Shown: piece after piece, positions 1-64,000 of the stretch | How positions within the stretch are numbered: position 1 is the first letter of the stretch | How the letters are laid out: each line of letters begins with the position of its first letter | Assembly (NCBI GenBank): GCA_019244185.1 | Contig: JAFATB010000005.1 | Location: 96,001-160,000 of the forward strand | Direction of reading: 5' to 3' | DNA: 64,000 nt | From: Acidobacteriota bacterium | GTDB lineage: Bacteria; Acidobacteriota; Thermoanaerobaculia; Gp7-AA8 | Program-made: the position numbers and the translations under genes | Notes under the pieces: model-generated | The model's database searches: none | Told to the model about the DNA's origin: nothing | Seen by the model: the letters and a program-made list of their open reading frames with translations, nothing else

Positions 1-318
1 TGGTTTCGTGACGTAGTCGTCCGCGCCGAGGTCGAGGCCCGCCAGCGTGTCCTCCTCGGTCGACCTCGCCGTCACCATGATCACCGCCGGCCCGCCCGCC
101 TCGCGCAGCGCGCGGCACACCGCAAACCCGTCGAGACGCGGAAGCATGAGGTCGAGAATGACGAGATGCGGTTCACGCTCGCGCGCCAGCTCGAGCGCAC
201 GAACGCCATCGGCCGCCGTAGCGACCTCGTAGCCGTCGCGCTGGAGGTACAGCTCCACCATCGAGCGCGTCTTCGGATCGTCCTCGACCAGCAGAATGCG
301 GCGGCGCATCGCGGTCAT
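1..318 (-). CDS. OmpR-family response regulator, N-terminal receiver part (runs off window edge)
   Basis: Manual translation MTAMRRRILLVEDD...LVILDLMLP...IMVTAR...GADDYVTKP contains all receiver-domain motifs; not in the ORF track. Confidence 0.9.
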   Translation of the reverse strand, partial: MTAMRRRILLVEDDPKTRSMVELYLQRDGYEVATAADGVRALELAREREPHLVILDLMLPRLDGFAVCRALREAGGPAVIMVTARSTEEDTLAGLDLGADDYVTKP

Positions 319-348
319 CGTACGGAGGACGGATGAAGAAGGTGTGAA

Positions 349-383
349 GAAAATGGCCGCCGCGCCGTAACGACGCGGCGGCC
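349..383 (-). terminator. Probable intrinsic terminator after the tricorn protease gene
   Basis: GGCCGCCGCG/CGCGGCGGCC 10-bp stem followed by ATTTTCTT on the minus strand, just past the stop at 392. Confidence 0.55.
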
Positions 384-391
384 TTGCGGAG

Positions 392-3300
392 CTATCGATT
401 GACTTTGATCTCGGGCACGACGAGCTTCTTCGGCGGATTCTTCGCCAGCTCGTCCATGAGGTACTTCACGGCCGTCTCGAGCGACGGGTCGTGTCCGGCG
501 ACGACCAGGTCCGCGCGATCGACGACTTCGATGTCCGGCGCCACGCCCTCCCCTTCCACCGCCCACAAGCCCTGCGTGTCGAGGAAGCGGAACTGCGGCG
601 CGGAGACGTTGCCGCCGTCCATGAGATCGGGATTGCCGGAGAGTCCGATCAGCCCGCCCCACGTGCGCGTGCCGATGATCGGCCCGAGCTTCTGCTCGCG
701 GAAGTAGTACGGCAGCGCGTCGCCGCCCGAGGCCGAGTAGCCGTTGATCAGCATCGCCTTCGGTCCGACGTGCGCGAACGCCGGCGTCGCGCTCGGCTTC
801 TCGTTGCGGCGCACCCAGTAATTCAGCACCGGCCGCGAGAGCAGCTCGATCATGCGATCCGGGATGAAGCCGCCGCCGTTGTAGCGGTCGTCGATGATCA
901 AGGCGTCCTTATCGACCTGCGGATAGAAGCCTTTCACGAGTTCCCGATTTCCCTCGGGACCGGTATTCGGCAGATGGATGTAGCCGATGCGCCCGCCCGA
1001 CGCCTTCTCGACGTACGCGCGGCGCGAGGCCACCCAGTCGAGGTAGCGGAGGTTCGTCTCCTTCTTCACCGGACGCACGTGCTCTTCGTGCGCGCCAGCG
1101 GCGTCGGGACGCGCGTTCACGAGCAGCGTGACGACGCGATCGGCTTTGTTCTCGAGCAGGCGGTAGAAGTTGTCGACGCCTTTCGTCGAGACGCCGTCGA
1201 CGGCGAGGATGTAGTCGCCTTCATGCACCTTCACGCCCGGCTCGGTGAGCGGGGAGCGGAAGTCGTCGTGCCAGTTCTCGCCGGGGAAGATGTGCGCGAT
1301 CCGGTAGACGCCGGAGTCGCCGACGATCTCCGCGCCGAGCAGACCGTTGTCGACGCGGTCGACGCCGATGCCGTCGGGCGAGGTGACGTAGACGTGGCCG
1401 GAGTTCATCTCACCGGCCACTTCGCCGAGGATGTAGTCGAGATCTTCGCGGCGCGCGACGTAGGGAACGAGCGCGCCGTACTTCGCGCGGATCGCGTTCC
1501 AGTCATTGCCGTGCATGTTCGGGTCGTAGAACCAGTCGCGGAGAATGCGCCACGCGTCGGTGAACTCCTGCGTCCACTCGGCACGCGGATCGACTTTCAT
1601 CTCCATCGTGTCGAGCTTGAGCGCGCCCTCGGCCACCTTCTGATTCGGCTTGAGCGGGACGATCGTGTACGTGTTGCCGCTGCGCGCGATGAGCTTGTCG
1701 CCACCGGACGCGAGCTCGTACGAGGCGACGCCGTCGAGGATCGTCGCTTCCTCGCGCTCGTCGATGTTGTAGAGCTTGAGCGCGCGGCGCGGGCCGTTAC
1801 CGGTGAGATACAGGATGCCGTTCGCGGTCGCGGTGAGCGTGTCGTAGTTGCCGGACGGGCCGGGGATCGCGCGCACGCGGTTCTCGAAGCCCGCCGGATC
1901 GATCTTCACGACGAGGCCCGCGGGCTTCTTGTCCGCCGGCTTGTCGGCAGCCGGTGCGGGCGGCGGCGCGGGCATCGACGCTTTCTCTTCGTCGCTCTGC
2001 GGGAGGAAGAGCGCGGGACCGTCGGCGGCGAGCACGGCGACGTAGACGCGCGTCGGATCGGTGTAAACGTAGTTGAACTCCCAGCCGCTGAACGTGAGAT
2101 TGAAGTCGCGGTTGGAGACGAAGTAGAGGTAGCGGCCTTTCGGATCGAAGACCGGCTCGCCGTCGTTGGTCATGCCGCTGGTGAGGCGGTACGACTTCGC
2201 GTCGCCGAGGTTGTAGACGTAGATCGACGAGAAACGGGCTTCGTTCAGTTTGGTGTAGGCGAGCCAGCGCGAGTCGGGCGCCCACTGGTACGACTGGATA
2301 TCGCCGTACGGATCCTTGTCGACGTCGGTGACTTTGCCGCTGGCGACGTCGACGTAGCGCAGCATGTGGTCCTTGTCGGAGAACACGAGCTTCGTCGAGT
2401 CGGGCGACCAGCGCGGCGGGAAGCGCCACGATGAGCCGTTGCGCGTGAGCTGGCGCTCGTCGCCGCTGCCGTCGGCGTTGCGCACGTAGATCTCGTACTC
2501 GTCGCCGTTGCGATCGCTGAGATACGCGATGGTCTTGCCGTCGGGCGACCACGTCGCCGACATCTCGCGCACGCCGGGCGTCGCGGTGAGGTTGCGGATC
2601 TCCCCTTCTTTCGCGGGGACGCTGAAGATGTCGCCGCGCGCGACCATGAGCGTGCGCGCCGCGCTGGGCGACGGCGAGAACCACTCGATGTTCTCTTTGA
2701 CGTTCTTGAAGTACGGCACGGTGCCGCGGAAGTCGCCGTACACGCGGATCGGCACGCGCTCGTTCTGGTTCGACGCGGGATCGTAGCGCCAGATGTAGCC
2801 GCCTTCCTCGTAGACGATCTGCGAGGTGCCGGCGCTCGGCCAGAGGACGTCGAAGTCGGTGTGGTTCGTGACCTTGCGCGTCTGCTTCGTGGCGAGGTCG
2901 TAGGCGTAGAGATTCAACTTGCCGGCGGTCGTCGCGCCCGCGTCAGCCCTGTTGGCGTCGGGACGATCGGACGTGAAGTAGATCGTGTTGCCGATCCACA
3001 TCGGCTGGTTGTCGGTGTACGGCTCGTTCGTGATCTGCTCGGTGGTGTTGTGGACGAGGTCGTAGATCCAGACGTCCTGCGCGCGTCCGCCGCGATAGCG
3101 CTTCCACGTGCGGAACTCGCGCTCGATCGGCGTGTACACGAGCTTCGTGCCGTCGGGCGAGTACATGCCGCCGCCCGCCTCGGGGATCGCCAGCGGCGTC
3201 TCCATGCCGCCGGTGGCGGGGATGATGTACGGCCGCGCCATGCGGTCGCTCCACGGCACGCGGTGCGGGAGGAAGAGGATGTTCTTGCCGTCCGGCGTCC

Positions 3301-3670
3301 AGCCGAGGACGCGGTCGTCAATGCCGCCGCGGGGAGGAAGCGCGCCGACGTCGTTGTAGAACGTCAGCTGCCGCGGCTCGCCGCCGTCGACGCTGATGAC
3401 GTAGACCTGGCGGCTGCCGCTGTACTCGCCGGTGAAGGCGATCCAGCGTCCGTCGGGCGAGAACTTCGGGAAGTACTCCATGCCCGCGTCGGAGGTGAGG
3501 CGCCGCGCATCGCCGCCTTTCGCGGAGACGGTCCAGAGATCGCCCGCGTAGACGAAGGCGATGGTGTCGCCGTGAATGTCGGGCTGGCGCAGAAGCCGCG
3601 TCAAGCGCTCCTGTGCCGCCACGCCCGACGCCGTTGCGGCGAGCGCGAGAATGGTGATGAGCTTTTTCAT
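392..3670 (-). CDS. Tricorn-like protease (S41 family; beta-propellers, PDZ, catalytic domain), secreted
   Basis: Signal peptide MKKLITILALAA; PD40-like repeats (FSPDG/WSPDG); IIDDRYNGGG, SASGGD and GTRTWGG S41 motifs; start trimmed from 4039. Confidence 0.93.
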   Translation of the reverse strand: MKKLITILALAATASGVAAQERLTRLLRQPDIHGDTIAFVYAGDLWTVSAKGGDARRLTSDAGMEYFPKFSPDGRWIAFTGEYSGSRQVYVISVDGGEPRQLTFYNDVGALPPRGGIDDRVLGWTPDGKNILFLPHRVPWSDRMARPYIIPATGGMETPLAIPEAGGGMYSPDGTKLVYTPIEREFRTWKRYRGGRAQDVWIYDLVHNTTEQITNEPYTDNQPMWIGNTIYFTSDRPDANRADAGATTAGKLNLYAYDLATKQTRKVTNHTDFDVLWPSAGTSQIVYEEGGYIWRYDPASNQNERVPIRVYGDFRGTVPYFKNVKENIEWFSPSPSAARTLMVARGDIFSVPAKEGEIRNLTATPGVREMSATWSPDGKTIAYLSDRNGDEYEIYVRNADGSGDERQLTRNGSSWRFPPRWSPDSTKLVFSDKDHMLRYVDVASGKVTDVDKDPYGDIQSYQWAPDSRWLAYTKLNEARFSSIYVYNLGDAKSYRLTSGMTNDGEPVFDPKGRYLYFVSNRDFNLTFSGWEFNYVYTDPTRVYVAVLAADGPALFLPQSDEEKASMPAPPPAPAADKPADKKPAGLVVKIDPAGFENRVRAIPGPSGNYDTLTATANGILYLTGNGPRRALKLYNIDEREEATILDGVASYELASGGDKLIARSGNTYTIVPLKPNQKVAEGALKLDTMEMKVDPRAEWTQEFTDAWRILRDWFYDPNMHGNDWNAIRAKYGALVPYVARREDLDYILGEVAGEMNSGHVYVTSPDGIGVDRVDNGLLGAEIVGDSGVYRIAHIFPGENWHDDFRSPLTEPGVKVHEGDYILAVDGVSTKGVDNFYRLLENKADRVVTLLVNARPDAAGAHEEHVRPVKKETNLRYLDWVASRRAYVEKASGGRIGYIHLPNTGPEGNRELVKGFYPQVDKDALIIDDRYNGGGFIPDRMIELLSRPVLNYWVRRNEKPSATPAFAHVGPKAMLINGYSASGGDALPYYFREQKLGPIIGTRTWGGLIGLSGNPDLMDGGNVSAPQFRFLDTQGLWAVEGEGVAPDIEVVDRADLVVAGHDPSLETAVKYLMDELAKNPPKKLVVPEIKVNR

Positions 3671-3740
3671 GACAGTTGCATAACACGGCTGGCCTGCGGT
3701 CCGATACCGTTTTTCAGCTTCGTAACGGAAGGAGATTGTT

Positions 3741-4172
3741 ATGCGTAGTCGAGGGTTCTCCGTGAGTCTGGCCGCGTGCGTCGTGCTCGCCGCCGCGTGT
3801 GCGTCGGGTCCGAAACGTCCGGCGAACGTCGCCGCACCGGCGCTCGACGTGCGCATGGCGCACAACCTCTTCTTCGGCACGTCGACGAGCACGCCGGCGA
3901 CCGTCGACGTCCTGCTGCACAACAACGCCGACGTGCCGATCACGATCCGCCGCGCGTCCGTGACCTCGCCCGGCATGGGGCAGTACGGCATCCTCACGAC
4001 GACGCATGACTTCCACGAGATCGTTCCGCCGGGCGGCACCGGACGCGTATCGCTCTACGCCACCGCCGTGCGCAGCGTCGACGATCCGACCGAGCCGCTC
4101 ACGCTGCGCGCCACGGTCGAGCTAGAGGCGGCGGGCGCGCGCTGGCGCGAGATCATCACCTCGCGGCGCTGA
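3741..4172 (+). CDS. Hypothetical lipoprotein
   Basis: SD AAGGAG upstream; lipobox-like LAAAC after a hydrophobic stretch; beta-rich mature part. Confidence 0.75.
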   Translation: MRSRGFSVSLAACVVLAAACASGPKRPANVAAPALDVRMAHNLFFGTSTSTPATVDVLLHNNADVPITIRRASVTSPGMGQYGILTTTHDFHEIVPPGGTGRVSLYATAVRSVDDPTEPLTLRATVELEAAGARWREIITSRR

Positions 4173-4184
4173 ACGCAGGCGCGC

Positions 4185-5606
4185 TCACAGATAGCGCACG
4201 GTGAAGTCGATGAGCTTCTCTTTGAGCTTCCCGACGTACGGCGGATAGAGCAGCTCGATCGCGCTGAAACGCAGGCGCTGATCGAGCACGCCGCGCGCGT
4301 TCGAGAAAGCCTCGAAGCCGTAGAAGCCGTGCGACTTGCCGACGCCGCTGTTGCCGACGCCGCCGAACGGCAGCTCGAGCTGATAAAAGTGCACGAGCGT
4401 GTGGTTGACCGCGGTGCCGCCCGCGGTCGTGCGGCGCAAGACGTTTTTGACGACCTTGCGGTCGCGGCTGAAGACGTACAGCACGAGCGGCTTCTCGCGT
4501 CCTTCGATGACCGCGAACGCTTCGCCCAGCGTGTCGTACGTCAGCACCGGCAGGATCGGACCGAAGATCTCTTCCCGCATCACCGCCGCGTCGGGCGAGA
4601 CGTTCGTCAGCACCGTCGGCGCGATCTCGCGCTGGCGGAACACGCCGCCGGTGACGAGCTCCGCGCCGCCCGCGACCGCCGCGTCGAACAGCCGCTTCAC
4701 GCGGGCGGCGTGGCGGTCGTTGACGAGGATGCCGCGCGACGCGTCGCCCAGCGCCGCGATCGATTCCTTCAGCTTCTCGAGGAACTCCTCGCGCACGCGC
4801 TCGTGCACGAGGACGTAGTCGGGCGCGATGCAGATCTGGCCGCAGTTGAAGAACTTTCCCCAGGCGATCTTCTTCGCCGCCTCGGCGACGTTCGCCGTCG
4901 CGTCGACGATCGCCGGCGACTTGCCTCCGAGCTCGAGCGTCACGGACGTGAGATGCTCCGCCGCCGCTTTCATGACGATCTTCCCCACCGCCGGACTGCC
5001 GGTGAAGAAGATGTGGTCGAACTTCTTCCGCAGCAGCAGCTCGGCCACGCCCGCGTCGCCTTCGACCACCGCGACTTCGTTCTCGTCGAACAGCTCGCCG
5101 ACGATGCGCTTGATGCACGCGGTCGATGCGGGCGTCATCTCCGACGGCTTGAGGATCGCGCAGTTCCCGGCCGCGATCGCGGAGACGAGCGGCCCGAGCG
5201 TGAGATTGAAGGGAAAGTTCCACGGCGCGACGATCAGCACGACACCTTTCGGCTCGTAGACGATCGTCGAGCGCGAGCCGAGCAGCGCGAGCCGCGTACC
5301 GACGCGCTTCGGCTTCAGCCAGCGGCGCAGGTGCCGGACGGCGTGGCGCGCCTCGCTGACGACGGGATAGATCTCGGAGAGGTCGACTTCCGCCGCGGGC
5401 TTGCGGTAGTCGTCCCACATCGCGCGGCGGATCTCGTCGCGGTGCGCCAGTATCGCGTGCTCGAACCGCCGGAGCTTGGCGATGCGCTCGGCGGCGGTCG
5501 TCGCGGCGATGGCGGCGCGGTTGTGCTGCTGCGCGTCGAAGAGGCGGTCGATCTCGTCCGAAGCGAGCGTGGGAAAACTGCGCGGCGCGAGAGTCACGCC
5601 GCGCAT
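4185..5606 (-). CDS. Aldehyde dehydrogenase (class 3/coniferyl-aldehyde type)
   Basis: PWNFP, FTGS, LELGGKSP, GQICIAPDY and EEIFGP motifs; true start may be GTG at 5597. Confidence 0.93.
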   Translation of the reverse strand: MRGVTLAPRSFPTLASDEIDRLFDAQQHNRAAIAATTAAERIAKLRRFEHAILAHRDEIRRAMWDDYRKPAAEVDLSEIYPVVSEARHAVRHLRRWLKPKRVGTRLALLGSRSTIVYEPKGVVLIVAPWNFPFNLTLGPLVSAIAAGNCAILKPSEMTPASTACIKRIVGELFDENEVAVVEGDAGVAELLLRKKFDHIFFTGSPAVGKIVMKAAAEHLTSVTLELGGKSPAIVDATANVAEAAKKIAWGKFFNCGQICIAPDYVLVHERVREEFLEKLKESIAALGDASRGILVNDRHAARVKRLFDAAVAGGAELVTGGVFRQREIAPTVLTNVSPDAAVMREEIFGPILPVLTYDTLGEAFAVIEGREKPLVLYVFSRDRKVVKNVLRRTTAGGTAVNHTLVHFYQLELPFGGVGNSGVGKSHGFYGFEAFSNARGVLDQRLRFSAIELLYPPYVGKLKEKLIDFTVRYL

Positions 5607-5630
5607 TGTAACCGCTCCGCTTAGAATTAC

Positions 5631-6374
5631 TTACGGAAATACGACTTCCGTGACCTGGCCGAACGGGATGTAGACGAACTTGCCGGTCACGTGCTCGCGG
5701 CCGATGAAGTCGACCTTGTAGCCCTCGCAGCTGTCGACGAAGATCATCTCCGCCGCCGACGCGGTCTTGGTCTCGATGGTGATCTTCTGCTGGTTCGCGC
5801 CGTTGCAGCAGCCGCTCGAAGAGATGAAGGTCGACGGGCCGGTGATGCGCTTCATCTCCGTGCGGTCGATGCGCAGCGCGGCGTGATCGGAGAGGCGGCA
5901 GAAGTCGTCGTACGTCGACGAGAGATAGCCGCTGAACGGCACCGCGTAGCCGAACTCGATCGAGTCGGCGTCGATCTGCAGCACCGTGGAATCGGTCTGG
6001 CGCAGCGTGACCAGCGGTCCGCTCTGCAGGCGGATGACCGGGACGTCGGTCGCGGCGCTGATCACGGTGTTGCCGGTGACATAGCCCGTGCGCGACGCGA
6101 CGAGGGTCAGCGGACCGAAGGCCGTGAAGTTGCGGAAGGTGAAGTGGCCGCTGCCGTCGGTGAAGGTGCTCTTCTCGTTCGCCTGCACTTTGGCGGAGAC
6201 GACCGGCTGCCCGGTGACCGCGTCGATGACCGTGCCGTTGATCGTGGCGGTGAAGGTCGGCGCGTTCGCGGGATGCGCGACCGCGCGGTGCTTGCCGAAG
6301 GCGGGGAACGCCGCGAGGACTGCGAGCGCGAGTACGACGAGAGACTGCGACGGACGACGGGTAACCGGATTCAT
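5631..6374 (-). CDS. Secreted protein with carboxypeptidase-regulatory-like (prealbumin-fold) domain
   Basis: SD GAGGAG; signal peptide ending PAFG; GTVIDAVTGQPV...TDGSGHF...GYV pattern; Cys-containing C-terminal part. Confidence 0.7.
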   Translation of the reverse strand: MNPVTRRPSQSLVVLALAVLAAFPAFGKHRAVAHPANAPTFTATINGTVIDAVTGQPVVSAKVQANEKSTFTDGSGHFTFRNFTAFGPLTLVASRTGYVTGNTVISAATDVPVIRLQSGPLVTLRQTDSTVLQIDADSIEFGYAVPFSGYLSSTYDDFCRLSDHAALRIDRTEMKRITGPSTFISSSGCCNGANQQKITIETKTASAAEMIFVDSCEGYKVDFIGREHVTGKFVYIPFGQVTEVVFP

Positions 6375-6524
6375 GGGTCTCCTCAGTGTCATTTCGTTGC
6401 GACGTGCGGGCACCGCCCGGAGTTTCGGATGGTAACACCCGCCGTTTCTTCTACGGCGCGGCGTTCCCGTTCGTTTGCTAGACTCCGCCGCGCGCGTTCG
6501 CCCGCGCTACGAACAGGAGGTGCC

Positions 6525-8429
6525 ATGCGTTCACTCCCGCTGCTCGTTGCTCTGCTCGTAACGGTTGCCTGCACCACCACCACGACCACGACGGCACCCG
6601 CCGCCGTACCGGCTGATTCATCGATGACTGCATCCGAAGCCACGCCTCCCTCACCGCCCGCCGCCGCCGCGACACCCGCACCCCCGCCCGCCCCCACCGT
6701 CGCCGACGCCGAAAAGTTCGTCAGCGACGCCGAAGCGCGCCTCGCCGAGCTGAGCGTCAATCAGCAGCGCGCCTCGTGGGTGCAGTCGACGTACATCACG
6801 TACGACACGCAGATCCTCGCCGCGAACGAGAACGAGAAGCTGATCAACGCCGGCGTCGAGCTCGCGAAAGAAGCCGCGCGCTTCGACAGCATCGAGCTGC
6901 CGTACGACACGCGGCGCAAGCTGAATCTCATCAAGCTCTCGCTCACCACGCCCGGCCCGTCCGATCCCGCGCTCACCGCGGAGCTCGCGCGCATCGGCGC
7001 CGAGCTCGAAGCGGCGTACGGCGCCGGCAAGTACTGCCCGCCGGGCAAGAGCGGCGACGCTTGCCTGGATATCAATGAAATCTCGAACATCCTTCGCACC
7101 AGCCGCGATCCGCAGCGGCAGCTGGACGTCTGGCGCGGCTGGCACACCATCTCGCCGCCGATGCGCGAGCGCTACACGCGCTACGTCGCGCTGATGAACC
7201 AGGGCGCACGCGAGCTCGGCTACGCCGACACCGGCGCGCTCTGGCGCTCGAACTACGACATGCCGCCCGACGCCTTCGCCGCGGAGATGGATCGTCTCTG
7301 GGGCCAGGTCAAGCCGCTCTACGACTCGCTGCACTGCTACGTCCGCTGGAACCTCAACAAGAAATACGGCGACAAGATCGTGCCTCCGCACGGCCCCATC
7401 CCCGCCCATCTCCTCGGCAACATCTGGGCGCAGGAATGGGGCAACATCTACGACGTCGTGGCGCCGCCGAAGGCGAGCTCCGGCTACGACCTCACCAAGA
7501 TCCTCGAAACGCGCAAGGACATCGACCCGCTGGCGATGGTGCGCATGGGCGAACACTTCTTCACCTCGCTCGGCTTCGCGAAACTGCCGCAGACGTTCTG
7601 GGAACGCTCGCAGTTCGTGCAGCCGCGCGACCGCGACGTGGTCTGCCACGCCAGCGCGTGGGACATCGACAACGTCGAGGACCTGCGCCTCAAGATGTGC
7701 ATCGAGAAGAATGCCGAGGACTTCACGACCATCCATCACGAACTGGGACACAACTTCTACCAGCGCGCGTACAACCGGCAGCCGTTCCTCTACCGCAACA
7801 GCGCGAACGACGGCTTCCACGAGGCCATCGGCGACACGATCGCGCTGTCGGTGACGCCCGCGTATCTCGTGAAGATCGGACTGCTCGACAAGGAGCCGCC
7901 CGCGTCGGCGGACATCCCGCTGCTGCTGCGCGACGCGCTCGACAAGCTCGCGTTCCTCCCCTTCGGCCTGCTGATGGACAAGTGGCGCTGGGGCGTCTTC
8001 TCCGGCGCGATCGCACCGGCCGACTACAACAAGGCGTGGTGGCAGCTGCGCCTGCAGTATCAAGGCATCGCTCCGGCCGGCGATCGCGGCGAGGAGTTCT
8101 TCGATCCGGGCGCGAAGTACCACATCGCCGCGAACGTGCCGTACGCGCGCTACTTCCTCGCGCGCATCCTCCAGTTCCAGTTCCACCGCGCGCTGTGCAA
8201 CATCGCCGGCTACAAGGGACCGCTGAACCGCTGCTCGATCTACGAGAACGCCGAAGCGGGAACGCGGCTCGCGAAGATGCTGGAGATGGGCGCGAGCCGT
8301 CCGTGGCCGGAGGCGCTCGAAGCGCTCACCGGTCAGCGGCAGATGGACGCGACCGCGATGGTCGACTACTTCCGCCCGCTCCTCGACTGGCTCGACAAGC
8401 AGAACGAGGGAAAGGCGTGCGGATGGTGA
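6525..8429 (+). CDS. M2 family metallopeptidase (peptidyl-dipeptidase A/ACE-like), lipoprotein
   Basis: SD AGGAGG; lipobox VTVAC; HHELGH zinc motif, FHEAIGD, DPGAKYH; start trimmed from 5691. Confidence 0.93.
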   Translation: MRSLPLLVALLVTVACTTTTTTTAPAAVPADSSMTASEATPPSPPAAAATPAPPPAPTVADAEKFVSDAEARLAELSVNQQRASWVQSTYITYDTQILAANENEKLINAGVELAKEAARFDSIELPYDTRRKLNLIKLSLTTPGPSDPALTAELARIGAELEAAYGAGKYCPPGKSGDACLDINEISNILRTSRDPQRQLDVWRGWHTISPPMRERYTRYVALMNQGARELGYADTGALWRSNYDMPPDAFAAEMDRLWGQVKPLYDSLHCYVRWNLNKKYGDKIVPPHGPIPAHLLGNIWAQEWGNIYDVVAPPKASSGYDLTKILETRKDIDPLAMVRMGEHFFTSLGFAKLPQTFWERSQFVQPRDRDVVCHASAWDIDNVEDLRLKMCIEKNAEDFTTIHHELGHNFYQRAYNRQPFLYRNSANDGFHEAIGDTIALSVTPAYLVKIGLLDKEPPASADIPLLLRDALDKLAFLPFGLLMDKWRWGVFSGAIAPADYNKAWWQLRLQYQGIAPAGDRGEEFFDPGAKYHIAANVPYARYFLARILQFQFHRALCNIAGYKGPLNRCSIYENAEAGTRLAKMLEMGASRPWPEALEALTGQRQMDATAMVDYFRPLLDWLDKQNEGKACGW

Positions 8430-8435
8430 TCTGAG

Positions 8436-8798
8436 TTGGCGCGCTCGGTGGCCGTTGTCCTCGATTCGAACTACGCGTCGTCACTCGGCGCGCTGGCGTT
8501 CCGCACGCCGGTCTGGATCGTCGACACGCCGCCGAACCGCGCCGCGGCGGAAGAGGCGTGGCGGTCCGCGGTCGAATGGCCGCACATCACCGTCACGCTC
8601 TTCCGCGACCCCGGTGCGCATCCAACGAAAGACGACTGGCGCGCGCTCATCGAACAGCTCGTGCTGCACGAGGGCGCGCTCGACACCGTCGACGTGCTCG
8701 GCTCGGCGGTGACCTTGCCTTCCCGCGCCGCGCTCGCGGAAGCCGGCTTCACGCGTTTCGACGAGACGCGCGACGGCTTCCGCGCGCGCAGGGCGTGA
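8436..8798 (+). CDS. Hypothetical protein
   Basis: TTG start 6 nt after the peptidase stop; host-like codon pattern; globular-looking 120 aa. Confidence 0.65.
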   Translation: MARSVAVVLDSNYASSLGALAFRTPVWIVDTPPNRAAAEEAWRSAVEWPHITVTLFRDPGAHPTKDDWRALIEQLVLHEGALDTVDVLGSAVTLPSRAALAEAGFTRFDETRDGFRARRA

Positions 8799-8880
8799 GC
8801 GCGCGCGCCACATTTCCGCCACATTCCGCGCACGAACGTTTCACATCTCCGGCATGCGCAGGTCGCAGAAAGCGCGCTCA

Positions 8881-8991
8881 ATGGCAGTCGTCATGGAAAC
8901 GACATCGCTGACGACGAACTATCGCCTCGAACGCTGGATCGCGTTTCTCCTCGGCCTGCTGTTCTTCCTGCCGTTCCTCGCGCGCGGCTGA
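8881..8991 (+). CDS. Candidate small single-pass membrane protein (36 aa)
   Basis: Manual translation MAVVMETTSLTTNYRLERWIAFLLGLLFFLPFLARG; fills the intergenic gap and ends 3 nt before the convergent GNAT stop. Confidence 0.5.
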   Translation: MAVVMETTSLTTNYRLERWIAFLLGLLFFLPFLARG

Positions 8992-8994
8992 CGG

Positions 8995-9540
8995 TCAGCG
9001 GTCGTTCCGCGCGAGCCATTCGTCGCGCAGGATGCCGTAGAAGACGAGGTCGACGTACTCGCCCCACTTCAGCAGGTGCTGGCGCAGCGTTCCCTCGTAC
9101 GTCATGCCGATCTTCTGCATCACGCGCCCCGACGCCGGATTGCGCTTGTAGTGCGCGGCGAACACGCGATGCAGCCCGCGCTCCTCGAAGCCGTAGCGCA
9201 ACACCGCCAGCGCGGCTTCGCTCGCGTACCCCCGGCCCCACTGCGGCACGCCGATCCAGTAGCCGATCTCGCCGATGCCGTCGCCCTTCAGCACGAGTCC
9301 CATCGCGCCGACGAGCGCGCCGTCGTCGATCGCAAAATGCACGACGCGGTTCTCGTCGAAGTCCGCCTGATGTTTCGCGATCCACTCCGCCGCCGCGCCC
9401 TCGGGATACGGATGCGGGATCATCAGCGTGTTGCGCGCGATCTCGTACTGCGAGCACGACTGCTGGACCGCGGGCGCGTCGCCCGGCGTGAACGGACGCA
9501 GCGTGAGACGTTCGGTGCGAAGCGTGGGCGCCTGCATCAT
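8995..9540 (-). CDS. GNAT N-acetyltransferase, RimJ/RimL type
   Basis: LRTERLTLRP, EIGYWIG..WGRGYASEA and NPASGRVMQKIGM motifs. Confidence 0.9.
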   Translation of the reverse strand: MMQAPTLRTERLTLRPFTPGDAPAVQQSCSQYEIARNTLMIPHPYPEGAAAEWIAKHQADFDENRVVHFAIDDGALVGAMGLVLKGDGIGEIGYWIGVPQWGRGYASEAALAVLRYGFEERGLHRVFAAHYKRNPASGRVMQKIGMTYEGTLRQHLLKWGEYVDLVFYGILRDEWLARNDR

Positions 9541-11162
9541 GCGATTGTAAGCACCTCGCGCACGCGCCGCGCGATCTCCTCTTCGGCATCGACCGCGATG
9601 TCGCGCTCGCGCTCCGCCGCCTCGAGCAGCGACCGCAGCGCGCGGTACGCATCGCCCCGATCGCTGCGCTCTTCGAGCAATACCGCGGGCGCGACGCCGA
9701 GCTCCGCGTCGACGCGCTGACGGATCTCCGCGGCGCTGCGTCCTTCGACGATCTCACGCACGCGACGCCGCACCGCGAGCGCACGCCGCGCGCGCGGAAT
9801 CGCCTCGAATGCGAGCACCACCGCGAGCACAATGCCCGCGACGATCGGCCAGCGCCCGCGCCGCGGCGCGGGCAGACTGTTGTCGCCGCCGCGATTGGGA
9901 CGATCGGGCACCGCGCGCGAGCCCTGCGCGACGAGCACCGACGCCTTGCAGCGCAGCTCCTTCCGCTCGTGCGTCGCGGGGACGAAGACGTTCATCGCGA
10001 TCGGCGGAATCTCGAACACGCCGGGATGCGCGGGAAAGATGAGATAGCGCCACCGCCGCGTCATCGTCAGCGGCCCGTCGTCGTGCGCGATCGACGTCTC
10101 CCCGCCGTCGACTTCGACCGTGCCGTCGACGGTGCCCGCGAGGCGCGGCGCCGGCGCGGCGCGCACGTTCGCGAAGCCGGAGAGCGTCACGCCGGCGACG
10201 ATCGGTCCGCCGTTGCGCTGCTGCGGGATGTCGCAGTTCAGCGCGAGATCGCCGACCGCGTCGACGGGCGGGCCGGGCGGGAGCGGCTGGACGTCGAGCG
10301 TGACCGGCGCCGAGGTGTAGCTCGTGTCGACGAGCTCCCCTTCGAACATCGAGAACGGCCCGCCGCGCACGCGCCGCATCACCGCCGCTTCGAGCGTGAG
10401 CCCTTCGATCTTCAGCGTGCCGTCGTGCAGCGGAAAGAGCGCCGCGCGGCGGATCGGCAAGCGCTGCATCAGCACGCCGCCGACGTACACGCGTTCGAGC
10501 GCGTCTTCTTTCAGCGGCAGTTCCTCGACCCAGAAGTCGGCGAGCTTCGGCAGCCCCACGATGTGCCACTCCTGCACCGTCGTCGCGTTGTAGAGCATCC
10601 ACGTGACGAGCACCGGCTCGCCGGCGACCGCGCCGTGCTTGTCGACTTCCGCGACGACGAACAGCGGATCGCGGTTGCTCGCCAGCAGCTCGCGCAACAC
10701 CGTCTCCGCATCGTTCGACCCGCTGATGCGATCGGCCAGCACATTGACCGCGACCGCCGGCAACGTCTCGCGTTGCCCGTCCGGCGACGACAACACCACC
10801 GGCCCCACCATCGCCGCGCCCGCCGCCACCCCGCGCACGCGATACCGAAACGTCTTCCGCCGCGACGCGCTCCCATTCATCCACGCGAACTCGCTCGACA
10901 CCCACGGCTCGCCCACGAACGCCAGGTTCCGCAGCGGCACGTTGACACTGTCAACCGAAGCGAACGGCCCGTCGACGGTGAGCGTGACGGTGGTGAGATC
11001 GGTGAGGGGGAAGGCGCGGGGGTCGACGGAGAGCTCGGAAGCAAAAGCTGAATGAAGAACGCAGAACGCAGAATGAAGAATGAAGAAAGCCACCACCCGC
11101 GCCCATTTCTTCATTCTTCGTTCTGCGTTCTGCATTCTCAATTCATCTTCTCTCCTCACCAC
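9537..11162 (-). CDS. BatD-family protein (start could be 11162, 11135 or 11114)
   Basis: Signal peptide, beta-rich repeats, VDAVG, FEIPP, C-terminal TM; last Bat gene of the MoxR/VWA operon. Confidence 0.75.
   Translation of the reverse strand: MVRREDELRMQNAERRMKKWARVVAFFILHSAFCVLHSAFASELSVDPRAFPLTDLTTVTLTVDGPFASVDSVNVPLRNLAFVGEPWVSSEFAWMNGSASRRKTFRYRVRGVAAGAAMVGPVVLSSPDGQRETLPAVAVNVLADRISGSNDAETVLRELLASNRDPLFVVAEVDKHGAVAGEPVLVTWMLYNATTVQEWHIVGLPKLADFWVEELPLKEDALERVYVGGVLMQRLPIRRAALFPLHDGTLKIEGLTLEAAVMRRVRGGPFSMFEGELVDTSYTSAPVTLDVQPLPPGPPVDAVGDLALNCDIPQQRNGGPIVAGVTLSGFANVRAAPAPRLAGTVDGTVEVDGGETSIAHDDGPLTMTRRWRYLIFPAHPGVFEIPPIAMNVFVPATHERKELRCKASVLVAQGSRAVPDRPNRGGDNSLPAPRRGRWPIVAGIVLAVVLAFEAIPRARRALAVRRRVREIVEGRSAAEIRQRVDAELGVAPAVLLEERSDRGDAYRALRSLLEAAERERDIAVDAEEEIARRVREVLTIA
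11050..11144. repeat. Inverted pair of heptamer tandem arrays (GAAYGMA x5 / TKCRTTC x5)
   Basis: GAATGAA GAACGCA GAACGCA GAATGAA GAATGAA GAAA, 17-nt spacer, TTTC TTCATTC TTCGTTC TGCGTTC TGCATTC TCAATTC. Confidence 0.9.
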
Positions 11163-11770
11163 CCCACCCGCCCCTCCCCCGCCCGCGCTTTCATGCGGCG
11201 GATCTCTTCCTGCTCCTGTTGCTGGACGCTGCGCAGGAGCGCGGAGAGGTCGGGTTGGCCGGGCTTCGGCGACGATTTCGTGCCGGGCTGCTGCGGTTGC
11301 GGCTGCGGGTTGTTCTTCCCGTGGCCGCCTTGCTGGCCGCCGCGCGTCGATTGCTGGTCGGCTTGTTTGCGCGCGAGCGCGAGCTCGAGGTTGCGTTTTG
11401 CGCCGGCGTGATGCGGGTTCGCGCGGAGCGCCTCGATGTAGTCGGCGATGGCGTGGTCGAGCGCTTTGGCGGCGAAGGCGCTGTTGCCGCGGTTGAAGAA
11501 TGCATCGGCGCGAAGCTGCGGATCGCGCAGCGCGGGCTGCAGCGTCGTCGAGCCTTGCTCGCGTTGTCCGGCGGCGATCTGCGCGGTGCCGAGGTTGAAG
11601 GCGGATTGCGCGGACGGCGCCAGTGCGTTCGCGCGCGTGAACGACTGCACGGACTGCGCGTACTGCTGCTTCGCGTACGCCTGCGCGCCGCGCGCGCTCG
11701 CGGCGTGCGAGTTCGTGTCACGCAGGAACGCGCCGAGGCTGATCGCGGCGAGGATCACGAGCGGCTTCAT
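11156..11770 (-). CDS. TPR protein, BatC-like
   Basis: FNLGTA/FNRGNS TPRs, AKRNLELAL, Q-rich tail, terminal W; ATGA coupling with the upstream gene. Confidence 0.85.
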   Translation of the reverse strand: MKPLVILAAISLGAFLRDTNSHAASARGAQAYAKQQYAQSVQSFTRANALAPSAQSAFNLGTAQIAAGQREQGSTTLQPALRDPQLRADAFFNRGNSAFAAKALDHAIADYIEALRANPHHAGAKRNLELALARKQADQQSTRGGQQGGHGKNNPQPQPQQPGTKSSPKPGQPDLSALLRSVQQQEQEEIRRMKARAGEGRVGW

Positions 11771-12720
11771 TCGGCACCTCGATGCGCGAGCGAGCCGAGG
11801 AAGAAGGCGACGAAGGCGAAGCCGAGCGCCCACTGGTAGCGATCGACCGGCACGCGCGCAACGGTCTCGCGCGCCTTCGCCACGCGCGCGCTGCCGAGGA
11901 GCGGATCGAGCGCGTGCGCCGCGAACGGGTTCTCCAGCATCGTGCCGCCGGTGCCGTTTGCGATGTCGCGCAGGACGTCGCCGCGCGCGTAGGTCGTTAC
12001 GACGTCGCCCGTCGCATCGCGCAGCGGCCCGTGTCCGGTCGGAATCGTGGCGCCGTTCGCGGAGCCGAGGAGGATCGTCGACACGGGCACGCCACGCGTC
12101 TTCGCGCGCTGCACGGCTTCGGCGACGCGCGCTCCTTGTTCCTCGCCGTCGCTGATCAGCACGAGATCGGCTTTTTGCGAGGGATCGCTGTCGATGAGGC
12201 GGAGCGAGCCGAGGATCGCGCTGCCGAGGTCCGAGCCGGGCTCGCCGACCTCGCCGGCCTGCAGCGTGTCGACGAGCGCGAGCACCGCGTCACCGTCGCT
12301 CGTGAGGGGCGAAACGACTTCCGGCTCTGACTCGAAGACGACGAGCCCGATCCGTCCTTCCTGCGCGTCGATGAGCCGCTTCGCGATCGCTTTGGCCGCG
12401 TCGAGGCGCGAGGCACCGACGTCTTCGGCGGCCATGCTGTTCGAGACGTCGATGAGGATGACGCGATTCGCTTCGCGCGCGACGACCGGCATCAGCGTGT
12501 AACCGGCGTACGGCCCCGCAAGCGCGACGACGGACGCGGCGAGCGCGACGCCGAGGAGCCACGGACGCAGCGCGCGCGCGGGCATGGTCACGCCGCGCAG
12601 ACGCTCGCTCGCGAAGCGCCGCGCGAGGCGAATGCGCGTGCGCTCGCGCGTCACGAGGAACAGCAGCGCGAACGGCACGAGCGCGAGGAGCCAGAGCAGC
12701 AGCACGTCGCGGAAGCTCAT
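11767..12720 (-). CDS. VWA domain protein, BatB-like
   Basis: N- and C-terminal TMs; MIDAS DVSNSM; LISDGE. Confidence 0.88.
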   Translation of the reverse strand: MSFRDVLLLWLLALVPFALLFLVTRERTRIRLARRFASERLRGVTMPARALRPWLLGVALAASVVALAGPYAGYTLMPVVAREANRVILIDVSNSMAAEDVGASRLDAAKAIAKRLIDAQEGRIGLVVFESEPEVVSPLTSDGDAVLALVDTLQAGEVGEPGSDLGSAILGSLRLIDSDPSQKADLVLISDGEEQGARVAEAVQRAKTRGVPVSTILLGSANGATIPTGHGPLRDATGDVVTTYARGDVLRDIANGTGGTMLENPFAAHALDPLLGSARVAKARETVARVPVDRYQWALGFAFVAFFLGSLAHRGAE

Positions 12721-13724
12721 GCCGGCACCTTCAGCCAGAGCGTCTCGCCGCCGAGGAGCGACAGCGCGAGCAGCGCGAGCGCGGCACCGAGCGGCCAGAC
12801 GTACAGCTCGTCGATCTGCTCGCGCTTCGGCGCGGTGAGGCGCGTCTTCTCGAGCGCGTCGATGCGCTTGAGCACCGCGCCGAGCGCCTGCGCGTCCGTC
12901 GCGCGGAAGAACGCGCCGCCGGTCGTCGACGCGATCGCTTCCAGCGTCTTCTCATCGAGCTCGCCGCGGATGTGCGTGTAGATCGTCTCGATCGCGCCGG
13001 TGAACGGATTCTGCCGCTTCACCGGCAGCGGCACCGGACCTTCCGAGCCGACGCCGATCGTGTAGACCTTGATGCCCGCGGCGGCCGCGAGTTGCGCGGC
13101 GACGAGCGGATCGATCGAGCCGGAGTTGTTGACGCCGTCCGTCACGAGGATGACCACGCGGCTGCGCGTCTTCGAGTTGCGCAGGCGGTTGACGGCCGTG
13201 GCGAGCGCGTGGCCGATCGCGGTGCCGTTGCCGTGCTCGCCGATCTCCGCCTTCGCGAGCACGGCTTCGATGATGCGGCGGTCGTACGTGATCGGCACGC
13301 GCGTCGCCGCGCGGCTGCCGAACGTCACGATGCCGATGCGATCATCGGTGCGGCGGCGGATGAAGTCGCCGATCAGCTCTTTCGCGACGGCGAAGCGGTT
13401 GCGCGGACGAAAGTCTTCCGCGGCCATGGAGCCCGAGGCGTCGAGCGCGACGACGATGTCGATGCCGTAGCGGTCGCTCGCCGCGAGGCGCACCACGCGC
13501 TGCGGACGCGCCAGCGCGACGACGAGCAGCAGCATCGCCAGCGTCTCCAGTGCGAACGGCAGCGCCGCCGTCATGACACGCAGTCCCGGCGCCGGCGCGA
13601 CGAGCGCGAGCGACGAGTAACCGAACGCGCCGACGCGCTGCCGCCGGTCGCGGACCACAAGCGCGACGCGCGCGGCCACCGCAAGCGCGAGCGCGAACCA
13701 CAGCGGATCAGCGAAACGCGTCAT
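12717..13724 (-). CDS. VWA domain protein, BatA-like
   Basis: MTRFADPLW; LARPQ; DASGSM; GTAIG; LVTDG; YTIGVG; start trimmed from 14123. Confidence 0.9.
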   Translation of the reverse strand: MTRFADPLWFALALAVAARVALVVRDRRQRVGAFGYSSLALVAPAPGLRVMTAALPFALETLAMLLLVVALARPQRVVRLAASDRYGIDIVVALDASGSMAAEDFRPRNRFAVAKELIGDFIRRRTDDRIGIVTFGSRAATRVPITYDRRIIEAVLAKAEIGEHGNGTAIGHALATAVNRLRNSKTRSRVVILVTDGVNNSGSIDPLVAAQLAAAAGIKVYTIGVGSEGPVPLPVKRQNPFTGAIETIYTHIRGELDEKTLEAIASTTGGAFFRATDAQALGAVLKRIDALEKTRLTAPKREQIDELYVWPLGAALALLALSLLGGETLWLKVPA

Positions 13725-14467
13725 GCCGCCCGCTCCGTCGCAGCGATCGGCGGCGGCTCCGGCGGCGGAATGAGCGCCAGCGCGTCCGCAGCCACCGCAT
13801 CGAAATCGCGCTCCTCGGCGCCCGACGTCGAGAACTTTTCGAGATCGCCCTGCCGCAGGATCATGGCGACGGCGTCGCGCTCGTCGCCGAGTCGCGGCAG
13901 CAGCTCGCTCGTGGTCAGCTCGCGGCCGAGTCCCGCACGCGTTGCCGCGAGAAACACGCGCGTCTCGTCGGCGAGGCGCGACCAGCGCAACGGCTCGAAC
14001 GGATGCGCGCGCAGCGCGTCGATCGCGCGGCGGAAACGCTCGTCCGGCGGCAGCGCGGGAACCGTTGCAGCCATCGTCTGCTTCGCGCGACGCCACACGA
14101 GCAGCCAGACGCCGAGCGCGCAAAGCGCCGCGATCGCGATCGCGACGAACGGCAGGCGCGGATACGCCGTCGCGCGCGGCGGCGCGAGCGGCGCGGGCTT
14201 GCGGTCGTCGTTCGGCTTCAGCACCGAATGCATCGGCACGACGAGGTTGCGAAAGTGCACGCCGCGCACGACGCCGCTGAGCGCGAACGGTTTCGGATCG
14301 AACGTGCGCACCACGACGTCCGCGCCGCGCTGCGACACGATCTCGTACGCGGGCGAGGCGTCCAGCGTCACCGGGCCGTCGAAGTGGATCGCGATCGGAT
14401 CGCCGACCGTCGGCGCGGCCGGTTGAAACGTCGCGGTGATCGCCAGTGCGAGAACGGGAAGGATCAT
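13721..14467 (-). CDS. Membrane protein of the Bat operon (single TM, TTSEL/DLEKF region)
   Basis: Start MILPVLAL coupled to the DUF58 stop; usual position between DUF58 and BatA. Confidence 0.75.
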   Translation of the reverse strand: MILPVLALAITATFQPAAPTVGDPIAIHFDGPVTLDASPAYEIVSQRGADVVVRTFDPKPFALSGVVRGVHFRNLVVPMHSVLKPNDDRKPAPLAPPRATAYPRLPFVAIAIAALCALGVWLLVWRRAKQTMAATVPALPPDERFRRAIDALRAHPFEPLRWSRLADETRVFLAATRAGLGRELTTSELLPRLGDERDAVAMILRQGDLEKFSTSGAEERDFDAVAADALALIPPPEPPPIAATERAA

Positions 14468-15369
14468 GCCGGTCGGTGCTGGCGCGCGCTCCGCTCGCGG
14501 AAGAAGCGCAGCAACGCGCGGTCGTAGGGAACAGCCGTGGACACGGCGAGGTGATCGATGGCCGACGCGCGCAGCCGACGCTCGAGCTGCGTGCGCCGCA
14601 GCGCGCCGCTTTGCGCGACGCCGGAACGCCGCAGATCGACGAGGCGCGCGCCGCCGCTCTCGAGATCGACGAGCCGCGCCAGCCCGCGGTCGGGAAAGCG
14701 CTCCTCGCGCGGATCGACGATCGGCACGGCGATGACGTCGTGCTTGCGGTTGAGGCGCTTGAGCGGCCGCTCGAACGCGATTTCGAGAAAGTCCGACAGC
14801 ACGAGCACGACCGCGCGCTTCACCGCGACGCGTTCGAGAAACCCCGCGGCGAGCTCGAGGTCCGCGCGCCCGTGCGGCCCGCGCATGGCCGCGTCCACCG
14901 CCGCGCGCACGAGGACTTGCGCGTGCGCTCGTCCGCGCCGCGGCGGGATGTACGCGCGGATCGCATCCGAGAACAGCAGCAGCCCGACGCGATCGGAGTT
15001 CTCGACCGCGGAGAACGCGAACACGGCCGCGAGCTCCGCCGCGAGATCGCACTTGCGCCAGTCCACCGAGCCGAACGCCATCGAGCCGGAGACATCAACC
15101 GCGATGAGGATCGTGAGGTCGCGCTCTTCGATGAACTCCTTGACGTGCGGCACGCCGCTGCGCGCGGTGACGTTCCAGTCGATCGTGCGGATGTCGTCGC
15201 CGGGCAGATACTCGCGCACCTGCGAGAACTCGATGCCGCGGCCGTGAAACGCGGAGTGGTAGTCGCCCGCGAAGCCCGCGCGGATCATGCGCGCCGAGAC
15301 GAGCTCGAGGTCGCGCACGCGCCGCACGACCGGCGCGCGCAGGTCGGGAGTCCGGCGCCGGAACCTCAC
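14464..15369 (-). CDS. DUF58 domain protein
   Basis: GRGIEFSQVREYLPGDDIRTIDWNVTAR; DVSGSM; VLSDF. Confidence 0.92.
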   Translation of the reverse strand: MRFRRRTPDLRAPVVRRVRDLELVSARMIRAGFAGDYHSAFHGRGIEFSQVREYLPGDDIRTIDWNVTARSGVPHVKEFIEERDLTILIAVDVSGSMAFGSVDWRKCDLAAELAAVFAFSAVENSDRVGLLLFSDAIRAYIPPRRGRAHAQVLVRAAVDAAMRGPHGRADLELAAGFLERVAVKRAVVLVLSDFLEIAFERPLKRLNRKHDVIAVPIVDPREERFPDRGLARLVDLESGGARLVDLRRSGVAQSGALRRTQLERRLRASAIDHLAVSTAVPYDRALLRFFRERSARQHRPA

Positions 15370-16340
15370 GGCACCGCGACCGCTCCCAGGATCTGGTCGA
15401 GGATGCGATCGGCCGGCATCTGCTCCGCCGCCGCCTCGTAGCTGAGCACGAGCCGGTGCCGCAGCACGTCGTGAGCGACGGCCTTGACGTCTTCCGGCAC
15501 GACGTACGTGCGCCCGCCGAGGAACGCGTGCGCTTTCGCAACGTGCGCGAGCGCGAGCGTGGCGCGCGGAGACGCGCCGAACGAGATCAGGTTTGCCAGC
15601 GACGGCAACCGAAAGTCTGCCGGCCGGCGCGTGGCGTTCACGAGCTGCACGATGTACCGGCCGATGCGTTCGTCGGTGTGCACGCTCGCCGCGAGTTTCG
15701 CGACGCGATGAATCTCGTCGATGCCGAAGACGCGCTGCACGCCGACGCTCTCGCGCGTCGGATCGAGATACAACCCGAGCATCCGCAGCTCTTCCTCCGC
15801 GCTCGGATACTCCACCTTCAGCTTCATCACGAACCGATCGACCTGCGCCTCGGGTAACGCATACGTTCCCTCGTGCTCGATCGGGTTCTGCGTGGCGATC
15901 ACGACGAACGGATCCGGCAGCGCGTACGACTGATCGCCGATCGTCACCTGCCGCTCCTGCATCGCCTCGAGCAGCGCGCTCTGCACTTTCGCCGGCGCGC
16001 GGTTGATCTCGTCGGCGAGGATGAGGTTCGCGAAGACGGGGCCAAGGCGCGCGTTGAACGTGCGGCCGGCGGGATCGAAGATCTGCGTGCCGGTGATGTC
16101 GGCGGGCAGCAGATCGGGCGTGAACTGGATGCGCTTGAACGTGGCGTCGAGCGCCGACGCGAGCGTCTTCACGAGCAGCGTCTTGGCGAGGCCGGGCAGG
16201 CCTTCGACGAGCACGTGGCCGCGGATCAGAATGGCGATGAGCAGACGGTTGACGATCGCGTCCTGCCCGATGACGACGCGCCCGACCTCGGCGCGCAGCC
16301 GCGCAAGCGTCTCATGAGCCTGTTCGGTGGCTTCCTGCAT
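15366..16340 (-). CDS. moxR: MoxR-family AAA+ ATPase
   Basis: GLPGLAKT, RIQFTPDLLPAD, DEINRA, ATQNPIE and ASPRA motifs. Confidence 0.95.
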   Translation of the reverse strand: MQEATEQAHETLARLRAEVGRVVIGQDAIVNRLLIAILIRGHVLVEGLPGLAKTLLVKTLASALDATFKRIQFTPDLLPADITGTQIFDPAGRTFNARLGPVFANLILADEINRAPAKVQSALLEAMQERQVTIGDQSYALPDPFVVIATQNPIEHEGTYALPEAQVDRFVMKLKVEYPSAEEELRMLGLYLDPTRESVGVQRVFGIDEIHRVAKLAASVHTDERIGRYIVQLVNATRRPADFRLPSLANLISFGASPRATLALAHVAKAHAFLGGRTYVVPEDVKAVAHDVLRHRLVLSYEAAAEQMPADRILDQILGAVAVP

Positions 16341-16349
16341 GCGGCGATC

Positions 16350-16359
16350 AGTCTAAACT
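16350..16359. promoter_or_regulatory. Overlapping -10 hexamers of a probable bidirectional promoter (moxR/rsmA)
   Basis: AGTCTAAACT gives TAAACT (+) 7 nt before the rsmA GTG and TAGACT (-) 9 nt before the moxR ATG; only 26 nt separate the starts. Confidence 0.6.
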
Positions 16360-16366
16360 GCGCGCC

Positions 16367-17146
16367 GTGCGCCCGAAGAAAAAGTGGGGTCAAAACTTTC
16401 TCCGCAATCGCGGCGCCGTGGCGAAGATCGTCGAAGCGGTTGACGCACAGCCGGACGAGGTCGTGCTCGAGATCGGCCCCGGCGAAGGCGTGCTCACCGA
16501 AAAACTGGTCGCGCTGCCGAATCCGCTCGTCGCCATCGAGATCGATCCCGAGCTCGCCGCGCGACTGCGCGCGCGTTTCGGCGAGCGGCTGACGCTGCGC
16601 AACGAGGACGCGGTCGACGCTCCGCTGCCGGAGACGCCGTATCGCGCCGTCGGCAACCTGCCGTACAACGTCGGCACGCCGATCCTCCGCCGCGTCATCG
16701 CCGACCCGCACTGCCGCCGCGCGGTGTTCATGCTGCAGAAGGAAGTCGCGGACCGCGTCGTGGCCAAGCCCGGCAGCGATCCGTACGGCTATCTCACGCT
16801 GTACGTCGCCGCGTTCGCGAGCGCGCGCATCGCCATGACGCTCGATCCGCGCTCGTTCCATCCGCCGCCGAAAGTACGCAGCGCCGTGGTCGTGCTCGAC
16901 CCGCGCGATCCGCAGCTGGCCGCCGAGCGCACGCTCGTACTCGATCTCGTCAGCGCGTCGTTCCGCATGCGCCGGAAGAAGCTGGTCAACAACTTGACCG
17001 GTTGGCGGAACCTCACGCGCGAGGACGTGCTGTCCTTGATGCAGCGCGCTGCCATCGACCTCGACGTCCGCGCGGAGACGATGTCGCTCGCCGACTTCGA
17101 CCGCTTCGCCGTCGCCTACTCCGCGCTCGCGTCGCCCGGCTCGTAG
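16367..17146 (+). CDS. rsmA: 16S rRNA (adenine-N6,N6)-dimethyltransferase
   Basis: GQNFL, EIGPGEG, GNLPYN, MLQKEVA, FHPPPKVRS and RRKKL motifs. Confidence 0.95.
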   Translation: MRPKKKWGQNFLRNRGAVAKIVEAVDAQPDEVVLEIGPGEGVLTEKLVALPNPLVAIEIDPELAARLRARFGERLTLRNEDAVDAPLPETPYRAVGNLPYNVGTPILRRVIADPHCRRAVFMLQKEVADRVVAKPGSDPYGYLTLYVAAFASARIAMTLDPRSFHPPPKVRSAVVVLDPRDPQLAAERTLVLDLVSASFRMRRKKLVNNLTGWRNLTREDVLSLMQRAAIDLDVRAETMSLADFDRFAVAYSALASPGS

Positions 17147-18174
17147 CGCCACTCCGTCTCATGCTTCGCCCCCTCGGCGAACCGTGGGTCGACGTAGTCC
17201 TCGAACGCGATGTCATGGTCGAGCACTCCGGTCTCGCGCATCAGCCGGACGATCAGCTCGAAGTCTTTGCGCAGCGGCGTGAGCGGCTGGTACTGCACGC
17301 GTTCGAGCGGCTTCGTCAGCGCCCACTTGAGCAGCTTCGGATCCTGGCGATAGTAGAAGCGGCCGACGAAATCGGCGGCGTGCTCGCGGCGCGCGCGGCG
17401 CTTCGGCGGGTTCTCGAGCCACAGTCCCGACCGCGCGATGCCGTCGACGAGCACCTGCACCGCCTCCGGCCTGCGGTCGATGACGTCCTGCCGCACGACG
17501 AGCACGCAAGAGATGAAGTCCGGCCAGTACTGCCGCGCGTGGAAGAGCACGCGCCCGAAGCCAGCCGACTCGGCCTGCGACGGATACGGCTCGCCCATCG
17601 AGAACGCGTCGATTGCGCCGGCCGCGAGCGCGCCGGCGACGTCCGGCGGCGCCATCTCGACAAGCCGCAGGTCGCGCGCGCTCATGCCGTTCGCCGCCAT
17701 CGCGCGGAAGAGGATCAGCCGCTCGTCCGAGTAGCGGCTCGGCACGGCCACAATCCTCCCTTTCAGATCGGCGAACGAATGCACCGGTCCGTTCTTCTGC
17801 ACGACCACGGCGCTTCCGTAGCGGTGTCCGAGGTAGACGATCTTGATCGGAACGCCCTGAGCACGCAGGGCAATCGCCATCGGCGCGACCATGAACGCCG
17901 CCTGCATCTGGTTCGAGATCAGCGCTTCCTTGATCTCAGGGAACCCCTGGAACATCCGCGGAATGAACAGATGCCCCGACTTCGAGTAGGCGGAGATGTA
18001 GTCGGTGACCGGGCACGCGAGGTGTCACGTGACCGGGATGTAGGCGACGTTGAGCTTGCGCTCGCGTTCCGGCAATCGATCGTTGAGCAGCACCTTCCAG
18101 TCGACGTTCATCGACAGGTGCGCGGCAGTGATGAACGCCAGCCATGCGGCAACGGCGACTCCGATCTTTCGCAC
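17116..18174 (-). CDS. NitT/TauT-type ABC substrate-binding protein with in-frame TGA at codon 50 (candidate selenoprotein; alternatively a nonsense-mutated gene)
   Basis: SD AAAGGAGGAG + GTG at 18174 is in frame with track ORF 17116..17955; single TGA at 18025-18027 in YIPVT*HLACP; NMT1-like C-terminal part (DLKG, GAIDA, EPY). Confidence 0.8.
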
Positions 18175-18196
18175 GCGACTCCTCCTTTCGTTCGTG

Positions 18197-18973
18197 TCAT
18201 TCGTGAAATGCCCAGCGCACCGCGCGCAGCGTCTCGGCGCGGCGGATCAGCGTGTCGAGAATCAGTCCGAGCAGGCCGATGAGCAGCATGCCGCCGACGA
18301 CGAGGTCGTAGCGCTTGCCGGCGTTGCGCGCGTCGATGATGAGATAGCCGAGCCCCGAGTCGACGGCGATCATCTCCGCCGCCACGAGCACGAGCCACGC
18401 GACGCCGAAGGCGATGCGCAGCCCCACCAGAATGCGCGGCAGGATCGCGGGAAAGAGCACGCGCGTGATGAGCGCCCGCGTCGAGAGCCCGAAGTTGCGC
18501 CCCGCCTGCACGTACATCGGCGGCACGTTGCGCACGCCGTTCATCGTGGCCACGATGATCGGGAACACCGAGGCGAGGAAGATGAGGAAGATCGGCGCGA
18601 GATTGCTGACGCCGAACCAGATCACCGCGAGCGGCATCCACGCCAGCGGCGAGATCGGCCGCAGCATCTGAATGACCGGATTCGCCGCGCGCGCGAGCGA
18701 GCTCCACCACCCCATCGCCAGGCCGACCGGAATCCCGATCGCCACCGCCGCGAGATAGCCGCACGCAACGCGGAACAACGAGTCGCCCATGTACGCCCAC
18801 AGCAGTTTTCGTCGTGCGAGCTCGAGCAGTCCGCGCACGACGTCCATCGGCGAGGGAAAGATCTTCGTTCCGCTGACGACGACGGCGAGCGCCCAGAACG
18901 CGAGCAGCACGAGGCCGAGCACGACCGCACGGATGCGTCCTTCTGCCCTCTGCCTTCTGCCTTCTGCCTTCAT
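18197..18973 (-). CDS. ABC transporter permease (NitT/TauT/SsuC type)
   Basis: LRPISPLAW; LVAAEMIAVDSGLG; multiple TMs. Confidence 0.93.
   Translation of the reverse strand: MKAEGRRQRAEGRIRAVVLGLVLLAFWALAVVVSGTKIFPSPMDVVRGLLELARRKLLWAYMGDSLFRVACGYLAAVAIGIPVGLAMGWWSSLARAANPVIQMLRPISPLAWMPLAVIWFGVSNLAPIFLIFLASVFPIIVATMNGVRNVPPMYVQAGRNFGLSTRALITRVLFPAILPRILVGLRIAFGVAWLVLVAAEMIAVDSGLGYLIIDARNAGKRYDLVVGGMLLIGLLGLILDTLIRRAETLRAVRWAFHE
18939..18970 (-). repeat. Heptamer tandem repeat (AAGGCAG x4.5) directly after the permease ATG
   Basis: ATG AAGGCAG AAGGCAG AAGGCAG AGGGCAG AAGG, encoding KAEGRRQRAEG. Confidence 0.9.
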
Positions 18974-19704
18974 ATCTGATGCGCCAGCCCGATCTCCCCG
19001 AAGATCTCATCGCGCAACGCGATGTATCGCGGATCGCTGAGATCGCGCGGATGCGCGAGATTCACGTCGACGACGCGCCGCACGCGTCCGGGCCGCGCTG
19101 ACAGCACGACCACGCGGTCCGCGAGCTGCACCGATTCCTCGATGTCGTGCGTCACGAAGAGAATCGTCTTCCGCTCCGCCTGCCAGATCCGAAGCAGTTC
19201 GCGCCGCATCTGCAGGCGCGTGATGGAGTCGAGCGCGCCGAACGGCTCGTCGAGATAGAGCACGTCGGGATCGACCGCGAGCGCGCGCGCCACTTCGAGC
19301 CGCTGCTTCATGCCGCCCGAGAGCTCGCGCGGATACGAACGCTCGAATCCCTGCAGGCCGACGAGCTGCACGTACCGCGCGATGCGCGCGCGCTTCTCGT
19401 CGTCCTTTTGGCGAAAGAGTCCGAAGCCGATGTTCTCTTCGACCGTGAGCCACGGAAAGACGCCGCGCTCCTGAAAGACGAAGATGCGCCGCGGATCAGG
19501 TCCCGTCACCGGCTCGCCGTCGATGGTGACGCGCCCTTCGGTCGGCGTCACGAATCCGCCCACGATGTTGAGCAGCGTCGACTTGCCGCAGCCAGAGGGG
19601 CCGAGGATGCAGACGAACTCGCCTGCGTTGACCGAGAGGTTGATGTCGTCGAGCACGCGCACGCCGCCGAAGCGCATGCCGATCGAGTCGAAGTGAACCT
19701 TCAT
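18970..19704 (-). CDS. ABC transporter ATP-binding protein
   Basis: GPSGCGKST, LSGGMKQR, YLDEPFGALD, VTHD; start trimmed to MKVHF. Confidence 0.95.
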   Translation of the reverse strand: MKVHFDSIGMRFGGVRVLDDINLSVNAGEFVCILGPSGCGKSTLLNIVGGFVTPTEGRVTIDGEPVTGPDPRRIFVFQERGVFPWLTVEENIGFGLFRQKDDEKRARIARYVQLVGLQGFERSYPRELSGGMKQRLEVARALAVDPDVLYLDEPFGALDSITRLQMRRELLRIWQAERKTILFVTHDIEESVQLADRVVVLSARPGRVRRVVDVNLAHPRDLSDPRYIALRDEIFGEIGLAHQI

Positions 19705-20456
19705 TCCGCGGCGTACCCCCAGCGCACGGATGGCAGCCGTTCGAGCCGGCGCATGAGCAGGTCGAGGCCGATGCCGATGAGACCGATGAGCACCATGCCG
19801 GCGACGACGAGGTCGTAACGGTTGCCGGCATTGCGCGCGTCGACGATGAGAAAGCCGAGACCGGAGTTCACCGCGATCATCTCCGCGGCGACGACGACCA
19901 GCCACGCGATGCCGAGCGTGATGCGCATGGCGACGATGAGCTGCGGAAGGATGCCGGGGACGACGACGCTCCGCACGAGCTCGGCGTGCGAGAGTCCGAA
20001 GTTGCGCCCCGCCGCGAGATGCACGCCTTCGAGGTTGTGCACCGCTTCGACCGTCGCGGTCGTCAGCGGCAGCACCGAGGCGAGGAAGATCAGGAAGATC
20101 GCCGCCGCGTCGCCGACGCCGAACCAGAGGATGCCGATCGGAATCCACGCGAGCGGCGAGATCGGCCGCAGGATCTGCAGGATCGGATTGACCGCGCTGT
20201 CGCCGCGTCGCGAGAGGCCTAACGTGACGCCCGCGGGCACCGCGACGGCGACCGCCGCAAGGTAGCCCCACGTCACGCGGAAGAGCGAGGCCACGACGTA
20301 GCGGACGAGGAGCCCTTTCTCCGCGAGCTCGCCGATCGCGCGCAACGTTTGCCACGGCGTCGGCACGAGCGTGCGCGGCGAGGCCGCGACCGCGAGTTGC
20401 CACGCGGCGACCGCAACAGCGATTCCCAGCAATGGAAGGAGTCGTTTCAGACGCAA
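19701..20456 (-). CDS. ABC transporter permease (second paralog)
   Basis: LRPISPLAW; VVAAEMIAVNSGLG; clear similarity to 18197..18973. Confidence 0.93.
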   Translation of the reverse strand: MRLKRLLPLLGIAVAVAAWQLAVAASPRTLVPTPWQTLRAIGELAEKGLLVRYVVASLFRVTWGYLAAVAVAVPAGVTLGLSRRGDSAVNPILQILRPISPLAWIPIGILWFGVGDAAAIFLIFLASVLPLTTATVEAVHNLEGVHLAAGRNFGLSHAELVRSVVVPGILPQLIVAMRITLGIAWLVVVAAEMIAVNSGLGFLIVDARNAGNRYDLVVAGMVLIGLIGIGLDLLMRRLERLPSVRWGYAAE

Positions 20457-20510
20457 ACTCGGGCGAGAGAGTAGCCGGTTTTGTGACCCCCGTCACGCGC
20501 AGCAAATAAC

Positions 20511-20526
20511 CGGCACCTCGTTTGCT
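20511..20526 (+). promoter_or_regulatory. Sigma-54-type -24/-12 promoter candidate
   Basis: CGGCAC-CTCGT-TTGCT (GG-N10-GC), 15 nt before the GGDEF gene start. Confidence 0.6.
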
Positions 20527-20541
20527 CCGAACGCGCCCTCA

Positions 20542-21498
20542 ATGGCGACCCGCTACGAGACACCCGCACGACGACGGAACGAACTGGAGCCCCCGACTCC
20601 CACGCGCGTTCTCGCCGTTGACGATGACTCCGCTTACCTCCGCCGCCTCGAGGTCGTCCTGACTCGCGCCGGCTTCGACGTCGTGACCGCCTTCGACGGT
20701 CCGACCGCGATCGAGCGCATCCGCGAAGACGGCGACATCGAGATCCTCATCAGCGATCTCACCATGCCCGGCATGGACGGCATCGAGACCGTGCGCCAGG
20801 CACGCACCGCGTGCGCGTTCCCCGGCCTCTACACGATCCTCCTCACCGCGAACGACGGCGCCGACGTGAAGCTCCGCGCGCTCGACAGCGGCCTCGATGA
20901 CTTTCTCACCAAAGCGTCGACCGACTCCGAGATCGTGGCCAAGCTCCGCAGCGCCGCACGACGCCTGGCCATGGAACGCCGCCTCCAGGTCGAAAACGAA
21001 GAACTGCAGACGCTCGCCCTGACCGACGAGCTCACCGGCATCGCCAACCGCCGCGCACTCTTCCGCGCCGCCGAAAGCATCCTAGGCGCCGGCCGCACGA
21101 TGACCGTCGTCCTCTTCGACCTCGACCGCTTCAAGCAGATCAACGACAGCTACGGCCACCTCATGGGCGACCGCATCCTCGCCGACGTCGCCGCCTGCCT
21201 CAAAGCCCACACGCGCGTCGGCGACGTGATCGCCCGCTATGGAGGCGACGAGTTCGTCCTCCTCCTCCCCGACACCCCCACCCCCGAAGCCCGCGCGATC
21301 ACGCAACGGATCCGCGCCAGAATCGCCGCCCTCCGCTGGACCCATTCCGGCAGCGTCATCTCCATCAACCTCGGCACCGGCCTCTCCACGGCCGGCTCCG
21401 CCAGCACCATCGAAACGCTGCTGGCGGAGTCGGACGCAAAGCTGTACGAGGGGAAGGTGGGGAGGCATCAGGAGCTGGATCTTTCGATCCAGCTCTGA
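20542..21498 (+). CDS. Receiver + GGDEF diguanylate cyclase
   Basis: VLAVDDD, ISDLTMPGMDG, TDELTGIANRR, DLDRFKQINDSYGH, RYGGDEF. Confidence 0.94.
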   Translation: MATRYETPARRRNELEPPTPTRVLAVDDDSAYLRRLEVVLTRAGFDVVTAFDGPTAIERIREDGDIEILISDLTMPGMDGIETVRQARTACAFPGLYTILLTANDGADVKLRALDSGLDDFLTKASTDSEIVAKLRSAARRLAMERRLQVENEELQTLALTDELTGIANRRALFRAAESILGAGRTMTVVLFDLDRFKQINDSYGHLMGDRILADVAACLKAHTRVGDVIARYGGDEFVLLLPDTPTPEARAITQRIRARIAALRWTHSGSVISINLGTGLSTAGSASTIETLLAESDAKLYEGKVGRHQELDLSIQL

Positions 21499-21513
21499 TG
21501 CCTTTGGTTCTTA

Positions 21514-22023
21514 CTACAGTTCCACGCCGGTGACCGCCGGTTCGCGGCCTAGCAGCGCAAGGAATACCGCGCCGGACACGTGCTGTCCCATCGCGTTACC
21601 CGTACCGGCAACGATGTAAAGGTCATCGCGGTCCGGATACTTCAGCCAGACCGCCTGAAGCAACTGTTCCGGGACATCGAGGATACGAATGAGCACCTCG
21701 GGCCGGGAGTCTGCTCCATCCACGATCTCCTCGATTTGCAGCGCCATGAAACCAGCTGCGATCTCGACGACCTGCTCGGTGCGCGAGCGTGCAAACGCGG
21801 ACGCGCGCTCGCCGACTCGCACTTGATGATGCCAGCCAGTATGCTCGGCGATCTCTTCGATCCGCGTCGCCTCCGGCGGAACCTCTCCTTTGTACGTCCA
21901 CACGGCAATGGATTGCTCGAGTGCGACCCTGCTCTCGCGCAACACGCCGAACAATGACGTAAAGCGTGCGGCGATGTCGTCGCGCAATGCTTCCGGTACT
22001 TCGTAAGTGTCAGTCAGTGCCAT
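21514..22023 (-). CDS. Hypothetical protein, probable partner of the papain-like protease
   Basis: SD GAAGG; GWHHQV and RILDVPEQLLQAVWL segments; last gene of the island operon. Confidence 0.75.
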   Translation of the reverse strand: MALTDTYEVPEALRDDIAARFTSLFGVLRESRVALEQSIAVWTYKGEVPPEATRIEEIAEHTGWHHQVRVGERASAFARSRTEQVVEIAAGFMALQIEEIVDGADSRPEVLIRILDVPEQLLQAVWLKYPDRDDLYIVAGTGNAMGQHVSGAVFLALLGREPAVTGVEL

Positions 22024-22038
22024 GATGAGTCCTTCCCT

Positions 22039-22587
22039 TCAGTCGACGATCCACGTCTGGACCCACGTGCCGTAATAGCCGGTCGGCAGGTGCGGCCGCG
22101 GTACGGCTCCAGTGGAGTTGTTCTTTGCGCAGTCGAGAATCATTACCTGGTCCGGAGCCGAGACGCCGACGACCAGCGCCATGTGACCGGTCACCCTCCG
22201 GCCGCTCGCGCGGCGGAAGCCGAGGATCAGGAGCTTATTCTCGTCAACGACGTTTGTTTGTATTTCCGCGAAGGACAGCTGCGGCTGCGGAGCGGGCGAG
22301 ACCGTGAGACCTTCGGTGGGGCACACCAGGGTTTCGAAGTCCCGAGAGTCACAGGAAACATTGCACCGGAAGGGTCGGGTGCAACAATCAAGGGACGCAT
22401 CCTGCAGAAACGTCTGCACGATCTCGCACTGGCTTCTCGTGCTTCCACGACTCTTCAGAACCATCTGCACAGTCGCTGCCCAGCACCATTCGTTTTGCTC
22501 TGCGCCGCACCACGTCACGGGAGCGGCATGCAGCCTCGGCGTCGCTGCGAGCGGTTGGGTTAACAGAATCTCATTGTTACGAAACAT
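22039..22587 (-). CDS. Papain-like cysteine protease (C39-like/C70-like)
   Basis: SD TAAGGAG; EQNEWCWAA (catalytic Cys), GHMALVVG (His), MILD (Asp); Cys-rich insert; no signal peptide. Confidence 0.78.
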   Translation of the reverse strand: MFRNNEILLTQPLAATPRLHAAPVTWCGAEQNEWCWAATVQMVLKSRGSTRSQCEIVQTFLQDASLDCCTRPFRCNVSCDSRDFETLVCPTEGLTVSPAPQPQLSFAEIQTNVVDENKLLILGFRRASGRRVTGHMALVVGVSAPDQVMILDCAKNNSTGAVPRPHLPTGYYGTWVQTWIVD

Positions 22588-22599
22588 GCTGAATTCTCC

Positions 22600-23550
22600 T
22601 TATGGCAGCCACAGCGCCGGCGGACAATTGTGTCCACCCGCGGTGCCGTATCGAATGACGGGCGCGGTTCGCACGCCGGCGTCGTACTGTTGCGCGATCA
22701 ATGCGAAAGTCATCTCAGCGGGCGGGTTCTCAATCAGATCGACCTGATTGAGCCGGTGTGAATGCGTCTCCTGCGGTGGATGCGGCAGCCCCACAGGGTC
22801 GGTATGGCCATAGAGATAACGCAGCGGCGCCGGCGGGGGCGTGTGGCACATTGTGTAATACAGTGGAAAATGCCGATCGACCTCGCAGTCCGACATTCCA
22901 TCGAGCTCGTCGTCGAGGATGATTTCCTCCGAGGGCACGTTGCCGATGCGCACCTCGATTGTATTCAGACCTCCGACCGAGCCGATCTTCAGCACGTCGG
23001 TACCGGCGGCGTCTGTCATGCGCAGTGTGATGAATTCTTTGTCTGTCTGAAAGTTTAGGCAAACGTCCTGCGCGATGAACTGATCGAAGGGGCCTTCTTC
23101 AGCGAAGCCCCATTTGAATTTGGGCGCGACCCATGTCGCGGATAGATGGCCCCCAGTGAGCTTCAACCGGCCCGAGACGATTCGAGGGTTGGTCGACGCG
23201 AAGACAGTCTGTGAGAAACGGGCGTGCACGGGGTTGGGGACCGCGGCCGTCATCGGCAGGATGTAGAGTGTGTTCATCGAGAAGCCCGTCTGTGGCATCT
23301 CGTCGATCGACAAGGCCTTGCCGTCGAGATAGAACGCGCTGAGTGTAGCTGGTACTTTTTTTAGCCGTCGATGATTGTCGATTTCGTCCGGCACGCGGGT
23401 CGAGCCGGGCTGCAGCGCCGCCGACTCGGCGAGCACATAAGCCTGATGCGGCTCGGGTGCGTCGCTGAAATTTTTGAGTATTACGGTCGCGCCCGTGTCA
23501 TCAGGTACGAGTGCCGTGATACCTGTGAAAATGATGTGTACATCCTTCAT
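22600..23550 (-). CDS. Hypothetical protein following the CHAT gene
   Basis: SD AAAGGA; 316 aa, beta-rich; HFPLYY and C-terminal GGHNCPP. Confidence 0.8.
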   Translation of the reverse strand: MKDVHIIFTGITALVPDDTGATVILKNFSDAPEPHQAYVLAESAALQPGSTRVPDEIDNHRRLKKVPATLSAFYLDGKALSIDEMPQTGFSMNTLYILPMTAAVPNPVHARFSQTVFASTNPRIVSGRLKLTGGHLSATWVAPKFKWGFAEEGPFDQFIAQDVCLNFQTDKEFITLRMTDAAGTDVLKIGSVGGLNTIEVRIGNVPSEEIILDDELDGMSDCEVDRHFPLYYTMCHTPPPAPLRYLYGHTDPVGLPHPPQETHSHRLNQVDLIENPPAEMTFALIAQQYDAGVRTAPVIRYGTAGGHNCPPALWLP

Positions 23551-23683
23551 AATCGTTCCTTTGTGTGGTGGTGTGGCAGGGACAGCGTGAGCACACGCTC
23601 AGCGCGTCGGTGTAGTACCAGTCATAGATTGTTCGCGAATCGACCCGGACCTGCGCAGCAGCGTTGCCGCTTCCTTGCTGCAC

Positions 23684-23711
23684 AATGGAGGGACGCGGCG
23701 CTCGTTTTCCC
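23684..23711 (-). promoter_or_regulatory. Candidate ECF promoter, copy A
   Basis: GGGAAA-N10-CGTCCC-TCCATT; resembles the copy at 27151-27179. Confidence 0.45.
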
Positions 23712-23728
23712 GATGAAAGTTCGGGAGG

Positions 23729-26700
23729 TCAGGCGGAGATCGTTTGCGCCGGCAAACGCCGCTCGATCGGCCCAAGGACGCGAAGTGCGCCCCAATATTG
23801 AGGCCTTCGGCGGAGCGGACTTGGGGAATGGAGATATTGCAGTTGTGTGCCGCGCAATGCGTCGGCGGCGGTCATTCCGCCGCGGATGCGGCGATGAAAT
23901 GAACTGAAGAAAGTCGCAGCAAACGTATCGTCGATGTCGTACAGAGGAGCGACGACGGCTCCGGCTCCGGCGGCGAGGAAGGCTCGCGCGAGACTGAGAG
24001 AGCCTTCAGCCCTCCGCGTTTTTCCGGTGGCGGTCCTGCAGTTCGCGAGCACGACGAGCGGCTGCCGTCTCAGCGTCCACGAACCGACCGTCTCCGGCGA
24101 CAAGGTCGTCTCCTGCGCGCCGAGCGCAAAACCAGGACCGTCATCGGCACTCGTCGCCGGCTTCGAGTGACCAATGAGGTGAATGACGTCCGCGTCCGTA
24201 GCCGCGGCGCGAATGACGTCCTGCGTCGCCTGCCGGTCGTAGAAACTGGTCGACCGCGGATAGGCCCCGATCACACCACGAGCTTCGGCGTCGGCGCTCG
24301 CCAGCGGCGTGAGCTGGCGATCGCCGCCGGCAGCACGCTCGGCAACCACAAGGACAGTATCTCGTGCTGACGAGGCAGCCGCACCGGAGAGTGCTACCGC
24401 CGCACTCGGTGCGACGATCGCCGCGTGCTGCTCGATCAGGTATTCGCCACGACTTCGGTCGTATAACGCCGAAAACGGCACCTCGTCGTCGAAGGCAGCA
24501 TCCGGAACCAGGACGAGCATCTCGTTTGGACCCACGCGTGCGCGCAAGGCCAACGGCAAGAGCAAGTCGTGGAGGTCGGCAACCGCGCCTTCACACGGCA
24601 AGGAGAGCTGGGCCATGCATGTGGCGACTCGATGCACCGCCGCCGCAACCGTCTCCGTCGGCGCTGCGATCCGCACGCCAATCACATCGTTCGAAGTCAC
24701 ACACCACACGAGCAGCGCGTCCGGCAAGACGGCCCACTCGAGGAGCGCCGTGTTCGCCGGCACCTGCGCGGCGATTGCGCGTGCGTCGTTCTGCGGCGCG
24801 ACATTGCGACGCTCCGCGAGCAGCCGTGCCCGTGAGTGTTCGGCGACGATCAGCGCCTCTCCCCACTCCCCATCGCGCGACAATTCTCCTAGCAGCCGCT
24901 GACTCGCCTCCGCCGCGACGTCGAGATACGAGATCCGCTCCACGGGATTCAGGAGCTCGCGTCGTTGCTGCTCCACGTACCGCAGCGCCGTTCGGAAATC
25001 GGCACGCGCTGCATGCGAATCGCGCAGTTGCTGGTGCGCGATGCCGCGCGCGAGAAACACGTCGGCGACACGAAACGTGTCGGAACGCCGCGCCGTGCGG
25101 CCGAGGTAGCGATTTGCAGCCGTCATGGCGATTGCAGGTTCGGTGGCGGCAATCGTCCGAGCCAAAACCGCGTCGTAGTTCTCGACCGCGCGCTCGCGCG
25201 TCGACGGGTCGGCGATTGCAGTCGCCGCGTAGGACGCGCGTCGAAATGCTGCCTCTGCACGACCGCGCGCGCCAGAACGATGCATAGCGACCGCGTACCA
25301 GAGATCGGCGTCCGCGATCGCAGTCGGATCGCCGCTGACGTTCGCGATCGTCTTGAGCCTGCTCGCCACTGCGACCGCAAGCCGTGGATGCTGGTCATCG
25401 CGCAGCAGAGACTGGAGCATCTCCTGCAGGGAAACATGCAGCCGGTCGTGATCGCCCGCTCGGTACAACCCGGCGATTCCCTCGATGCGCGCCCCCCAAC
25501 CGTCGTCGGCCGCTCGGAGGTACGATGCTCGCTCGGCGATCATTGCCTGGAGAGCGGCAATCGTGTCGGTTTCGCCGGCCTTTGTGAGTTGCGCCAGCGC
25601 CGAGGCGTAGGGACGGCCGGCGGCGCCGGCGCGGTCTGACGCAACGTACGCCAAGCCTTCGATCCATGACAGCCTCGCGTCAAGGGTCGGGTACCGTTTC
25701 GCGTCGTAGGCTGGCGAACCGCGGACGCGCGCGATCTCGCGCAATGCAACGTCGTAGCGTGCGCAATACCACTGCGCACGGGCAGTCGCGAGACGCGAAA
25801 GCCACTCCAGCCGCGTATATGCCCGCAGATGCTCGCTGGCGGCTTCAAGAAGCGTCGCCGCCCGTTGCACATCGGTTTTCTGAAGTTGCTGCCCCTGCCG
25901 CAGTTCCTGTAAGCCGGACGCCGCGCCCGCGGAACCGTTGCGCCGCAGATCCGCCAATGCCGCGGCGAGAAAAGCATCGCCGCGGCGTTCGAACGTGGCG
26001 GCAGCGGTTCGCAGGGCAAAGTCGTCAGAATCCGCTCCATCGACGATCCGCGCCTCTGCGGCGTCGCGCATTTGTCGTGGATGCTCGGCCACGAGGCGCG
26101 CAATCGCCGCCGCGTCGGATCGCGCGATCGCGCGCGCGAGAAGAGCGCCCCCGTCCCACGAGCTGCTGCTGGTCGGCTCATTGAGATCGGATAGCTTCTG
26201 TCGCGCCTCGGTCGCCCAAGGCGACTGCGGATCGAGGCGGAGGTAATCGGCCCAGGCAACCTTTGCGTCCTCCTGAAGACCGACCGCGGTCAGGGCGAGT
26301 GCACGATTCCAGGCGATGGGGGGCGAATGCTCGAGGTTCCATGCTCGCTGGACGCACTCCGCTGCGGCGAGATCATCCGTGCGCGCGCGCGTGTAGAGGG
26401 CGCGCGCCGAATAGGCGGCGGAGAGATCGTTGAGCAACGTAGCGTCTTGCGAGGCGGTGATTGCCGCACTTATCGATGACTGATGCGTCTCACGCGTCAA
26501 CGCTTTTTCGAGCGTCGTGACTGCCGCTCGCGGGTCGCCGAGCAGCAACTCGGCAACGCCGACGGCGTGTAGGTTCTTCGGCGTCGCGTGCGCGTCGGCG
26601 GCATGGCGGATGTCCGCTGCCGCAGCCATGAGCGCCCAGCGATGCTCGTCGCCTTTGTCGCTGCCGTCCTGGCCGCCTTCGCCACCGCGCATGTGGTTGT

Positions 26701-27076
26701 ACTCTTTGTACGAGAAACCTCCGCTCAATCGTCCCTCGATCGGGCGACTCTCGAGATCGTCCGCAGCTGCAATCAGCTTGGCGATATCCGCCGAGCCGGA
26801 ACGGCCGGGCAGGAAACGATAGACGTACAAAGCCGCAATCGCCGCGAGCAGCGCCGCAGTTGCAGCCATCCACCAACGCGAGCGGAAAGGCCGGATTCGA
26901 GTGGGCTGAGCCGCGGTGGAGAGCTCGGTCGCCGTCATGAAGACAGAGCGGCACTCGCCGCAAACACTGACGTGTTCGATTGCCGCGCGGCGGGCGCTCG
27001 CGTCCAATGTGCCATCCGCTAAGCCGGCGAGGGTCTCCGGGTCGAGATGATTGGACGGTTCGGTGAGAGTGCTCAT
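23729..27076 (-). CDS. Zinc-finger anti-sigma (zf-HC2) / TM / TPR / CHAT (caspase-like) protease fusion
   Basis: HLDPETLAGLADGTL...EHVSVCGECR; TM WWMAATAALLAAIAALYVY; helical repeats; VLVPD..VPFSAL, IHLIGHS, LVVLANCRT, SLARAFLAAGA, QYWG. Confidence 0.9.
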   Translation of the reverse strand: MSTLTEPSNHLDPETLAGLADGTLDASARRAAIEHVSVCGECRSVFMTATELSTAAQPTRIRPFRSRWWMAATAALLAAIAALYVYRFLPGRSGSADIAKLIAAADDLESRPIEGRLSGGFSYKEYNHMRGGEGGQDGSDKGDEHRWALMAAAADIRHAADAHATPKNLHAVGVAELLLGDPRAAVTTLEKALTRETHQSSISAAITASQDATLLNDLSAAYSARALYTRARTDDLAAAECVQRAWNLEHSPPIAWNRALALTAVGLQEDAKVAWADYLRLDPQSPWATEARQKLSDLNEPTSSSSWDGGALLARAIARSDAAAIARLVAEHPRQMRDAAEARIVDGADSDDFALRTAAATFERRGDAFLAAALADLRRNGSAGAASGLQELRQGQQLQKTDVQRAATLLEAASEHLRAYTRLEWLSRLATARAQWYCARYDVALREIARVRGSPAYDAKRYPTLDARLSWIEGLAYVASDRAGAAGRPYASALAQLTKAGETDTIAALQAMIAERASYLRAADDGWGARIEGIAGLYRAGDHDRLHVSLQEMLQSLLRDDQHPRLAVAVASRLKTIANVSGDPTAIADADLWYAVAMHRSGARGRAEAAFRRASYAATAIADPSTRERAVENYDAVLARTIAATEPAIAMTAANRYLGRTARRSDTFRVADVFLARGIAHQQLRDSHAARADFRTALRYVEQQRRELLNPVERISYLDVAAEASQRLLGELSRDGEWGEALIVAEHSRARLLAERRNVAPQNDARAIAAQVPANTALLEWAVLPDALLVWCVTSNDVIGVRIAAPTETVAAAVHRVATCMAQLSLPCEGAVADLHDLLLPLALRARVGPNEMLVLVPDAAFDDEVPFSALYDRSRGEYLIEQHAAIVAPSAAVALSGAAASSARDTVLVVAERAAGGDRQLTPLASADAEARGVIGAYPRSTSFYDRQATQDVIRAAATDADVIHLIGHSKPATSADDGPGFALGAQETTLSPETVGSWTLRRQPLVVLANCRTATGKTRRAEGSLSLARAFLAAGAGAVVAPLYDIDDTFAATFFSSFHRRIRGGMTAADALRGTQLQYLHSPSPLRRRPQYWGALRVLGPIERRLPAQTISA

Positions 27077-27975
27077 GGAATTGCGCCCTCCCCTTTTGTG
27101 ACCTTCGCCCCTCCGGAAGTCCCACTCGTTGTGGGAGGCCCACCTACGGGATTGGTGGGACGGAAGGCATGGATTTCCCCACCATGGGAAAAGAAATCGA
27201 AGTGGATGTCCGTGTCGCCGCGATCGAGAAGCGTGGCGACATCGCTCCTTGCGACGCCAGCCCGCTCGAGCGTGCGTCGCATCGTCCCGTAAAGCCGGTC
27301 CAGTCGCTTATAGAGGCGCTTCTGTTCGATGTGCAGCCTTTGCGCGATGTCGGGCACTTTCAGGGCGTGCCAGAAGCGCATCTGCAGGATGAGGCGGTCC
27401 TCGGCGTCGAGAGTGCCGAGGAGCTCGTCGATGGCGCGGGCGGCGGTGCGGGCGGCGCGTTCGCGCTCATGGATCTCGACGCGTTCGTCGGCGCCGGCGT
27501 CGACGGCGGGCGCGTCGGCGCTCACCTCTTCCGAGACGATCGTCGGGCGGGGGGTGCGGGGCGGGAGGCGGACGTAGATCGCCTCGAGCTCGCAGGCGGT
27601 GTATTGCGAGCCGGCCGGGGTGGTCAATACCTTGACCGCCTCGTCGAACGTGTAGCCGTCGCGGGTGACGAGGCGTTCCAGCGTAATGGCCTTGTCGCCG
27701 AGGCGTTTGGCTTCGGCGGAGGGGCGCCATTTCCCCCAGCGTTCGACGCGCCATTGATGCGCGAGGCGGGCGATCACGGTCGTGAGGTAGGTCGAAAACG
27801 AGCTGCGGCCCTCGAACTTGCGGATGACGGCGTAGTCGTCGTCGAGGAGGCGGACGCGGACCTCCTGCATGAACTCGAGGGTCTCGTCGCGGTTGAGATG
27901 GTCCCGGCGCGCGACGAAGGCGGCGATGCGCTCGATCGTGCCAAGGTGCTCGAGGTACGTCTCTTCCGCGTTCAT
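27073..27975 (-). CDS. ECF-type RNA polymerase sigma-70 factor
   Basis: Region-2-like IRKFEGRSSFSTYLTTVI; region-4 LDAEDRLILQMRF...VPDIAQRL...LYKR; ATGA overlap with the CHAT gene. Confidence 0.88.
   Translation of the reverse strand: MNAEETYLEHLGTIERIAAFVARRDHLNRDETLEFMQEVRVRLLDDDYAVIRKFEGRSSFSTYLTTVIARLAHQWRVERWGKWRPSAEAKRLGDKAITLERLVTRDGYTFDEAVKVLTTPAGSQYTACELEAIYVRLPPRTPRPTIVSEEVSADAPAVDAGADERVEIHERERAARTAARAIDELLGTLDAEDRLILQMRFWHALKVPDIAQRLHIEQKRLYKRLDRLYGTMRRTLERAGVARSDVATLLDRGDTDIHFDFFSHGGEIHAFRPTNPVGGPPTTSGTSGGAKVTKGEGAIP
27151..27179 (-). promoter_or_regulatory. Candidate ECF promoter, copy B (inside the sigma 3' end)
   Basis: GGGAAA-N11-CGTCCC-ACCAAT, about 75 nt before the CHAT start. 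Confidence 0.45.
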
Positions 27976-28120
27976 CGGACCCAGTGACGCTTAGGCGTCT
28001 TACGCAGCCGCGGCGAGCCGCGGGACCTATAGATTTCGGGAACGCCGTCAGTCTAACAGGATCGGTGAGGAACGGAAGGTCGGACGCGGCGGACGGAACG
28101 TCCACCGTGTCCGAAAGTTT

Positions 28121-28411
28121 TTAGCCGCGGCCTTTGCGGGTGCTTGCGACGTCGTCAGTGCCGTCGAGCCGCTCGACCTGCTGCTTGCCGCCGAGGCCGT
28201 CGTGCGCGGCCTCGCGCGTCTGGCGCTCGTCGAGTTTCGCGCCGGTGCGCTGCGACTCCCACTGTTCGGTGGTCAGTCCGCGCGGGCGTTCCGCGGCGTC
28301 GCCCTGGTACAGGTTGCCTTTCACGATATGGATGACACGGTCACCTTTGACGCGCGTCTTGCGGTCCGGCGAGCCGGCTTTCGGATCGGGACCGCGTTGG
28401 TCGTCTCTCAT
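28121..28411 (-). CDS. Small hydrophilic hypothetical protein
   Basis: SD GGAGG before MRDDQ; charged, Gly-rich 96 aa. Confidence 0.6.
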   Translation of the reverse strand: MRDDQRGPDPKAGSPDRKTRVKGDRVIHIVKGNLYQGDAAERPRGLTTEQWESQRTGAKLDERQTREAAHDGLGGKQQVERLDGTDDVASTRKGRG

Positions 28412-28468
28412 GGTTGCCTCCGCCTTCGGAAGAGCAAAGGACATGCACGGTGGACGCGAAAAAGAAAC

Positions 28469-28498
28469 TTGACATCATCCCGATTAGACTTATTCTAA
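28469..28498 (+). promoter_or_regulatory. Sigma-70 promoter overlapped by a Fur/PerR-type 7-1-7 box
   Basis: TTGACA-N16-TATTCT; palindrome TTAGACT-T-ATTCTAA at 28484-28498. Confidence 0.8.
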
Positions 28499-28503
28499 AT
28501 TTC

Positions 28504-28926
28504 GTGAACGTCAAACATGAGCCCGGCGAGCAGTTGCGCGAGCATGGCATCCAGCCTTCCGCGCAGCGCGTGGCGGTGGCGGATTACGTCCTGCGCACGC
28601 TGGAGCATCCGTCCGCCGACCTCGTCTGGAAGCGGGTCAAAGAGAAGTTCCCGTGGATCTCCCGCGCGACGGTCTACAACACGCTGAACCTCTTCGTCGA
28701 CAAGGGCCTGCTGCAGCGCCTGACCATCGCCGAGGACTGCGTGATCTTCGACCCGATCACGGAGACGCACCATCACTTCATCGACGAGTCCACCGGCGCG
28801 ATCCACGACGTGCCGTGGGAGCGCGTGCAGGTCTGCAACATCGAGTCGCTGCGCGAGTACGACGTCCACGACTACCAGGTGGTGATGCGCGGCAAGCTCC
28901 GCCGCACGCCGAAACGCACCAAGTGA
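28504..28926 (+). CDS. Fur-family regulator (PerR-like)
   Basis: QR..V, HPSA, SRATVYNTL, HHHF; precedes ahpC/ahpD; GTG start 7 nt after the -10. Confidence 0.9.
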   Translation: MNVKHEPGEQLREHGIQPSAQRVAVADYVLRTLEHPSADLVWKRVKEKFPWISRATVYNTLNLFVDKGLLQRLTIAEDCVIFDPITETHHHFIDESTGAIHDVPWERVQVCNIESLREYDVHDYQVVMRGKLRRTPKRTK

Positions 28927-28978
28927 ATCACCCGCCCGGCCCCGCGCCGGGCACAGTACGCAAAAGGAGAAGATCAAG

Positions 28979-29515
28979 ATGTTGACTGTTGGAGACAAGT
29001 TTCCCGAGTTCAAGGTGACGGCGAACGTCGGCCGCGAAAAAGGCAAAGAGTTCAAGGACGTCACGAACAAGGACTTCGCCGGCAAGTGGCTGGTCTTTTA
29101 CGCCTATCCGAAGGATTTCACCTTCATCTGCCCGACGGAGATCGTCGAGTTCGGCCGCCACACGAATGATTTCGCCGACCGCGACGCCGTCGTTCTCGGC
29201 GGCTCGACCGACAACGAGTTCTCGCACCTCGCGTGGCGCAACGCGCATCCGGACCTCGCCGACATGCCCACTCCGCTCGTGCACATCAACCCGAAGCTCG
29301 CCAACGAGCTCGGCATCGTGCACAAGGAAGGCGGCGTCGCGCTGCGCGTGACGTTCGTCGTCGATCCGGACGGCATCATCCGCTCGGTCAGCGCGTACGA
29401 CCTCTCGGTCGGCCGCAACGTCGGCGAAGTGCTCCGCACCCTCGACGCCCTTCAGACCGACGAGCTTTGCCCCTGCAACTGGCAGAAGGGCGAAGACACG
29501 ATCAAGGTGGCGTAG
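28979..29515 (+). CDS. ahpC: 2-Cys peroxiredoxin
   Basis: YPKDFTFICPTE; ELCPCNW; SD AAGGAG. Confidence 0.95.
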   Translation: MLTVGDKFPEFKVTANVGREKGKEFKDVTNKDFAGKWLVFYAYPKDFTFICPTEIVEFGRHTNDFADRDAVVLGGSTDNEFSHLAWRNAHPDLADMPTPLVHINPKLANELGIVHKEGGVALRVTFVVDPDGIIRSVSAYDLSVGRNVGEVLRTLDALQTDELCPCNWQKGEDTIKVA

Positions 29516-29517
29516 CG

Positions 29518-30066
29518 ATGAGCGCCGCGATGGAAGAGCTGCGCGCCGGAATCCCCGATGCCGCGCGCGACATCAAGCTGAACCTGCAGAGCGTTCTGCA
29601 GCAGAGCTCTCTCACGCCGGCGCAGCGGTGGGGCGTGGCGATCGCTTCGGCGGTCGCCACCCACAACGCGCGTCTGCGCGATGCGCTCGTGGCCGACGCG
29701 AAACAGGAAGTCGGTCCAGAGGTCATCGATGATGCGCTCGCGTCGGCGGCGCTCATGGCCATGAACAACGTGTACTACCGCTTCCGCCACATGATCGCGA
29801 AGGAGTCGTACGAGCGGATGCCGGCGCGGCTGCGCATGCAGCGCATCGCTCGTCCCGCATCGAACAAGCCGGACTTCGAACTGTTCTGCCTCGCCGTCAG
29901 CGCGATCAACGGCTGCGAGATGTGCATCCGCTCGCACGAGCAGGCGGTGCTGCAGGGCGGGCTGACGGAGGAGCAGGTCCACGACGCCGTACGCGTCGCG
30001 GCGGTCGTCAACGCCGCGGCCATCGCGATCGAGTTGCCCGCCGACGTCGCCGCTCCGGTCGCGTAA
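29518..30066 (+). CDS. ahpD: Alkyl hydroperoxide reductase D
   Basis: DIKLNL, MAMNNVYYRF, AVSAINGCEMCIRSH. Confidence 0.93.
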   Translation: MSAAMEELRAGIPDAARDIKLNLQSVLQQSSLTPAQRWGVAIASAVATHNARLRDALVADAKQEVGPEVIDDALASAALMAMNNVYYRFRHMIAKESYERMPARLRMQRIARPASNKPDFELFCLAVSAINGCEMCIRSHEQAVLQGGLTEEQVHDAVRVAAVVNAAAIAIELPADVAAPVA

Positions 30067-30078
30067 CGCGCGGCACGC

Positions 30079-30471
30079 TCAGCGCGTCACGCGGATGTTG
30101 TTCTCGACTTCCCGCACGCCGCGCACCGACTCCGCGAGATCCTCGGCCAGCCGCTTCGCGTGGCGTTCGTTGACGCTGCCCGTGAGGACGACCACGCCAC
30201 CGCTGACCGACACTTCGATGTCGGTCGCGTCGACGTCGTCGTCATCCGCGAGCCGCTCGCAGATGTCCTCGCGGATGCGGTCGTCGCCTCGCTGATAGTT
30301 CTTCGGGCCGCGCCCGCGGTACGACGGGCGCGCGCCGCGATCGTCGGCGTGGCCGACGTTCCAGCTGCGATCGTTCTCGAGATCGCGATAGCCGCGCGGC
30401 CCCGGCGTGTAGTCGAAGCCCTCGCCTTCATAGCCGAACATGCCGCGGTTCGGCGTGCGGTCGATTCCCAT
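30079..30471 (-). CDS. BON domain protein
   Basis: GRGPKNYQRGDDRIREDICERL...GVREVENNIRV; SD AGGAGG. Confidence 0.9.
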   Translation of the reverse strand: MGIDRTPNRGMFGYEGEGFDYTPGPRGYRDLENDRSWNVGHADDRGARPSYRGRGPKNYQRGDDRIREDICERLADDDDVDATDIEVSVSGGVVVLTGSVNERHAKRLAEDLAESVRGVREVENNIRVTR

Positions 30472-30498
30472 CGGAACACCTCCTGCCCGCGAAGCGAG

Positions 30499-30514
30499 AG
30501 CAACTAAAATGCCG
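30499..30514 (-). promoter_or_regulatory. Sigma-54-type promoter candidate for the BON gene
   Basis: CGGCAT-TTTAG-TTGCT (GG-N10-GC). Confidence 0.55.
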
Positions 30515-30516
30515 CC

Positions 30517-30909
30517 ATGTGCCGCTGGTGCAAAGGGGCGGTGAGCGGGCGCAGGCGGACGTTCTGTTCCGACGCGTGCGTGCACGAGTGGCGGCTGCGG
30601 TCGAGCCCGTCGTATCTGCGCGACTGCGTCTTCGCGCGCGACCGCGGCGTGTGCGCGCTCTGCGGCATCGACACGGAAGCTGAGCGCCGGCGCATCGCGC
30701 GCATGCCGTTCGGCACGCGGATGCGCGAGCTGCGCATGCTGCAGGAGCACGGCCTCATTCATTGCGGCCGCAAATCGTGGTGGGAGGCGGATCACATCAT
30801 GCCGGTGGTCGAAGGCGGCGACTCGAATCTCGAGAATTTGCGGACGCTCTGCATCCCCTGCCACCGCGGCGTGACGACGGAACTACGGCTGCGACGAGCG
30901 ATCAGATGA
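30517..30909 (+). CDS. HNH endonuclease-like protein with N-terminal Cys motif
   Basis: CRWC..FCSDAC; RDRGVCALC; WEADHI..V.EGG; NLRTLCIPCH. Confidence 0.85.
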   Translation: MCRWCKGAVSGRRRTFCSDACVHEWRLRSSPSYLRDCVFARDRGVCALCGIDTEAERRRIARMPFGTRMRELRMLQEHGLIHCGRKSWWEADHIMPVVEGGDSNLENLRTLCIPCHRGVTTELRLRRAIR

Positions 30910-31510
30910 CCACGCGCGTCGCGATCGTCGCCGCCTCGAGCGAGCGCACGATCGCCTGCGCGATCTTCCGTCCGCCGCGTCCTGACGGTTCGATCGGATT
31001 CGCGTAGTCCGAGGGCTCCGTGCAGACGAGACGCAGCTCGATGACCGGCAACGCGTGCGCGACCGCGGTGCGCAGGATGACGTCGTTGAAGAGCAGCAGC
31101 GCGATGCGCGCCTCCGCCGGCGGCAGGTTGCCATTGTAGATCGTGCAGAGCGTCACCGGCTTCTTCGCGCGCAGCGCCGTTCCCACCATCGCCACGTACT
31201 CCTTCTCGAATACTTCGCTGCGTTTCCGAAAAATCTCCAGCGCCTCGGTCGTCGATTGCACCGGCAGCGCGAGGAGATCCGTGTTGCCGAGGGCGTCGTT
31301 GCCGCCGGCGGAGATCACGAGGTGCGTGGCGTCGACGGGGACGCGGCGCAGTTGCGCGGAAACGTTCGCGACGACCGCGCCGTCGACGGCGAGCAGCGTC
31401 GCGGTATGGGAGCGCGGCAGGAGCTCGCGCAGGTGCGTGACGACGTCGGGCTCGCCGCGCGTGTAGGACCCGTTGTCGAAGATGGAGTCGCCGAGGAGGA
31501 TGACGTGCAT
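30902..31510 (-). CDS. SGNH/GDSL hydrolase
   Basis: LLGDSIFDN; SAGGNDAL; NPIEPS; start trimmed from 32794. Confidence 0.88.
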   Translation of the reverse strand: MHVILLGDSIFDNGSYTRGEPDVVTHLRELLPRSHTATLLAVDGAVVANVSAQLRRVPVDATHLVISAGGNDALGNTDLLALPVQSTTEALEIFRKRSEVFEKEYVAMVGTALRAKKPVTLCTIYNGNLPPAEARIALLLFNDVILRTAVAHALPVIELRLVCTEPSDYANPIEPSGRGGRKIAQAIVRSLEAATIATRVVI

Positions 31511-31528
31511 GGTGTGCGACGATAGGTC

Positions 31529-32800
31529 GTGAGCAAGGAGCGTGCGCTGCGCGCGGCGATGGGGACGGCGGTGGCGTTGCGCGTCGTGCTCGCGCTCGTC
31601 GCGTGGCGCTCGCACGGCACGACCGCGTTTCTCGCGGTGGACTCCGCGACGTACCTCGCGCCGGCGATGTCGATCGCGACGCATGGCGCGTTCGAAAATG
31701 CGAACGGACAGGCGGAGCTCTTCCGCACGCCGGGCTATCCGCTGCTGCTCGCGTTTGGATTGATCGCGGGGCATCCGCTGCTCGTGCCGCTGGCGACGCA
31801 GGTCTTGCTCTCCGCGCTGCTCGTCGCGCTGACGTACGCGCTCGCGCGGGAGCTGTTCGACGAGCGCGCGGCGCGGCTTTGCGCGTGGATCGCGGCGATC
31901 GAGCCGACGATGCTGCTCTGGTCGGTGAAGCTGATGCCGGAGACGCTGTTCACGTGCGCGCTCGTGGCGTTCGTGTACGCCGCGATTCGCGCGCTGGCAA
32001 CGCGCGACGCGCGTTGGACCCTCGCGAGCGCGCTGGCGTTGTGCGCGGCGATTTACGTGAAGCCGATCGCGTATCCGCTGGCGTTCGTCGTCGTACTCGC
32101 GGCGCTGTTCGTAACCGCGAGGCACGCGCTCGTGTTTCTCGCAATGTGCATGCTGCTGCTCGCGCCATGGCACGTGCGCAATTACGCGCGCGCGCGGTAC
32201 GCCGGCTTCACGACGCTCATGGATCACGCGGTCTATCTCTCCGCGGGCGGCTCCGTCGCGGCGCGGCAGCAGCACGAATCGTTCGTGGCGATGCGGCAAC
32301 GGATGCTCGCGGACGCGGCGCGCATCGACGGCCCGGCGCGCTACGCGACGATGCGGCGCGACGGGCTCGCGCTCGTCCGCACCGATCCGTTCGGCTACGC
32401 GCGCACGCACGTCGCGGGCATGCTGCGCACGCTCTTCGATCCCGGCGCGGTCGAATACGCTCGCCTCTTCGGCGCGTATCCGGAGAACGGCGGCGCACTC
32501 GCGGGCATCGTCGATCGTGGACTCGCGCGCGGCGCGCTCGCGTTTGCACGCGCGCGGCCGGCGCTGTTCGCGGCGGCCCTCGCGCTTGCGTTGCTGCTCG
32601 CGCCGCTCGTGCTGCTGCCACTCCTCGGCATCGCGCGCGATCGACGCGTACCGTTGGTGTTCGTCGCGCTGGTCGTCGCGTATCTCGTCGTCGCGAGCGG
32701 CGGCGTGCCGGGGTCGAGCCGCTTCCGCGCGCCGATGGTGCCGCTGCTCGCGCTGCTCTCCGGCGCGGCGCTGCGCGATCGGGTTACACTCCAAAACTGA
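31529..32800 (+). CDS. Multi-TM GT-C glycosyltransferase (ArnT/PMT-like)
   Basis: DSATY, FRTPGYP, ETLF, PWHVRNY, SRFRAP; many TMs. Confidence 0.8.
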   Translation: MSKERALRAAMGTAVALRVVLALVAWRSHGTTAFLAVDSATYLAPAMSIATHGAFENANGQAELFRTPGYPLLLAFGLIAGHPLLVPLATQVLLSALLVALTYALARELFDERAARLCAWIAAIEPTMLLWSVKLMPETLFTCALVAFVYAAIRALATRDARWTLASALALCAAIYVKPIAYPLAFVVVLAALFVTARHALVFLAMCMLLLAPWHVRNYARARYAGFTTLMDHAVYLSAGGSVAARQQHESFVAMRQRMLADAARIDGPARYATMRRDGLALVRTDPFGYARTHVAGMLRTLFDPGAVEYARLFGAYPENGGALAGIVDRGLARGALAFARARPALFAAALALALLLAPLVLLPLLGIARDRRVPLVFVALVVAYLVVASGGVPGSSRFRAPMVPLLALLSGAALRDRVTLQN

Positions 32801-33918
32801 TGATCCTGCTCCTCGCCGCGCTGCTGCTCACGACCGCGGTGTGCGTCGTCGGCGGCTACGCGGCCTGGCTGCTCACGGCGCCGCGACCGCGCGCGCAGCG
32901 AGCCGCGGCGCACGAGTTGCCGCACGTGCTCATCGTCGTGCCGGTGTTCGACGAGGCGGCGCTCATCGAGCGGAAGCTGGAGAACCTCGCCGCCCTCACC
33001 TACGCGCCGAAGAGTGTGGTCCTCGTCGACGGCGGCTCGTCCGACGGCAGCGTCGAGCGCATCGCGCGCTGGATCGACGGCCGCGACGACTTCGCGCTGC
33101 TCGCGACGAACCTCCGCGACAAGACCGCGCAGATCAACGAGGCGCTGCGCGTCCACCGCGGAGCCGAATGGATCCTCGCCACGGACGCCGACGCGTTGCT
33201 CGCGCCGAACGCGCTCGACGAGCTCGTCGCCGTCGCGGCGTCCGACGCGTCCATCGGGGTCGTCGGCACGCGTGTGCGTCCCGCGTCCGCGCACGCGCTC
33301 GAGGCATTGCACTGGCGCGCGACGGACTGGCTGCGCGAGCGCGAGTCGGCGCGCGGTTCGGCCGGCATCGTCGCCGCGCCGTGCTATCTCGCGCGACGTG
33401 CACTGCTCGCCGATTTGCCGTCCGACACGATTGCCGACGACGTCCACGTCGCTTGTCGCGCGATGAGCGAAGGGCTGCGCGTCGGCCACGGCGCGACGCT
33501 CGTCGTCGAGCTGCGCTCGCCGCGCACGCTGCGCGCGCTCCTGCGCCACAAGTACCGCAAGGCCGACGCGTATCTCCGCGAGATCTTCCGCTTCCTCCCG
33601 CGCGCGCGGCAGTTGCCCGCGGTGTTCCTCTGGCGCGCGGCGCTGCTGACGCTCGTGCCGCTCCTCGCCACGCTCGCCGGCGTCGCGCTCGTCGTCGACG
33701 CCGCGCAACGCGCGTACGCGACCGACGCCGCCGCGCTGCTGACGATCGCGCTCGCATTCGCGCTGCTCTTCACCGCGCGTCCGCTGCGTCATGCCGCGCG
33801 CTTCGCCGCACTCGCGTTTCTCCTCATCGCGGTCTCGGCGGCGGCACTCCTCGCCTATCCGTGGTCGCGGCAGATCGCATCGTTCCCCAAAATCCTGTCG
33901 TCCGACGAGCTCTCATGA
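32800..33918 (+). CDS. GT2 glycosyltransferase, membrane-bound
   Basis: VPVFDE, VDGGSSDGS, TDAD, ADD; N- and C-terminal TMs; TGATG coupling. Confidence 0.87.
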   Translation: MILLLAALLLTTAVCVVGGYAAWLLTAPRPRAQRAAAHELPHVLIVVPVFDEAALIERKLENLAALTYAPKSVVLVDGGSSDGSVERIARWIDGRDDFALLATNLRDKTAQINEALRVHRGAEWILATDADALLAPNALDELVAVAASDASIGVVGTRVRPASAHALEALHWRATDWLRERESARGSAGIVAAPCYLARRALLADLPSDTIADDVHVACRAMSEGLRVGHGATLVVELRSPRTLRALLRHKYRKADAYLREIFRFLPRARQLPAVFLWRAALLTLVPLLATLAGVALVVDAAQRAYATDAAALLTIALAFALLFTARPLRHAARFAALAFLLIAVSAAALLAYPWSRQIASFPKILSSDELS

Positions 33919-34937
33919 AAAATCGCGACAAGCTGCGCATCGGCGGCAGCATCCTCGCCTCGAAACTCACCGGCCGCCCGCGGCCGTTCTTCGTGCAGTA
34001 CTCGCTGCTCAACGCCTGCAACGCGTCGTGCGGCTACTGCAACTGCCCGCAGCGCGAAGATCCGCGCGCCGATCTCGCCACGCATCTCCGCACGCTCGCC
34101 GACTTCTCCCGGCTCGGCGCCGTCCGCATCAAGTTCCTCGGCGGCGAGCCGCTGCTCCACGGCGACATCGCGCAGCTCGTCGACGTCACGAAACAACACG
34201 GCATGCGCGCGGCGATGGTCACGAACGGCTTCCTCATCCCGCAGAAGATGGACGTCGTGCGCCGTCTCGACGAGGTCGTGATCTCGATCGACGGCAGCGA
34301 GGCCGCGCACGACGCGCAACGCGGCCGCGGCACGTGGAAGAAAGTCATGAACGCGATCGATGCGTGCGCCGCCGAGGGGCTCGACTTTTTTCTCAGCGCC
34401 GTCGTCACGCGCGACACCGTTGGCGAGATCGACTGGCTGCTCGACACCGCGCGCCGCTACCGCGTGATGGTCAACTTCCAGATCCCGCAGTTCAACCCGG
34501 AGATGTACGGCAGCGGCGCGAAATCCTGGATGCCGATGCCCGACGAGATCCGCAACGTGATCGCGCGCATCATCGCCGCGAAAGAAGACGGCGCGCCGGT
34601 GCTCTTCTCGACGCGCTCGTACGGCCGCACGCTGCAGTGGGAAGACTTCTCGCGCGAGCGCGACGAGCGCAGCGGCGAGGCCTCGCCGTGCACCGCGGGC
34701 AAGTACTTTCTGCAGCTCGAGCCGAACGGCGACATCTATCCGTGCGTCCTGCAGATCGGCTCGTTCCAGCCGAAGAACGCGTTCCGCGACGGCGTCGAAA
34801 CGGCGTGGCGTCACGCGTCCGCGCATTCGTGCTTCAGCTGCTACAACACGTGGCTGAACGAGAACCGCGGCATCTTCGAGCTGCATCCGTCGATCCTGCT
34901 GAACTTTTGGCAAAACTATCTCCGCGCGCGCGGCTGA
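33915..34937 (+). CDS. Radical SAM protein with SPASM/Twitch-like C-terminus
   Basis: CNASCGYC; GGEPLL; TNG; SIDG; CTAG...GDIYPC...CFSC. Confidence 0.92.
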   Translation: MKNRDKLRIGGSILASKLTGRPRPFFVQYSLLNACNASCGYCNCPQREDPRADLATHLRTLADFSRLGAVRIKFLGGEPLLHGDIAQLVDVTKQHGMRAAMVTNGFLIPQKMDVVRRLDEVVISIDGSEAAHDAQRGRGTWKKVMNAIDACAAEGLDFFLSAVVTRDTVGEIDWLLDTARRYRVMVNFQIPQFNPEMYGSGAKSWMPMPDEIRNVIARIIAAKEDGAPVLFSTRSYGRTLQWEDFSRERDERSGEASPCTAGKYFLQLEPNGDIYPCVLQIGSFQPKNAFRDGVETAWRHASAHSCFSCYNTWLNENRGIFELHPSILLNFWQNYLRARG

Positions 34938-34967
34938 TGCGCGCGACGATGTTTATCCTCGCGCCGG

Positions 34968-36692
34968 ATGCGCAGGATTCTCATCGTCATCGCTCTCGCG
35001 TTCGCGACTCCGGCGTTCGCCGCGAATGACGTTTCCGCGGCGTGGATCAGCCGTCTGCCGGCCATCGACTACGTGTGGGACAGCGCGAATCCGCGCGTCG
35101 AAGGCTGGCCAGCCGAGGGCTCTTCGGTCACCTGGCAAGGCCACATCCGCAACCTCGGCGACAGCGACGTCACCATCGACTATCAGTGGCGCCTCGACGG
35201 TCACGTCGAACGGCGAGGCGTCGTGACGATCGCCGCCGGCGCGCTGGCCACCGTCGACTTCCCGTGGACGTGGACGTTCGCGCGTCACCGCCTGCAGCTC
35301 GAGCTCGATCCGGCGAACGAGCTCGTGGAAACGGAAGAGCGGAACAACGACCTGCTCGTCTACACCGACTCGATCGCGGCCGGCTTCTGGATCGAGCAGA
35401 GCGTCTGGGACTACCTGCGCGGCCGTCTGCCGCAACTGCACGCGGGAGTGGCGTCGTTCGACGACTGGATCCAGCTGCGGATGCGCATGTTCAACGACAT
35501 GGCGGCGGTCGCCATCTATCCCGAAACGCCGGACGGCGTGCTCGATCGCATGCGTGTCGAGAAGATCGTCGTCGTTCCCGACGGCACGCTGCCGCTCGGC
35601 GTTCTCCAGAACCCGCAGGGGAACGACCTCGCGGGACAGGCCGTGCACTTTCCCGATCCGAACGACCGCACCATCGACCTCGAATGGGGCTACCCCGTCA
35701 AGCCGTCGCTCGCCAGCCTGCAGCATTTCAACGACGAGGCGTTCTTCGACGACTCGCTGCTGCACGAGCTCGGGCACGCGCGGTATCTCGTCGACGTCTA
35801 CGGCTGGTACGTGCTCGACGCGCCGCCGCTGCACGTGGTCGATCTCGACGTGCCGCGCCAGAACGCGCAGGTGCACGACGTGTCGGAGCACGGGCTCATG
35901 GTGCAGCACTACACGTTCCTCGACCGCTACAGCGCGGCCGCGCTCAACCGCATCGCCGGCGCGCGCGCCACGCGCGGCCACTACAACGAGCCCGAGAACC
36001 TCGGCAGCTTCCTCAACGATCTCCCCGCGCAGAACCGCGTCACGTTCGTCGACGCACAGGGACGCCCGCTCGCGAACAGGCAGGTGAAGATCTATCAGGC
36101 CACGGCACCGTCCGGACACTACGACGGCACCAATAGCCCGTACGGCAAGCACTACGACAACAACGCCGATCTCACCGTGCAGACCGACGCGAACGGCGCG
36201 GCACTCGTCGGACGTAATCCGTTCTCGCACGGCGCGATCGTGCACACGAACGACTTCTCGAACGTGACCGCGATCATGCGCGCCGGCGATCAGTACGGCT
36301 TTCTCGAGTCGCTCGACTTCAACCTCGCCTGGTGGCGCGGCGAGCAGGAGCTCGCGAACCATACCGTCGTCGTCGGCGGCCCGAACTGCGCCGTGTCGCT
36401 GCAACCGTTCGTGACGTCGCCCAATCACGAATCGATCGTCGCGACGAACCGCGTGACGCTGACGTGGAGCCGCTCGACGATGCCCGGCACGACCTACACG
36501 CTGTTCGTGTCCGAAGACGATCAGAAGCCGCGCGTCGCCGGCACGACGACCGCGACGACGTTCACCGCCACGCTCGGCGGCGACGTGCAGTGGTGGGTCG
36601 AGGCGAAGTATCCGAACGGCTGCGTGGAGCGTTCCGACACCGGCCGCTTCTCCGCGCCCCGCGCGCCGCGCCGGCGTGCTGTGCGGCCTTGA
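34968..36692 (+). CDS. Secreted protein: CARDB-like domain, HExxH metallopeptidase-like region, Fn3-like end, C-terminal RRRAVRP
   Basis: Signal peptide ending PAFA; LDPANELVETEERNN; LLHELGH. Confidence 0.75.
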   Translation: MRRILIVIALAFATPAFAANDVSAAWISRLPAIDYVWDSANPRVEGWPAEGSSVTWQGHIRNLGDSDVTIDYQWRLDGHVERRGVVTIAAGALATVDFPWTWTFARHRLQLELDPANELVETEERNNDLLVYTDSIAAGFWIEQSVWDYLRGRLPQLHAGVASFDDWIQLRMRMFNDMAAVAIYPETPDGVLDRMRVEKIVVVPDGTLPLGVLQNPQGNDLAGQAVHFPDPNDRTIDLEWGYPVKPSLASLQHFNDEAFFDDSLLHELGHARYLVDVYGWYVLDAPPLHVVDLDVPRQNAQVHDVSEHGLMVQHYTFLDRYSAAALNRIAGARATRGHYNEPENLGSFLNDLPAQNRVTFVDAQGRPLANRQVKIYQATAPSGHYDGTNSPYGKHYDNNADLTVQTDANGAALVGRNPFSHGAIVHTNDFSNVTAIMRAGDQYGFLESLDFNLAWWRGEQELANHTVVVGGPNCAVSLQPFVTSPNHESIVATNRVTLTWSRSTMPGTTYTLFVSEDDQKPRVAGTTTATTFTATLGGDVQWWVEAKYPNGCVERSDTGRFSAPRAPRRRAVRP

Positions 36693-36703
36693 GCGAACGA
36701 CGA

Positions 36704-36846
36704 GGAGCGCCTCCGGCGGGGCGGCGCGGCCGCCTGCGCTTAGGCTGGCACGTGCGGCTGCTCTGAACGACGTTCCCGGCAGCAACACGTGCGTCTAGGC
36801 TAGGCCCTGAGCGCAGGCGGCCGCGCCGCCCCGCCGGAGGCGCTCC
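36704..36846. repeat. Large palindromic intergenic element (REPIN/MITE-like), copy 1
   Basis: Perfect 37-bp inverted repeat 36704-36740 / 36810-36846 between convergent genes. Confidence 0.9.
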
Positions 36847-36858
36847 CGGTCGCTCCCG

Positions 36859-37734
36859 TCAACGCCCGAATGTGTCGCAGTCGCTGATCTTGCCGGACTC
36901 AAAGCCGCGGCGGAACCATTGGGCGCGTTGTTCGGACGAACCGTGCGTCCACTTCTCCGGGTTCACGGCGCGTCCGGACATTCGCTGGATGCGATCGTCG
37001 CCGACGGCCGCGGCGGCGGCGAGACCTTCATCGACGTCGCCTGACTCGAGGATGTTGCGTTGTTCGGTGGAGTGGCCCCAGATGCCGGCGAAGCAATCCG
37101 CCTGCAATTCGAGGCGCACCGAATATTCGTTCGCGCGGGATGGATCGTTCTGTTCGGCGTTGTGCACCTTGTCGGAGATGCCGATCAGATTCTGGATGTG
37201 ATGTCCGACTTCATGCGCGAGGACGTACGCCTGCGCGAAGTCGCCCGACGCGCCGAAGCGCTGCTGCAGCTCGTCGTAGAACCCGAGATCGATGTAGACC
37301 TTGCCGTCGTTGGGGCAGTAGAACGGACCGGAGGCGGCTTGACCGTAGCCGCAGCCGGTATCGGTCGCGTCGCGGAAGAGCACGAGCGTCGTCTTCTGAT
37401 ACCGGACGCCCTTCTGATCGAGCGTCTGCGCCCACGTCTTCTGCAGATCGTCGAGCACGAACGAGACGAACTGCACTTCCTTCGCCTCGGCGGGCGACTG
37501 GTTCGCGGGCGGCGTCTGTTCGCCCGGCGCGCGTTGTTGCTGTTGTACCGCGCCGCCGCCGCCCGAGCCGTCGAAGAGGGCGAAGAAATTCTTGCCCGTC
37601 AGAAGGCTGAGCACGAGCAGCACGATTGCGCCGCCGCAGCCGATCGTCGGTCCGCGGCCGAAGCCGAATCCGCCGCCGCTGCTTCCGCGGCGATCTTCGA
37701 TGTCCGAGCTGACTCCGCCTGGTGTCCATCGCAT
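36859..37734 (-). CDS. Neutral zinc metallopeptidase (YpfJ-like)
   Basis: IEDRRG; GPFYCP; YVLAHEVGHHIQ; ELQADCFAG; THGSSEQR. Confidence 0.93.
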   Translation of the reverse strand: MRWTPGGVSSDIEDRRGSSGGGFGFGRGPTIGCGGAIVLLVLSLLTGKNFFALFDGSGGGGAVQQQQRAPGEQTPPANQSPAEAKEVQFVSFVLDDLQKTWAQTLDQKGVRYQKTTLVLFRDATDTGCGYGQAASGPFYCPNDGKVYIDLGFYDELQQRFGASGDFAQAYVLAHEVGHHIQNLIGISDKVHNAEQNDPSRANEYSVRLELQADCFAGIWGHSTEQRNILESGDVDEGLAAAAAVGDDRIQRMSGRAVNPEKWTHGSSEQRAQWFRRGFESGKISDCDTFGR

Positions 37735-37815
37735 GACGGAACGCTCTAGCAGAAGCGAGGCCAGCTGGCGTGTTTCTCTTCGGACGAGCCGCGCGTCTAA
37801 GCGTGCAAAAGGAGA

Positions 37816-39453
37816 ATGACCATGCGACGAATGGCTCTCGGGCTTGTGGCAGCGGCGGCGCTGCTGCTGGCGTCCTGTCAGAAGAATACGGCGGTCACGG
37901 ACGTGCCGATGAGCGCGGAGAACGGCGGATACGCGTATCCCGTCGCGGCGCCGCCACCGCCGCAGCAGCGGGCGGCGAACGCGGGCGACACCGCGTTGTT
38001 CGACGCGAAAGAGCGCGACGTCCCGATGAAGACCGAAGAGTACGGCCGCATCGAGGAGAACACCTTCCTCCGTCCCGCCGACAACCCGCTCTCCACCTTC
38101 TCCATCGACGTCGACCGCGCGTCGTACGCGAACGTGCGCCGGCTGCTGACGGCCGGCGAGCGTCCGCCGCGCGATGCCGTGCGCATCGAGGAGATGGTCA
38201 ACTACTTTACGTACGATTATCCCGATCCTTCAGGCAGCGATCCCTTCTCCATCACCACCGAGCTCGCGGCGTGTCCGTGGCAGAAGGACCATCGCCTGCT
38301 CCTCATCGGCCTGCAGGCGAAGCATCTCCGCACCGAGAACCTGCCGCCGAACAATCTGGTCTTCCTCATCGACACCTCGGGATCCATGGACGAGCCGGAC
38401 AAGCTGCCGCTGGTGCAGAGCGCGATGAGCCTTCTCGTCGATCAGCTGCGTCCGCAGGACCGCGTGGCCATCGTCACCTACGCGGGCAGCGCGGGACTCG
38501 TGCTGCCGTCAACGCCGGGCTCGGAGAAAGGCGCGATCCTCTCCGCGCTCGAAAACCTGCAGGCCGGCGGCTCGACCGCGGGCGGACAAGGCATCGTGCT
38601 CGCCTACGAAACCGCGAAAGCGAACTTCCTTCCGAAGGGCAACAACCGCGTGATCCTCGCCACCGACGGCGACTTCAACGTCGGTGTCACCAGCGACGGC
38701 GAGCTCGAACAGCTCATCGAATCGAAGCGCAACGACGGCATCTTCCTCACCGTCCTCGGATTCGGCACCGGCAACATCAAAGACTCGAAGATGGAGCTGC
38801 TGGCCGACAAGGGCAACGGCAACTACTCGTACATCGATACGATCGCCGAGGCGCGGAAATCGCTCGTGCAGGAGATGGGTGCGACGCTCTTCACGGTCGC
38901 GAAAGACGTGAAGATTCAGGTCGAGTTCAATCCCTCGCAGGTCGGCGCGTACCGGCTCATCGGCTACGAGAATCGCCTGCTCCGCGCCGAAGACTTCAAC
39001 AACGACAAGAAGGACGCGGGCGAGCTCGGCGCCGGACATTCGGTGACCGCGCTCTACGAGATCATTCCTCCGGGCGGCGACATCCCGAACGCGAGCGTCG
39101 ATCCGCTGAAGTACCAGAGCATCTCCGCGCAGCACTCCGGCGGCAGCGAGCTCGCGACCGTGAAGCTCCGCTACAAAGAGCCGGACGGCGACACGAGCAA
39201 GCTGCTCACCGAAGTCGTCGGCGCGGCGCCGGAACCTGCGCTGTCGGACAACCTGCGCCTCGCCGCGTCGGTCGCCGAGCTCGGCATGATCCTGCGCGGC
39301 TCGACGAACAAAGGAGACGCGTCGTTCGACGACGTCGAGCAGCTCGCGCGCTCGATCCGCGCGCGCGACGACAACGGCTATCGCGCCGACTTCCTCCAGC
39401 TCGTCGCGAAGGCGAAGGAAACCGGCGGCGTCGAACGCGTCGCATCTCAGTAG
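37816..39453 (+). CDS. VWA domain lipoprotein (YfbK-like)
   Basis: Lipobox LLASC; STFSIDVD.ASY; DTSGSM; ATDGDFNVG; YRLIGYENR. Confidence 0.9.
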   Translation: MTMRRMALGLVAAAALLLASCQKNTAVTDVPMSAENGGYAYPVAAPPPPQQRAANAGDTALFDAKERDVPMKTEEYGRIEENTFLRPADNPLSTFSIDVDRASYANVRRLLTAGERPPRDAVRIEEMVNYFTYDYPDPSGSDPFSITTELAACPWQKDHRLLLIGLQAKHLRTENLPPNNLVFLIDTSGSMDEPDKLPLVQSAMSLLVDQLRPQDRVAIVTYAGSAGLVLPSTPGSEKGAILSALENLQAGGSTAGGQGIVLAYETAKANFLPKGNNRVILATDGDFNVGVTSDGELEQLIESKRNDGIFLTVLGFGTGNIKDSKMELLADKGNGNYSYIDTIAEARKSLVQEMGATLFTVAKDVKIQVEFNPSQVGAYRLIGYENRLLRAEDFNNDKKDAGELGAGHSVTALYEIIPPGGDIPNASVDPLKYQSISAQHSGGSELATVKLRYKEPDGDTSKLLTEVVGAAPEPALSDNLRLAASVAELGMILRGSTNKGDASFDDVEQLARSIRARDDNGYRADFLQLVAKAKETGGVERVASQ

Positions 39454-39464
39454 AATCACGCGCC

Positions 39465-40658
39465 ATGCGCGCGCTGATCGCTGCCCTGCTCTTCGCCACG
39501 AACCTTCTCGCCGCGCCCGTCGTCATCCGCGCTCCGCGCGTGATCGACGGGCGCGGTCGTCTGCTGCAGAACGCCGCGGTGGTCGTCGACGGCGGAAAGA
39601 TCGTCGCCATCGACGAACATCCGACGCGCGCCGATATCGACCTGAAAGACGCGACGCTGATGCCGGGCGGCGTCGACACGCACGTGCACATCGCGTGGCA
39701 CTTCGACGCCGACGGCCGCTCGCACGATGACGAAACGGACCGCAACGAGACGCCGGCGGAGAGCGCGCTGTTCGCGGCCGAGAACGCGTATCGCACGGTG
39801 ATGGGCGGCATCACGACGGTGCAGTCGCTCGGCGCACCGATCGACAAGCCGCTGCGCGACGCGATCGCGCGCGGCACGCTGCCCGGGCCGCGCATCCTCA
39901 CGGCCATCGATCCGCTGTACGACGAGAAGCTCTCCGTCGCGGAGCTGCGCACGCAGGTCGACAAGGCCGCGGACGAAGGCGCGGACGTGATCAAAGTGTT
40001 CGCGTCGCAGAGCATCCGCACCGGCGGCGGACCGACGATGTCGCAGGAGCAGATGGACACGATCTGCGCCGAGGCGAAGGCGCGCGGGCTGCGCGTGGCG
40101 GTGCACGCGCATGGACCGGAGAGCGTGAAACGCGCGGTGCTCGCGGGCTGCACGTCGATCGAGCACGGCGCGCTCATCGGCCAGCCCGAGCTCGATCTCA
40201 TGGCGGCGCACGGGACGTACTTCGATCCGAACACCGACCTCGTCTTCCGCAATTACTTCGAGAACAAGTCGCACTTCCTCGGCATCGGCAGCTACACCGC
40301 GGAAGGTTTCGCCGCGATGGAGAACGCGGTGCCGCGCGTCCTCGACGTCTTTCAGAAAGGGCTGAAGACGAAAGGGCTGAAGATCGTGTTCGGCACCGAC
40401 GCCGTCGCCGGCGCGCACGGCCGCAATTTTCAGGAGCTCGAATACCGCGTGCGCACCGGCGGCCAGAATCCGATGGACGCGATCACGTCCGCCACGTCAC
40501 TCTCCGCCGAGTCCCTCGGCCTCGGCAATCGCATCGGCACGCTCGCGCCGGGCTACGACGCGGACCTGATCGCGGTCGCGGGTGATCCGCTGAAGGACAT
40601 CGGCGCGCTCGAGCACGTCGTCCTCGTGATGAAGGGCGGCCAGATCTTCAAGCGCTGA
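39465..40658 (+). CDS. Amidohydrolase family protein, secreted
   Basis: PGGVDTHVH; VIKV; AVHAHG; SIEHG; FGTD; G.LAPGYDADLI. Confidence 0.9.
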   Translation: MRALIAALLFATNLLAAPVVIRAPRVIDGRGRLLQNAAVVVDGGKIVAIDEHPTRADIDLKDATLMPGGVDTHVHIAWHFDADGRSHDDETDRNETPAESALFAAENAYRTVMGGITTVQSLGAPIDKPLRDAIARGTLPGPRILTAIDPLYDEKLSVAELRTQVDKAADEGADVIKVFASQSIRTGGGPTMSQEQMDTICAEAKARGLRVAVHAHGPESVKRAVLAGCTSIEHGALIGQPELDLMAAHGTYFDPNTDLVFRNYFENKSHFLGIGSYTAEGFAAMENAVPRVLDVFQKGLKTKGLKIVFGTDAVAGAHGRNFQELEYRVRTGGQNPMDAITSATSLSAESLGLGNRIGTLAPGYDADLIAVAGDPLKDIGALEHVVLVMKGGQIFKR

Positions 40659-40667
40659 CGCGCGCGC

Positions 40668-42812
40668 TCACGCGAGATCCTCGGCACGGATCGGCAGCTT
40701 GCGCACGCGCTTCCCCGTCGCGGCGTGAATCGCGTTCACAAGCGCCGGCACCATCGGCGGCACGGGCGGCTCGCCGGCGCCGAACGGCGTGTCGCCGTGG
40801 CTCGGGATCAGATGCACTTCGATCTTCGGCGCCTCGTCGATGCGCAGCACTTCGAAGTCGCGATAGCTCGACTGCTCGGCGCCGCCGTTGCGGAACGTGA
40901 GCTCGCTCTTCAGCGCCGACGAGAGACTCCAGATCACGCCGCCTTCGACCTGCGCCTCGATGCCCGCGGGATTGACGACGACGCCGCAGTCGAAGACGCA
41001 GACGACGCGATCGACGCGAATCTTTCCTTCGCGCACGGTGACTTCGGCGCTGTACGCGACGTGCGTGTCGCCGTCATAGACGTTGCACGCCATCCCGCGG
41101 CCGGAGCCTTTCGGCAGCGGCTTGCCCCAGTCGGATTTCGCGCGCAGCGTTTCGAGCACGCGGCGCAGACGCGGGCGATCGATCGTGACGTCGCCGGCCG
41201 TGAGCTTCTCCGCGCCGCCGAGGTGCGCGAGCCGGAACTCGATCGGATCGAGGCCGGCGGCGTGCGCGAGCTCGTCGAGGAAACTCTCTCGCGCGAAGGT
41301 CGACGACGGCGAGAACACCGCACGCCACGGTCCGATCGGCACCGGCGTCGCGACGGGAAGGTACGCGGTCTCGATGAACGGGATGTCGTACGGCACGTCG
41401 TAGACGCCCCACGAGATGTCGCGGAAGAACGTCGGATCCTGCATCTGCTCGGCGGTCGGCTTCGAGCGCGCGTTGTGCGGCGACGAGACTTTCTTGTGCG
41501 ACCACGAGACGAGCTTGCCGTCGGCGTCGAAGCCCGCGCTCATCTGATGCAGCGACGCCGCCTGGAAGTAGCCGTGCTTCATGTCGTCCGCGCGGCTCCA
41601 GAGCACCTGCACCGGACCACCGCCGGCGGCTTTCGATACTTCCGCCGCTTCGACCGCGTAGTCCCAGCCGAGGCGGCGACCGAAGCCGCCGCCGATGAGC
41701 GTGACGTGCACGGTGACGTTGTCCTGCGGGATGCCGAGGAGCGTCGCGACGTTTTTGCGGACATCCTGCGGCGCCTGCGTCGGTGACCAGAGCTCGCAGC
41801 GATCGCCGCGCACATCGGCGACGGTGTTCATCGTCTCGACCGGCGCGTGCGCGTAGAACGGATACTGATACGTGCTCTCGATGCGCTTCACGACCGGCGA
41901 CGAAATGCTGCCGTCTTTGCGCGTCGTGAAGCCGGGCTGCGCCGCCGCCTCGCGCATGCGCTGCGCGTGGAGCGCGGAGCTGAACTCCGCGTTCGGTCCC
42001 GCGTCGAAGACGACGTCGAGCGCTTCGCGTCCTTTGAGCGCGGCCCACGTGTGGTCCGCGATGACCGCGACGCCGGTCGAGACCTGCACGACCGCGCGGA
42101 CGCCGGCGATTTTCTTCGCGCGCGTCGCATCGAACGACTTGACCGAGCCGCCGAGCACCGGCGGACGCACGACGGTCGCGTAACGCATGCGCGGCACGCG
42201 CACGTCGATGCCGTACCGCGCGCGGCCGGTGACGATGTCGTGGCCATCGAGACGTCGCGTCGCTTTGCCGATGATGCGGAACTCGCTCGCGTTCTTCAGC
42301 GGCACGTTTTCCGGCACCGGCAACGCCGCCGCTGCGGCAACGAGTTCGCCGTACGGAATGCGCTGCTGCAGCACATCAGACACGACAAAGCCGCGCTCCG
42401 CGCGCAGCGACGCGCGCTCGACGCCGAGACGCGCCGCGGCCGCGGTCAGCAACAACTCGCGCGCGGTCGCGCCGGCCTGCCGCAACGGCTTCCACTGCGA
42501 CTGCACGCTGAAGCTGCCGCCGGTGCCGAGACTGCGATACTGCGGCCCCGGCGAGGCCTGCTCGAGCCGGACCTTGGTCCAGTCGGCTTCCAGCTCTTCC
42601 GCGAGAATCATCGGCAGCGACGTCCGCACGCCCTGCCCCATCTCCGACTTGCCGACGACGATCGTCACCGTGCCGTCCGCCGCGATGCGTACCCACGCGT
42701 TGGGCTGGAACACCTTCCCGTCATCCGCATCGGCCTCGTCAAACCGAAACCCGATCGCGAGCGCGGATCCCGCGAGCAGCGACACTTTCAAAAACTCGCG
42801 GCGCGTGGTCAC
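40668..42812 (-). CDS. Molybdopterin oxidoreductase large subunit (isoquinoline 1-oxidoreductase beta-like), Tat signal
   Basis: TRREFLK; EMGQG; GGGFGRR; AQVEGG; GAGEP; GTG start overlaps the upstream stop. Confidence 0.92.
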   Translation of the reverse strand: MTTRREFLKVSLLAGSALAIGFRFDEADADDGKVFQPNAWVRIAADGTVTIVVGKSEMGQGVRTSLPMILAEELEADWTKVRLEQASPGPQYRSLGTGGSFSVQSQWKPLRQAGATARELLLTAAAARLGVERASLRAERGFVVSDVLQQRIPYGELVAAAAALPVPENVPLKNASEFRIIGKATRRLDGHDIVTGRARYGIDVRVPRMRYATVVRPPVLGGSVKSFDATRAKKIAGVRAVVQVSTGVAVIADHTWAALKGREALDVVFDAGPNAEFSSALHAQRMREAAAQPGFTTRKDGSISSPVVKRIESTYQYPFYAHAPVETMNTVADVRGDRCELWSPTQAPQDVRKNVATLLGIPQDNVTVHVTLIGGGFGRRLGWDYAVEAAEVSKAAGGGPVQVLWSRADDMKHGYFQAASLHQMSAGFDADGKLVSWSHKKVSSPHNARSKPTAEQMQDPTFFRDISWGVYDVPYDIPFIETAYLPVATPVPIGPWRAVFSPSSTFARESFLDELAHAAGLDPIEFRLAHLGGAEKLTAGDVTIDRPRLRRVLETLRAKSDWGKPLPKGSGRGMACNVYDGDTHVAYSAEVTVREGKIRVDRVVCVFDCGVVVNPAGIEAQVEGGVIWSLSSALKSELTFRNGGAEQSSYRDFEVLRIDEAPKIEVHLIPSHGDTPFGAGEPPVPPMVPALVNAIHAATGKRVRKLPIRAEDLA

Positions 42813-43273
42813 TTCGTGCCTCCGAGCTTCGCCGCCGTATGCACCGCGCGACGAATGCGCACGTACGTTCCGCACCGGCACACGGAGTCGCGCAACGCCG
42901 CGTCGATGTCCGCATCGCTCGGCTTCGGCGTCCGCCGCAGCAGCGCACACGCGTTCATGATCATCCCCGCCTGGCAATAGCCACATTGCGAGACGTCCTC
43001 TTCCAACCACGCGCGCTGACACGGATGCGTGCCGTCGCTCGACAATCCTTCAATCGTCGTGAACCGCTTCCCCTGCGCCTCCGCCGCCGTGACCTGACAC
43101 GCCCGCACCGCACGATCGCCTTCGAGCACCGTGCACGCGCCGCACACGCCAACCCCACACCCGAACTTCGTCCCGGTCATGCCGAGCAGGTCACGCAGGA
43201 TCCATAACAACGGCATCGCGCCGTCGACATCGACCGCCTCGTCCCGCCCATTGACGCTGAACCGGATCGTCAT
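42809..43273 (-). CDS. (2Fe-2S) small subunit (IorA-like)
   Basis: GTKFGCGVGVCGACTV; QCGYCQ; CRCGTY. Confidence 0.94.
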   Translation of the reverse strand: MTIRFSVNGRDEAVDVDGAMPLLWILRDLLGMTGTKFGCGVGVCGACTVLEGDRAVRACQVTAAEAQGKRFTTIEGLSSDGTHPCQRAWLEEDVSQCGYCQAGMIMNACALLRRTPKPSDADIDAALRDSVCRCGTYVRIRRAVHTAAKLGGTK

Positions 43274-43336
43274 GCGCCAACGGTAGCGAACGTTGCACGG
43301 ACGGTGTGCGCAACATCTGGTGAACGGATGTGACGA

Positions 43337-43489
43337 AGAGCGCCTCCGGCGGGGCGGCGCGGCCGCCAGCGCTAAGGGCTTAGCCAGTACGCACGTGCGG
43401 CTGCAGTCAACGTCGTTCAGCGCGACCGCACGTGCGTACTGGCTAAGCCCTTAGCGCTGCCGGCCGCGCCGGCCCGCCGGAGGCGCTCT
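43337..43489. repeat. Large palindromic intergenic element, copy 2
   Basis: 64-bp arms 43337-43400 / 43426-43489 with 2 mismatches; outer GAGCGCCTCCGGCGGGGCGGCGCGGCCGCC identical to copy 1. Confidence 0.9.
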
Positions 43490-43495
43490 AGGTCG

Positions 43496-43840
43496 TTACT
43501 CCAATAACAGCGTAACGAGTGCAGCCGCGTCGTACGTGTCGCCGAGTAGTTCACGCACGATGGTGCGGGTGTCGTCGTTTTCCTGGGCTTCACCGATCAG
43601 CGACGCGAGCACGCGGCGGAGGTCGCCGTGGAGCAGGTCGGTTTCGCCGCGGAGCACGTCGGCGACGAGGGCGGCTTTCGAGGGCCAGCGGCGGTAGATC
43701 GTCGTTTTCGCGACGCCGGCGCGGCGGGCGATCTCGTCGAGCGTGATTGCGCCGTAGCGTTGCGTGCGGAGGAGCTCCGCGGCGGCGCCGAGGATGTCCG
43801 CGTCCGATTCGGCGCGACGGGGGCGGCCGCGGGGTGCCAT
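43496..43840 (-). CDS. Short TetR-family regulator
   Basis: GRPR; ILGAAAELL; TLDEIARRAGVAKTTIYRRWPSKAAL; very short C-terminus. Confidence 0.85.
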   Translation of the reverse strand: MAPRGRPRRAESDADILGAAAELLRTQRYGAITLDEIARRAGVAKTTIYRRWPSKAALVADVLRGETDLLHGDLRRVLASLIGEAQENDDTRTIVRELLGDTYDAAALVTLLLE

Positions 43841-43844
43841 CGCG

Positions 43845-46409
<2,565 letters not shown>

Positions 46410-46470
46410 ACTCCCAGCTTCTTCGACGCGAGTGTAGCACGCACGACGCGTGCCGTGATGCAGTCAACGC

Positions 46471-46505
46471 GCGGCCGCGCGCGAGTTCAATGCGCGCGCG
46501 GCCGC
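46471..46505. repeat. 13-bp GC hairpin between tandem genes (possible terminator)
   Basis: GCGGCCGCGCGCG-N9-CGCGCGCGGCCGC; no clear U-tract. Confidence 0.5.
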
Positions 46506-46514
46506 AGCATGCGA

Positions 46515-47624
46515 TCAATAGTGAGGAGGATCGACCGTCGGTCCGCCGATGTCGAACGAGCCGTTCATCGTCGTGTGTCCTTCGCCGCACGTCTCGTGCG
46601 TGCAGAAGTAGATGTACGTCCCTTCGCTCGGCAGCGTGATCACGCGCTCGACGGCGTTCATCGTGACCGGATCGACCTGGATCAGCAGTTCGTCGTGCGG
46701 TCCGACGAGCGTGAAGCCGTGTACGTCTTCCGACGTGCGGATGATGAACTTCACCGTGTCGCCGGCGTGCAGCGGCTTCGACGGCGTCACCGTGTAATCC
46801 CAGTTGCGCGCGACGACGTCCACCGTCGTCTGCTGCGGCGGCTGATTCGTCGGCGCCACGCCCGTATCTTCCGACGCCGTGACGAACGTCGGATCCTCGG
46901 CACCGTTGTCGACGATCGAGCCCCACACGAACAGCGGCTGATCCGAGTCGTAGCTGATCCACGAGTCGGTGAGATCGGCGGTTGGCGCATCGAACGTGTC
47001 GGTGATGCGCGTCGGCGCGATCGCGGCGAACGGCGGCATGTCGATGGTGGCGGTGGCGACGACGGCGTTCAGCTTGTCGTACAGCTTCATCGTCATGTGC
47101 GCGGCGGTCGCGTTCGGATTCACCGCGCCCCAGTTCGTGCGGAACGACGCCGGCGAGCCCGCGAGCGTGGTGTCGCCGTTCTTGAGCTGCAGCAGCGCGC
47201 CCTTGCGCTTCGCGTCGGTCGAGGTGAGTCCCGGCACGAACTGGCCGAGCGTGCCGTGCTGGTGATCGGCGCGCTTGTCGGCGTAGATGCGCTCGGTGGC
47301 GAGGAAGTCGTCGTCGGACGTGAGGCGGATCGCGCCGAGCGCCGGGCCGCCGCCGAACATCGAATGCACGACGTCGTCGTAGATCGCCATCGACCGCTTC
47401 GGGACCGTGATCGTCTTCGTCGCGACGCCGCTGTTGTCGCCGTTGCCGGTCGGCAGATAGCGCGCGGTGATGGTGATGTCTTTGTCGAACGACGGATTCA
47501 GGATGCGCGCGTCGGCGAAGAAGCCGTTCGCGCTGCCGCCGATGGAAATGTAGATATCTTTAGCAAAGGCGGATGTTGCAAAAATCAGAGTAGTCAGAAG
47601 TAACGTCCGTGCACGCATCGTCAT
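46515..47624 (-). CDS. Secreted protein with C-terminal cupredoxin (CuA-like) domain
   Basis: Signal peptide ending SAFA; DVHGF...YFCTHETCGEGHTTM. Confidence 0.8.
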   Translation of the reverse strand: MTMRARTLLLTTLIFATSAFAKDIYISIGGSANGFFADARILNPSFDKDITITARYLPTGNGDNSGVATKTITVPKRSMAIYDDVVHSMFGGGPALGAIRLTSDDDFLATERIYADKRADHQHGTLGQFVPGLTSTDAKRKGALLQLKNGDTTLAGSPASFRTNWGAVNPNATAAHMTMKLYDKLNAVVATATIDMPPFAAIAPTRITDTFDAPTADLTDSWISYDSDQPLFVWGSIVDNGAEDPTFVTASEDTGVAPTNQPPQQTTVDVVARNWDYTVTPSKPLHAGDTVKFIIRTSEDVHGFTLVGPHDELLIQVDPVTMNAVERVITLPSEGTYIYFCTHETCGEGHTTMNGSFDIGGPTVDPPHY

Positions 47625-47708
47625 CCTCCCGGTTTACGGATGGACGGATCATAGTCGCGAAGCGCTTACATCGGAGCAGGTTGTTACCGATTCGTGACGG
47701 CGAAATCG

Positions 47709-49295
47709 TCAGGCCGCACGGACGCGGGAGAGCCCGAGCATGCCGAGGATCACGGCGGCCGCGCGCTCGCCCGACTCGACCGCCGAGTTCATGAAGCCGG
47801 ACTCGTCGACGGTGTGCTCGCCGGCGAACACGAGGCGCCCCTGCGGCCGCGCGAGCGCGCCGTAGTAACGCTGATACTGGCCGGGCTCGTAGCAGGTGTA
47901 GCTGCCGAGGGACCACTCGTACTTCGGCCAGATCTGCCGGACGGCTTGTCCGGTGTACGCGGAGGCGACGCCGGGAAAGACCTTGTCCGCCATGCCGGCG
48001 AAGTCGCGCGCGCGATCCTGCAGCGCGCCTTCGCCGACGACGAAACCCTGGCGTCCGCCGGTGAAGTTCGTGAGGATGCCGTGCGTGCCGGCCTGGCCGC
48101 GGCTCGTTTCCCAGCACGCCTGAAACGCGAGATCGGTGAACGTGTACGCGCTGACGTTCATCTGCACCCACGGCCGCGCATTGGTGCCGATCATCAGCTT
48201 CGAGTTCGTGCCGTAGCCCTGCTTCTGGATCGCCTCGCGCTGGATGGGCGTGAGGTCGAGGCGCGTGAGATCGAGCTTGCGCATGACCGGAAGCGGAATC
48301 GTCGTCACGAGGATGTCGGCCTTGATCGTCGCGGGCGCGGAGCCGCGGCGCACGGCGACGTCGAACCCGCCGTCGCGGCTGCGGATCGCTTCGACCGCGG
48401 TGCCGAGTTGCACGGACGCGTCGAGCTCCTGCGCGAGACGAATGGGAATCGTGGCGTTGCCGCCGCGCGTGCGATAGCGCTCGCTGCTGCCGCCGAAGAG
48501 CTCGAACATGCCGGGCGCGGTGCCGACCGAGCAGAGGAAGTTCAGCGCGCTCTGGCGATCGAGCTCGAGGCCGAACTCGCCGACGTACGCCGCGTTGATG
48601 AGGTTGCGGATCGTGCCGGTGACGCCGTTCTTGTCGAGCCACTGCGCGATGCTCATCGCGTCGAGCTCCTTGCCGCGTTCCGTGCCGCTGTTCCACGTCA
48701 CGTCGCAGTTCGCGCCGTCGTCGCCGATCTCGCGCCGCACCAGCGCCGCGATCGGACGGAACGCCTCGATCCAGTCGGCGTCGACTTTCGAGAGCTTGCC
48801 GTCGAAGTAGTAGTCGTGTCCCGCCGAGCCGTCGAGATACGCGAGATCGAGCAGCTCGATGCCGAGCTCCTTCGCGAGATTGCGGATCGCGTGATGTTCG
48901 GTGTCGATGAGCTCTCCGCCGAGCTCCGCGATCTGATCGTCGGGAAAGTAGTTCGCGAGCGAGTACATGCGCCCGCCGACGCGCGGCGCGGCTTCGACGA
49001 TGAACGACGCGACGCCACTCTGCTGCAGGCGATACGCGCACGTGAGTCCCGCCGCGCCCGCGCCGAGAATCACGACGCGCCCGGCGTCCTGCGCGCGTGC
49101 GACGCGTGGGAAGAGCAGCGGCGCGACCGCGGCCCCGGCGGCCGCCGACGCGGACGCGCGCAGAAACTTGCGGCGGCTCCACGCCGCTTCCGCGGCGCGT
49201 TCGATCGCGACGTCGGTCGGCGTGCCGCTGCGCTCGAGCGCATCGGCAGCGCGCATCGCAACGCGAAGGCGGGAGAACAGCTCGCTTTTCGGCAT
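47709..49295 (-). CDS. Flavin monoamine oxidase family protein
   Basis: SRRKFL Tat-like motif; GAGAAGL; EA..RVGGR; ELGGE; FAGEHT; GFMNSAVESG. Confidence 0.9.
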   Translation of the reverse strand: MPKSELFSRLRVAMRAADALERSGTPTDVAIERAAEAAWSRRKFLRASASAAAGAAVAPLLFPRVARAQDAGRVVILGAGAAGLTCAYRLQQSGVASFIVEAAPRVGGRMYSLANYFPDDQIAELGGELIDTEHHAIRNLAKELGIELLDLAYLDGSAGHDYYFDGKLSKVDADWIEAFRPIAALVRREIGDDGANCDVTWNSGTERGKELDAMSIAQWLDKNGVTGTIRNLINAAYVGEFGLELDRQSALNFLCSVGTAPGMFELFGGSSERYRTRGGNATIPIRLAQELDASVQLGTAVEAIRSRDGGFDVAVRRGSAPATIKADILVTTIPLPVMRKLDLTRLDLTPIQREAIQKQGYGTNSKLMIGTNARPWVQMNVSAYTFTDLAFQACWETSRGQAGTHGILTNFTGGRQGFVVGEGALQDRARDFAGMADKVFPGVASAYTGQAVRQIWPKYEWSLGSYTCYEPGQYQRYYGALARPQGRLVFAGEHTVDESGFMNSAVESGERAAAVILGMLGLSRVRAA

Positions 49296-49334
49296 GGGGA
49301 AAGAATACCCGATGCCGTCAGCGCGTCGCTCACA

Positions 49335-51101
<1,767 letters not shown>

Positions 51102-51117
51102 CTGGTTCTCCCGGACC

Positions 51118-51603
51118 TCAACTATATGTCGGCTTCACCTTGGCGAGGAACGCGCCAAGTCCCTTCTGCGGCTCGCCGATGGCGAAGAGGCGTGCGAACG
51201 CGGCGCGTTCGAGTGCGTCGCCGCCGCGCATGCGCACGAGCGCCGCGGCGGTATCGAGAGCGATAACGCTGCGGCCGCGCATCCATTCCGCGAGCCACGC
51301 GTCGGGCGCGACGCTGGTCACGTCATCGCACAGCCCCGCGTCGCGCGCCTCGGCCGCGGTCAGCGGCGACGTCACGCGCACGACCCCGCGCCCGAGCCGC
51401 CACGCCGCCCCCGCCCACCCTTCCGGCGCATCGAGCATGAGCCGCGCGTCTTCATGCAACACCGCAAAGTCGGCGAACAGCAACGCCGCCGCGGCGAGGC
51501 CGCGGACGTCGCCATCTGCGTACGCGACGACGAGGCCGGACGTCGCGAAGAGGTCTTCGAGCGAGGTCAGCGCGCGGAGCGCGGCGGGATCGAGAAAGCG
51601 CAT
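51118..51603 (-). CDS. Divergent, short enoyl-CoA hydratase/crotonase-like protein
   Basis: [15 protein letters not shown]; C-terminal [15 protein letters not shown] typical of crotonases. Confidence 0.65.
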
Positions 51604-51640
51604 CGCGTGGCGATTTTACGGCGGCTACACTGACGGCATC

Positions 51641-52291
51641 ATGTTCGAGCGCTACGACGACTGCGCGCGCCGCGCGATGTATTTCTCTGTCTACGAGGCC
51701 TCGCGCGCCGGCAAGAGCGCCCTCGGGTCCGAGCCCATCCTCCTCGGCATCCTGCGCGAGGACGACGTCGTCACGCGCGAGCTGTGGAAGGGTTTCCGGA
51801 TCTCGGCCGACGCCTTGCGCGCACGATATCCCGCGGTCGTCAGCGACGTCCCCGCGTCCGCCGAACTGCCGCTCGAAGACGACGCGAAGACGATCCTCGC
51901 CTACGCCAGCCATGAAGCAGAGGAACGGCAGGATCGCAACGTCTCGCCGCATCATCTGGTGCTGGCGATCCTGCGCGTGCCCGAGTGCGCGGCGGCCATC
52001 GTGCTCGCGGAACACGGCGTGGAGTACGAGGTCGTCTCGGAGATCGTGCGCGAGGTGCGCGTGCCAGCAGCGGACGCGCAATTCGACCCGGTGGAATTGC
52101 GCGCATCGCACCACGAACTGCTCGCCGCGATCGCGCGTTCGATGGTGTTTGCGCCGGCGCGCGAAGAACTCGTGCTCGCCGTCTTCGACGCGCTCGCTGC
52201 ATCGGGGATTCGCAACGCACGCTTTCACGACGCGGCCGCGTTCGAGTCCGCGCTCGCGGAGCTCTTCGCGGCGTGCTGGCCGCCGTCTTAG
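51641..52291 (+). CDS. Clp N-terminal repeat domain protein (no ATPase domain)
   Basis: MFERYDDCARRA...EPILLGILRE...ILAYA.HEA...HHLVLAIL. Confidence 0.82.
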   Translation: MFERYDDCARRAMYFSVYEASRAGKSALGSEPILLGILREDDVVTRELWKGFRISADALRARYPAVVSDVPASAELPLEDDAKTILAYASHEAEERQDRNVSPHHLVLAILRVPECAAAIVLAEHGVEYEVVSEIVREVRVPAADAQFDPVELRASHHELLAAIARSMVFAPAREELVLAVFDALAASGIRNARFHDAAAFESALAELFAACWPPS

Positions 52292-52308
52292 CGAAATCGC
52301 CGACTAAA

Positions 52309-52863
52309 ATGTCGAGCGTGTCCGCAGCGTCCGACGAGCTCCGCAAACTCCGCGATGATTTTCGCGGCGCTTCGCTGTTTCGCGTGCTCTCGCAGCCGGG
52401 CTACTGGGGCGTGGTGAATCACCGCATCGCGGCGGCGCTCGTGCGCGCGCGGCTCTTCAAGCCGCTGTATTACGTCTACGCGCCGGTGTGGCGCGCGATC
52501 ACGCTCATCACCGGCATCGAGATCTCGCCGCGCGCGACCATCGGCGCGGGGCTGCGCATCATGCATCACGGCCAGATCTTCGTGAACTCCGGCACGACCA
52601 TCGGCCGCAATGGCTTCCTCTACAACAACGTGACCATCGGCATCTCCGGCTTCGAAGGCAACGCCGGTCCCACCATCGGCGACAACCTCCGCGTCGGCGT
52701 CGGCTCCCGCATCCTCGGACCGATCACGCTCGGAGACGACTGCACCGTCGGCGCGAACTCGGTCGTCACGCGCTCGTACGGCTCGCACGTCGTGCTGGTA
52801 GGCGCGCCGGCGAAACCGGTCGAGCGCGACATCGGGAACGCTACGTCTTCTTCCGCGCCGTGA
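52309..52863 (+). CDS. Serine O-acetyltransferase-like hexapeptide-repeat acyltransferase
   Basis: TGIEISPRATIGAGL; NVTIG; PTIGD; VGANSVV; VGAPAK; alternative start GTG 52318. Confidence 0.85.
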   Translation: MSSVSAASDELRKLRDDFRGASLFRVLSQPGYWGVVNHRIAAALVRARLFKPLYYVYAPVWRAITLITGIEISPRATIGAGLRIMHHGQIFVNSGTTIGRNGFLYNNVTIGISGFEGNAGPTIGDNLRVGVGSRILGPITLGDDCTVGANSVVTRSYGSHVVLVGAPAKPVERDIGNATSSSAP

Positions 52864-53581
52864 GCACGAGGCCGACGCCGATCGGCAGCCAGCGAAACCA
52901 CTGGTCCGTTGCAAAGAGACCAGCCACCGCGCGCACGAGTCCGCGCATGCGACCCGCGGTCGCGACCGCGCGCAGCCCCGCATCGCTCTGCACCGGACGC
53001 CGCGCGCGGCGCAGGTTCAGCGGCAGCATGAAGAGATAGTCGTACGCGACGACGAACGGAAAGCCCCAGTAATCCGCGCGTTTCACCACGAACCCGCGCG
53101 ACGCGACGAGCCGCACGAGCTGCGCGCGCGTGTAACGACGCAGGTGTTCGTAGTACGTGTCGGAGAACGTGCGCAACGCCTCGAGCGCCGGCACCGTGAC
53201 GATCAGCGCGCCGCCGTTCTTCAGCACGCGCGCGAACTCCCCTGCCGCCGCGCCGTCATCGGGCACGTGCTCGAGCGTCTCCGCGGACGTCACGCAGTCG
53301 AACGCCGCGTCGCGGAACGGCAGGCGCGTGACGTCGGCGAGGACGAGCGGCGCGGAACTGCGCGTGCGCGCGCCGAGGAGCACGTCGAGCGAGAGATCGG
53401 CACCGATGACGCGATGTCCGCCGCGGCGCAGACGCTCGGCGACGTCACCGAGGCCGACCGCGGCCTCGAGCACGAGCGAGTTCGGCGAGAGCTCGCGCAA
53501 CTCGCGGAACATCAGCCCGACGCGATGGGCGTTGCGCGGACCGAACATCTCGGTCTGCGTGCCCCACCACGTGCCGGCCAT
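52841..53581 (-). CDS. Class I SAM-dependent methyltransferase
   Basis: VLEAAVGLG; LPFRDAAFD; LEHVPDD; RVLKNGG; HLRRY. Confidence 0.88.
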   Translation of the reverse strand: MAGTWWGTQTEMFGPRNAHRVGLMFRELRELSPNSLVLEAAVGLGDVAERLRRGGHRVIGADLSLDVLLGARTRSSAPLVLADVTRLPFRDAAFDCVTSAETLEHVPDDGAAAGEFARVLKNGGALIVTVPALEALRTFSDTYYEHLRRYTRAQLVRLVASRGFVVKRADYWGFPFVVAYDYLFMLPLNLRRARRPVQSDAGLRAVATAGRMRGLVRAVAGLFATDQWFRWLPIGVGLVLTARKKT

Positions 53582-53587
53582 CAGTGG

Positions 53588-54901
53588 CTAGTGCACCGTC
53601 ACGAACGCGGGCGCGCTGTCCGTCGAGCCGCACGGCGTGGTCACGCGGACCCAGAACGGCGTCGTCTCTCCGAGCGGCGGCGTGATGAGCGTCGGTCCGG
53701 TGGCGCCGGTGATCGGGCTGAAGGTCATGCCCGTGTAGCCGGTGTACCACTGGTACGTCTTCGGACTGCTCCCCTGCGCGGTGACGTTGAGCGTGGCGCG
53801 CGTGCCGCTGGCGACGCTCTGGCCGACCGGCTGGCCCGTGCCGAGGATGACCGGCGGGGTGCAGTTGACGACCACGTTCACGATCGACGACGACGTCGCC
53901 TCGCCGGCGTGCGAGGTGATGGTCACGACGTACGTGCCGGCCGGCGTGGTCGGCCCGACGTTCACCGTCATGGTCGAATGGATGAAGCCCTGCGCGTCCT
54001 GCGTGAACGGCGTGAACGAGACGCTGGAGTCTTCCGGCAGTCCGCTGCTGGTGAGCTGCGCCTGCGTGTTGACGTTCGCGTAGAAGACGTCGAGCGGCAC
54101 CTGCACGCTCTCGAGGTTGTTGACGGTAACGAGGTTCGTGGTCGGGACGATCACCGGCGCGATCTGCACGCCGGAGATGCCGCCGCGGGCGATGATGACG
54201 GCGGAGTCGAGAATGTCGTCGGACGTGTCGGCGATGGCGATGCGCACGTGATGCGTGACGTTCGGCTCGACCACGGCCACCGCGGTGAGCACGGTGGTCA
54301 TGCCGTCGAACTGCGTGTCGATCGACGCGTCGCCGTTGTCGCGATAGAGGTTCGTGTTGCGCAGATGGTTGATGGTGTTGATCGTGATCGGCGTGATCGC
54401 GCCGGGCGTCAGCGCGATGTTGCCGCCGTCGACGAAGAACGCGAACACGTCATTGAACTCGGAGTCCACATACTCCCGGTACTCCTCGGAGGCAAAGACG
54501 TATTGAATCGAGAACGTCGGCGTGGCGGTGATGACGTCGAACTCGATGACCGCCGCGTCGTGCGTCTTGAACGGAGCGACGATCGCGTCGAGCGCGGGAT
54601 GGCCGGGGGCGCCGAGCCCCACGCCCGAGCCGGTGTTGCCGTTCGGACCGGCCGCGTCGCTGATGTTGCCCGTGCTGAGGATGATGCCGTCCGAGAGGCC
54701 GAGGTTGCCGCCGTTCGTGAACGTGCCGATGGCGCTGCCCGAGCCGGTGAGGGTGACGTTGGAGATCGTCGCGCCCGGCCCGGTCATCATCGCCGCGAGC
54801 TCCGCAACGGACAGCCCGTCCGCCATGCTCTTCGTCGTGATCGCGTACAGCGGAGCCGCCAGCACGAGGACCACAATCGCCGATAAGACGCGTCGCACCA
54901 T
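53588..54901 (-). CDS. Secreted choice-of-anchor L-like protein with Ig-like C-terminus
   Basis: SD GAGG; signal peptide; GIILSTG; YVFASEEY.EYV.S.FNDVFAFF; IAIADTSD..LDSAV; YQWY. Confidence 0.82.
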   Translation of the reverse strand: MVRRVLSAIVVLVLAAPLYAITTKSMADGLSVAELAAMMTGPGATISNVTLTGSGSAIGTFTNGGNLGLSDGIILSTGNISDAAGPNGNTGSGVGLGAPGHPALDAIVAPFKTHDAAVIEFDVITATPTFSIQYVFASEEYREYVDSEFNDVFAFFVDGGNIALTPGAITPITINTINHLRNTNLYRDNGDASIDTQFDGMTTVLTAVAVVEPNVTHHVRIAIADTSDDILDSAVIIARGGISGVQIAPVIVPTTNLVTVNNLESVQVPLDVFYANVNTQAQLTSSGLPEDSSVSFTPFTQDAQGFIHSTMTVNVGPTTPAGTYVVTITSHAGEATSSSIVNVVVNCTPPVILGTGQPVGQSVASGTRATLNVTAQGSSPKTYQWYTGYTGMTFSPITGATGPTLITPPLGETTPFWVRVTTPCGSTDSAPAFVTVH

Positions 54902-54976
54902 ACATTCCTCCCGTTCACCCGTGGCACGGATGCGCAAGAGGTTACCGGAGAGCGGAGGAGCCGTCAAAGACGCGCG

Positions 54977-56530
54977 TCAGAAGGCGCGCCGCACGATGTC
55001 GAGAATCTCGTCGCCCGGTGCATTGCGTCCCATCGCCGTTTCGACGGCGAGGCTGACGTCGTCGCGGAACAGCGTGGCCACGGCGTCGACGCTGGTGCCG
55101 TTGCGGAAGACGAGCGCCGCGTTGTGCTCGTCGAGCGAGCCGAACGTCAGCACGTCGTCGGCGCGCTCGGCGTGACCGACGTACGAGAAGACGAGGTCGT
55201 AGTGCTGGCTCCAGAAAAACGGCACGGCCGTGAACGCGTCGCGGCGACCGGCGGCGTTGCGCGCCGCCGTCTGACCTTGTCGCCCGGCGACGACCCAGTG
55301 CTCGACGCGTAACGGACGTCCGCTGCGCGCGTCGGGAAAGCGCGCGGCGTCGCCGGCGGCGAAGATATTCGCGACGCTGGTCTGCAGAAATTCGTCCACG
55401 ACGATCCCGCGGTCGATGGTCACTCCCGCGCTCTCCGCGAGCGCGAGCTCCGGCTCGACGCCGGCGCCGATGACCACCACGTCGCACGCGACGCTGCTGC
55501 CGTCGTCGAGCGCAACACCATCGCCCTCGATCGCGACCGGCTTGCGCCCGAGGCGGAAGCGAACGCCGTGCGATTCATGCAGGCGCTGGATGAAGGCACC
55601 CGCTTCGCGGCCGAGGACGCGTTCGAGCGGCAGCTCCTCCATGCCGACGACGGTGACGTCGACGCCGCGCTCGCGGAGCGACGCCGCGGTTTCGAGACCG
55701 ATGAAGCTCGCGCCGATCACGACGGCGTTGCGCGCGCCGTCGGTGGCTTCGCGCAGTGCGTCGGCGTCGGACCACGTGCGGAGGTAGTGCACGCGCGCAC
55801 CGTCGGCGGTCGGGACGTCGAGGCGTCGCGGACGCGCGCCGGGCGCGAGGATCAGCCGGTCGTATGCGAGCGGTTCGCTGCCGGCGAGCACGAGCTCGTT
55901 TCGCGCGGCATCGATGCGCTCGACGGTCGCGCCGAGGCGCAGGTCGATGCGATCGTTCGCGTAGTCCGAGGATTCGCGCAGCGGAATCCATTCCTGCGGC
56001 GCGCGGCCGGCGAGATAGTCCTTCGACAGATTCGGCTTGTCGTACGGCAGGCGATCCTCGCGCGTGATGAGCGTGACGCGGCCCGCGTAGCCGATGCGGC
56101 GCAGCTCCATCGCCGCGAACGAGCCCGCCGCGCCGGCGCCGAGGATGACGATGTGCCCCGCGGCGACGTCACCCGACGATTGCGTCGCCGGCGCGGCCGC
56201 GTCCTGCGGCAGCACGCGCACGACGTCGCCTTCACGCTCGATCGCGTACACGCGCAACGCGCGCATGGCCGGCGCGCTCCCGTGGCCGGTGCGCAGTTCG
56301 AAACAGGCGTGATGCCACGGGCAACGCAGCGTCTCGCCGAGGAGCGCGCCTTCAGCGAGCGGGCCGTGATAGTGCGTGCAGAAGGCGTCGACGGCGAAGA
56401 ACTCCTCGCCCTTGCGCACGAGCAGCACCGCGTCCTCGCCGACGTGGCCGGCGAGCATCGCGCCGTCGGCGACGTCGGCGATGCGCACGCCCTGTTGCAG
56501 ATCGGGACCGGGGGCCGCGTCGTCGCTCAT
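54977..56530 (-). CDS. Rieske [2Fe-2S] + FAD-dependent reductase fusion
   Basis: CTHY...CPWH; GAGAAG; PYDKPNLSK; GASFIGLE; AAGD; PFFWS. Confidence 0.92.
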   Translation of the reverse strand: MSDDAAPGPDLQQGVRIADVADGAMLAGHVGEDAVLLVRKGEEFFAVDAFCTHYHGPLAEGALLGETLRCPWHHACFELRTGHGSAPAMRALRVYAIEREGDVVRVLPQDAAAPATQSSGDVAAGHIVILGAGAAGSFAAMELRRIGYAGRVTLITREDRLPYDKPNLSKDYLAGRAPQEWIPLRESSDYANDRIDLRLGATVERIDAARNELVLAGSEPLAYDRLILAPGARPRRLDVPTADGARVHYLRTWSDADALREATDGARNAVVIGASFIGLETAASLRERGVDVTVVGMEELPLERVLGREAGAFIQRLHESHGVRFRLGRKPVAIEGDGVALDDGSSVACDVVVIGAGVEPELALAESAGVTIDRGIVVDEFLQTSVANIFAAGDAARFPDARSGRPLRVEHWVVAGRQGQTAARNAAGRRDAFTAVPFFWSQHYDLVFSYVGHAERADDVLTFGSLDEHNAALVFRNGTSVDAVATLFRDDVSLAVETAMGRNAPGDEILDIVRRAF

Positions 56531-56539
56531 CGCCTCACC

Positions 56540-57121
56540 TCACGCCGTTCCGCAGAGACGCAGAAACTCGGAGCGCGTCTCCGCATTGTTGCGCAACGTG
56601 CCGAGCATGGCCGAGGTCACGAGCTGCGTCGCCGGCAGCCGCACGCCGCGGCAGCCCATGCACAGATGATGGGCGCTGACGATCACGCCGACGCCGCGCG
56701 CCTCGAGATGGGTTTCGACCGCGTGCGCGATCTGCTGCGTCATGCGCTCCTGAATCTGCAGCCGTTTCGCGAAGCAGTGGACGAGCCGCGCGAGCTTGCT
56801 GATGCCGACGACTTTCCCCGGTAAGTAGCCAACATGCGCGACTCCCTGGAACGGCAGCAGGTGATGTTCGCAGATCGAGTGAAAGTCGATGCCGCGCAAG
56901 ATGATCAGCTCGTCGGAGCGCTCGTCGAACGTCTTCGAAAGGATCTCGGCCGGCGATTCGTCGTAGCCGGTGGTCATCTCGAGCAACGCCTTCACCACGC
57001 GCTGCGGCGTGTCGAGCAGGCCGTCGCGCTCGGGATCTTCGCCGATGTGGCGGAGCAGCGCTTCGACGGCGCGCTCCGCGTCGCCGGTGTCGGGTCGTTC
57101 CACGGTTCGAATGTTCTGCAT
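56540..57121 (-). CDS. folE: GTP cyclohydrolase I
   Basis: GL.DTP.RV; [10 protein letters not shown]; GISKLAR; LQIQERMT; HLCM.CRG. Confidence 0.95.
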
Positions 57122-57175
57122 GTCCGATTAGAGCGCGCGCCGCGCGATCGGTGACAGCGAACGCGCGTCCGCGCG

Positions 57176-57328
57176 TCAGCGCGGAGGCTTCGGCGGCGGC
57201 GACGGCGCTGCGCCCGCTTTCTCCGGAAGCGGTCTCGCTTTGGCGAGCGAGAGGCAGAGGCGGCGGAGTTGGGAGACCTGGCGAAGCCGCATGGTGATCG
57301 CCGCTTCCGAGTAATCGACCGGCGTCAT
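57176..57328 (-). CDS. Small protein (50 aa) coupled to the nucleotidyltransferase
   Basis: Manual translation MTPVDYSEAAITMRLRQVSQLRRLCLSLAKARPLPEKAGAAPSPPPKPPR; ATGA overlap with the upstream stop. Confidence 0.65.
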   Translation of the reverse strand: MTPVDYSEAAITMRLRQVSQLRRLCLSLAKARPLPEKAGAAPSPPPKPPR

Positions 57329-57774
57329 GACAGCCGCTCGATATCGGCGAGATCCTGATAGCTATTGCGAAAGCGCTTCAGCGCGATGAGCCCCTCGCGC
57401 GATACGACGGAGATCATGCGCCCGCTCCACGGAAGGCGTTCGCGCGAATCCCAGACGTGTTGCGTCGGCGGGGTGACGAGCAGGAGATCGAGCATCAGAG
57501 TCTCTCCATCGTGCGGGTCGATCTTGGTGACGCGATGAATGCGCACCGCGCCGTCCGCGAACGTCATCGGATGCGCGCGAAACGTGTATCCAAACGTCGC
57601 GGCGAGTTCTTCGATGCGATCGGCATCTTCCGCGCGCACGAAGAGGTCGATGTCGATCGTCGCGCGCGGCGCTCCATGCACTGCCATCGCCAGGCCACCG
57701 CAGACCGCGTACTCGATCATGGAATCGTCGAGCGCTTTCACGAGCTTCCGAAGCTCGTCCTCGAGATCCAGCAC
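57325..57774 (-). CDS. Minimal pol-beta-like nucleotidyltransferase
   Basis: YAVCGGLAMAVHG.PRAT.DIDL; LIALK...QDLADI. Confidence 0.82.
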   Translation of the reverse strand: MLDLEDELRKLVKALDDSMIEYAVCGGLAMAVHGAPRATIDIDLFVRAEDADRIEELAATFGYTFRAHPMTFADGAVRIHRVTKIDPHDGETLMLDLLLVTPPTQHVWDSRERLPWSGRMISVVSREGLIALKRFRNSYQDLADIERLS

Positions 57775-57792
57775 CGCACCAGTCTACCGCCT

Positions 57793-59412
57793 CTACCACT
57801 GCGCGAGCTGCAGCGGCCCGCCCTCCCACGCCGCCCGGAATGCCGCGCGTGTTCGCGCCACCGGCTTCTTCTGCGCGGCGAGCGATTCCGCGAGCCCGTA
57901 CAGCGAGCGCGGATTCCTCGGATTGCGCCGGAGGTCGTCGCGGAACACGCGCTCCGCGCCTGCAGCATCGCCGCTGCGCAGCAGCGCGGCGCCGAGCGTC
58001 TCGCGTGTCGGATAGAACCAGTCCGCCGGCTCGTTGTAGTCGAGCGCATCTTCCGCTTCGACCGCGCGCCGATACGCGGCAACCGCGGCCGCACGATCGC
58101 CGGACGACGCCGCGACCGCGCCGTCGAGCAATGCGCCCGCGACCGTCGCGAGTTTCTTCGGCGAGTTCTGCAGGAAGCCGACGTCGTCGCCGAGCTGCGC
58201 CGAAGCCGTCGCGAATGCCGCGCGCTCGCGCTCCGCGCCGGGGACGTTGCCGAGGTGCGCGTACGCGAGGCCGCGCGCAAAGTGGAGGAACGCCGTCGAC
58301 AGCGGACCGGGCGCGGTCTCCGGCACCTTCAGGATGTCCGTCCAGCGTCCGAAGCGGATGAGCACCTTGAGCGTCGCCGACGCGAACGCCTCGACCGGCG
58401 GGATCTGCGCCGCGACCATCGTCGCGTTCGACGTCATCTCATCCGCCATCTTCTTCGCCTCGGCGAACTTGCCCGCCATCGCGTACGACGCCGCGCCGAA
58501 GTCGAGGTTGTGGTTGTAGTACATCGCCATGTACATGCTCTCGTTGCCGTACTTTTTGGCGAAGTCGCGGTCGCGGTCGGCGCCGTGCGCGTTCGCTTCT
58601 GCCGCGAGCGCGTAGTCGCCGGTGCGCTGGAAGATGTGCGCCGGCATGTGCACGAGATGTCCCGCCGCGGGCGCGAGCGTGCGCAAACGCTCGGCGCTCT
58701 TGCGCGCGCGCCCGGGATCGTTCGACGCCTCGACCGCGTGGATGTAGTAATGATTCGCGCCGACGTGGTTCGGCGCGCGGCGCAGCACGGACTCGAGCGT
58801 GCGCACGATCTCCTCGGTGTCCTCGTTCGGCGTGCCGTCGTGCGACCAGAGCTTCCACGGATGCAGATCCATGAGGCTCTCCGCGTAGAGCGTCGCGAGA
58901 TCGAGATCGTCGGGATACTTCGCCACGAGCGCGCGCATCGCCGCGCTGTACTCGCGAGAGAGCTGCTTGAGGTCCGCGCCGGAATCCGTCGAGTAGCGCT
59001 TCGCCAGCGCCGCGATCGTGTCGCGCTCTTTCTCCGATGCGTGCGACGCGTGCGCGAGCGCGGCCTGCACCGCGTCGTACGCCTGCTTCTCGCGCGCGGG
59101 ATCGACGTCCATGTTGATGTTCGGACCGAGCGCGAGCGCCGCGCCCCAGTACGCCATGGCGAGATCGGGATCGAGCTCCGACGCGTGCTGGAACGACGCG
59201 ACCGCCTGCTCGTGATTGAACGCGTAGACGTAGCGCAGTCCCTGATCGAACCACCGCTGCGCCTCGGCATTCGACGTCGTCACCGGATGATGCAGCGTGC
59301 CGAGCCCGGCGTCGATCGCCGGCGGCGGCGCGTGGTGCTCCATCGAATGCTCCTGCGCCACCGCAGGAAGAGAAAGGAGAGCCGCGGCCACGAGAGCGGA
59401 CGTGATGCGCAT
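57793..59412 (-). CDS. Secreted TPR-repeat protein
   Basis: SD AGGAGG; signal peptide; FDQGL..YAFNH; HYYIHAVE; HLVHMPAHI; NPRSLYGL. Confidence 0.85.
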   Translation of the reverse strand: MRITSALVAAALLSLPAVAQEHSMEHHAPPPAIDAGLGTLHHPVTTSNAEAQRWFDQGLRYVYAFNHEQAVASFQHASELDPDLAMAYWGAALALGPNINMDVDPAREKQAYDAVQAALAHASHASEKERDTIAALAKRYSTDSGADLKQLSREYSAAMRALVAKYPDDLDLATLYAESLMDLHPWKLWSHDGTPNEDTEEIVRTLESVLRRAPNHVGANHYYIHAVEASNDPGRARKSAERLRTLAPAAGHLVHMPAHIFQRTGDYALAAEANAHGADRDRDFAKKYGNESMYMAMYYNHNLDFGAASYAMAGKFAEAKKMADEMTSNATMVAAQIPPVEAFASATLKVLIRFGRWTDILKVPETAPGPLSTAFLHFARGLAYAHLGNVPGAERERAAFATASAQLGDDVGFLQNSPKKLATVAGALLDGAVAASSGDRAAAVAAYRRAVEAEDALDYNEPADWFYPTRETLGAALLRSGDAAGAERVFRDDLRRNPRNPRSLYGLAESLAAQKKPVARTRAAFRAAWEGGPLQLAQW

Positions 59413-59477
59413 GAAACGCCTCCTGTCGATGTGACGAGCATCATAAGCGGAGCCCGCTCGTTTGCTAGCATCGCGCG

Positions 59478-59918
59478 ATGCGCGTGCTTTCTGCCGTTCT
59501 CTTCTCGCTCGTTCTCGCCGCGTCCCTGCACGCCGCGACCGATCTCGTCACCGCCGCCGACATCGAGAAAGCCACCGGCCTCACCGGCGTGCACAAGGTC
59601 GCGAAAGATCCGGCCAAGGGCGCGGGCGGCGAGCTGAATTTCGCGGGCAAAGACGAGAAACTCGTCGCCATCGTGATGATCTCGCCGTCGATGTTCGACT
59701 TCTGGAAGAAGAAATACGCGCCGAAATGCGAGAGCGTGAGCGGCATCGGCGACGAGGCCTACCGCACGAAGCGCAGCGCGACCACGCAATACCTCTTCTT
59801 CCGCAAGGGAGCGAACGCCGTCTGGATCCAGTCGATGGGCTGGACGAAAGACTACGCGCCCGTGCCCGACGCGGCGCAGCTGACGACGCTCGCGAAAGTT
59901 GCGGCGTCGCGCATGTAG
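59478..59918 (+). CDS. Hypothetical secreted protein
   Basis: Signal peptide ending SLHA; GIGDEAY; host-like codon pattern. Confidence 0.75.
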   Translation: MRVLSAVLFSLVLAASLHAATDLVTAADIEKATGLTGVHKVAKDPAKGAGGELNFAGKDEKLVAIVMISPSMFDFWKKKYAPKCESVSGIGDEAYRTKRSATTQYLFFRKGANAVWIQSMGWTKDYAPVPDAAQLTTLAKVAASRM

Positions 59919-61397
<1,479 letters not shown>

Positions 61398-61406
61398 CTC
61401 GCGCCG

Positions 61407-63569
61407 TTACTTGCGTACGGCGCGTCGCCGCGGCGGCGCAGGCGCCTGCGTCGACTTCCACGCGCGCAGCAACGCGCGCAGCGCCTCGGGCGCGTTCTGC
61501 GGCGGCGGCGCGCCGAGCTGGTCGTGCGTGTTGACGCCGTGGCACGCGCCGCAGACGCGCACCTCGCCCGGCTGGAACGTGAGCCAGTAGCGCTCGCGCA
61601 CGACGGGCGTTCCCGCGGGATCCGTCAGTTGCCAGCTCATCGCACGATGCGCGGGCACGAACGCGGCGACGGAGCCGTCGGCGGCGACCTGCACGCTGCC
61701 CGCCGGTCCCGACGTCGGCGCGTTCTTCACCGCCGGATCGTGCATCGGCCGCGCGAGCACGCGGCGTCCCGCGCGCGGCGAGGCCGTGCCGCCGAGGCCG
61801 CGGAGTTGATCGGCCTGGAAGAGTTGAAGGTGCGCGACGTCGAAAATCTTCGACGTGCCGGTGATCTTCTGCGTCGCGCTTCCGGTGACGCGCAGGTTGT
61901 ACGGCTGCTGCTTGTCGGCGAGGTCGCGCGCGGTGACGTTGCGGCTGACGATGACCGCGAGATCGTGTTGCGCGAGGCTGGCGCGGAACGCCGCGGGATC
62001 GACGCCTTCCTCGCGGAAGACGCGCGCCTCCGGCTCTTCGAGCGGCGTCGTGCGCCGCGCGGGCCGCGGACGCGCGCGCACTTCGACGGGGCTGAGCTCC
62101 CACATCGTGCCCGACCACGTCACGAGCTCGTCGGGATCCCAGTACGAAACGTTGCCCTGGATTCCCGACGTGAGCGTCTCGCCGGGAACGTACGTGCCGC
62201 CCTGCGCGGCGAGCGTGCGGATCCGGAACGCGTAACGCGACTGCGGCGCCGTGCGCGTGCCGTCGTTCGCGTCCGCGCGCATCTCGCTCGTCTGCACGGC
62301 GAGCAGCGTGCCGTCGGTGAGCGGCAGCGGTTCGCGGTAGTGTCCCGTCGCGTCGGCGGGCGGCGTGCCGTCCGCAAAGTCGCGCGTCGAGCGCGGCGTG
62401 ATGTACTCGACCGCGATGCGATCGGCGGGCAGCGACGGCGGCGCGCTGAAGCGCACGATCTGTCCCGCCGCGTGCGTGTAGAACTCCGGCGCGTCGACGC
62501 CGAAGTAGACGCCGGGATGCGCCGGGTCTTCGCGCAGCTGCAACAGGTTCTCGACGACGTTCGCGTTCGCGCGGTCGACGTTGACGTCGTAGAACTCGGA
62601 GAGCCCCGCGTCGTTCATGCTGCGATCGAAGTACGAGAACAGCTCGTGGCGTCCGACGTGGTTCAGCGTCTCTTCCGACGTGCCGTCTTCGTTGATCTCC
62701 CACGGAAAGAAGTGGTTGATGCTGACGCCCTGCAGGTTCGTGCCGTTGAGCAGGTCCGTGCGGCTGCTGCGCGGCTCGGGAAAGACTTCGACGCGGTCAT
62801 TGAGACGCGCGGCGTTCGCCGATTCGTCGGCGTAGTCGAACGTACCGTACGAGCCGCCTTCGACCGCGTCGCTGTCCGCCTGCTGGTCGCGCTGCAGATG
62901 GTCCCAGCGCGTGAAGACGATGCGTCCGAAGCTGTCGATGGACGGCGAGAAAAGGCCCGACGGCGCGTGATTCAGCATGCGCAGGTCGCCGGTCTCGGGA
63001 TCAAGGCTCCAGAGTCCCGTGACCGTCGGCGCTTCCTCGTATTCATCGAGCTGCGGATAGAGATGCGCCTCGCCGCCGCGCGGTCGATCGGAGGTGAAGA
63101 GAATGCGATCGTCGGTGCCGTAAAACGGACTGACGTTGTTGTACTCGGCGGGCTGGTTCGCAATCTTATGAATCGCCGGCGTGTCGTGCTCGCCGAGTCC
63201 CGTGATCTCGTAGATCTGCCAGCGATACGTTTCCCAGACGTAGCGGCGCGTCGGTGCGCCGATGACCATGCTGAAGAGCGCCTTCGTGCCGCTCCAGTGC
63301 ACCGACGGCTCGCGCACCGCGATCGACGTCGCGCCCTGCATGCCGTCGCCGCCGAACCCCGCCGCGCGCGTGAGGTTCTTCAGCGTTCCGTCGGGATAGC
63401 GGATCCACAGATCGCCGCCGCGCGGCGCCTCCGCCACCGCCGCGTTCTGATTCCCGAACGTCGACGCAACGGCCGTGAAGTCCCCAGGCACCGGCACCTG
63501 CGTCACGAACAGAATCGGATTGCGCAGCTGCACGGCAGCTACGACCGCGGCCAACAACAAAGCATGCAT
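61407..63569 (-). CDS. Secreted beta-propeller protein resembling hydrazine synthase alpha-like domains, with a C-terminal c-type heme motif and RRRAVRK tail
   Basis: Signal-like start MHALLLAAVVAA; GRIVFTRWDH; ADGSVAAFVPA...FQPGEVRVCGACH. Confidence 0.75.
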   Translation of the reverse strand: MHALLLAAVVAAVQLRNPILFVTQVPVPGDFTAVASTFGNQNAAVAEAPRGGDLWIRYPDGTLKNLTRAAGFGGDGMQGATSIAVREPSVHWSGTKALFSMVIGAPTRRYVWETYRWQIYEITGLGEHDTPAIHKIANQPAEYNNVSPFYGTDDRILFTSDRPRGGEAHLYPQLDEYEEAPTVTGLWSLDPETGDLRMLNHAPSGLFSPSIDSFGRIVFTRWDHLQRDQQADSDAVEGGSYGTFDYADESANAARLNDRVEVFPEPRSSRTDLLNGTNLQGVSINHFFPWEINEDGTSEETLNHVGRHELFSYFDRSMNDAGLSEFYDVNVDRANANVVENLLQLREDPAHPGVYFGVDAPEFYTHAAGQIVRFSAPPSLPADRIAVEYITPRSTRDFADGTPPADATGHYREPLPLTDGTLLAVQTSEMRADANDGTRTAPQSRYAFRIRTLAAQGGTYVPGETLTSGIQGNVSYWDPDELVTWSGTMWELSPVEVRARPRPARRTTPLEEPEARVFREEGVDPAAFRASLAQHDLAVIVSRNVTARDLADKQQPYNLRVTGSATQKITGTSKIFDVAHLQLFQADQLRGLGGTASPRAGRRVLARPMHDPAVKNAPTSGPAGSVQVAADGSVAAFVPAHRAMSWQLTDPAGTPVVRERYWLTFQPGEVRVCGACHGVNTHDQLGAPPPQNAPEALRALLRAWKSTQAPAPPRRRAVRK

Positions 63570-63602
63570 ATGCGCGGCATTATCGGGCGTGCCGTGCACG
63601 AA

Positions 63603-63639
63603 CGGACGTGCGTTGGATCACGCGTCCAACGCACGTCCG
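63603..63639. repeat. Perfect 15-bp hairpin (possible terminator or REP-like element)
   Basis: CGGACGTGCGTTGGA-N7-TCCAACGCACGTCCG, 10 nt past the stop at 63650. Confidence 0.7.
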
Positions 63640-63649
63640 AAGCAACCGC

Positions 63650-64000
63650 TCACTGCCCGCCCTGGAAGAGGGTCGCCAGTTTGTTGATCTGGAAGAGGAA
63701 GCCCGCGAAGATGCGGATGTCGTCGGGGCCGCGCCCCGCGTTGATGTGGAGCCCCACGTAAAACGGAATCGCATCCCCGCCGAAACCCGGGAACCTCGTG
63801 CCCGCGTCAACCACAATGCGATTCGCGTCCCGCTCGTTCGCAAACTGTTCGAAGCGCCCGTATGAGAGCTCGACAAAGCGGAGGGGCACGATGTTCTCGA
63901 CATCGGTTTCCGCAGTTTCAGCTGCGGTCTGATGCTGCGTGAATCGGAAGCCGATCTGTGCTCGGTAAATCGTCGTATCGCCGTTGGCCTCCTGCTTCTG
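63650..64000 (-). CDS. Hypothetical protein, C-terminal part (starts beyond window)
   Basis: Frame open from 64000 to the stop at 63650; alternating beta-strand-like pattern. Confidence 0.6.
   Translation of the reverse strand, partial: QKQEANGDTTIYRAQIGFRFTQHQTAAETAETDVENIVPLRFVELSYGRFEQFANERDANRIVVDAGTRFPGFGGDAIPFYVGLHINAGRGPDDIRIFAGFLFQINKLATLFQGGQ

Follow-up and report, generated by a model that had tools for sequence, protein, structure and literature searches.

An in-frame UGA in an NMT1_2-type ABC substrate-binding protein gene of soil Acidobacteriota, probably read as selenocysteine, with a candidate remote bipartite SECIS

Selenocysteine (Sec)-containing binding proteins of ABC importers have been reported elsewhere, as the initial annotation of this locus stated. 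SaoB and SaoX were described by Haft & Gwadz (bioRxiv 2022), and a 2026 review of prokaryotic selenoproteomes, in the part of it that was available, names as transporter-binding selenoproteins SaoX, SaoB, SaoP and a BtuF-like protein only. A keyword search of the same text found no NMT1/PF13379-type, SsuA/TauA/NrtA-type or Acidobacteriota selenoprotein. According to the accessible part of the preprint (Haft & Gwadz, bioRxiv 2022), SaoB and SaoX carry a Cys-exchangeable Sec in the ligand pocket of an ABC importer's binding protein, their database entries are cut at the TGA, and a metal-ligand role has been proposed; each of these features has an observed or predicted counterpart in the gene described here. 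In the same partial text, SaoB is likened to binders of polar amino acids (3VVE and 4ZV2, for example), whereas the protein at this locus belongs to a different fold family. The motifs also differ, being CU or TU dipeptides in SaoB and SaoX and U-x-x-x-C here, as does the context, since SAO is a nine-gene locus of strict anaerobes and the present gene sits in a stand-alone four-gene operon of a soil Acidobacteriota bacterium.

The window, by which we mean the whole 64,000-nucleotide stretch that was analysed (GenBank assembly GCA_019244185.1, contig JAFATB010000005.1, positions 96,001 to 160,000), encodes the substrate-binding protein (SBP) on its minus strand, with the following features.

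17116..18174, minus strand: proposed selenoprotein gene for an NMT1_2 / NitT-TauT-type ABC substrate-binding protein, 352 codons, with Sec predicted at codon 50
18179..18188, minus strand: Shine-Dalgarno AAAGGAGGAG, with 4 nt between it and the GTG start, read in the sequence
18174-18172, minus strand: start codon GTG; the stop TAG is at 17118-17116
18025..18027, minus strand: in-frame TGA, codon 50; orthologs have TGC or TGT at that codon
18013..18015, minus strand: Cys54 codon TGC of the motif U-H-L-A-C, invariant in the subfamily, its third base frozen in Sec forms

Reading and translating the minus strand confirmed the proposal that this Shine-Dalgarno and the GTG at 18174 open a frame that runs through the TGA into a 279-aa ORF. 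The frame reads MRKIGVAVAAWLAFITAAHLSMNVDW...KLNVAYIPVT-TGA-HLACPVTDY, contains a single TGA and gives a product of 352 residues, of which the 279-aa ORF opened by ATG 17955 (17116-17955) is a part. The TGA is codon 50 (18027-18025) and a Cys follows four residues on (codon 18015-18013), as had been noted. The description of the motif as U-x-x-x-C is likewise correct, since Cys forms of the subfamily have Cys without exception at both positions.

PF13379 (NMT1_2) matches residues 37-261 of the read-through protein (E 8e-31, 108 bits, cut-off 24.7), which places the TGA inside the domain. The AlphaFold2 model (pLDDT 96.2) has an N-terminal helix at residues 2-23 and a first strand at 42-45; both lie upstream of the TGA, so that the short ORF lacks an export signal and the first strand, in agreement with the earlier claim. 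The fold is the two-lobe periplasmic-binding type, with Foldseek matches to 3UN6, SsuA, TauA, NrtA and CmpA (E 1e-27 to 1e-15). The remainder of the operon, described beforehand as intact, does contain all three of its other genes, in the order permease, ATPase, permease, SBP; the four make up an ABC importer.

18197..18973, minus strand: ABC permease (BPD_transp_1), directly upstream of the SBP gene
18970..19704, minus strand: ABC ATPase, its ATG at 19704 overlapping the stop codon of the first permease
19701..20456, minus strand: first ABC permease (BPD_transp_1), its exact start uncertain because it overlaps a divergent GGDEF gene

The same transporter gene order is found at two Cys-form loci (L142 and L135). 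When gene neighbourhoods were compared across loci, leaving out four GC-rich ones in which ORF calls are unreliable (L072, L100, L116 and L122), the four transporter genes were all that was common to them, and the comparison gave no hint of the cargo. Flanking genes vary, with rsmA, MoxR/VWA and GGDEF at the window locus and pullulanase, GH125 and glycosyltransferases at others. No model of NCBIfam release 20 was passed by the SBP at its curated cut-off: SsuA_fam (TIGR01728) gave 120.3 bits against 163.5, TauA 54 against 304 and SaoX (NF040735) 58.2 against 300, and SaoB (NF040727) did not match at E <= 0.01. The SBP belongs to none of the SaoB, SaoX or BtuF-like families. Very probably the protein serves an ABC importer encoded by four genes as its extracytoplasmic binding subunit, has the NMT1_2 / NitT-TauT fold and carries Sec50 in the motif PVT-U-HLAC-PVT.

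If seen in one assembly only, an in-frame stop might mark a pseudogene or come from faulty sequencing or assembly, and we evaluated the codon in contigs and in relatives. Contigs of three DNA runs, which may be the source sample, are identical over 18025-18027, and contigs of co-occurring relatives show no difference at the three TGA bases. A 727-nt contig from the X24 RNA library also spans the TGA without a difference there, which is no proof of transcription; its 24 differences elsewhere indicate that it comes from a relative. The raw-data check that had been proposed thus confirmed the TGA in assemblies and run contigs. All 29 fetched loci with an internal stop have TGA at the identical codon, as do three more (32/32 genome-search loci), among which are two paralog subfamilies at 49% and 40% identity. 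Among the best 80 species-genome loci codon 50 is TGA in 43, TGC in 34 and TGT in 3, and the best 80 metagenome loci comprise 19 with TGA and 61 with Cys at this codon, each set being drawn from more than 560 matching relatives in its collection. In 201 sampled genomes of the class an ortholog was present in 56, of which 33 have one TGA inside the match; at one locus with a TGA flagged in this way (L070, genome G044) the motif pattern found no match. The homolog check suggested earlier was therefore positive, with TGA or Cys at exactly codon 50 and conservation on both sides. The same TGA is present in dozens of further assemblies and is no product of chance or error. Purifying selection acts on both sides of the TGA and the rest of the operon is intact; a pseudogene or error, to which we give a negligible probability, is already refuted by the comparative sequence data.

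Public gene callers treat the codon as a terminator. Many records are 297-aa entries, annotated from the GTG of Val56, and one is a 279-aa entry; the database entries nearest to the protein (84-91% identity) have 297 aa and begin just past the TGA. On that reading the gene would yield a 49-residue peptide and a shortened cytoplasmic SBP from the internal GTG (Val56) or from ATG 17955. Such a product would have neither the signal helix nor the first strand and would miss two residues that are invariant in the signature motif, and the NMT1_2 domain spans the TGA. Full-length homologs at 70-86% identity all have Cys at position 50, and the Cys-form orthologs are continuous proteins of ~350 aa. 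Moreover, the 49 codons upstream of the TGA evolve as coding sequence, third positions varying while the peptide stays constant, and the reading frame is kept across the TGA in every Sec form checked. Termination at codon 50 is accordingly highly improbable.

The genome carries the Sec machinery whose presence had been proposed as a check. A tRNA-Sec was found (71 bits; ARAGORN anticodon tca, UCA), and selA (479 bits), selB (378 bits) and selD (372 bits) are all above their curated cut-offs, as is selA in 196/201 genomes of the class; the selD of this genome itself contains a TGA. UGA alternating with Cys codons is the classic Sec/Cys signature. Reading of the UGA by a standard tRNA (a Trp or Cys near-cognate), or another recoding that does not involve Sec-tRNA, would fit the absence of a canonical SECIS after the UGA in the bSECIS scan described below. 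Against this, codon 50 is only ever TGA, TGC or TGT in 80/80 species and 80/80 metagenome loci (the best 80 of each) and never Trp, the full machinery is present, and an RNA structure linked to the Sec forms is conserved. We consider decoding by a standard tRNA very unlikely, and these sequence comparisons argue strongly that codon 50 is read as selenocysteine.

We evaluated the region after the UGA for a local SECIS using the bSECIS constraints, with an apical loop 16-37 nt after the UGA as given in the available text of the 2026 review. A local hairpin passed in 1/56 Sec forms and none did so in the window's gene or, by the same scan, in the paralog L068, whereas 27/28 selD genes of the same family passed as a positive control. 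Rfam gave no match at E <= 1 within 17000-18400. The caution that the local RNA could not be called a canonical SECIS was thus borne out. Of the pairings pointed out at the time, UGCC/GGCA and CCGACU/AGUCGG both exist in the window's sequence but neither is conserved, being complete in 7/56 and 6/56 Sec forms, respectively. Single-sequence folding of nt 1-66 (numbered here and below from the U of UGA) gave structures that disagree with one another, RNAalifold consensus structures of nt 1-60 to 1-90 reached just -0.7 to -2.8 kcal/mol, and the mean probability of any local pair was <= 0.24. Three hand-drawn candidates, namely a hairpin at nt 9-25 with loop CCCGGU, a hairpin of nt 18-24 with 30-36 drawn by analogy to the paralog L069, and a pairing of an upstream with a downstream GUSAC, were dropped because their variable bases do not covary in the alignments.

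Low synonymous variation was seen, before any folding, at codons +3..+13 and +43..+62, and these two segments are mutually complementary. Sec forms conserve a long-range structure of two parts, P1 and P2.

17992..18014, minus strand: P1 5' strand (nt 14-36), with paired segments 14-20, 25-29 and 35-36
17876..17899, minus strand: P1 3' strand (nt 129-152), pairing with nt 14-36, ~90 nt of coding sequence being looped out
17853..17872, minus strand: P2, 3 nt beyond P1: hairpin of 7 bp (nt 156-175), loop CGUGCU, a candidate for the SECIS element bound by SelB

For nt 1-200, RNAalifold gave -23.3 kcal/mol with 57 Sec forms (-25.1 with 56) and -1.6 kcal/mol with 51 Cys forms; over nt 201-400, 301-500 and 401-600 Sec forms lay between -1.4 and -3.7 and Cys forms between -2.9 and -7.4 kcal/mol. 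Standard pairs occupy 99.1% of 1155 pair cells in Sec forms, a share that falls to 30-47% if the partners are shifted by 1-3 columns; in Cys forms they occupy 77.3% of the P1/P2 cells. In the first sample, counted on the same Sec forms from which the structure was derived, all 20 pairs of its first version were standard in 51/57 Sec and 0/51 Cys forms. A second sample, collected once the structure had been settled, comes from the same gene family and so is phylogenetically not independent; in it at least 20/21 pairs were standard in 16/19 Sec and 4/61 Cys forms. Third-position synonymous entropy is 0.27 in Sec and 1.19 in Cys forms at 12 sites inside the structure, and 0.91 and 1.01 at 27 sites outside it, a contrast reached by 0/20000 permutations. 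Pair 36-129, which joins two third-codon positions, covaries in Sec forms (CG 47, GC 2, AU 1, UA 1, UG 1) and is paired in 31% of Cys forms. When nt 11-180 of the window's gene are folded by themselves, P1 and P2 are present in the minimum-energy structure as well as in the centroid. P2 alone has -10.8 kcal/mol, and the second base of its loop is a G, with U or G next to it on the 3' side.

The direct covariation is thin, 14/21 pairs being invariant in Sec forms and two-sided changes occurring in one pair only (4 cells). The single-sequence fold is unexceptional for its composition (z -1.5; 13/200 shuffles fold as well), and one Cys form within the window's own family retains 19/21 pairs. On the tree of aligned sequences there are at least 5 Sec/Cys changes, of which only 1 contrast falls on strongly supported branches, so that lineage effects may contribute.

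These data allow us to propose a mechanism in which decoding does not rely on a hairpin adjoining the UGA. The ten nucleotides next to the UGA would stay unpaired, after which nt 14-36 would pair with nt 129-152 to form P1, looping out ~90 nt of coding sequence, and P2 (7 bp, with a G-containing 6-nt loop, nt 156-175) would begin 3 nt past P1. Once P1 is in place, only ~20 nt would have to be travelled between the UGA and the loop of P2, which is within the 16-37 nt of the bSECIS model. P2 would then be presented at the mRNA entrance of a ribosome with the UGA in its A site and SelB could bind there; given the path shortened by P1, P2 would be the SelB-binding element. The candidate agrees with the bSECIS model in loop, stem and energy and departs from it in linear spacing, since P2 lies at a distance of 153 nt and so violates the rule that all natural bacterial SECIS described in the available part of the 2026 review obey. 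A leading ribosome within nt 14-175 would melt P1.

An alternative accepts Sec but has SelB use a weak or irregular local element, for example nt 13-28 with 47-56, leaving P1/P2 to serve mRNA stability, export pausing or slower access of RF2. This looser pairing, with an 18-nt loop, is the minimum-energy fold of short windows of the window's sequence, and at least 5/6 pairs of its 6-bp part are present in 34/56 Sec forms against 6/51 Cys forms. The accessible text of the 2026 review places a subset of bacterial SECIS outside the consensus model, and the thin covariation of P1/P2 also leaves room for such an element. Its loop is large, however, and ~74% of the local cells are paired in Sec forms compared with 99.1% for P1/P2; the 3' arm (codons +15 to +17) lacks synonymous constraint, the frozen 5' arm is equally explained by P1, and the local pair probabilities and consensus energies given above are low. 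We regard the local element as a possible but rather doubtful account, and cautiously favour insertion of Sec directed by the remote, bipartite SECIS formed by P1 and P2, a reading suggested by patterns of conservation.

We also evaluated a possible metal site around residue 50. The best Foldseek match (E 2.4e-27) is 3UN6, a zinc-containing structure of an ABC binding protein from S. aureus, in which Sec50 aligns to a His. Among 55 representatives that have all sites, Asp, Cys or His at position 50 occurs together with His117 and Cys223 in 39, and Ser or Thr50 together with Asn or Ala117 and Asn223 in 5. In the available part of a 2026 paper, the metal in a modelled 3UN6-like SBP is coordinated by two Cys together with one or two His. 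The zinc seen in the 3UN6 structure could be adventitious. Residue 50 is probably a metal-ion ligand together with His117 and Cys223 in the interlobe cleft, with the subfamily-specific Cys54 nearby. The bound metal could either be the cargo or help to hold a small anionic cargo, and Sec in place of Cys at residue 50 would provide a softer, more nucleophilic ligand. The earlier suggestion of capture of a metal, metalloid or sulfur/selenium ligand has gained indirect support only, from the co-varying Asp/Cys/His50-His117-Cys223 triad and the likeness to zinc-bound 3UN6.

Literature searches gave nothing closer than the systems cited here, and we found no comparable selenoprotein family in print. 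The gene adds a selenoprotein family and is common in soil Acidobacteriota, and since public records are shortened to 297 or 279 residues, databases show the protein without its signal helix, its first strand and the residue that matters most. Whether the two more specific proposals hold together, that is, a natural bipartite remote SECIS (~150 nt downstream, in the coding region, with P1 starting 10 nt after the UGA) and Sec as a metal-centre ligand in an SBP widespread in soil Acidobacteriota, we judge to be evenly balanced. If the remote SECIS is real, Sec would be inserted naturally by tertiary instead of linear proximity, and this would account for the failure of SECIS models on some selenoprotein genes of bacteria; the 16-37 nt rule of all bacterial selenoprotein finders would be broken, and they would miss a class of genes. 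A SECIS could then be placed without constraining Sec-adjacent residues, which would be useful for recombinant selenoprotein design. Variation among Sec, Cys, Asp and His at one position of the triad also offers a direct handle on the ligand of 3UN6-like binding proteins.

Among characterised structures, 3UN6 is both the best sequence match (E 5e-23, residues 24-334) and the best structural match (TM 0.88 on the target). Like the window's SBP it has the conserved His117 and Cys223, with a His at the equivalent of residue 50, and its relatives adjoin clade B CO dehydrogenases, a Cys/His metal site having been proposed for the family in the available part of the source. It differs in its 22% identity, in lacking both Sec and a C-x-x-x-C motif, and in its single permease. 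SsuA, TauA, NrtA and CmpA share the fold and Pfam clan of the SBP, and the permeases and ATPase of the operon score well against taurine, nitrate and sulfonate models of the NitT/TauT-like type. Unlike the window's SBP these proteins bind anions without a Cys/Sec motif, and their models all score below curated cut-offs.

P2 resembles canonical bacterial SECIS elements, of which that of E. coli fdhF is an example, in having the 7-bp stem, the 6-nt loop with an early G followed by G or U, and the stability that the consensus model requires. The start of its loop, however, is 159 nt away from the UGA where the model has 16-37 nt, so that P1 would have to bring the two into proximity. The selD genes of the same genomes have a hairpin, GGUCA-GGA-UGACC, 12 nt after their UGA, whereas P2 is remote. 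In E. coli, a far-downstream SECIS reportedly worked when its flank was complementary to the region after the UGA, in work by Su, Li & Gladyshev from 2005. That engineered element was artificial and reportedly of low efficiency, and its architecture is like that proposed for P1/P2. In contrast to it, P1/P2 would be natural, would lie within the coding region and would be conserved across many genera.

Translation from the GTG start, which follows a strong Shine-Dalgarno sequence, gives the substrate-binding gene a 352-codon frame with a single in-frame TGA at codon 50, flanked by the peptide KLNVAYIPVT-U-HLACPVTDYIS. The gene and its operon comprise the following features.

20456-19701, minus strand: second upstream permease
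19704-18970, minus strand: ATPase, upstream
18973-18197, minus strand: permease, upstream of the substrate-binding gene
18188-18179, minus strand: Shine-Dalgarno sequence AAAGGAGGAG, 4 nt before the GTG
18174, minus strand: GTG start of the substrate-binding gene, read directly
18027-18025, minus strand: in-frame TGA, codon 50, from translation
17118-17116, minus strand: TAG stop ending the 352-codon frame

This is the frame proposed in the initial annotation, and the mechanically listed 279-aa ORF (17116-17955) is its tail. The Pfam NMT1_2 match (residues 37-261) spans the TGA. An AlphaFold2 model built from 48 homologs (pLDDT 96.2) places a long N-terminal helix (residues 2-23) and the first strand (residues 42-45) before the TGA, bearing out the suggestion that the 279-aa ORF alone lacks an export signal and the first β-strand. 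Stops and starts within the transporter operon overlap or nearly abut, and the downstream neighbour is a convergent rRNA adenine dimethylase gene.

Elsewhere in the window, a minus-strand row at 11767-16340 resembles a Bat-type aerotolerance operon, in which 15366-16340 encodes a MoxR AAA ATPase, 14464-15369 a DUF58 protein, and 12717-14123 and 11767-12720 each a VWA/BatA-like protein. A response-regulator GGDEF protein (20371-21498, plus strand) is divergent from the transporter operon, and three ORFs lacking a Pfam match lie between it and a 1115-aa TPR-CHAT protein (23729-27076, minus strand).

The Sec machinery on which the initial annotation's selenoprotein proposal depends is present in the source genome (5.3 Mb, 26 contigs, 98.9% complete), which carries tRNA-Sec (Rfam, 71 bits; ARAGORN anticodon tca), selA (479 bits), selB (378 bits) and selD (372 bits, with one TGA of its own). 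The annotation had also allowed that reads might show another codon at this point; contigs from three DNA runs, possibly of the source sample, are identical across the TGA, and contigs of co-occurring relatives and one RNA-library contig show no difference at its bases. Neither a decayed gene, nor a fault of assembly, nor simple termination at the TGA is a tenable explanation.

In protein searches, position 50 is Cys in every full-length relative of about 350 residues (70-86% identity), and very many 297-residue entries (84-91% identity) begin at Val56, just after the TGA, a sign that gene callers stop at the same codon. Public calls for the family are cut to 297 or 279 residues (for example the entries P0004 and P0007); they start after the TGA and bear only the name 'ABC transporter substrate-binding protein', and truncation also affects the sequence that represents the cluster in the 50% library. 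An ortholog (E ≤ 1e-60) was found in 56 of 201 sampled genomes of the class, with one TGA within the match in 33 of the 56; these counts take in two unpublished genomes (G175 and G004). The TGA occupies the identical codon in 29/29 fetched loci (28/28 without the unpublished locus L026). With one flagged locus (L070) left out, the same holds for a genome of a second family and two diverged paralog subfamilies (loci L067-L069). The paralogs, L068 (G153:C19, 49% identity) and L069 (G100:C39, 40%), carry the TGA at the same motif position.

Homologs with TGA or Cys at this position and conservation on both sides, anticipated when the TGA was first noted, were indeed found. Codon 50 is TGA (Sec forms) in 43, and TGC in 34 and TGT in 3 (Cys forms), of the best 80 species-representative loci. 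Record titles are Acidobacteriota, mostly 'Thermoanaerobaculia', to which the Cys forms add Bryobacteraceae, Acidobacteriaceae, Vicinamibacterales and one Myxococcaceae MAG. In a metagenome search centred on a diverged Sec form, the best 80 loci comprise 19 with TGA and 61 with Cys, and no other codon occurs at position 50 in either set of 80. Upstream of the TGA, third codon positions vary and the peptide is constant. Of the 201 class genomes, 196 have selA above cut-off (five unpublished genomes included), so Sec forms and Cys forms both occur in Sec-competent hosts. We consider it very probable that the gene encodes a genuine Sec at codon 50.

According to the accessible text of two reviews, bacterial SECIS elements sit directly after the UGA; the consensus in one comprises an apical loop of 3-9 nt with G in its opening two positions, an upper stem 4-16 bp long, 16-37 nt from UGA to loop and a free energy of ≤ -7.5 kcal/mol. 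A hairpin scan by these rules, with selD genes of the same bacterial family as controls, passed 27/28 selD genes and only 1/56 Sec forms. It found nothing in the window's copy, in agreement with the initial annotation, which could call no canonical SECIS there; Rfam likewise gave no match at the locus. The two RNA pairings which that annotation had drawn do exist in the window but are not general, being complete in 7/56 and 6/56 Sec forms. The selD hairpin GGUCA-GGA-UGACC, a canonical SECIS nearly invariant in 28 sequences, lies 12 nt after the selD UGA. In this bacterial family selD is itself a selenoprotein gene, with one TGA in 39/40 matches, one unpublished genome included (loci G000:C6:611614-612546, L016, and L151-L179). 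The scan also passed paralog L069, which has a local hairpin of textbook type (GGUCACC-AGUUG-GGUGACC, nt 18-36), and found no local SECIS in L068. It seems that different subfamilies have arrived at different ways of placing a SECIS.

A sliding count made before any folding identified two quiet synonymous windows in Sec forms, codons +3 to +13 and +43 to +62, which are complementary to each other. RNAalifold of nt 1-200 (numbered from the U of UGA) gave -23.3 kcal/mol for 57 Sec forms and -25.1 for 56, against -1.6 for 51 Cys forms; for nt 201-400, 301-500 and 401-600 the values were -1.4 to -3.7 for Sec forms and -2.9 to -7.4 for Cys forms. The consensus fold contains two elements.

18014-17992 paired with 17899-17876, minus strand: long-range helix P1 (nt 14-20 with 144-152, nt 25-29 with 137-141, nt 35-36 with 129-130)
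17872-17853, minus strand: hairpin P2 (nt 156-162 with 169-175, loop CGUGCU or CGGGCU), 3 nt after P1

Folding nt 11-180 of the window's copy alone yields both, in the minimum-energy as well as the centroid structure, at an energy that is ordinary for the composition (z -1.5). Across 56 Sec forms, a set that excludes the unpublished locus, standard pairs fill 99.1% of 1155 cells, compared with 30-47% when partners are slid by 1-3 columns. Fourteen of the 21 pairs are invariant, five vary on one side only with pairing kept (for example, U20 faces G144 in 40 and A144 in 15), and one departs by two unpaired cells only. In one pair, 36-129, which joins two third-codon positions, both partners change (CG 47, GC 2, AU 1, UA 1, UG 1, other 3). 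For Cys forms, standard pairing over this set of pairs is 77.3%, and 31% of them have a standard 36-129 pair. In the first version of the structure, all 20 pairs were standard in 51/57 Sec forms versus 0/51 Cys forms. Inside the structure, third-position entropy over 12 synonymous sites was 0.27 for Sec forms against 1.19 for Cys forms, compared with 0.91 and 1.01 over 27 sites elsewhere in those 190 nt, a contrast reached by 0/20000 permutations; Sec forms are thus as diverged as Cys forms everywhere but in the structure.

The structure was derived from the Sec forms themselves, and direct covariation support for it is thin. The metagenome loci were collected once the structure had been settled; among them, 16/19 Sec forms versus 4/61 Cys forms had 20 or more of the 21 pairs standard, and pair 36-129 again appeared as CG, GC and UA. 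Among the Sec forms of this sample, U30 occurs with U135 in 6/10 and C30 with C135 in 9/9; loci such as L107, L121, L187 and L189 have TAT at codon +9. These changes would add pairs U30-A136 and A31-U135, lengthening P1, or may simply reflect lower G+C in those lineages. On the tree at least five Sec/Cys switches are needed and only one contrast falls on a well-supported branch, so lineage effects could still lie behind the difference in RNA structure. Locus L260 (G155:C298:1-900), whose product shares 81% identity with the window's protein, carries TGC and so stands as a Cys form in a family otherwise made up of Sec forms. It keeps 19/21 pairs, having lost the closing pair of the P2 loop. Its change from Sec to Cys may have been recent, and the locus would help to date how the RNA structure decays.

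These data allow us to propose a decoding mechanism. With UGA in the A site, the next 10 nt would occupy the mRNA channel and the base of P1 would stand at its entrance, with P2 tethered to it by 3 nt. Once the looped-out 139 nt are skipped, UGA and the P2 loop would be about 20 nt apart, inside the 16-37 nt of the consensus model, and P2 on its own fits that model in loop, stem and energy (-10.8 kcal/mol). From this position, SelB sitting on P2 could bring in Sec-tRNA as it does where the SECIS is canonical. Ribosome traffic could, however, melt P1, and looser local pairing after the UGA is an alternative recoding signal. Provided that codon 50 is read as Sec, comparative sequence leads us to lean slightly towards P1/P2 as a remote SECIS. 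A literature search on SECIS, selB and UGA listed no paper that speaks of long-range base pairing. An engineered E. coli construct of Su, Li and Gladyshev (2005) reportedly had the same geometry.

The protein has the two-lobe fold of NitT/TauT-type binding proteins. Its closest solved relative is 3UN6, both by sequence (E 5e-23) and by structure (E 2.4e-27), followed in structure by SsuA, TauA, NrtA, CmpA, Thi5, ThiY, PqqT and DszB. The motif PVT-C-HL-x-C-PVT is invariant in the subfamily; in relatives further out, position 50 is occupied by Asp, His, Ser or Thr. Among 55 representatives with residues present at all sites, 39 combine Asp, Cys or His at 50 with His117 and Cys223, and 5 combine Ser or Thr at 50 with Asn/Ala117 and Asn223. 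As read from these alignments, the co-variation is the pattern of a three-residue metal site, and 3UN6, solved with zinc, has His at position 50 and conserves the His and Cys partners. On 3UN6-like proteins encoded next to clade B CO dehydrogenases, the accessible text of one paper proposes metal import, and that of another presents a model in which two Cys and one or two His hold a metal, leaving the cargo open. Sec50 is probably a ligand of a bound metal, which may be either the cargo itself or a cofactor for binding a small anion. Gene neighbourhoods gave no clue to cargo, with only the four transporter genes common to the loci compared.

No curated NCBIfam model passed its cut-off (SsuA_fam, 120 bits vs 163.5; SaoX, 58 vs 300), placing the protein outside SaoB and SaoX, the known Sec binding-protein families described in the accessible text of Haft and Gwadz. 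The family was not found in NCBIfam, in the literature searched or by keyword in the accessible text of a 2026 review, where it may be listed under another name; that review lists a BtuF-like protein as another Sec binding protein. Sec-containing binding proteins are already known (SaoB, SaoX, BtuF-like), and the window's protein represents an apparently new family among them. The more surprising part of the finding is the proposed SECIS architecture, which would be a new form of a known mechanism.

Follow-up and report, generated by a model that had tools for sequence, protein, structure and literature searches.

We found that a five-gene locus from a soil bacterium of the acidobacterial lineage is probably built as an envelope switch of the DdvS/DdvA type with a three-part cassette of conserved design and hypervariable content that would work through the protease mechanism set out below. 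What is new in this locus, to judge from sequence comparisons, lies in the cassette: a member of an unnamed protein family, referred to as g3 here, sits downstream of the CHAT gene and is followed by a protease of varying family. The locus thereby points to an unstudied protease-based signaling or conflict module, whose putative function rests on a cascade of proteases or on a partner processed by a protease.

An open reading frame check of the window (the whole stretch of 64,000 nucleotides that was analyzed) verified the coordinates and the shared orientation of the five genes, which lie on the minus strand, as do all features given below unless noted otherwise. The first gene encodes an ECF-type σ factor of the σ70 family (27073..27975; 300 aa). 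It is followed by the CHAT gene, encoding a DdvA-like anti-σ factor that comprises a zinc-binding anti-σ (ZAS) domain, one transmembrane (TM) helix, a scaffold, a TPR part, and a CHAT domain (23729..27076; 1115 aa), then by g3 (22600..23550; 316 aa), by g4, encoding a Cys-rich papain-like protease of the C70/C39_2 type (22039..22587; 182 aa), and by g5, encoding the partner of g4, which belongs to no known family (21514..22023; 169 aa). The σ stop and the CHAT gene start overlap in ATGA, the g3-g4 and g4-g5 gaps measure 12 and 15 nt, and a Shine-Dalgarno sequence resembling AGGAG or GGAAGGA precedes each of the last three genes, all as described in a first-pass annotation of this DNA. Absent from that annotation is a spacer of 178 nt between the CHAT gene and g3 (23551..23728), in which a σ70 promoter scan and Rfam revealed no recognizable promoter or RNA element. 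Scores of the σ70 promoter and terminator scan did not exceed those of shuffles, and the sole Rfam row over 21000-28600 was below threshold and fell on a long, perfect, terminator-like hairpin (21458..21517, no strand assigned) where the g5 and GGDEF genes converge. A comparison by eye of the σ upstream region and the spacer for a common ECF-type promoter gave short shared words only, which are not evidence.

The block had also been described as A/T rich with atypical codons. Its codon part holds, given that third-position G+C is low in four genes (CHAT, 0.73; g3, 0.71; g4, 0.74; g5, 0.71) compared to 0.83 in the σ gene and 0.84-0.94 in the flanks, and the low value of the core recurs in relatives. 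Total G+C, however, dips to 0.59-0.62 over 21500-24000 only, i.e., over g3 to g5 and the spacer, versus 0.66-0.70 elsewhere.

The σ protein matched TIGR02937 (E 3.8e-16; 59.2 bits against a cutoff of 42.9) and the Pfam model Sigma70_r4_2 (E 6.8e-6), and it has a long linker as well as a tail of ∼55 aa at its C terminus. Its orthologues are 47-70% identical. Searching the PDB with the σ profile retrieved generic σ4 matches only, the best being SigF (E 1.4e-4), with DdvS chains absent. A conserved element 5' of the σ orthologues resembles a housekeeping extended -10 rather than an ECF promoter.

In the anti-σ factor, the predicted cytoplasmic ZAS domain (residues 1-60; 26897..27076) contains the zinc motif HVSVCGEC (H35-x3-C39-x2-C42), whose H35, C39, and C42 do not vary across 10 sequences. 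The zf-HC2 match of the window protein stays below the Pfam cutoff (E 0.0062; 17.1 bits against 22.2), as does its TPR match; relatives support both calls, with zf-HC2 above cutoff in loci L044 and L043. The CHAT caspase-like protease domain (residues 834-1101; 23774..24577) is a strong Pfam match (E 7.1e-43) with an intact His-Cys dyad (His966/His970 and Cys1013), all three residues being invariant in the same number of sequences, and no SAVED domain was matched by Pfam in this protein at E 0.1. The fusion of a zf-HC2 anti-σ domain to TPR-CHAT next to a σ gene, read earlier from the single sequence, is thus borne out. A Kyte-Doolittle window scan predicted a single TM helix (residues 68-89; 26810..26875), with no second early hydrophobic segment after it, so that the predicted exported part spans ∼1020 residues of scaffold, TPR, and CHAT. 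A profile built from 10 anti-σ-CHAT sequences matched DdvA (8ROT_B/8RW5) at E 1.5e-34 over two stretches, namely, ZAS, TM helix, and scaffold on the one hand and CHAT on the other; other CHAT structures reached E 2e-4 or weaker, and the window protein alone as a PDB query gave 0 matches at E 0.01. Relatives of the CHAT protein, with or without an anti-σ domain, occur in all 36 other searched genomes of the bacterial family, and identity between orthologous loci is ∼30%. By this homology, the σ gene and the zf-HC2/TM/TPR-CHAT gene form a putative pair of the DdvS/DdvA type. Because one TM helix comes after the ZAS domain, and given the homology to DdvA, the TPR-CHAT part is predicted to be extracytoplasmic (periplasmic), and the window protein appears to be a DdvA-type, site-1-like sensor and not a cytoplasmic protease that cuts a cytoplasmic σ binder.

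The g3 family came into view through profiles. A single-sequence search for related loci gave no relative of g3 among 45 pattern matches, single-protein queries with g3 and g5 found none in 60 related genomes, and word-indexed searches of a 5.8-billion-protein set with g3, g4, and g5 each retrieved nothing but the query, whereas among 124 genomes of the bacterial family, 72 had g3 relatives in profile searches. Co-occurrence with σ/CHAT pairs had been set beforehand as the test for the downstream genes, and the 316-aa gene passes it: a CHAT gene lies directly 5' of g3 on the same strand for 58 of 60 distinct g3-family frames, often as part of a σ/CHAT pair, and the remaining 2 frames are at contig ends and hence untestable. 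The link recurs in all 8 loci of a phylum-wide sample. Across the 58 loci, the CHAT frame ends anywhere from 95 nt inside g3 to 281 nt before its start; 32 of the gaps fall between -16 and +5 nt, suggesting translational coupling of CHAT and g3, and the 178 nt of the window are unusually long for the family. Among 79 loci collected via the σ factor for g3 co-occurrence counts, g3 was present in 16 of the 28 with a CHAT gene of at least 600 aa after σ (and undetected at E 1e-4 in 12 of these 28), as well as in 4 of the 43 with a short anti-σ factor only, where each g3 gene follows a divergent TPR-CHAT gene.

Members of the g3 family are beta-rich proteins in which a variable linker of 24-107 residues precedes a C-terminal peptide with an invariant Cys, located 4-23 residues from the C terminus. 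The g3 model is all-beta and confident overall, with low confidence at residues 270-305 followed by a confident C-terminal end. None of 27 members matched Pfam, and the model had 0 Foldseek matches in the PDB at E 0.001 (best E 4.9e-3; TM 0.10) and a best VIA-align Z of 2.9 among 48,161 chains. The ESM Atlas offered no usable match (the Atlas's own model has a pLDDT of 0.25), and PHROGs gave merely a 22-residue match (E 0.0045). As far as the model can tell, g3 is a beta-rich member of an unnamed family with no PDB fold match. Signal peptides are absent from g3, g4, and g5 of the window, and g3 is exported as a lipoprotein in relatives L080-L082, with export of the protease likewise seen in some relatives.

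The gene after g3 usually encodes a protease, whose family varies by species among C14 (which occupies the slot in 17 of 29 loci), C70, C1, S8, trypsin-like, and M36; no recognizable protease follows g3 in L118, L130, L141, L145, L162, L164, L088, L158, and L163. In the window, the slot is assigned to the C70-like cysteine protease g4 with its conserved partner g5. The Pfam matches of g4 remain below their cutoffs (Phytochelatin, E 1.1e-3; C70, E 0.037, 14.4 bits against 19), and those of its relatives in L022, L023, L024, L025, L090, and L175 exceed the C70 cutoff with 32-41 bits. The predicted triad Cys35, His135, and Asp152 occupies invariant columns in 6 sequences, together with Q53, C54, C68, C69, and C75. 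A g5 relative follows the g4 relative in L023, L025, and L090, extending the pairing to 4 loci. The earlier reading of another papain-like cysteine protease, one that has a conserved partner, is supported. The AF2 model of g5 is unusable (pLDDT 41). Proteins of 335 aa (L023) and 727 aa (L025) encoded 5' of the g4 relatives were compared as g3 candidates and are not g3-like. The order CHAT, g3, C70, and g5-like is found a second time, elsewhere on the chromosome, in L090.

The locus is syntenic across species with conserved flanks. Between these flanks, a variable cassette (21462..27138), which includes the CHAT gene and not g3 to g5 alone, shows no blastn homology at the DNA level to its syntenic counterparts in related species. 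For the flanking proteins, phmmer gives matches with E values of 1e-66 to 1e-177, compared to ∼30% identity for CHAT. On these comparisons, the cassette appears to turn over through replacement at a fixed chromosomal site, a pattern more in keeping with selection for diversity (conflict or recognition) than with a housekeeping role.

For the way in which these parts may act together, we propose sensing by TPR, cleavage by CHAT, and release of σ, with g3 coupling CHAT to the slot protease, a scheme to which, taken as one claim, we give slightly less than an even chance. The TPR part would sense an extracytoplasmic cue, and CHAT would cut in trans. Its target would be g3, the slot protease, or, following the proposal for DdvA, its own linker. 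Release of the σ factor through intramembrane proteolysis would follow. As a physical partner or substrate, g3 could couple CHAT to the slot protease, making the module either a two-protease cascade or a protease-processed pro-protein, for which the variable g3 linker before the conserved C-terminal Cys peptide would be the cleavage site. The window shows a compartment mismatch in this respect, with TPR-CHAT predicted to be periplasmic and g3, g4, and g5 lacking signal peptides.

An extended version, which we regard as unlikely, takes the CHAT/g3/protease trio for an extracytoplasmic cascade with pro-ligand cutting, TPR readout, σ release, and diversifying recognition. Here, the variable g3 linker would be cut by the slot protease or else by a foreign one, which the slot protease would mimic or defend against, the TPR superhelix would read the processed g3, and CHAT would clip the anti-σ factor to free σ, in what would be a bacterial counterpart of the Spaetzle/Toll logic. 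Sensor, ligand, and protease would be swapped as one allele at a fixed locus, and such an exchange would therefore indicate a diversifying recognition system (for kin, competitors, or phages) rather than a stress sensor.

The M36 slot enzymes and some of the S8, C1, and trypsin-like ones have signal peptides or propeptide motifs, an ABC transporter adjoins all syntenic loci, and some loci fuse g3 to the protease (C14 with a g3 domain in L041; g3 with a weak C14 in L126). These features would also suit a σ-controlled operon for a secreted protease in feeding or envelope maintenance, with a degradative exoprotease in the slot and g3 as a chaperone, a pro-domain-like inhibitor, or an anchor. We hold this to be improbable, given that one partner for six unrelated peptidase families would be odd for a class-specific inhibitor or pro-domain, that the C14, C70 (including g4 of the window), and some S8 enzymes have no signal peptide, and that fixed-site replacement, with ∼30% CHAT identity between conserved flanks, is unexpected of nutrition genes.

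Bacterial gasdermin operons contain a variety of partner proteases, which the range of C14, CHAT, S8, and trypsin-like partners found here resembles. In a gasdermin-like death or defense module, g3 would be a pore-forming or otherwise toxic pro-protein that its C-terminal peptide keeps inactive until the neighboring protease releases it; the variable linker before the invariant Cys peptide, the low-confidence stretch ahead of a confident C-terminal end in the g3 model, and the hypervariability of the locus are in line with this. It is nonetheless quite unlikely, since g3 has neither a PADLOC nor a Pfam match, its model resembles no gasdermin or other fold in the searches above, and the partners are mostly exported, not cytoplasmic. 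PADLOC assigned none of the five proteins to a defense system, its sole row at E 1e-3 or better being BovA (E 9.5e-5) on the CHAT domain, which leaves the defense role put forward in the first-pass annotation without support from this tool.

Type III-E Craspase consists of Cas7-11, the TPR-CHAT protein Csx29, Csx30, and a σ factor, with Csx29 being cytoplasmic and RNA guided. Our locus shares its domain vocabulary (TPR-CHAT, an anti-σ element, and a σ factor) and its tying of TPR-CHAT protease logic to a σ factor, and Csx29 chains appear among the matches of the anti-σ profile. On the earlier analogy to Csx29/Csx30, the locus would be a CRISPR-independent counterpart in which a cytoplasmic TPR-CHAT protease cuts a σ-binding protein and frees σ. 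This is very unlikely: Csx29 (7y9x_B) scores only E 8.4e-3 versus 1.5e-34 for DdvA, the ZAS domain and the single TM helix after it predict an extracytoplasmic TPR-CHAT part, and CHAT paralogues without a ZAS domain bear N-terminal signal or anchor segments. The analogy therefore fails on topology and on DdvA homology; no component of a CRISPR type occurs among the five proteins. Less probable still is that g3 to g5 are unrelated cargo, adjacent to the σ/anti-σ pair without function, as the spacer, the lower G+C, and the empty single-protein searches might suggest, considering that the profile-found g3 relatives lie beside CHAT genes, that the gene order is repeated at the other site in L090, and that the region free of DNA homology takes in the CHAT gene, too.

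The combination of a fixed slot, conserved flanks, and a sensor/partner/protease set that is replaced wholesale is an unusual evolutionary pattern, and such replacement with six peptidase families suggests that an envelope signaling system is under selection to diversify. At the same time, the acidobacterial loci offer natural candidates for the target or partner of CHAT, namely, the strictly co-inherited g3, with its candidate new fold, and the second protease, and would make the open DdvA question accessible to assays on two or three purified proteins.

A literature search for the CHAT domain and ECFs in Acidobacteria found nothing, and the module was absent from titles and abstracts on CHAT, ECF classification, and anti-σ factors, as well as from those on TPR-CHAT/caspase/subtilisin operons among the matches listed. 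The main text of an eLife 2020 paper on conflict systems does not contain "CHAT," and "DdvA" in the anti-σ sense occurred in Myxococcus papers only, among the matches listed.

Among known systems, Peptidase C70 (AvrRpt2-like)/C39_2 shares the Cys-His-Asp triad with g4 and its relatives; g4 of the window differs in its score below cutoff, in the five further invariant positions (four of them Cys), and in its dedicated 169-aa partner. In the type III-B CRISPR system of Haliangium ochraceum, SAVED-CHAT activates a C14 caspase, PCaspase, according to the available part of the report (bioRxiv 10.1101/2023.06.23.546230). There, as here, the CHAT protease gene is accompanied by genes for another protease (C14 in that case) and a σ factor, which would by analogy make it a precedent for the proposed cascade. 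As described in that part, SAVED-CHAT/PCaspase is cytoplasmic, triggered by cA3 through SAVED, and linked to CRISPR/CBASS, whereas our locus has no SAVED, a TPR-CHAT part predicted to be exported, a g3 protein, and a slot filled by six peptidase families.

To our knowledge, DdvA is the only studied anti-σ factor with a TPR-CHAT sensor. For this protein of Myxococcus xanthus, an autoproteolysis model has been proposed, and the nature of its signal and the actual cleavage of any substrate by its CHAT domain are described as open in the accessible text of the report (PMC11506125; PDB 8ROT, 8RW5, 8RLZ). As in the DdvS/DdvA pair presented there, an ECF-type σ gene lies directly 5' of a gene for a single-pass anti-σ factor, which shares with DdvA the N-terminal zinc ZAS domain, the TM helix, and a scaffold-TPR-CHAT part, predicted to be periplasmic in our locus, with a His-Cys dyad, and the H/H/C/C ligand pattern of the window matches the "HHCC-type" of table S7 in PMC11506125. 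The view that no system with this arrangement had been characterized is therefore correct for the downstream part and not for the σ/anti-σ-TPR-CHAT pair (PMC11506125). The window σ factor is not detectably DdvS-like in a profile search, and no CBASS/CRISPR regulon is found among the five proteins of the window. The host is acidobacterial, and neither "Acidobacteri" nor "Thermoanaerobaculia" appears in table S7 of PMC11506125. Published lists of DdvA-like anti-σ factors cover the Myxococcota and a single Comamonas, a range that our loci extend. Another difference from DdvA, as far as the accessible text of PMC11506125 describes it, is that the CHAT gene is followed here by an obligate g3 partner and a swappable protease.

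The five genes in the window lie head to tail on the minus strand: a σ factor gene (27073-27975, 300 aa), the gene for an anti-σ/TPR/CHAT protein (23729-27076, 1115 aa; here, the CHAT gene), g3 (22600-23550, 316 aa), g4 (22039-22587, 182 aa), and g5 (21514-22023, 169 aa). This agrees with the first-pass annotation, as do the ATGA shared by the σ stop and CHAT start codons, the gaps of 12 nt between g3 and g4 and of 15 nt between g4 and g5, and the Shine-Dalgarno motif before each. The ATGA overlap is preceded by the motif GGGGAGGG, and a 178-nt CHAT-to-g3 spacer was absent from the earlier description. That the block is A/T rich was only partly borne out: third-position G+C (GC3) is lowered in the CHAT gene, g3, g4, and g5 (0.71-0.74; flanks, 0.84-0.94), but it is 0.83 in the σ gene, and total G+C falls only within 21500-24000 (0.59-0.62 versus 0.66-0.70 elsewhere). 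A perfect 17-bp stem with a GAAA loop (21458-21517) closes the block just beyond the g5 stop codon; it overlaps the 3' end of the convergent gene for a GGDEF response regulator and probably serves as a terminator in both directions.

The 1115-aa protein contains a zinc-ligand motif (H35-x3-C39-x2-C42), a single predicted hydrophobic helix (residues 68-89), weak TPR matches, and a CHAT domain (E 7.1e-43), whose His966/His970 and Cys1013 are invariant across ten relatives. As a lone query it had no match in a PDB search. A profile of the ten relatives matched the structures of DdvA (8ROT_B and 8RW5; E 1.5e-34), the anti-σ partner of DdvS in Myxococcus xanthus, in two aligned stretches, one covering the zinc-binding anti-σ (ZAS) domain, transmembrane helix, and scaffold and the other the CHAT domain. 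The remaining CHAT structures, Csx29 among them, matched the same profile at E 2e-4 to 8e-3. DdvA is described in PMC11506125 as a single-pass ZAS anti-σ factor with a periplasmic scaffold-TPR-CHAT part, and its CHAT domain was proposed by the authors as a site-1 protease acting in trans. Given that the profile match to DdvA is far above that to Csx29 and that there is one transmembrane helix, the topology is, as judged from sequence, DdvA-like, with a predicted exported TPR-CHAT part. The Craspase-like topology implied by the Csx29/Csx30 analogy of the first-pass annotation, with a cytoplasmic TPR-CHAT part, is not supported by the E values (1.5e-34 for DdvA versus 8e-3 for Csx29) and the single helix. 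Of 61 genomes searched, 49 encode relatives of the protein, with many paralogues each; the 36 other genomes from the window's bacterial family all have them.

The σ factor clears the cut-off of TIGR02937, the NCBIfam model for the ECF superfamily (E 3.8e-16). It and its orthologues (about 290 aa, 47 to 70% identical) carry ∼60 extra residues inserted between regions 2 and 4 and end in a conserved tail of ∼55 residues (GDQEIHLD...FRPS), which is unusual among ECF σ factors. Conserved 5' of the orthologous genes is an extended -10-like TGnTAGACT followed by GTTCCCGAAAT, and a GACGC-N4-GCGTC hairpin or palindrome directly precedes the start codon in the window and in five related loci (L080, L082, L085, L089, and L044). 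The upstream elements conserved among orthologues lie at 28050-28058 and 27985-28000 on the minus strand, and the region looks like a housekeeping-type promoter with a leader element rather than an ECF promoter.

While the site of the block is fixed, its core is replaced between species. In other species, the same σ gene is surrounded by close orthologues of the window's flanking proteins (phmmer E 1e-66 to 1e-177): on the upstream side of σ, a Fur/PerR-like regulator together with a protein of 178 aa, and past the downstream end of the block, a response regulator of the GGDEF type and the products of ABC-transporter genes. At the syntenic loci the anti-σ-CHAT protein is only ∼30% identical, versus 47 to 70% for the σ factor, and g3 to g5 had no match at these loci in other species. 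The anti-σ identity profile peaks in the ZAS, scaffold, and CHAT catalytic blocks and drops to about 0.2 across the TPR region. DNA homology to relatives spans 17100-21461 and 27139-30043, with none within 21462-27138, and therefore the variable cassette comprises the anti-σ-CHAT gene and g3 to g5.

A σ-profile scan yielded 217 relatives, and we took the best 79 loci, all from Thermoanaerobaculia or other Acidobacteriota MAGs except one labelled Gemmatimonadaceae. Among these 79, a CHAT gene of at least 600 aa, fused or split, follows the σ gene in 28, only a short anti-σ factor of 270 to 340 aa is found in 43 (including L094, L095, L113, and L117), and 8 have neither. These short zf-HC2 anti-σ factors, which occupy the equivalent position in the syntenic locus, align with residues 1 to 300 of the long form and no further; the TPR-CHAT region is therefore gained or lost together with g3 and the protease. 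g3 is present in 16 of the 28 long-CHAT loci versus 4 of the 43 short-anti-σ loci, where it stands behind a divergently oriented TPR-CHAT gene of low GC3. At four loci (L157, L158, L159, and L163), divergent islands of TPR-CHAT, g3, and a trypsin-like or unknown protein abut σ/short-anti-σ pairs; with GC3 of 0.41-0.61 versus 0.83-0.99 in the flanks of the pairs, these islands look recently acquired.

As a lone query, g3 matched only itself in an index of 5.8 billion proteins and nothing in 60 related genomes. At E thresholds of 1e-3, 1e-10, and 1e-30, an exhaustive HMMER search yielded 30, 12, and 2 representatives, respectively, the query being one of the last 2; they are about 270 to 350 aa long, and none is named. 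The alignment contains an N-terminal VHxIFTGI strand, IEVRIGN, DxHxxLYY, and a C-terminal GGxNCPPxLW. When distant members were added (27 sequences), G10 and Cys309 were invariant and H35, N204, and P311 nearly so; between the core and the Cys lies a stretch of variable length (24 to 107 residues), and only 4 to 23 residues follow the Cys. The AlphaFold2 model is all-beta and confident (pLDDT 85.2, pTM 0.85), with low-confidence residues at 270-305 but renewed high confidence at the C-terminal tip. Foldseek gave no PDB match at E 0.001 and VIA-align against 48,161 chains a top Z of 2.9, and the modelled fold thus appears to be without resemblance in the PDB. A Pfam scan of the 27 members returned no family.

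A TPR-CHAT gene adjoins the g3 relative in all of the first eight contexts. With a broader profile, g3 relatives were detected in 72 of the 124 genomes from the bacterial family (32 of the 34 belonging to the genus) and in 11 of 401 sampled from the phylum. In the retrieved loci, a CHAT C-terminal frame directly precedes g3 on the same strand in 58 of 60 distinct g3 frames, the other two beginning at contig ends; L067, which is among the 58, belongs to the unpublished genome G024 and carries no claim alone. The CHAT gene ends between 95 nt inside and 281 nt upstream of g3, with a gap of -16 to +5 nt in 32 of the 58, and the window's gap, at about 175 nt, ranks among the largest. The link also holds in each of the eight loci that come from the phylum's other families. 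By these sequence criteria, g3 is a new family that is strictly CHAT-linked. The window's own genome (G000) has additional cassettes in which an exported TPR-CHAT is combined with a g3-like protein and Peptidase_C14 (L038, G000:C4:104000-120000; L039, G000:C4:716000-734000; and L041, G000:C6:88000-102000, where C14 and the g3 domain form a single 831-aa protein); one of the three has DUF4236 downstream and one lies beside a 990-aa Tubulin_2 protein.

The gene after g3 usually encodes a peptidase, whose family differs between loci. The commonest order is CHAT, g3, a protein of about 130 aa, and Peptidase_C14, the last in at least 17 of the 29 top-scoring loci, most remaining loci ending at the 1.5-kb flank; C14 also occurs in L083, L132, and L133. 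Other loci carry Peptidase_S8 (L044, L089, and L091, and L168 without detected g3), a trypsin-like protease (L085, L138, L159, and L084, and L136 without detected g3), an M36 fungalysin-like protease (L080, L081, and L082, and a second cassette of L133 without detected g3), Peptidase_C1 (L092), or C70/C39_2 (L022, L090, L175, and the window). Exceptions are g3 as the last gene (L118, L130, and L141), DUF4347 (L145), proteins without a family (L088 and L158), small ORFs followed by DUF1028 and M13 (L164), and, in L162, a protein of 1031 aa whose sole match, to Lactonase, a 7-bladed beta-propeller, is below threshold (E 4.9e-4). g3 is fused to C14 in L041 (C14, then g3) and L126 (g3, then weak C14), and in L127 it is joined to a C-terminal half without assigned family.

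In the window the slot is filled by g4, which conserves Cys35, His135, and Asp152 in the alignment of relatives, together with Q53 and the invariant cysteines C54, C68, C69, and C75. These four non-nucleophile cysteines (QC, CC, C) are common to the C70-like proteases of the window, L022, L023, L024, L025, and L090, and suggest disulfides or a metal site, although signal peptides are missing from most of these enzymes. A g5-like gene follows the g4 relative in L023, L025, and L090, and therefore g4 and g5, read earlier as a protease and its partner, form a genuine two-gene unit. In L090, the order CHAT, g3, C70, g5-like recurs at another chromosomal site (GC3 0.52-0.62).

As to mechanism, the exported TPR-CHAT part would sense a cue, CHAT would cut in trans, and intramembrane proteolysis would free the σ factor, by analogy with the DdvA proposal, while g3 may couple CHAT to the slot protease as substrate, pro-protein, or adaptor. 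A class-specific inhibitor would be another role for g3; however, since a single partner family is shared by six peptidase families that are not related to one another, the conserved C-terminal peptide lies behind a variable linker, and protease fusions sometimes occur, the family's features point to something cut or docked. At g3 loci, the TPR-CHAT proteins mostly have a predicted N-terminal anchor or signal, and signal peptides are predicted on several C14, M36, C1, and S8 partners. Most g3 proteins have the conserved strand right at their start, and those of L080 to L082 are lipoprotein-like with a linker ahead of it. No signal peptide was seen on inspection of window g3, g4, and g5; an exported TPR-CHAT part beside signal-less g3 to g5 in the window is the main unexplained point.

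None of the PADLOC defense-system profiles fits the five proteins, and a literature search, which covered table S7 among the supplements of PMC11506125, found neither the cassette of CHAT, g3, and variable protease nor the g3 family. The reported SAVED-CHAT to PCaspase cascade (bioRxiv 10.1101/2023.06.23.546230) sets a precedent in which CHAT activates another protease beside a σ factor. DdvA-like proteins have been reported from Myxococcota and one Comamonas (PMC11506125), and table S7 of that paper has no mention of "Acidobacteri" or Thermoanaerobaculia. The window pair differs from DdvS/DdvA in this host phylum, and a search with the σ profile did not retrieve DdvS. The pair has the same architecture, a σ factor with a single-pass ZAS anti-σ factor bearing scaffold, TPR, and CHAT. 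The σ/anti-σ-TPR-CHAT pair thus belongs to a known type, in a phylum new to the published lists.
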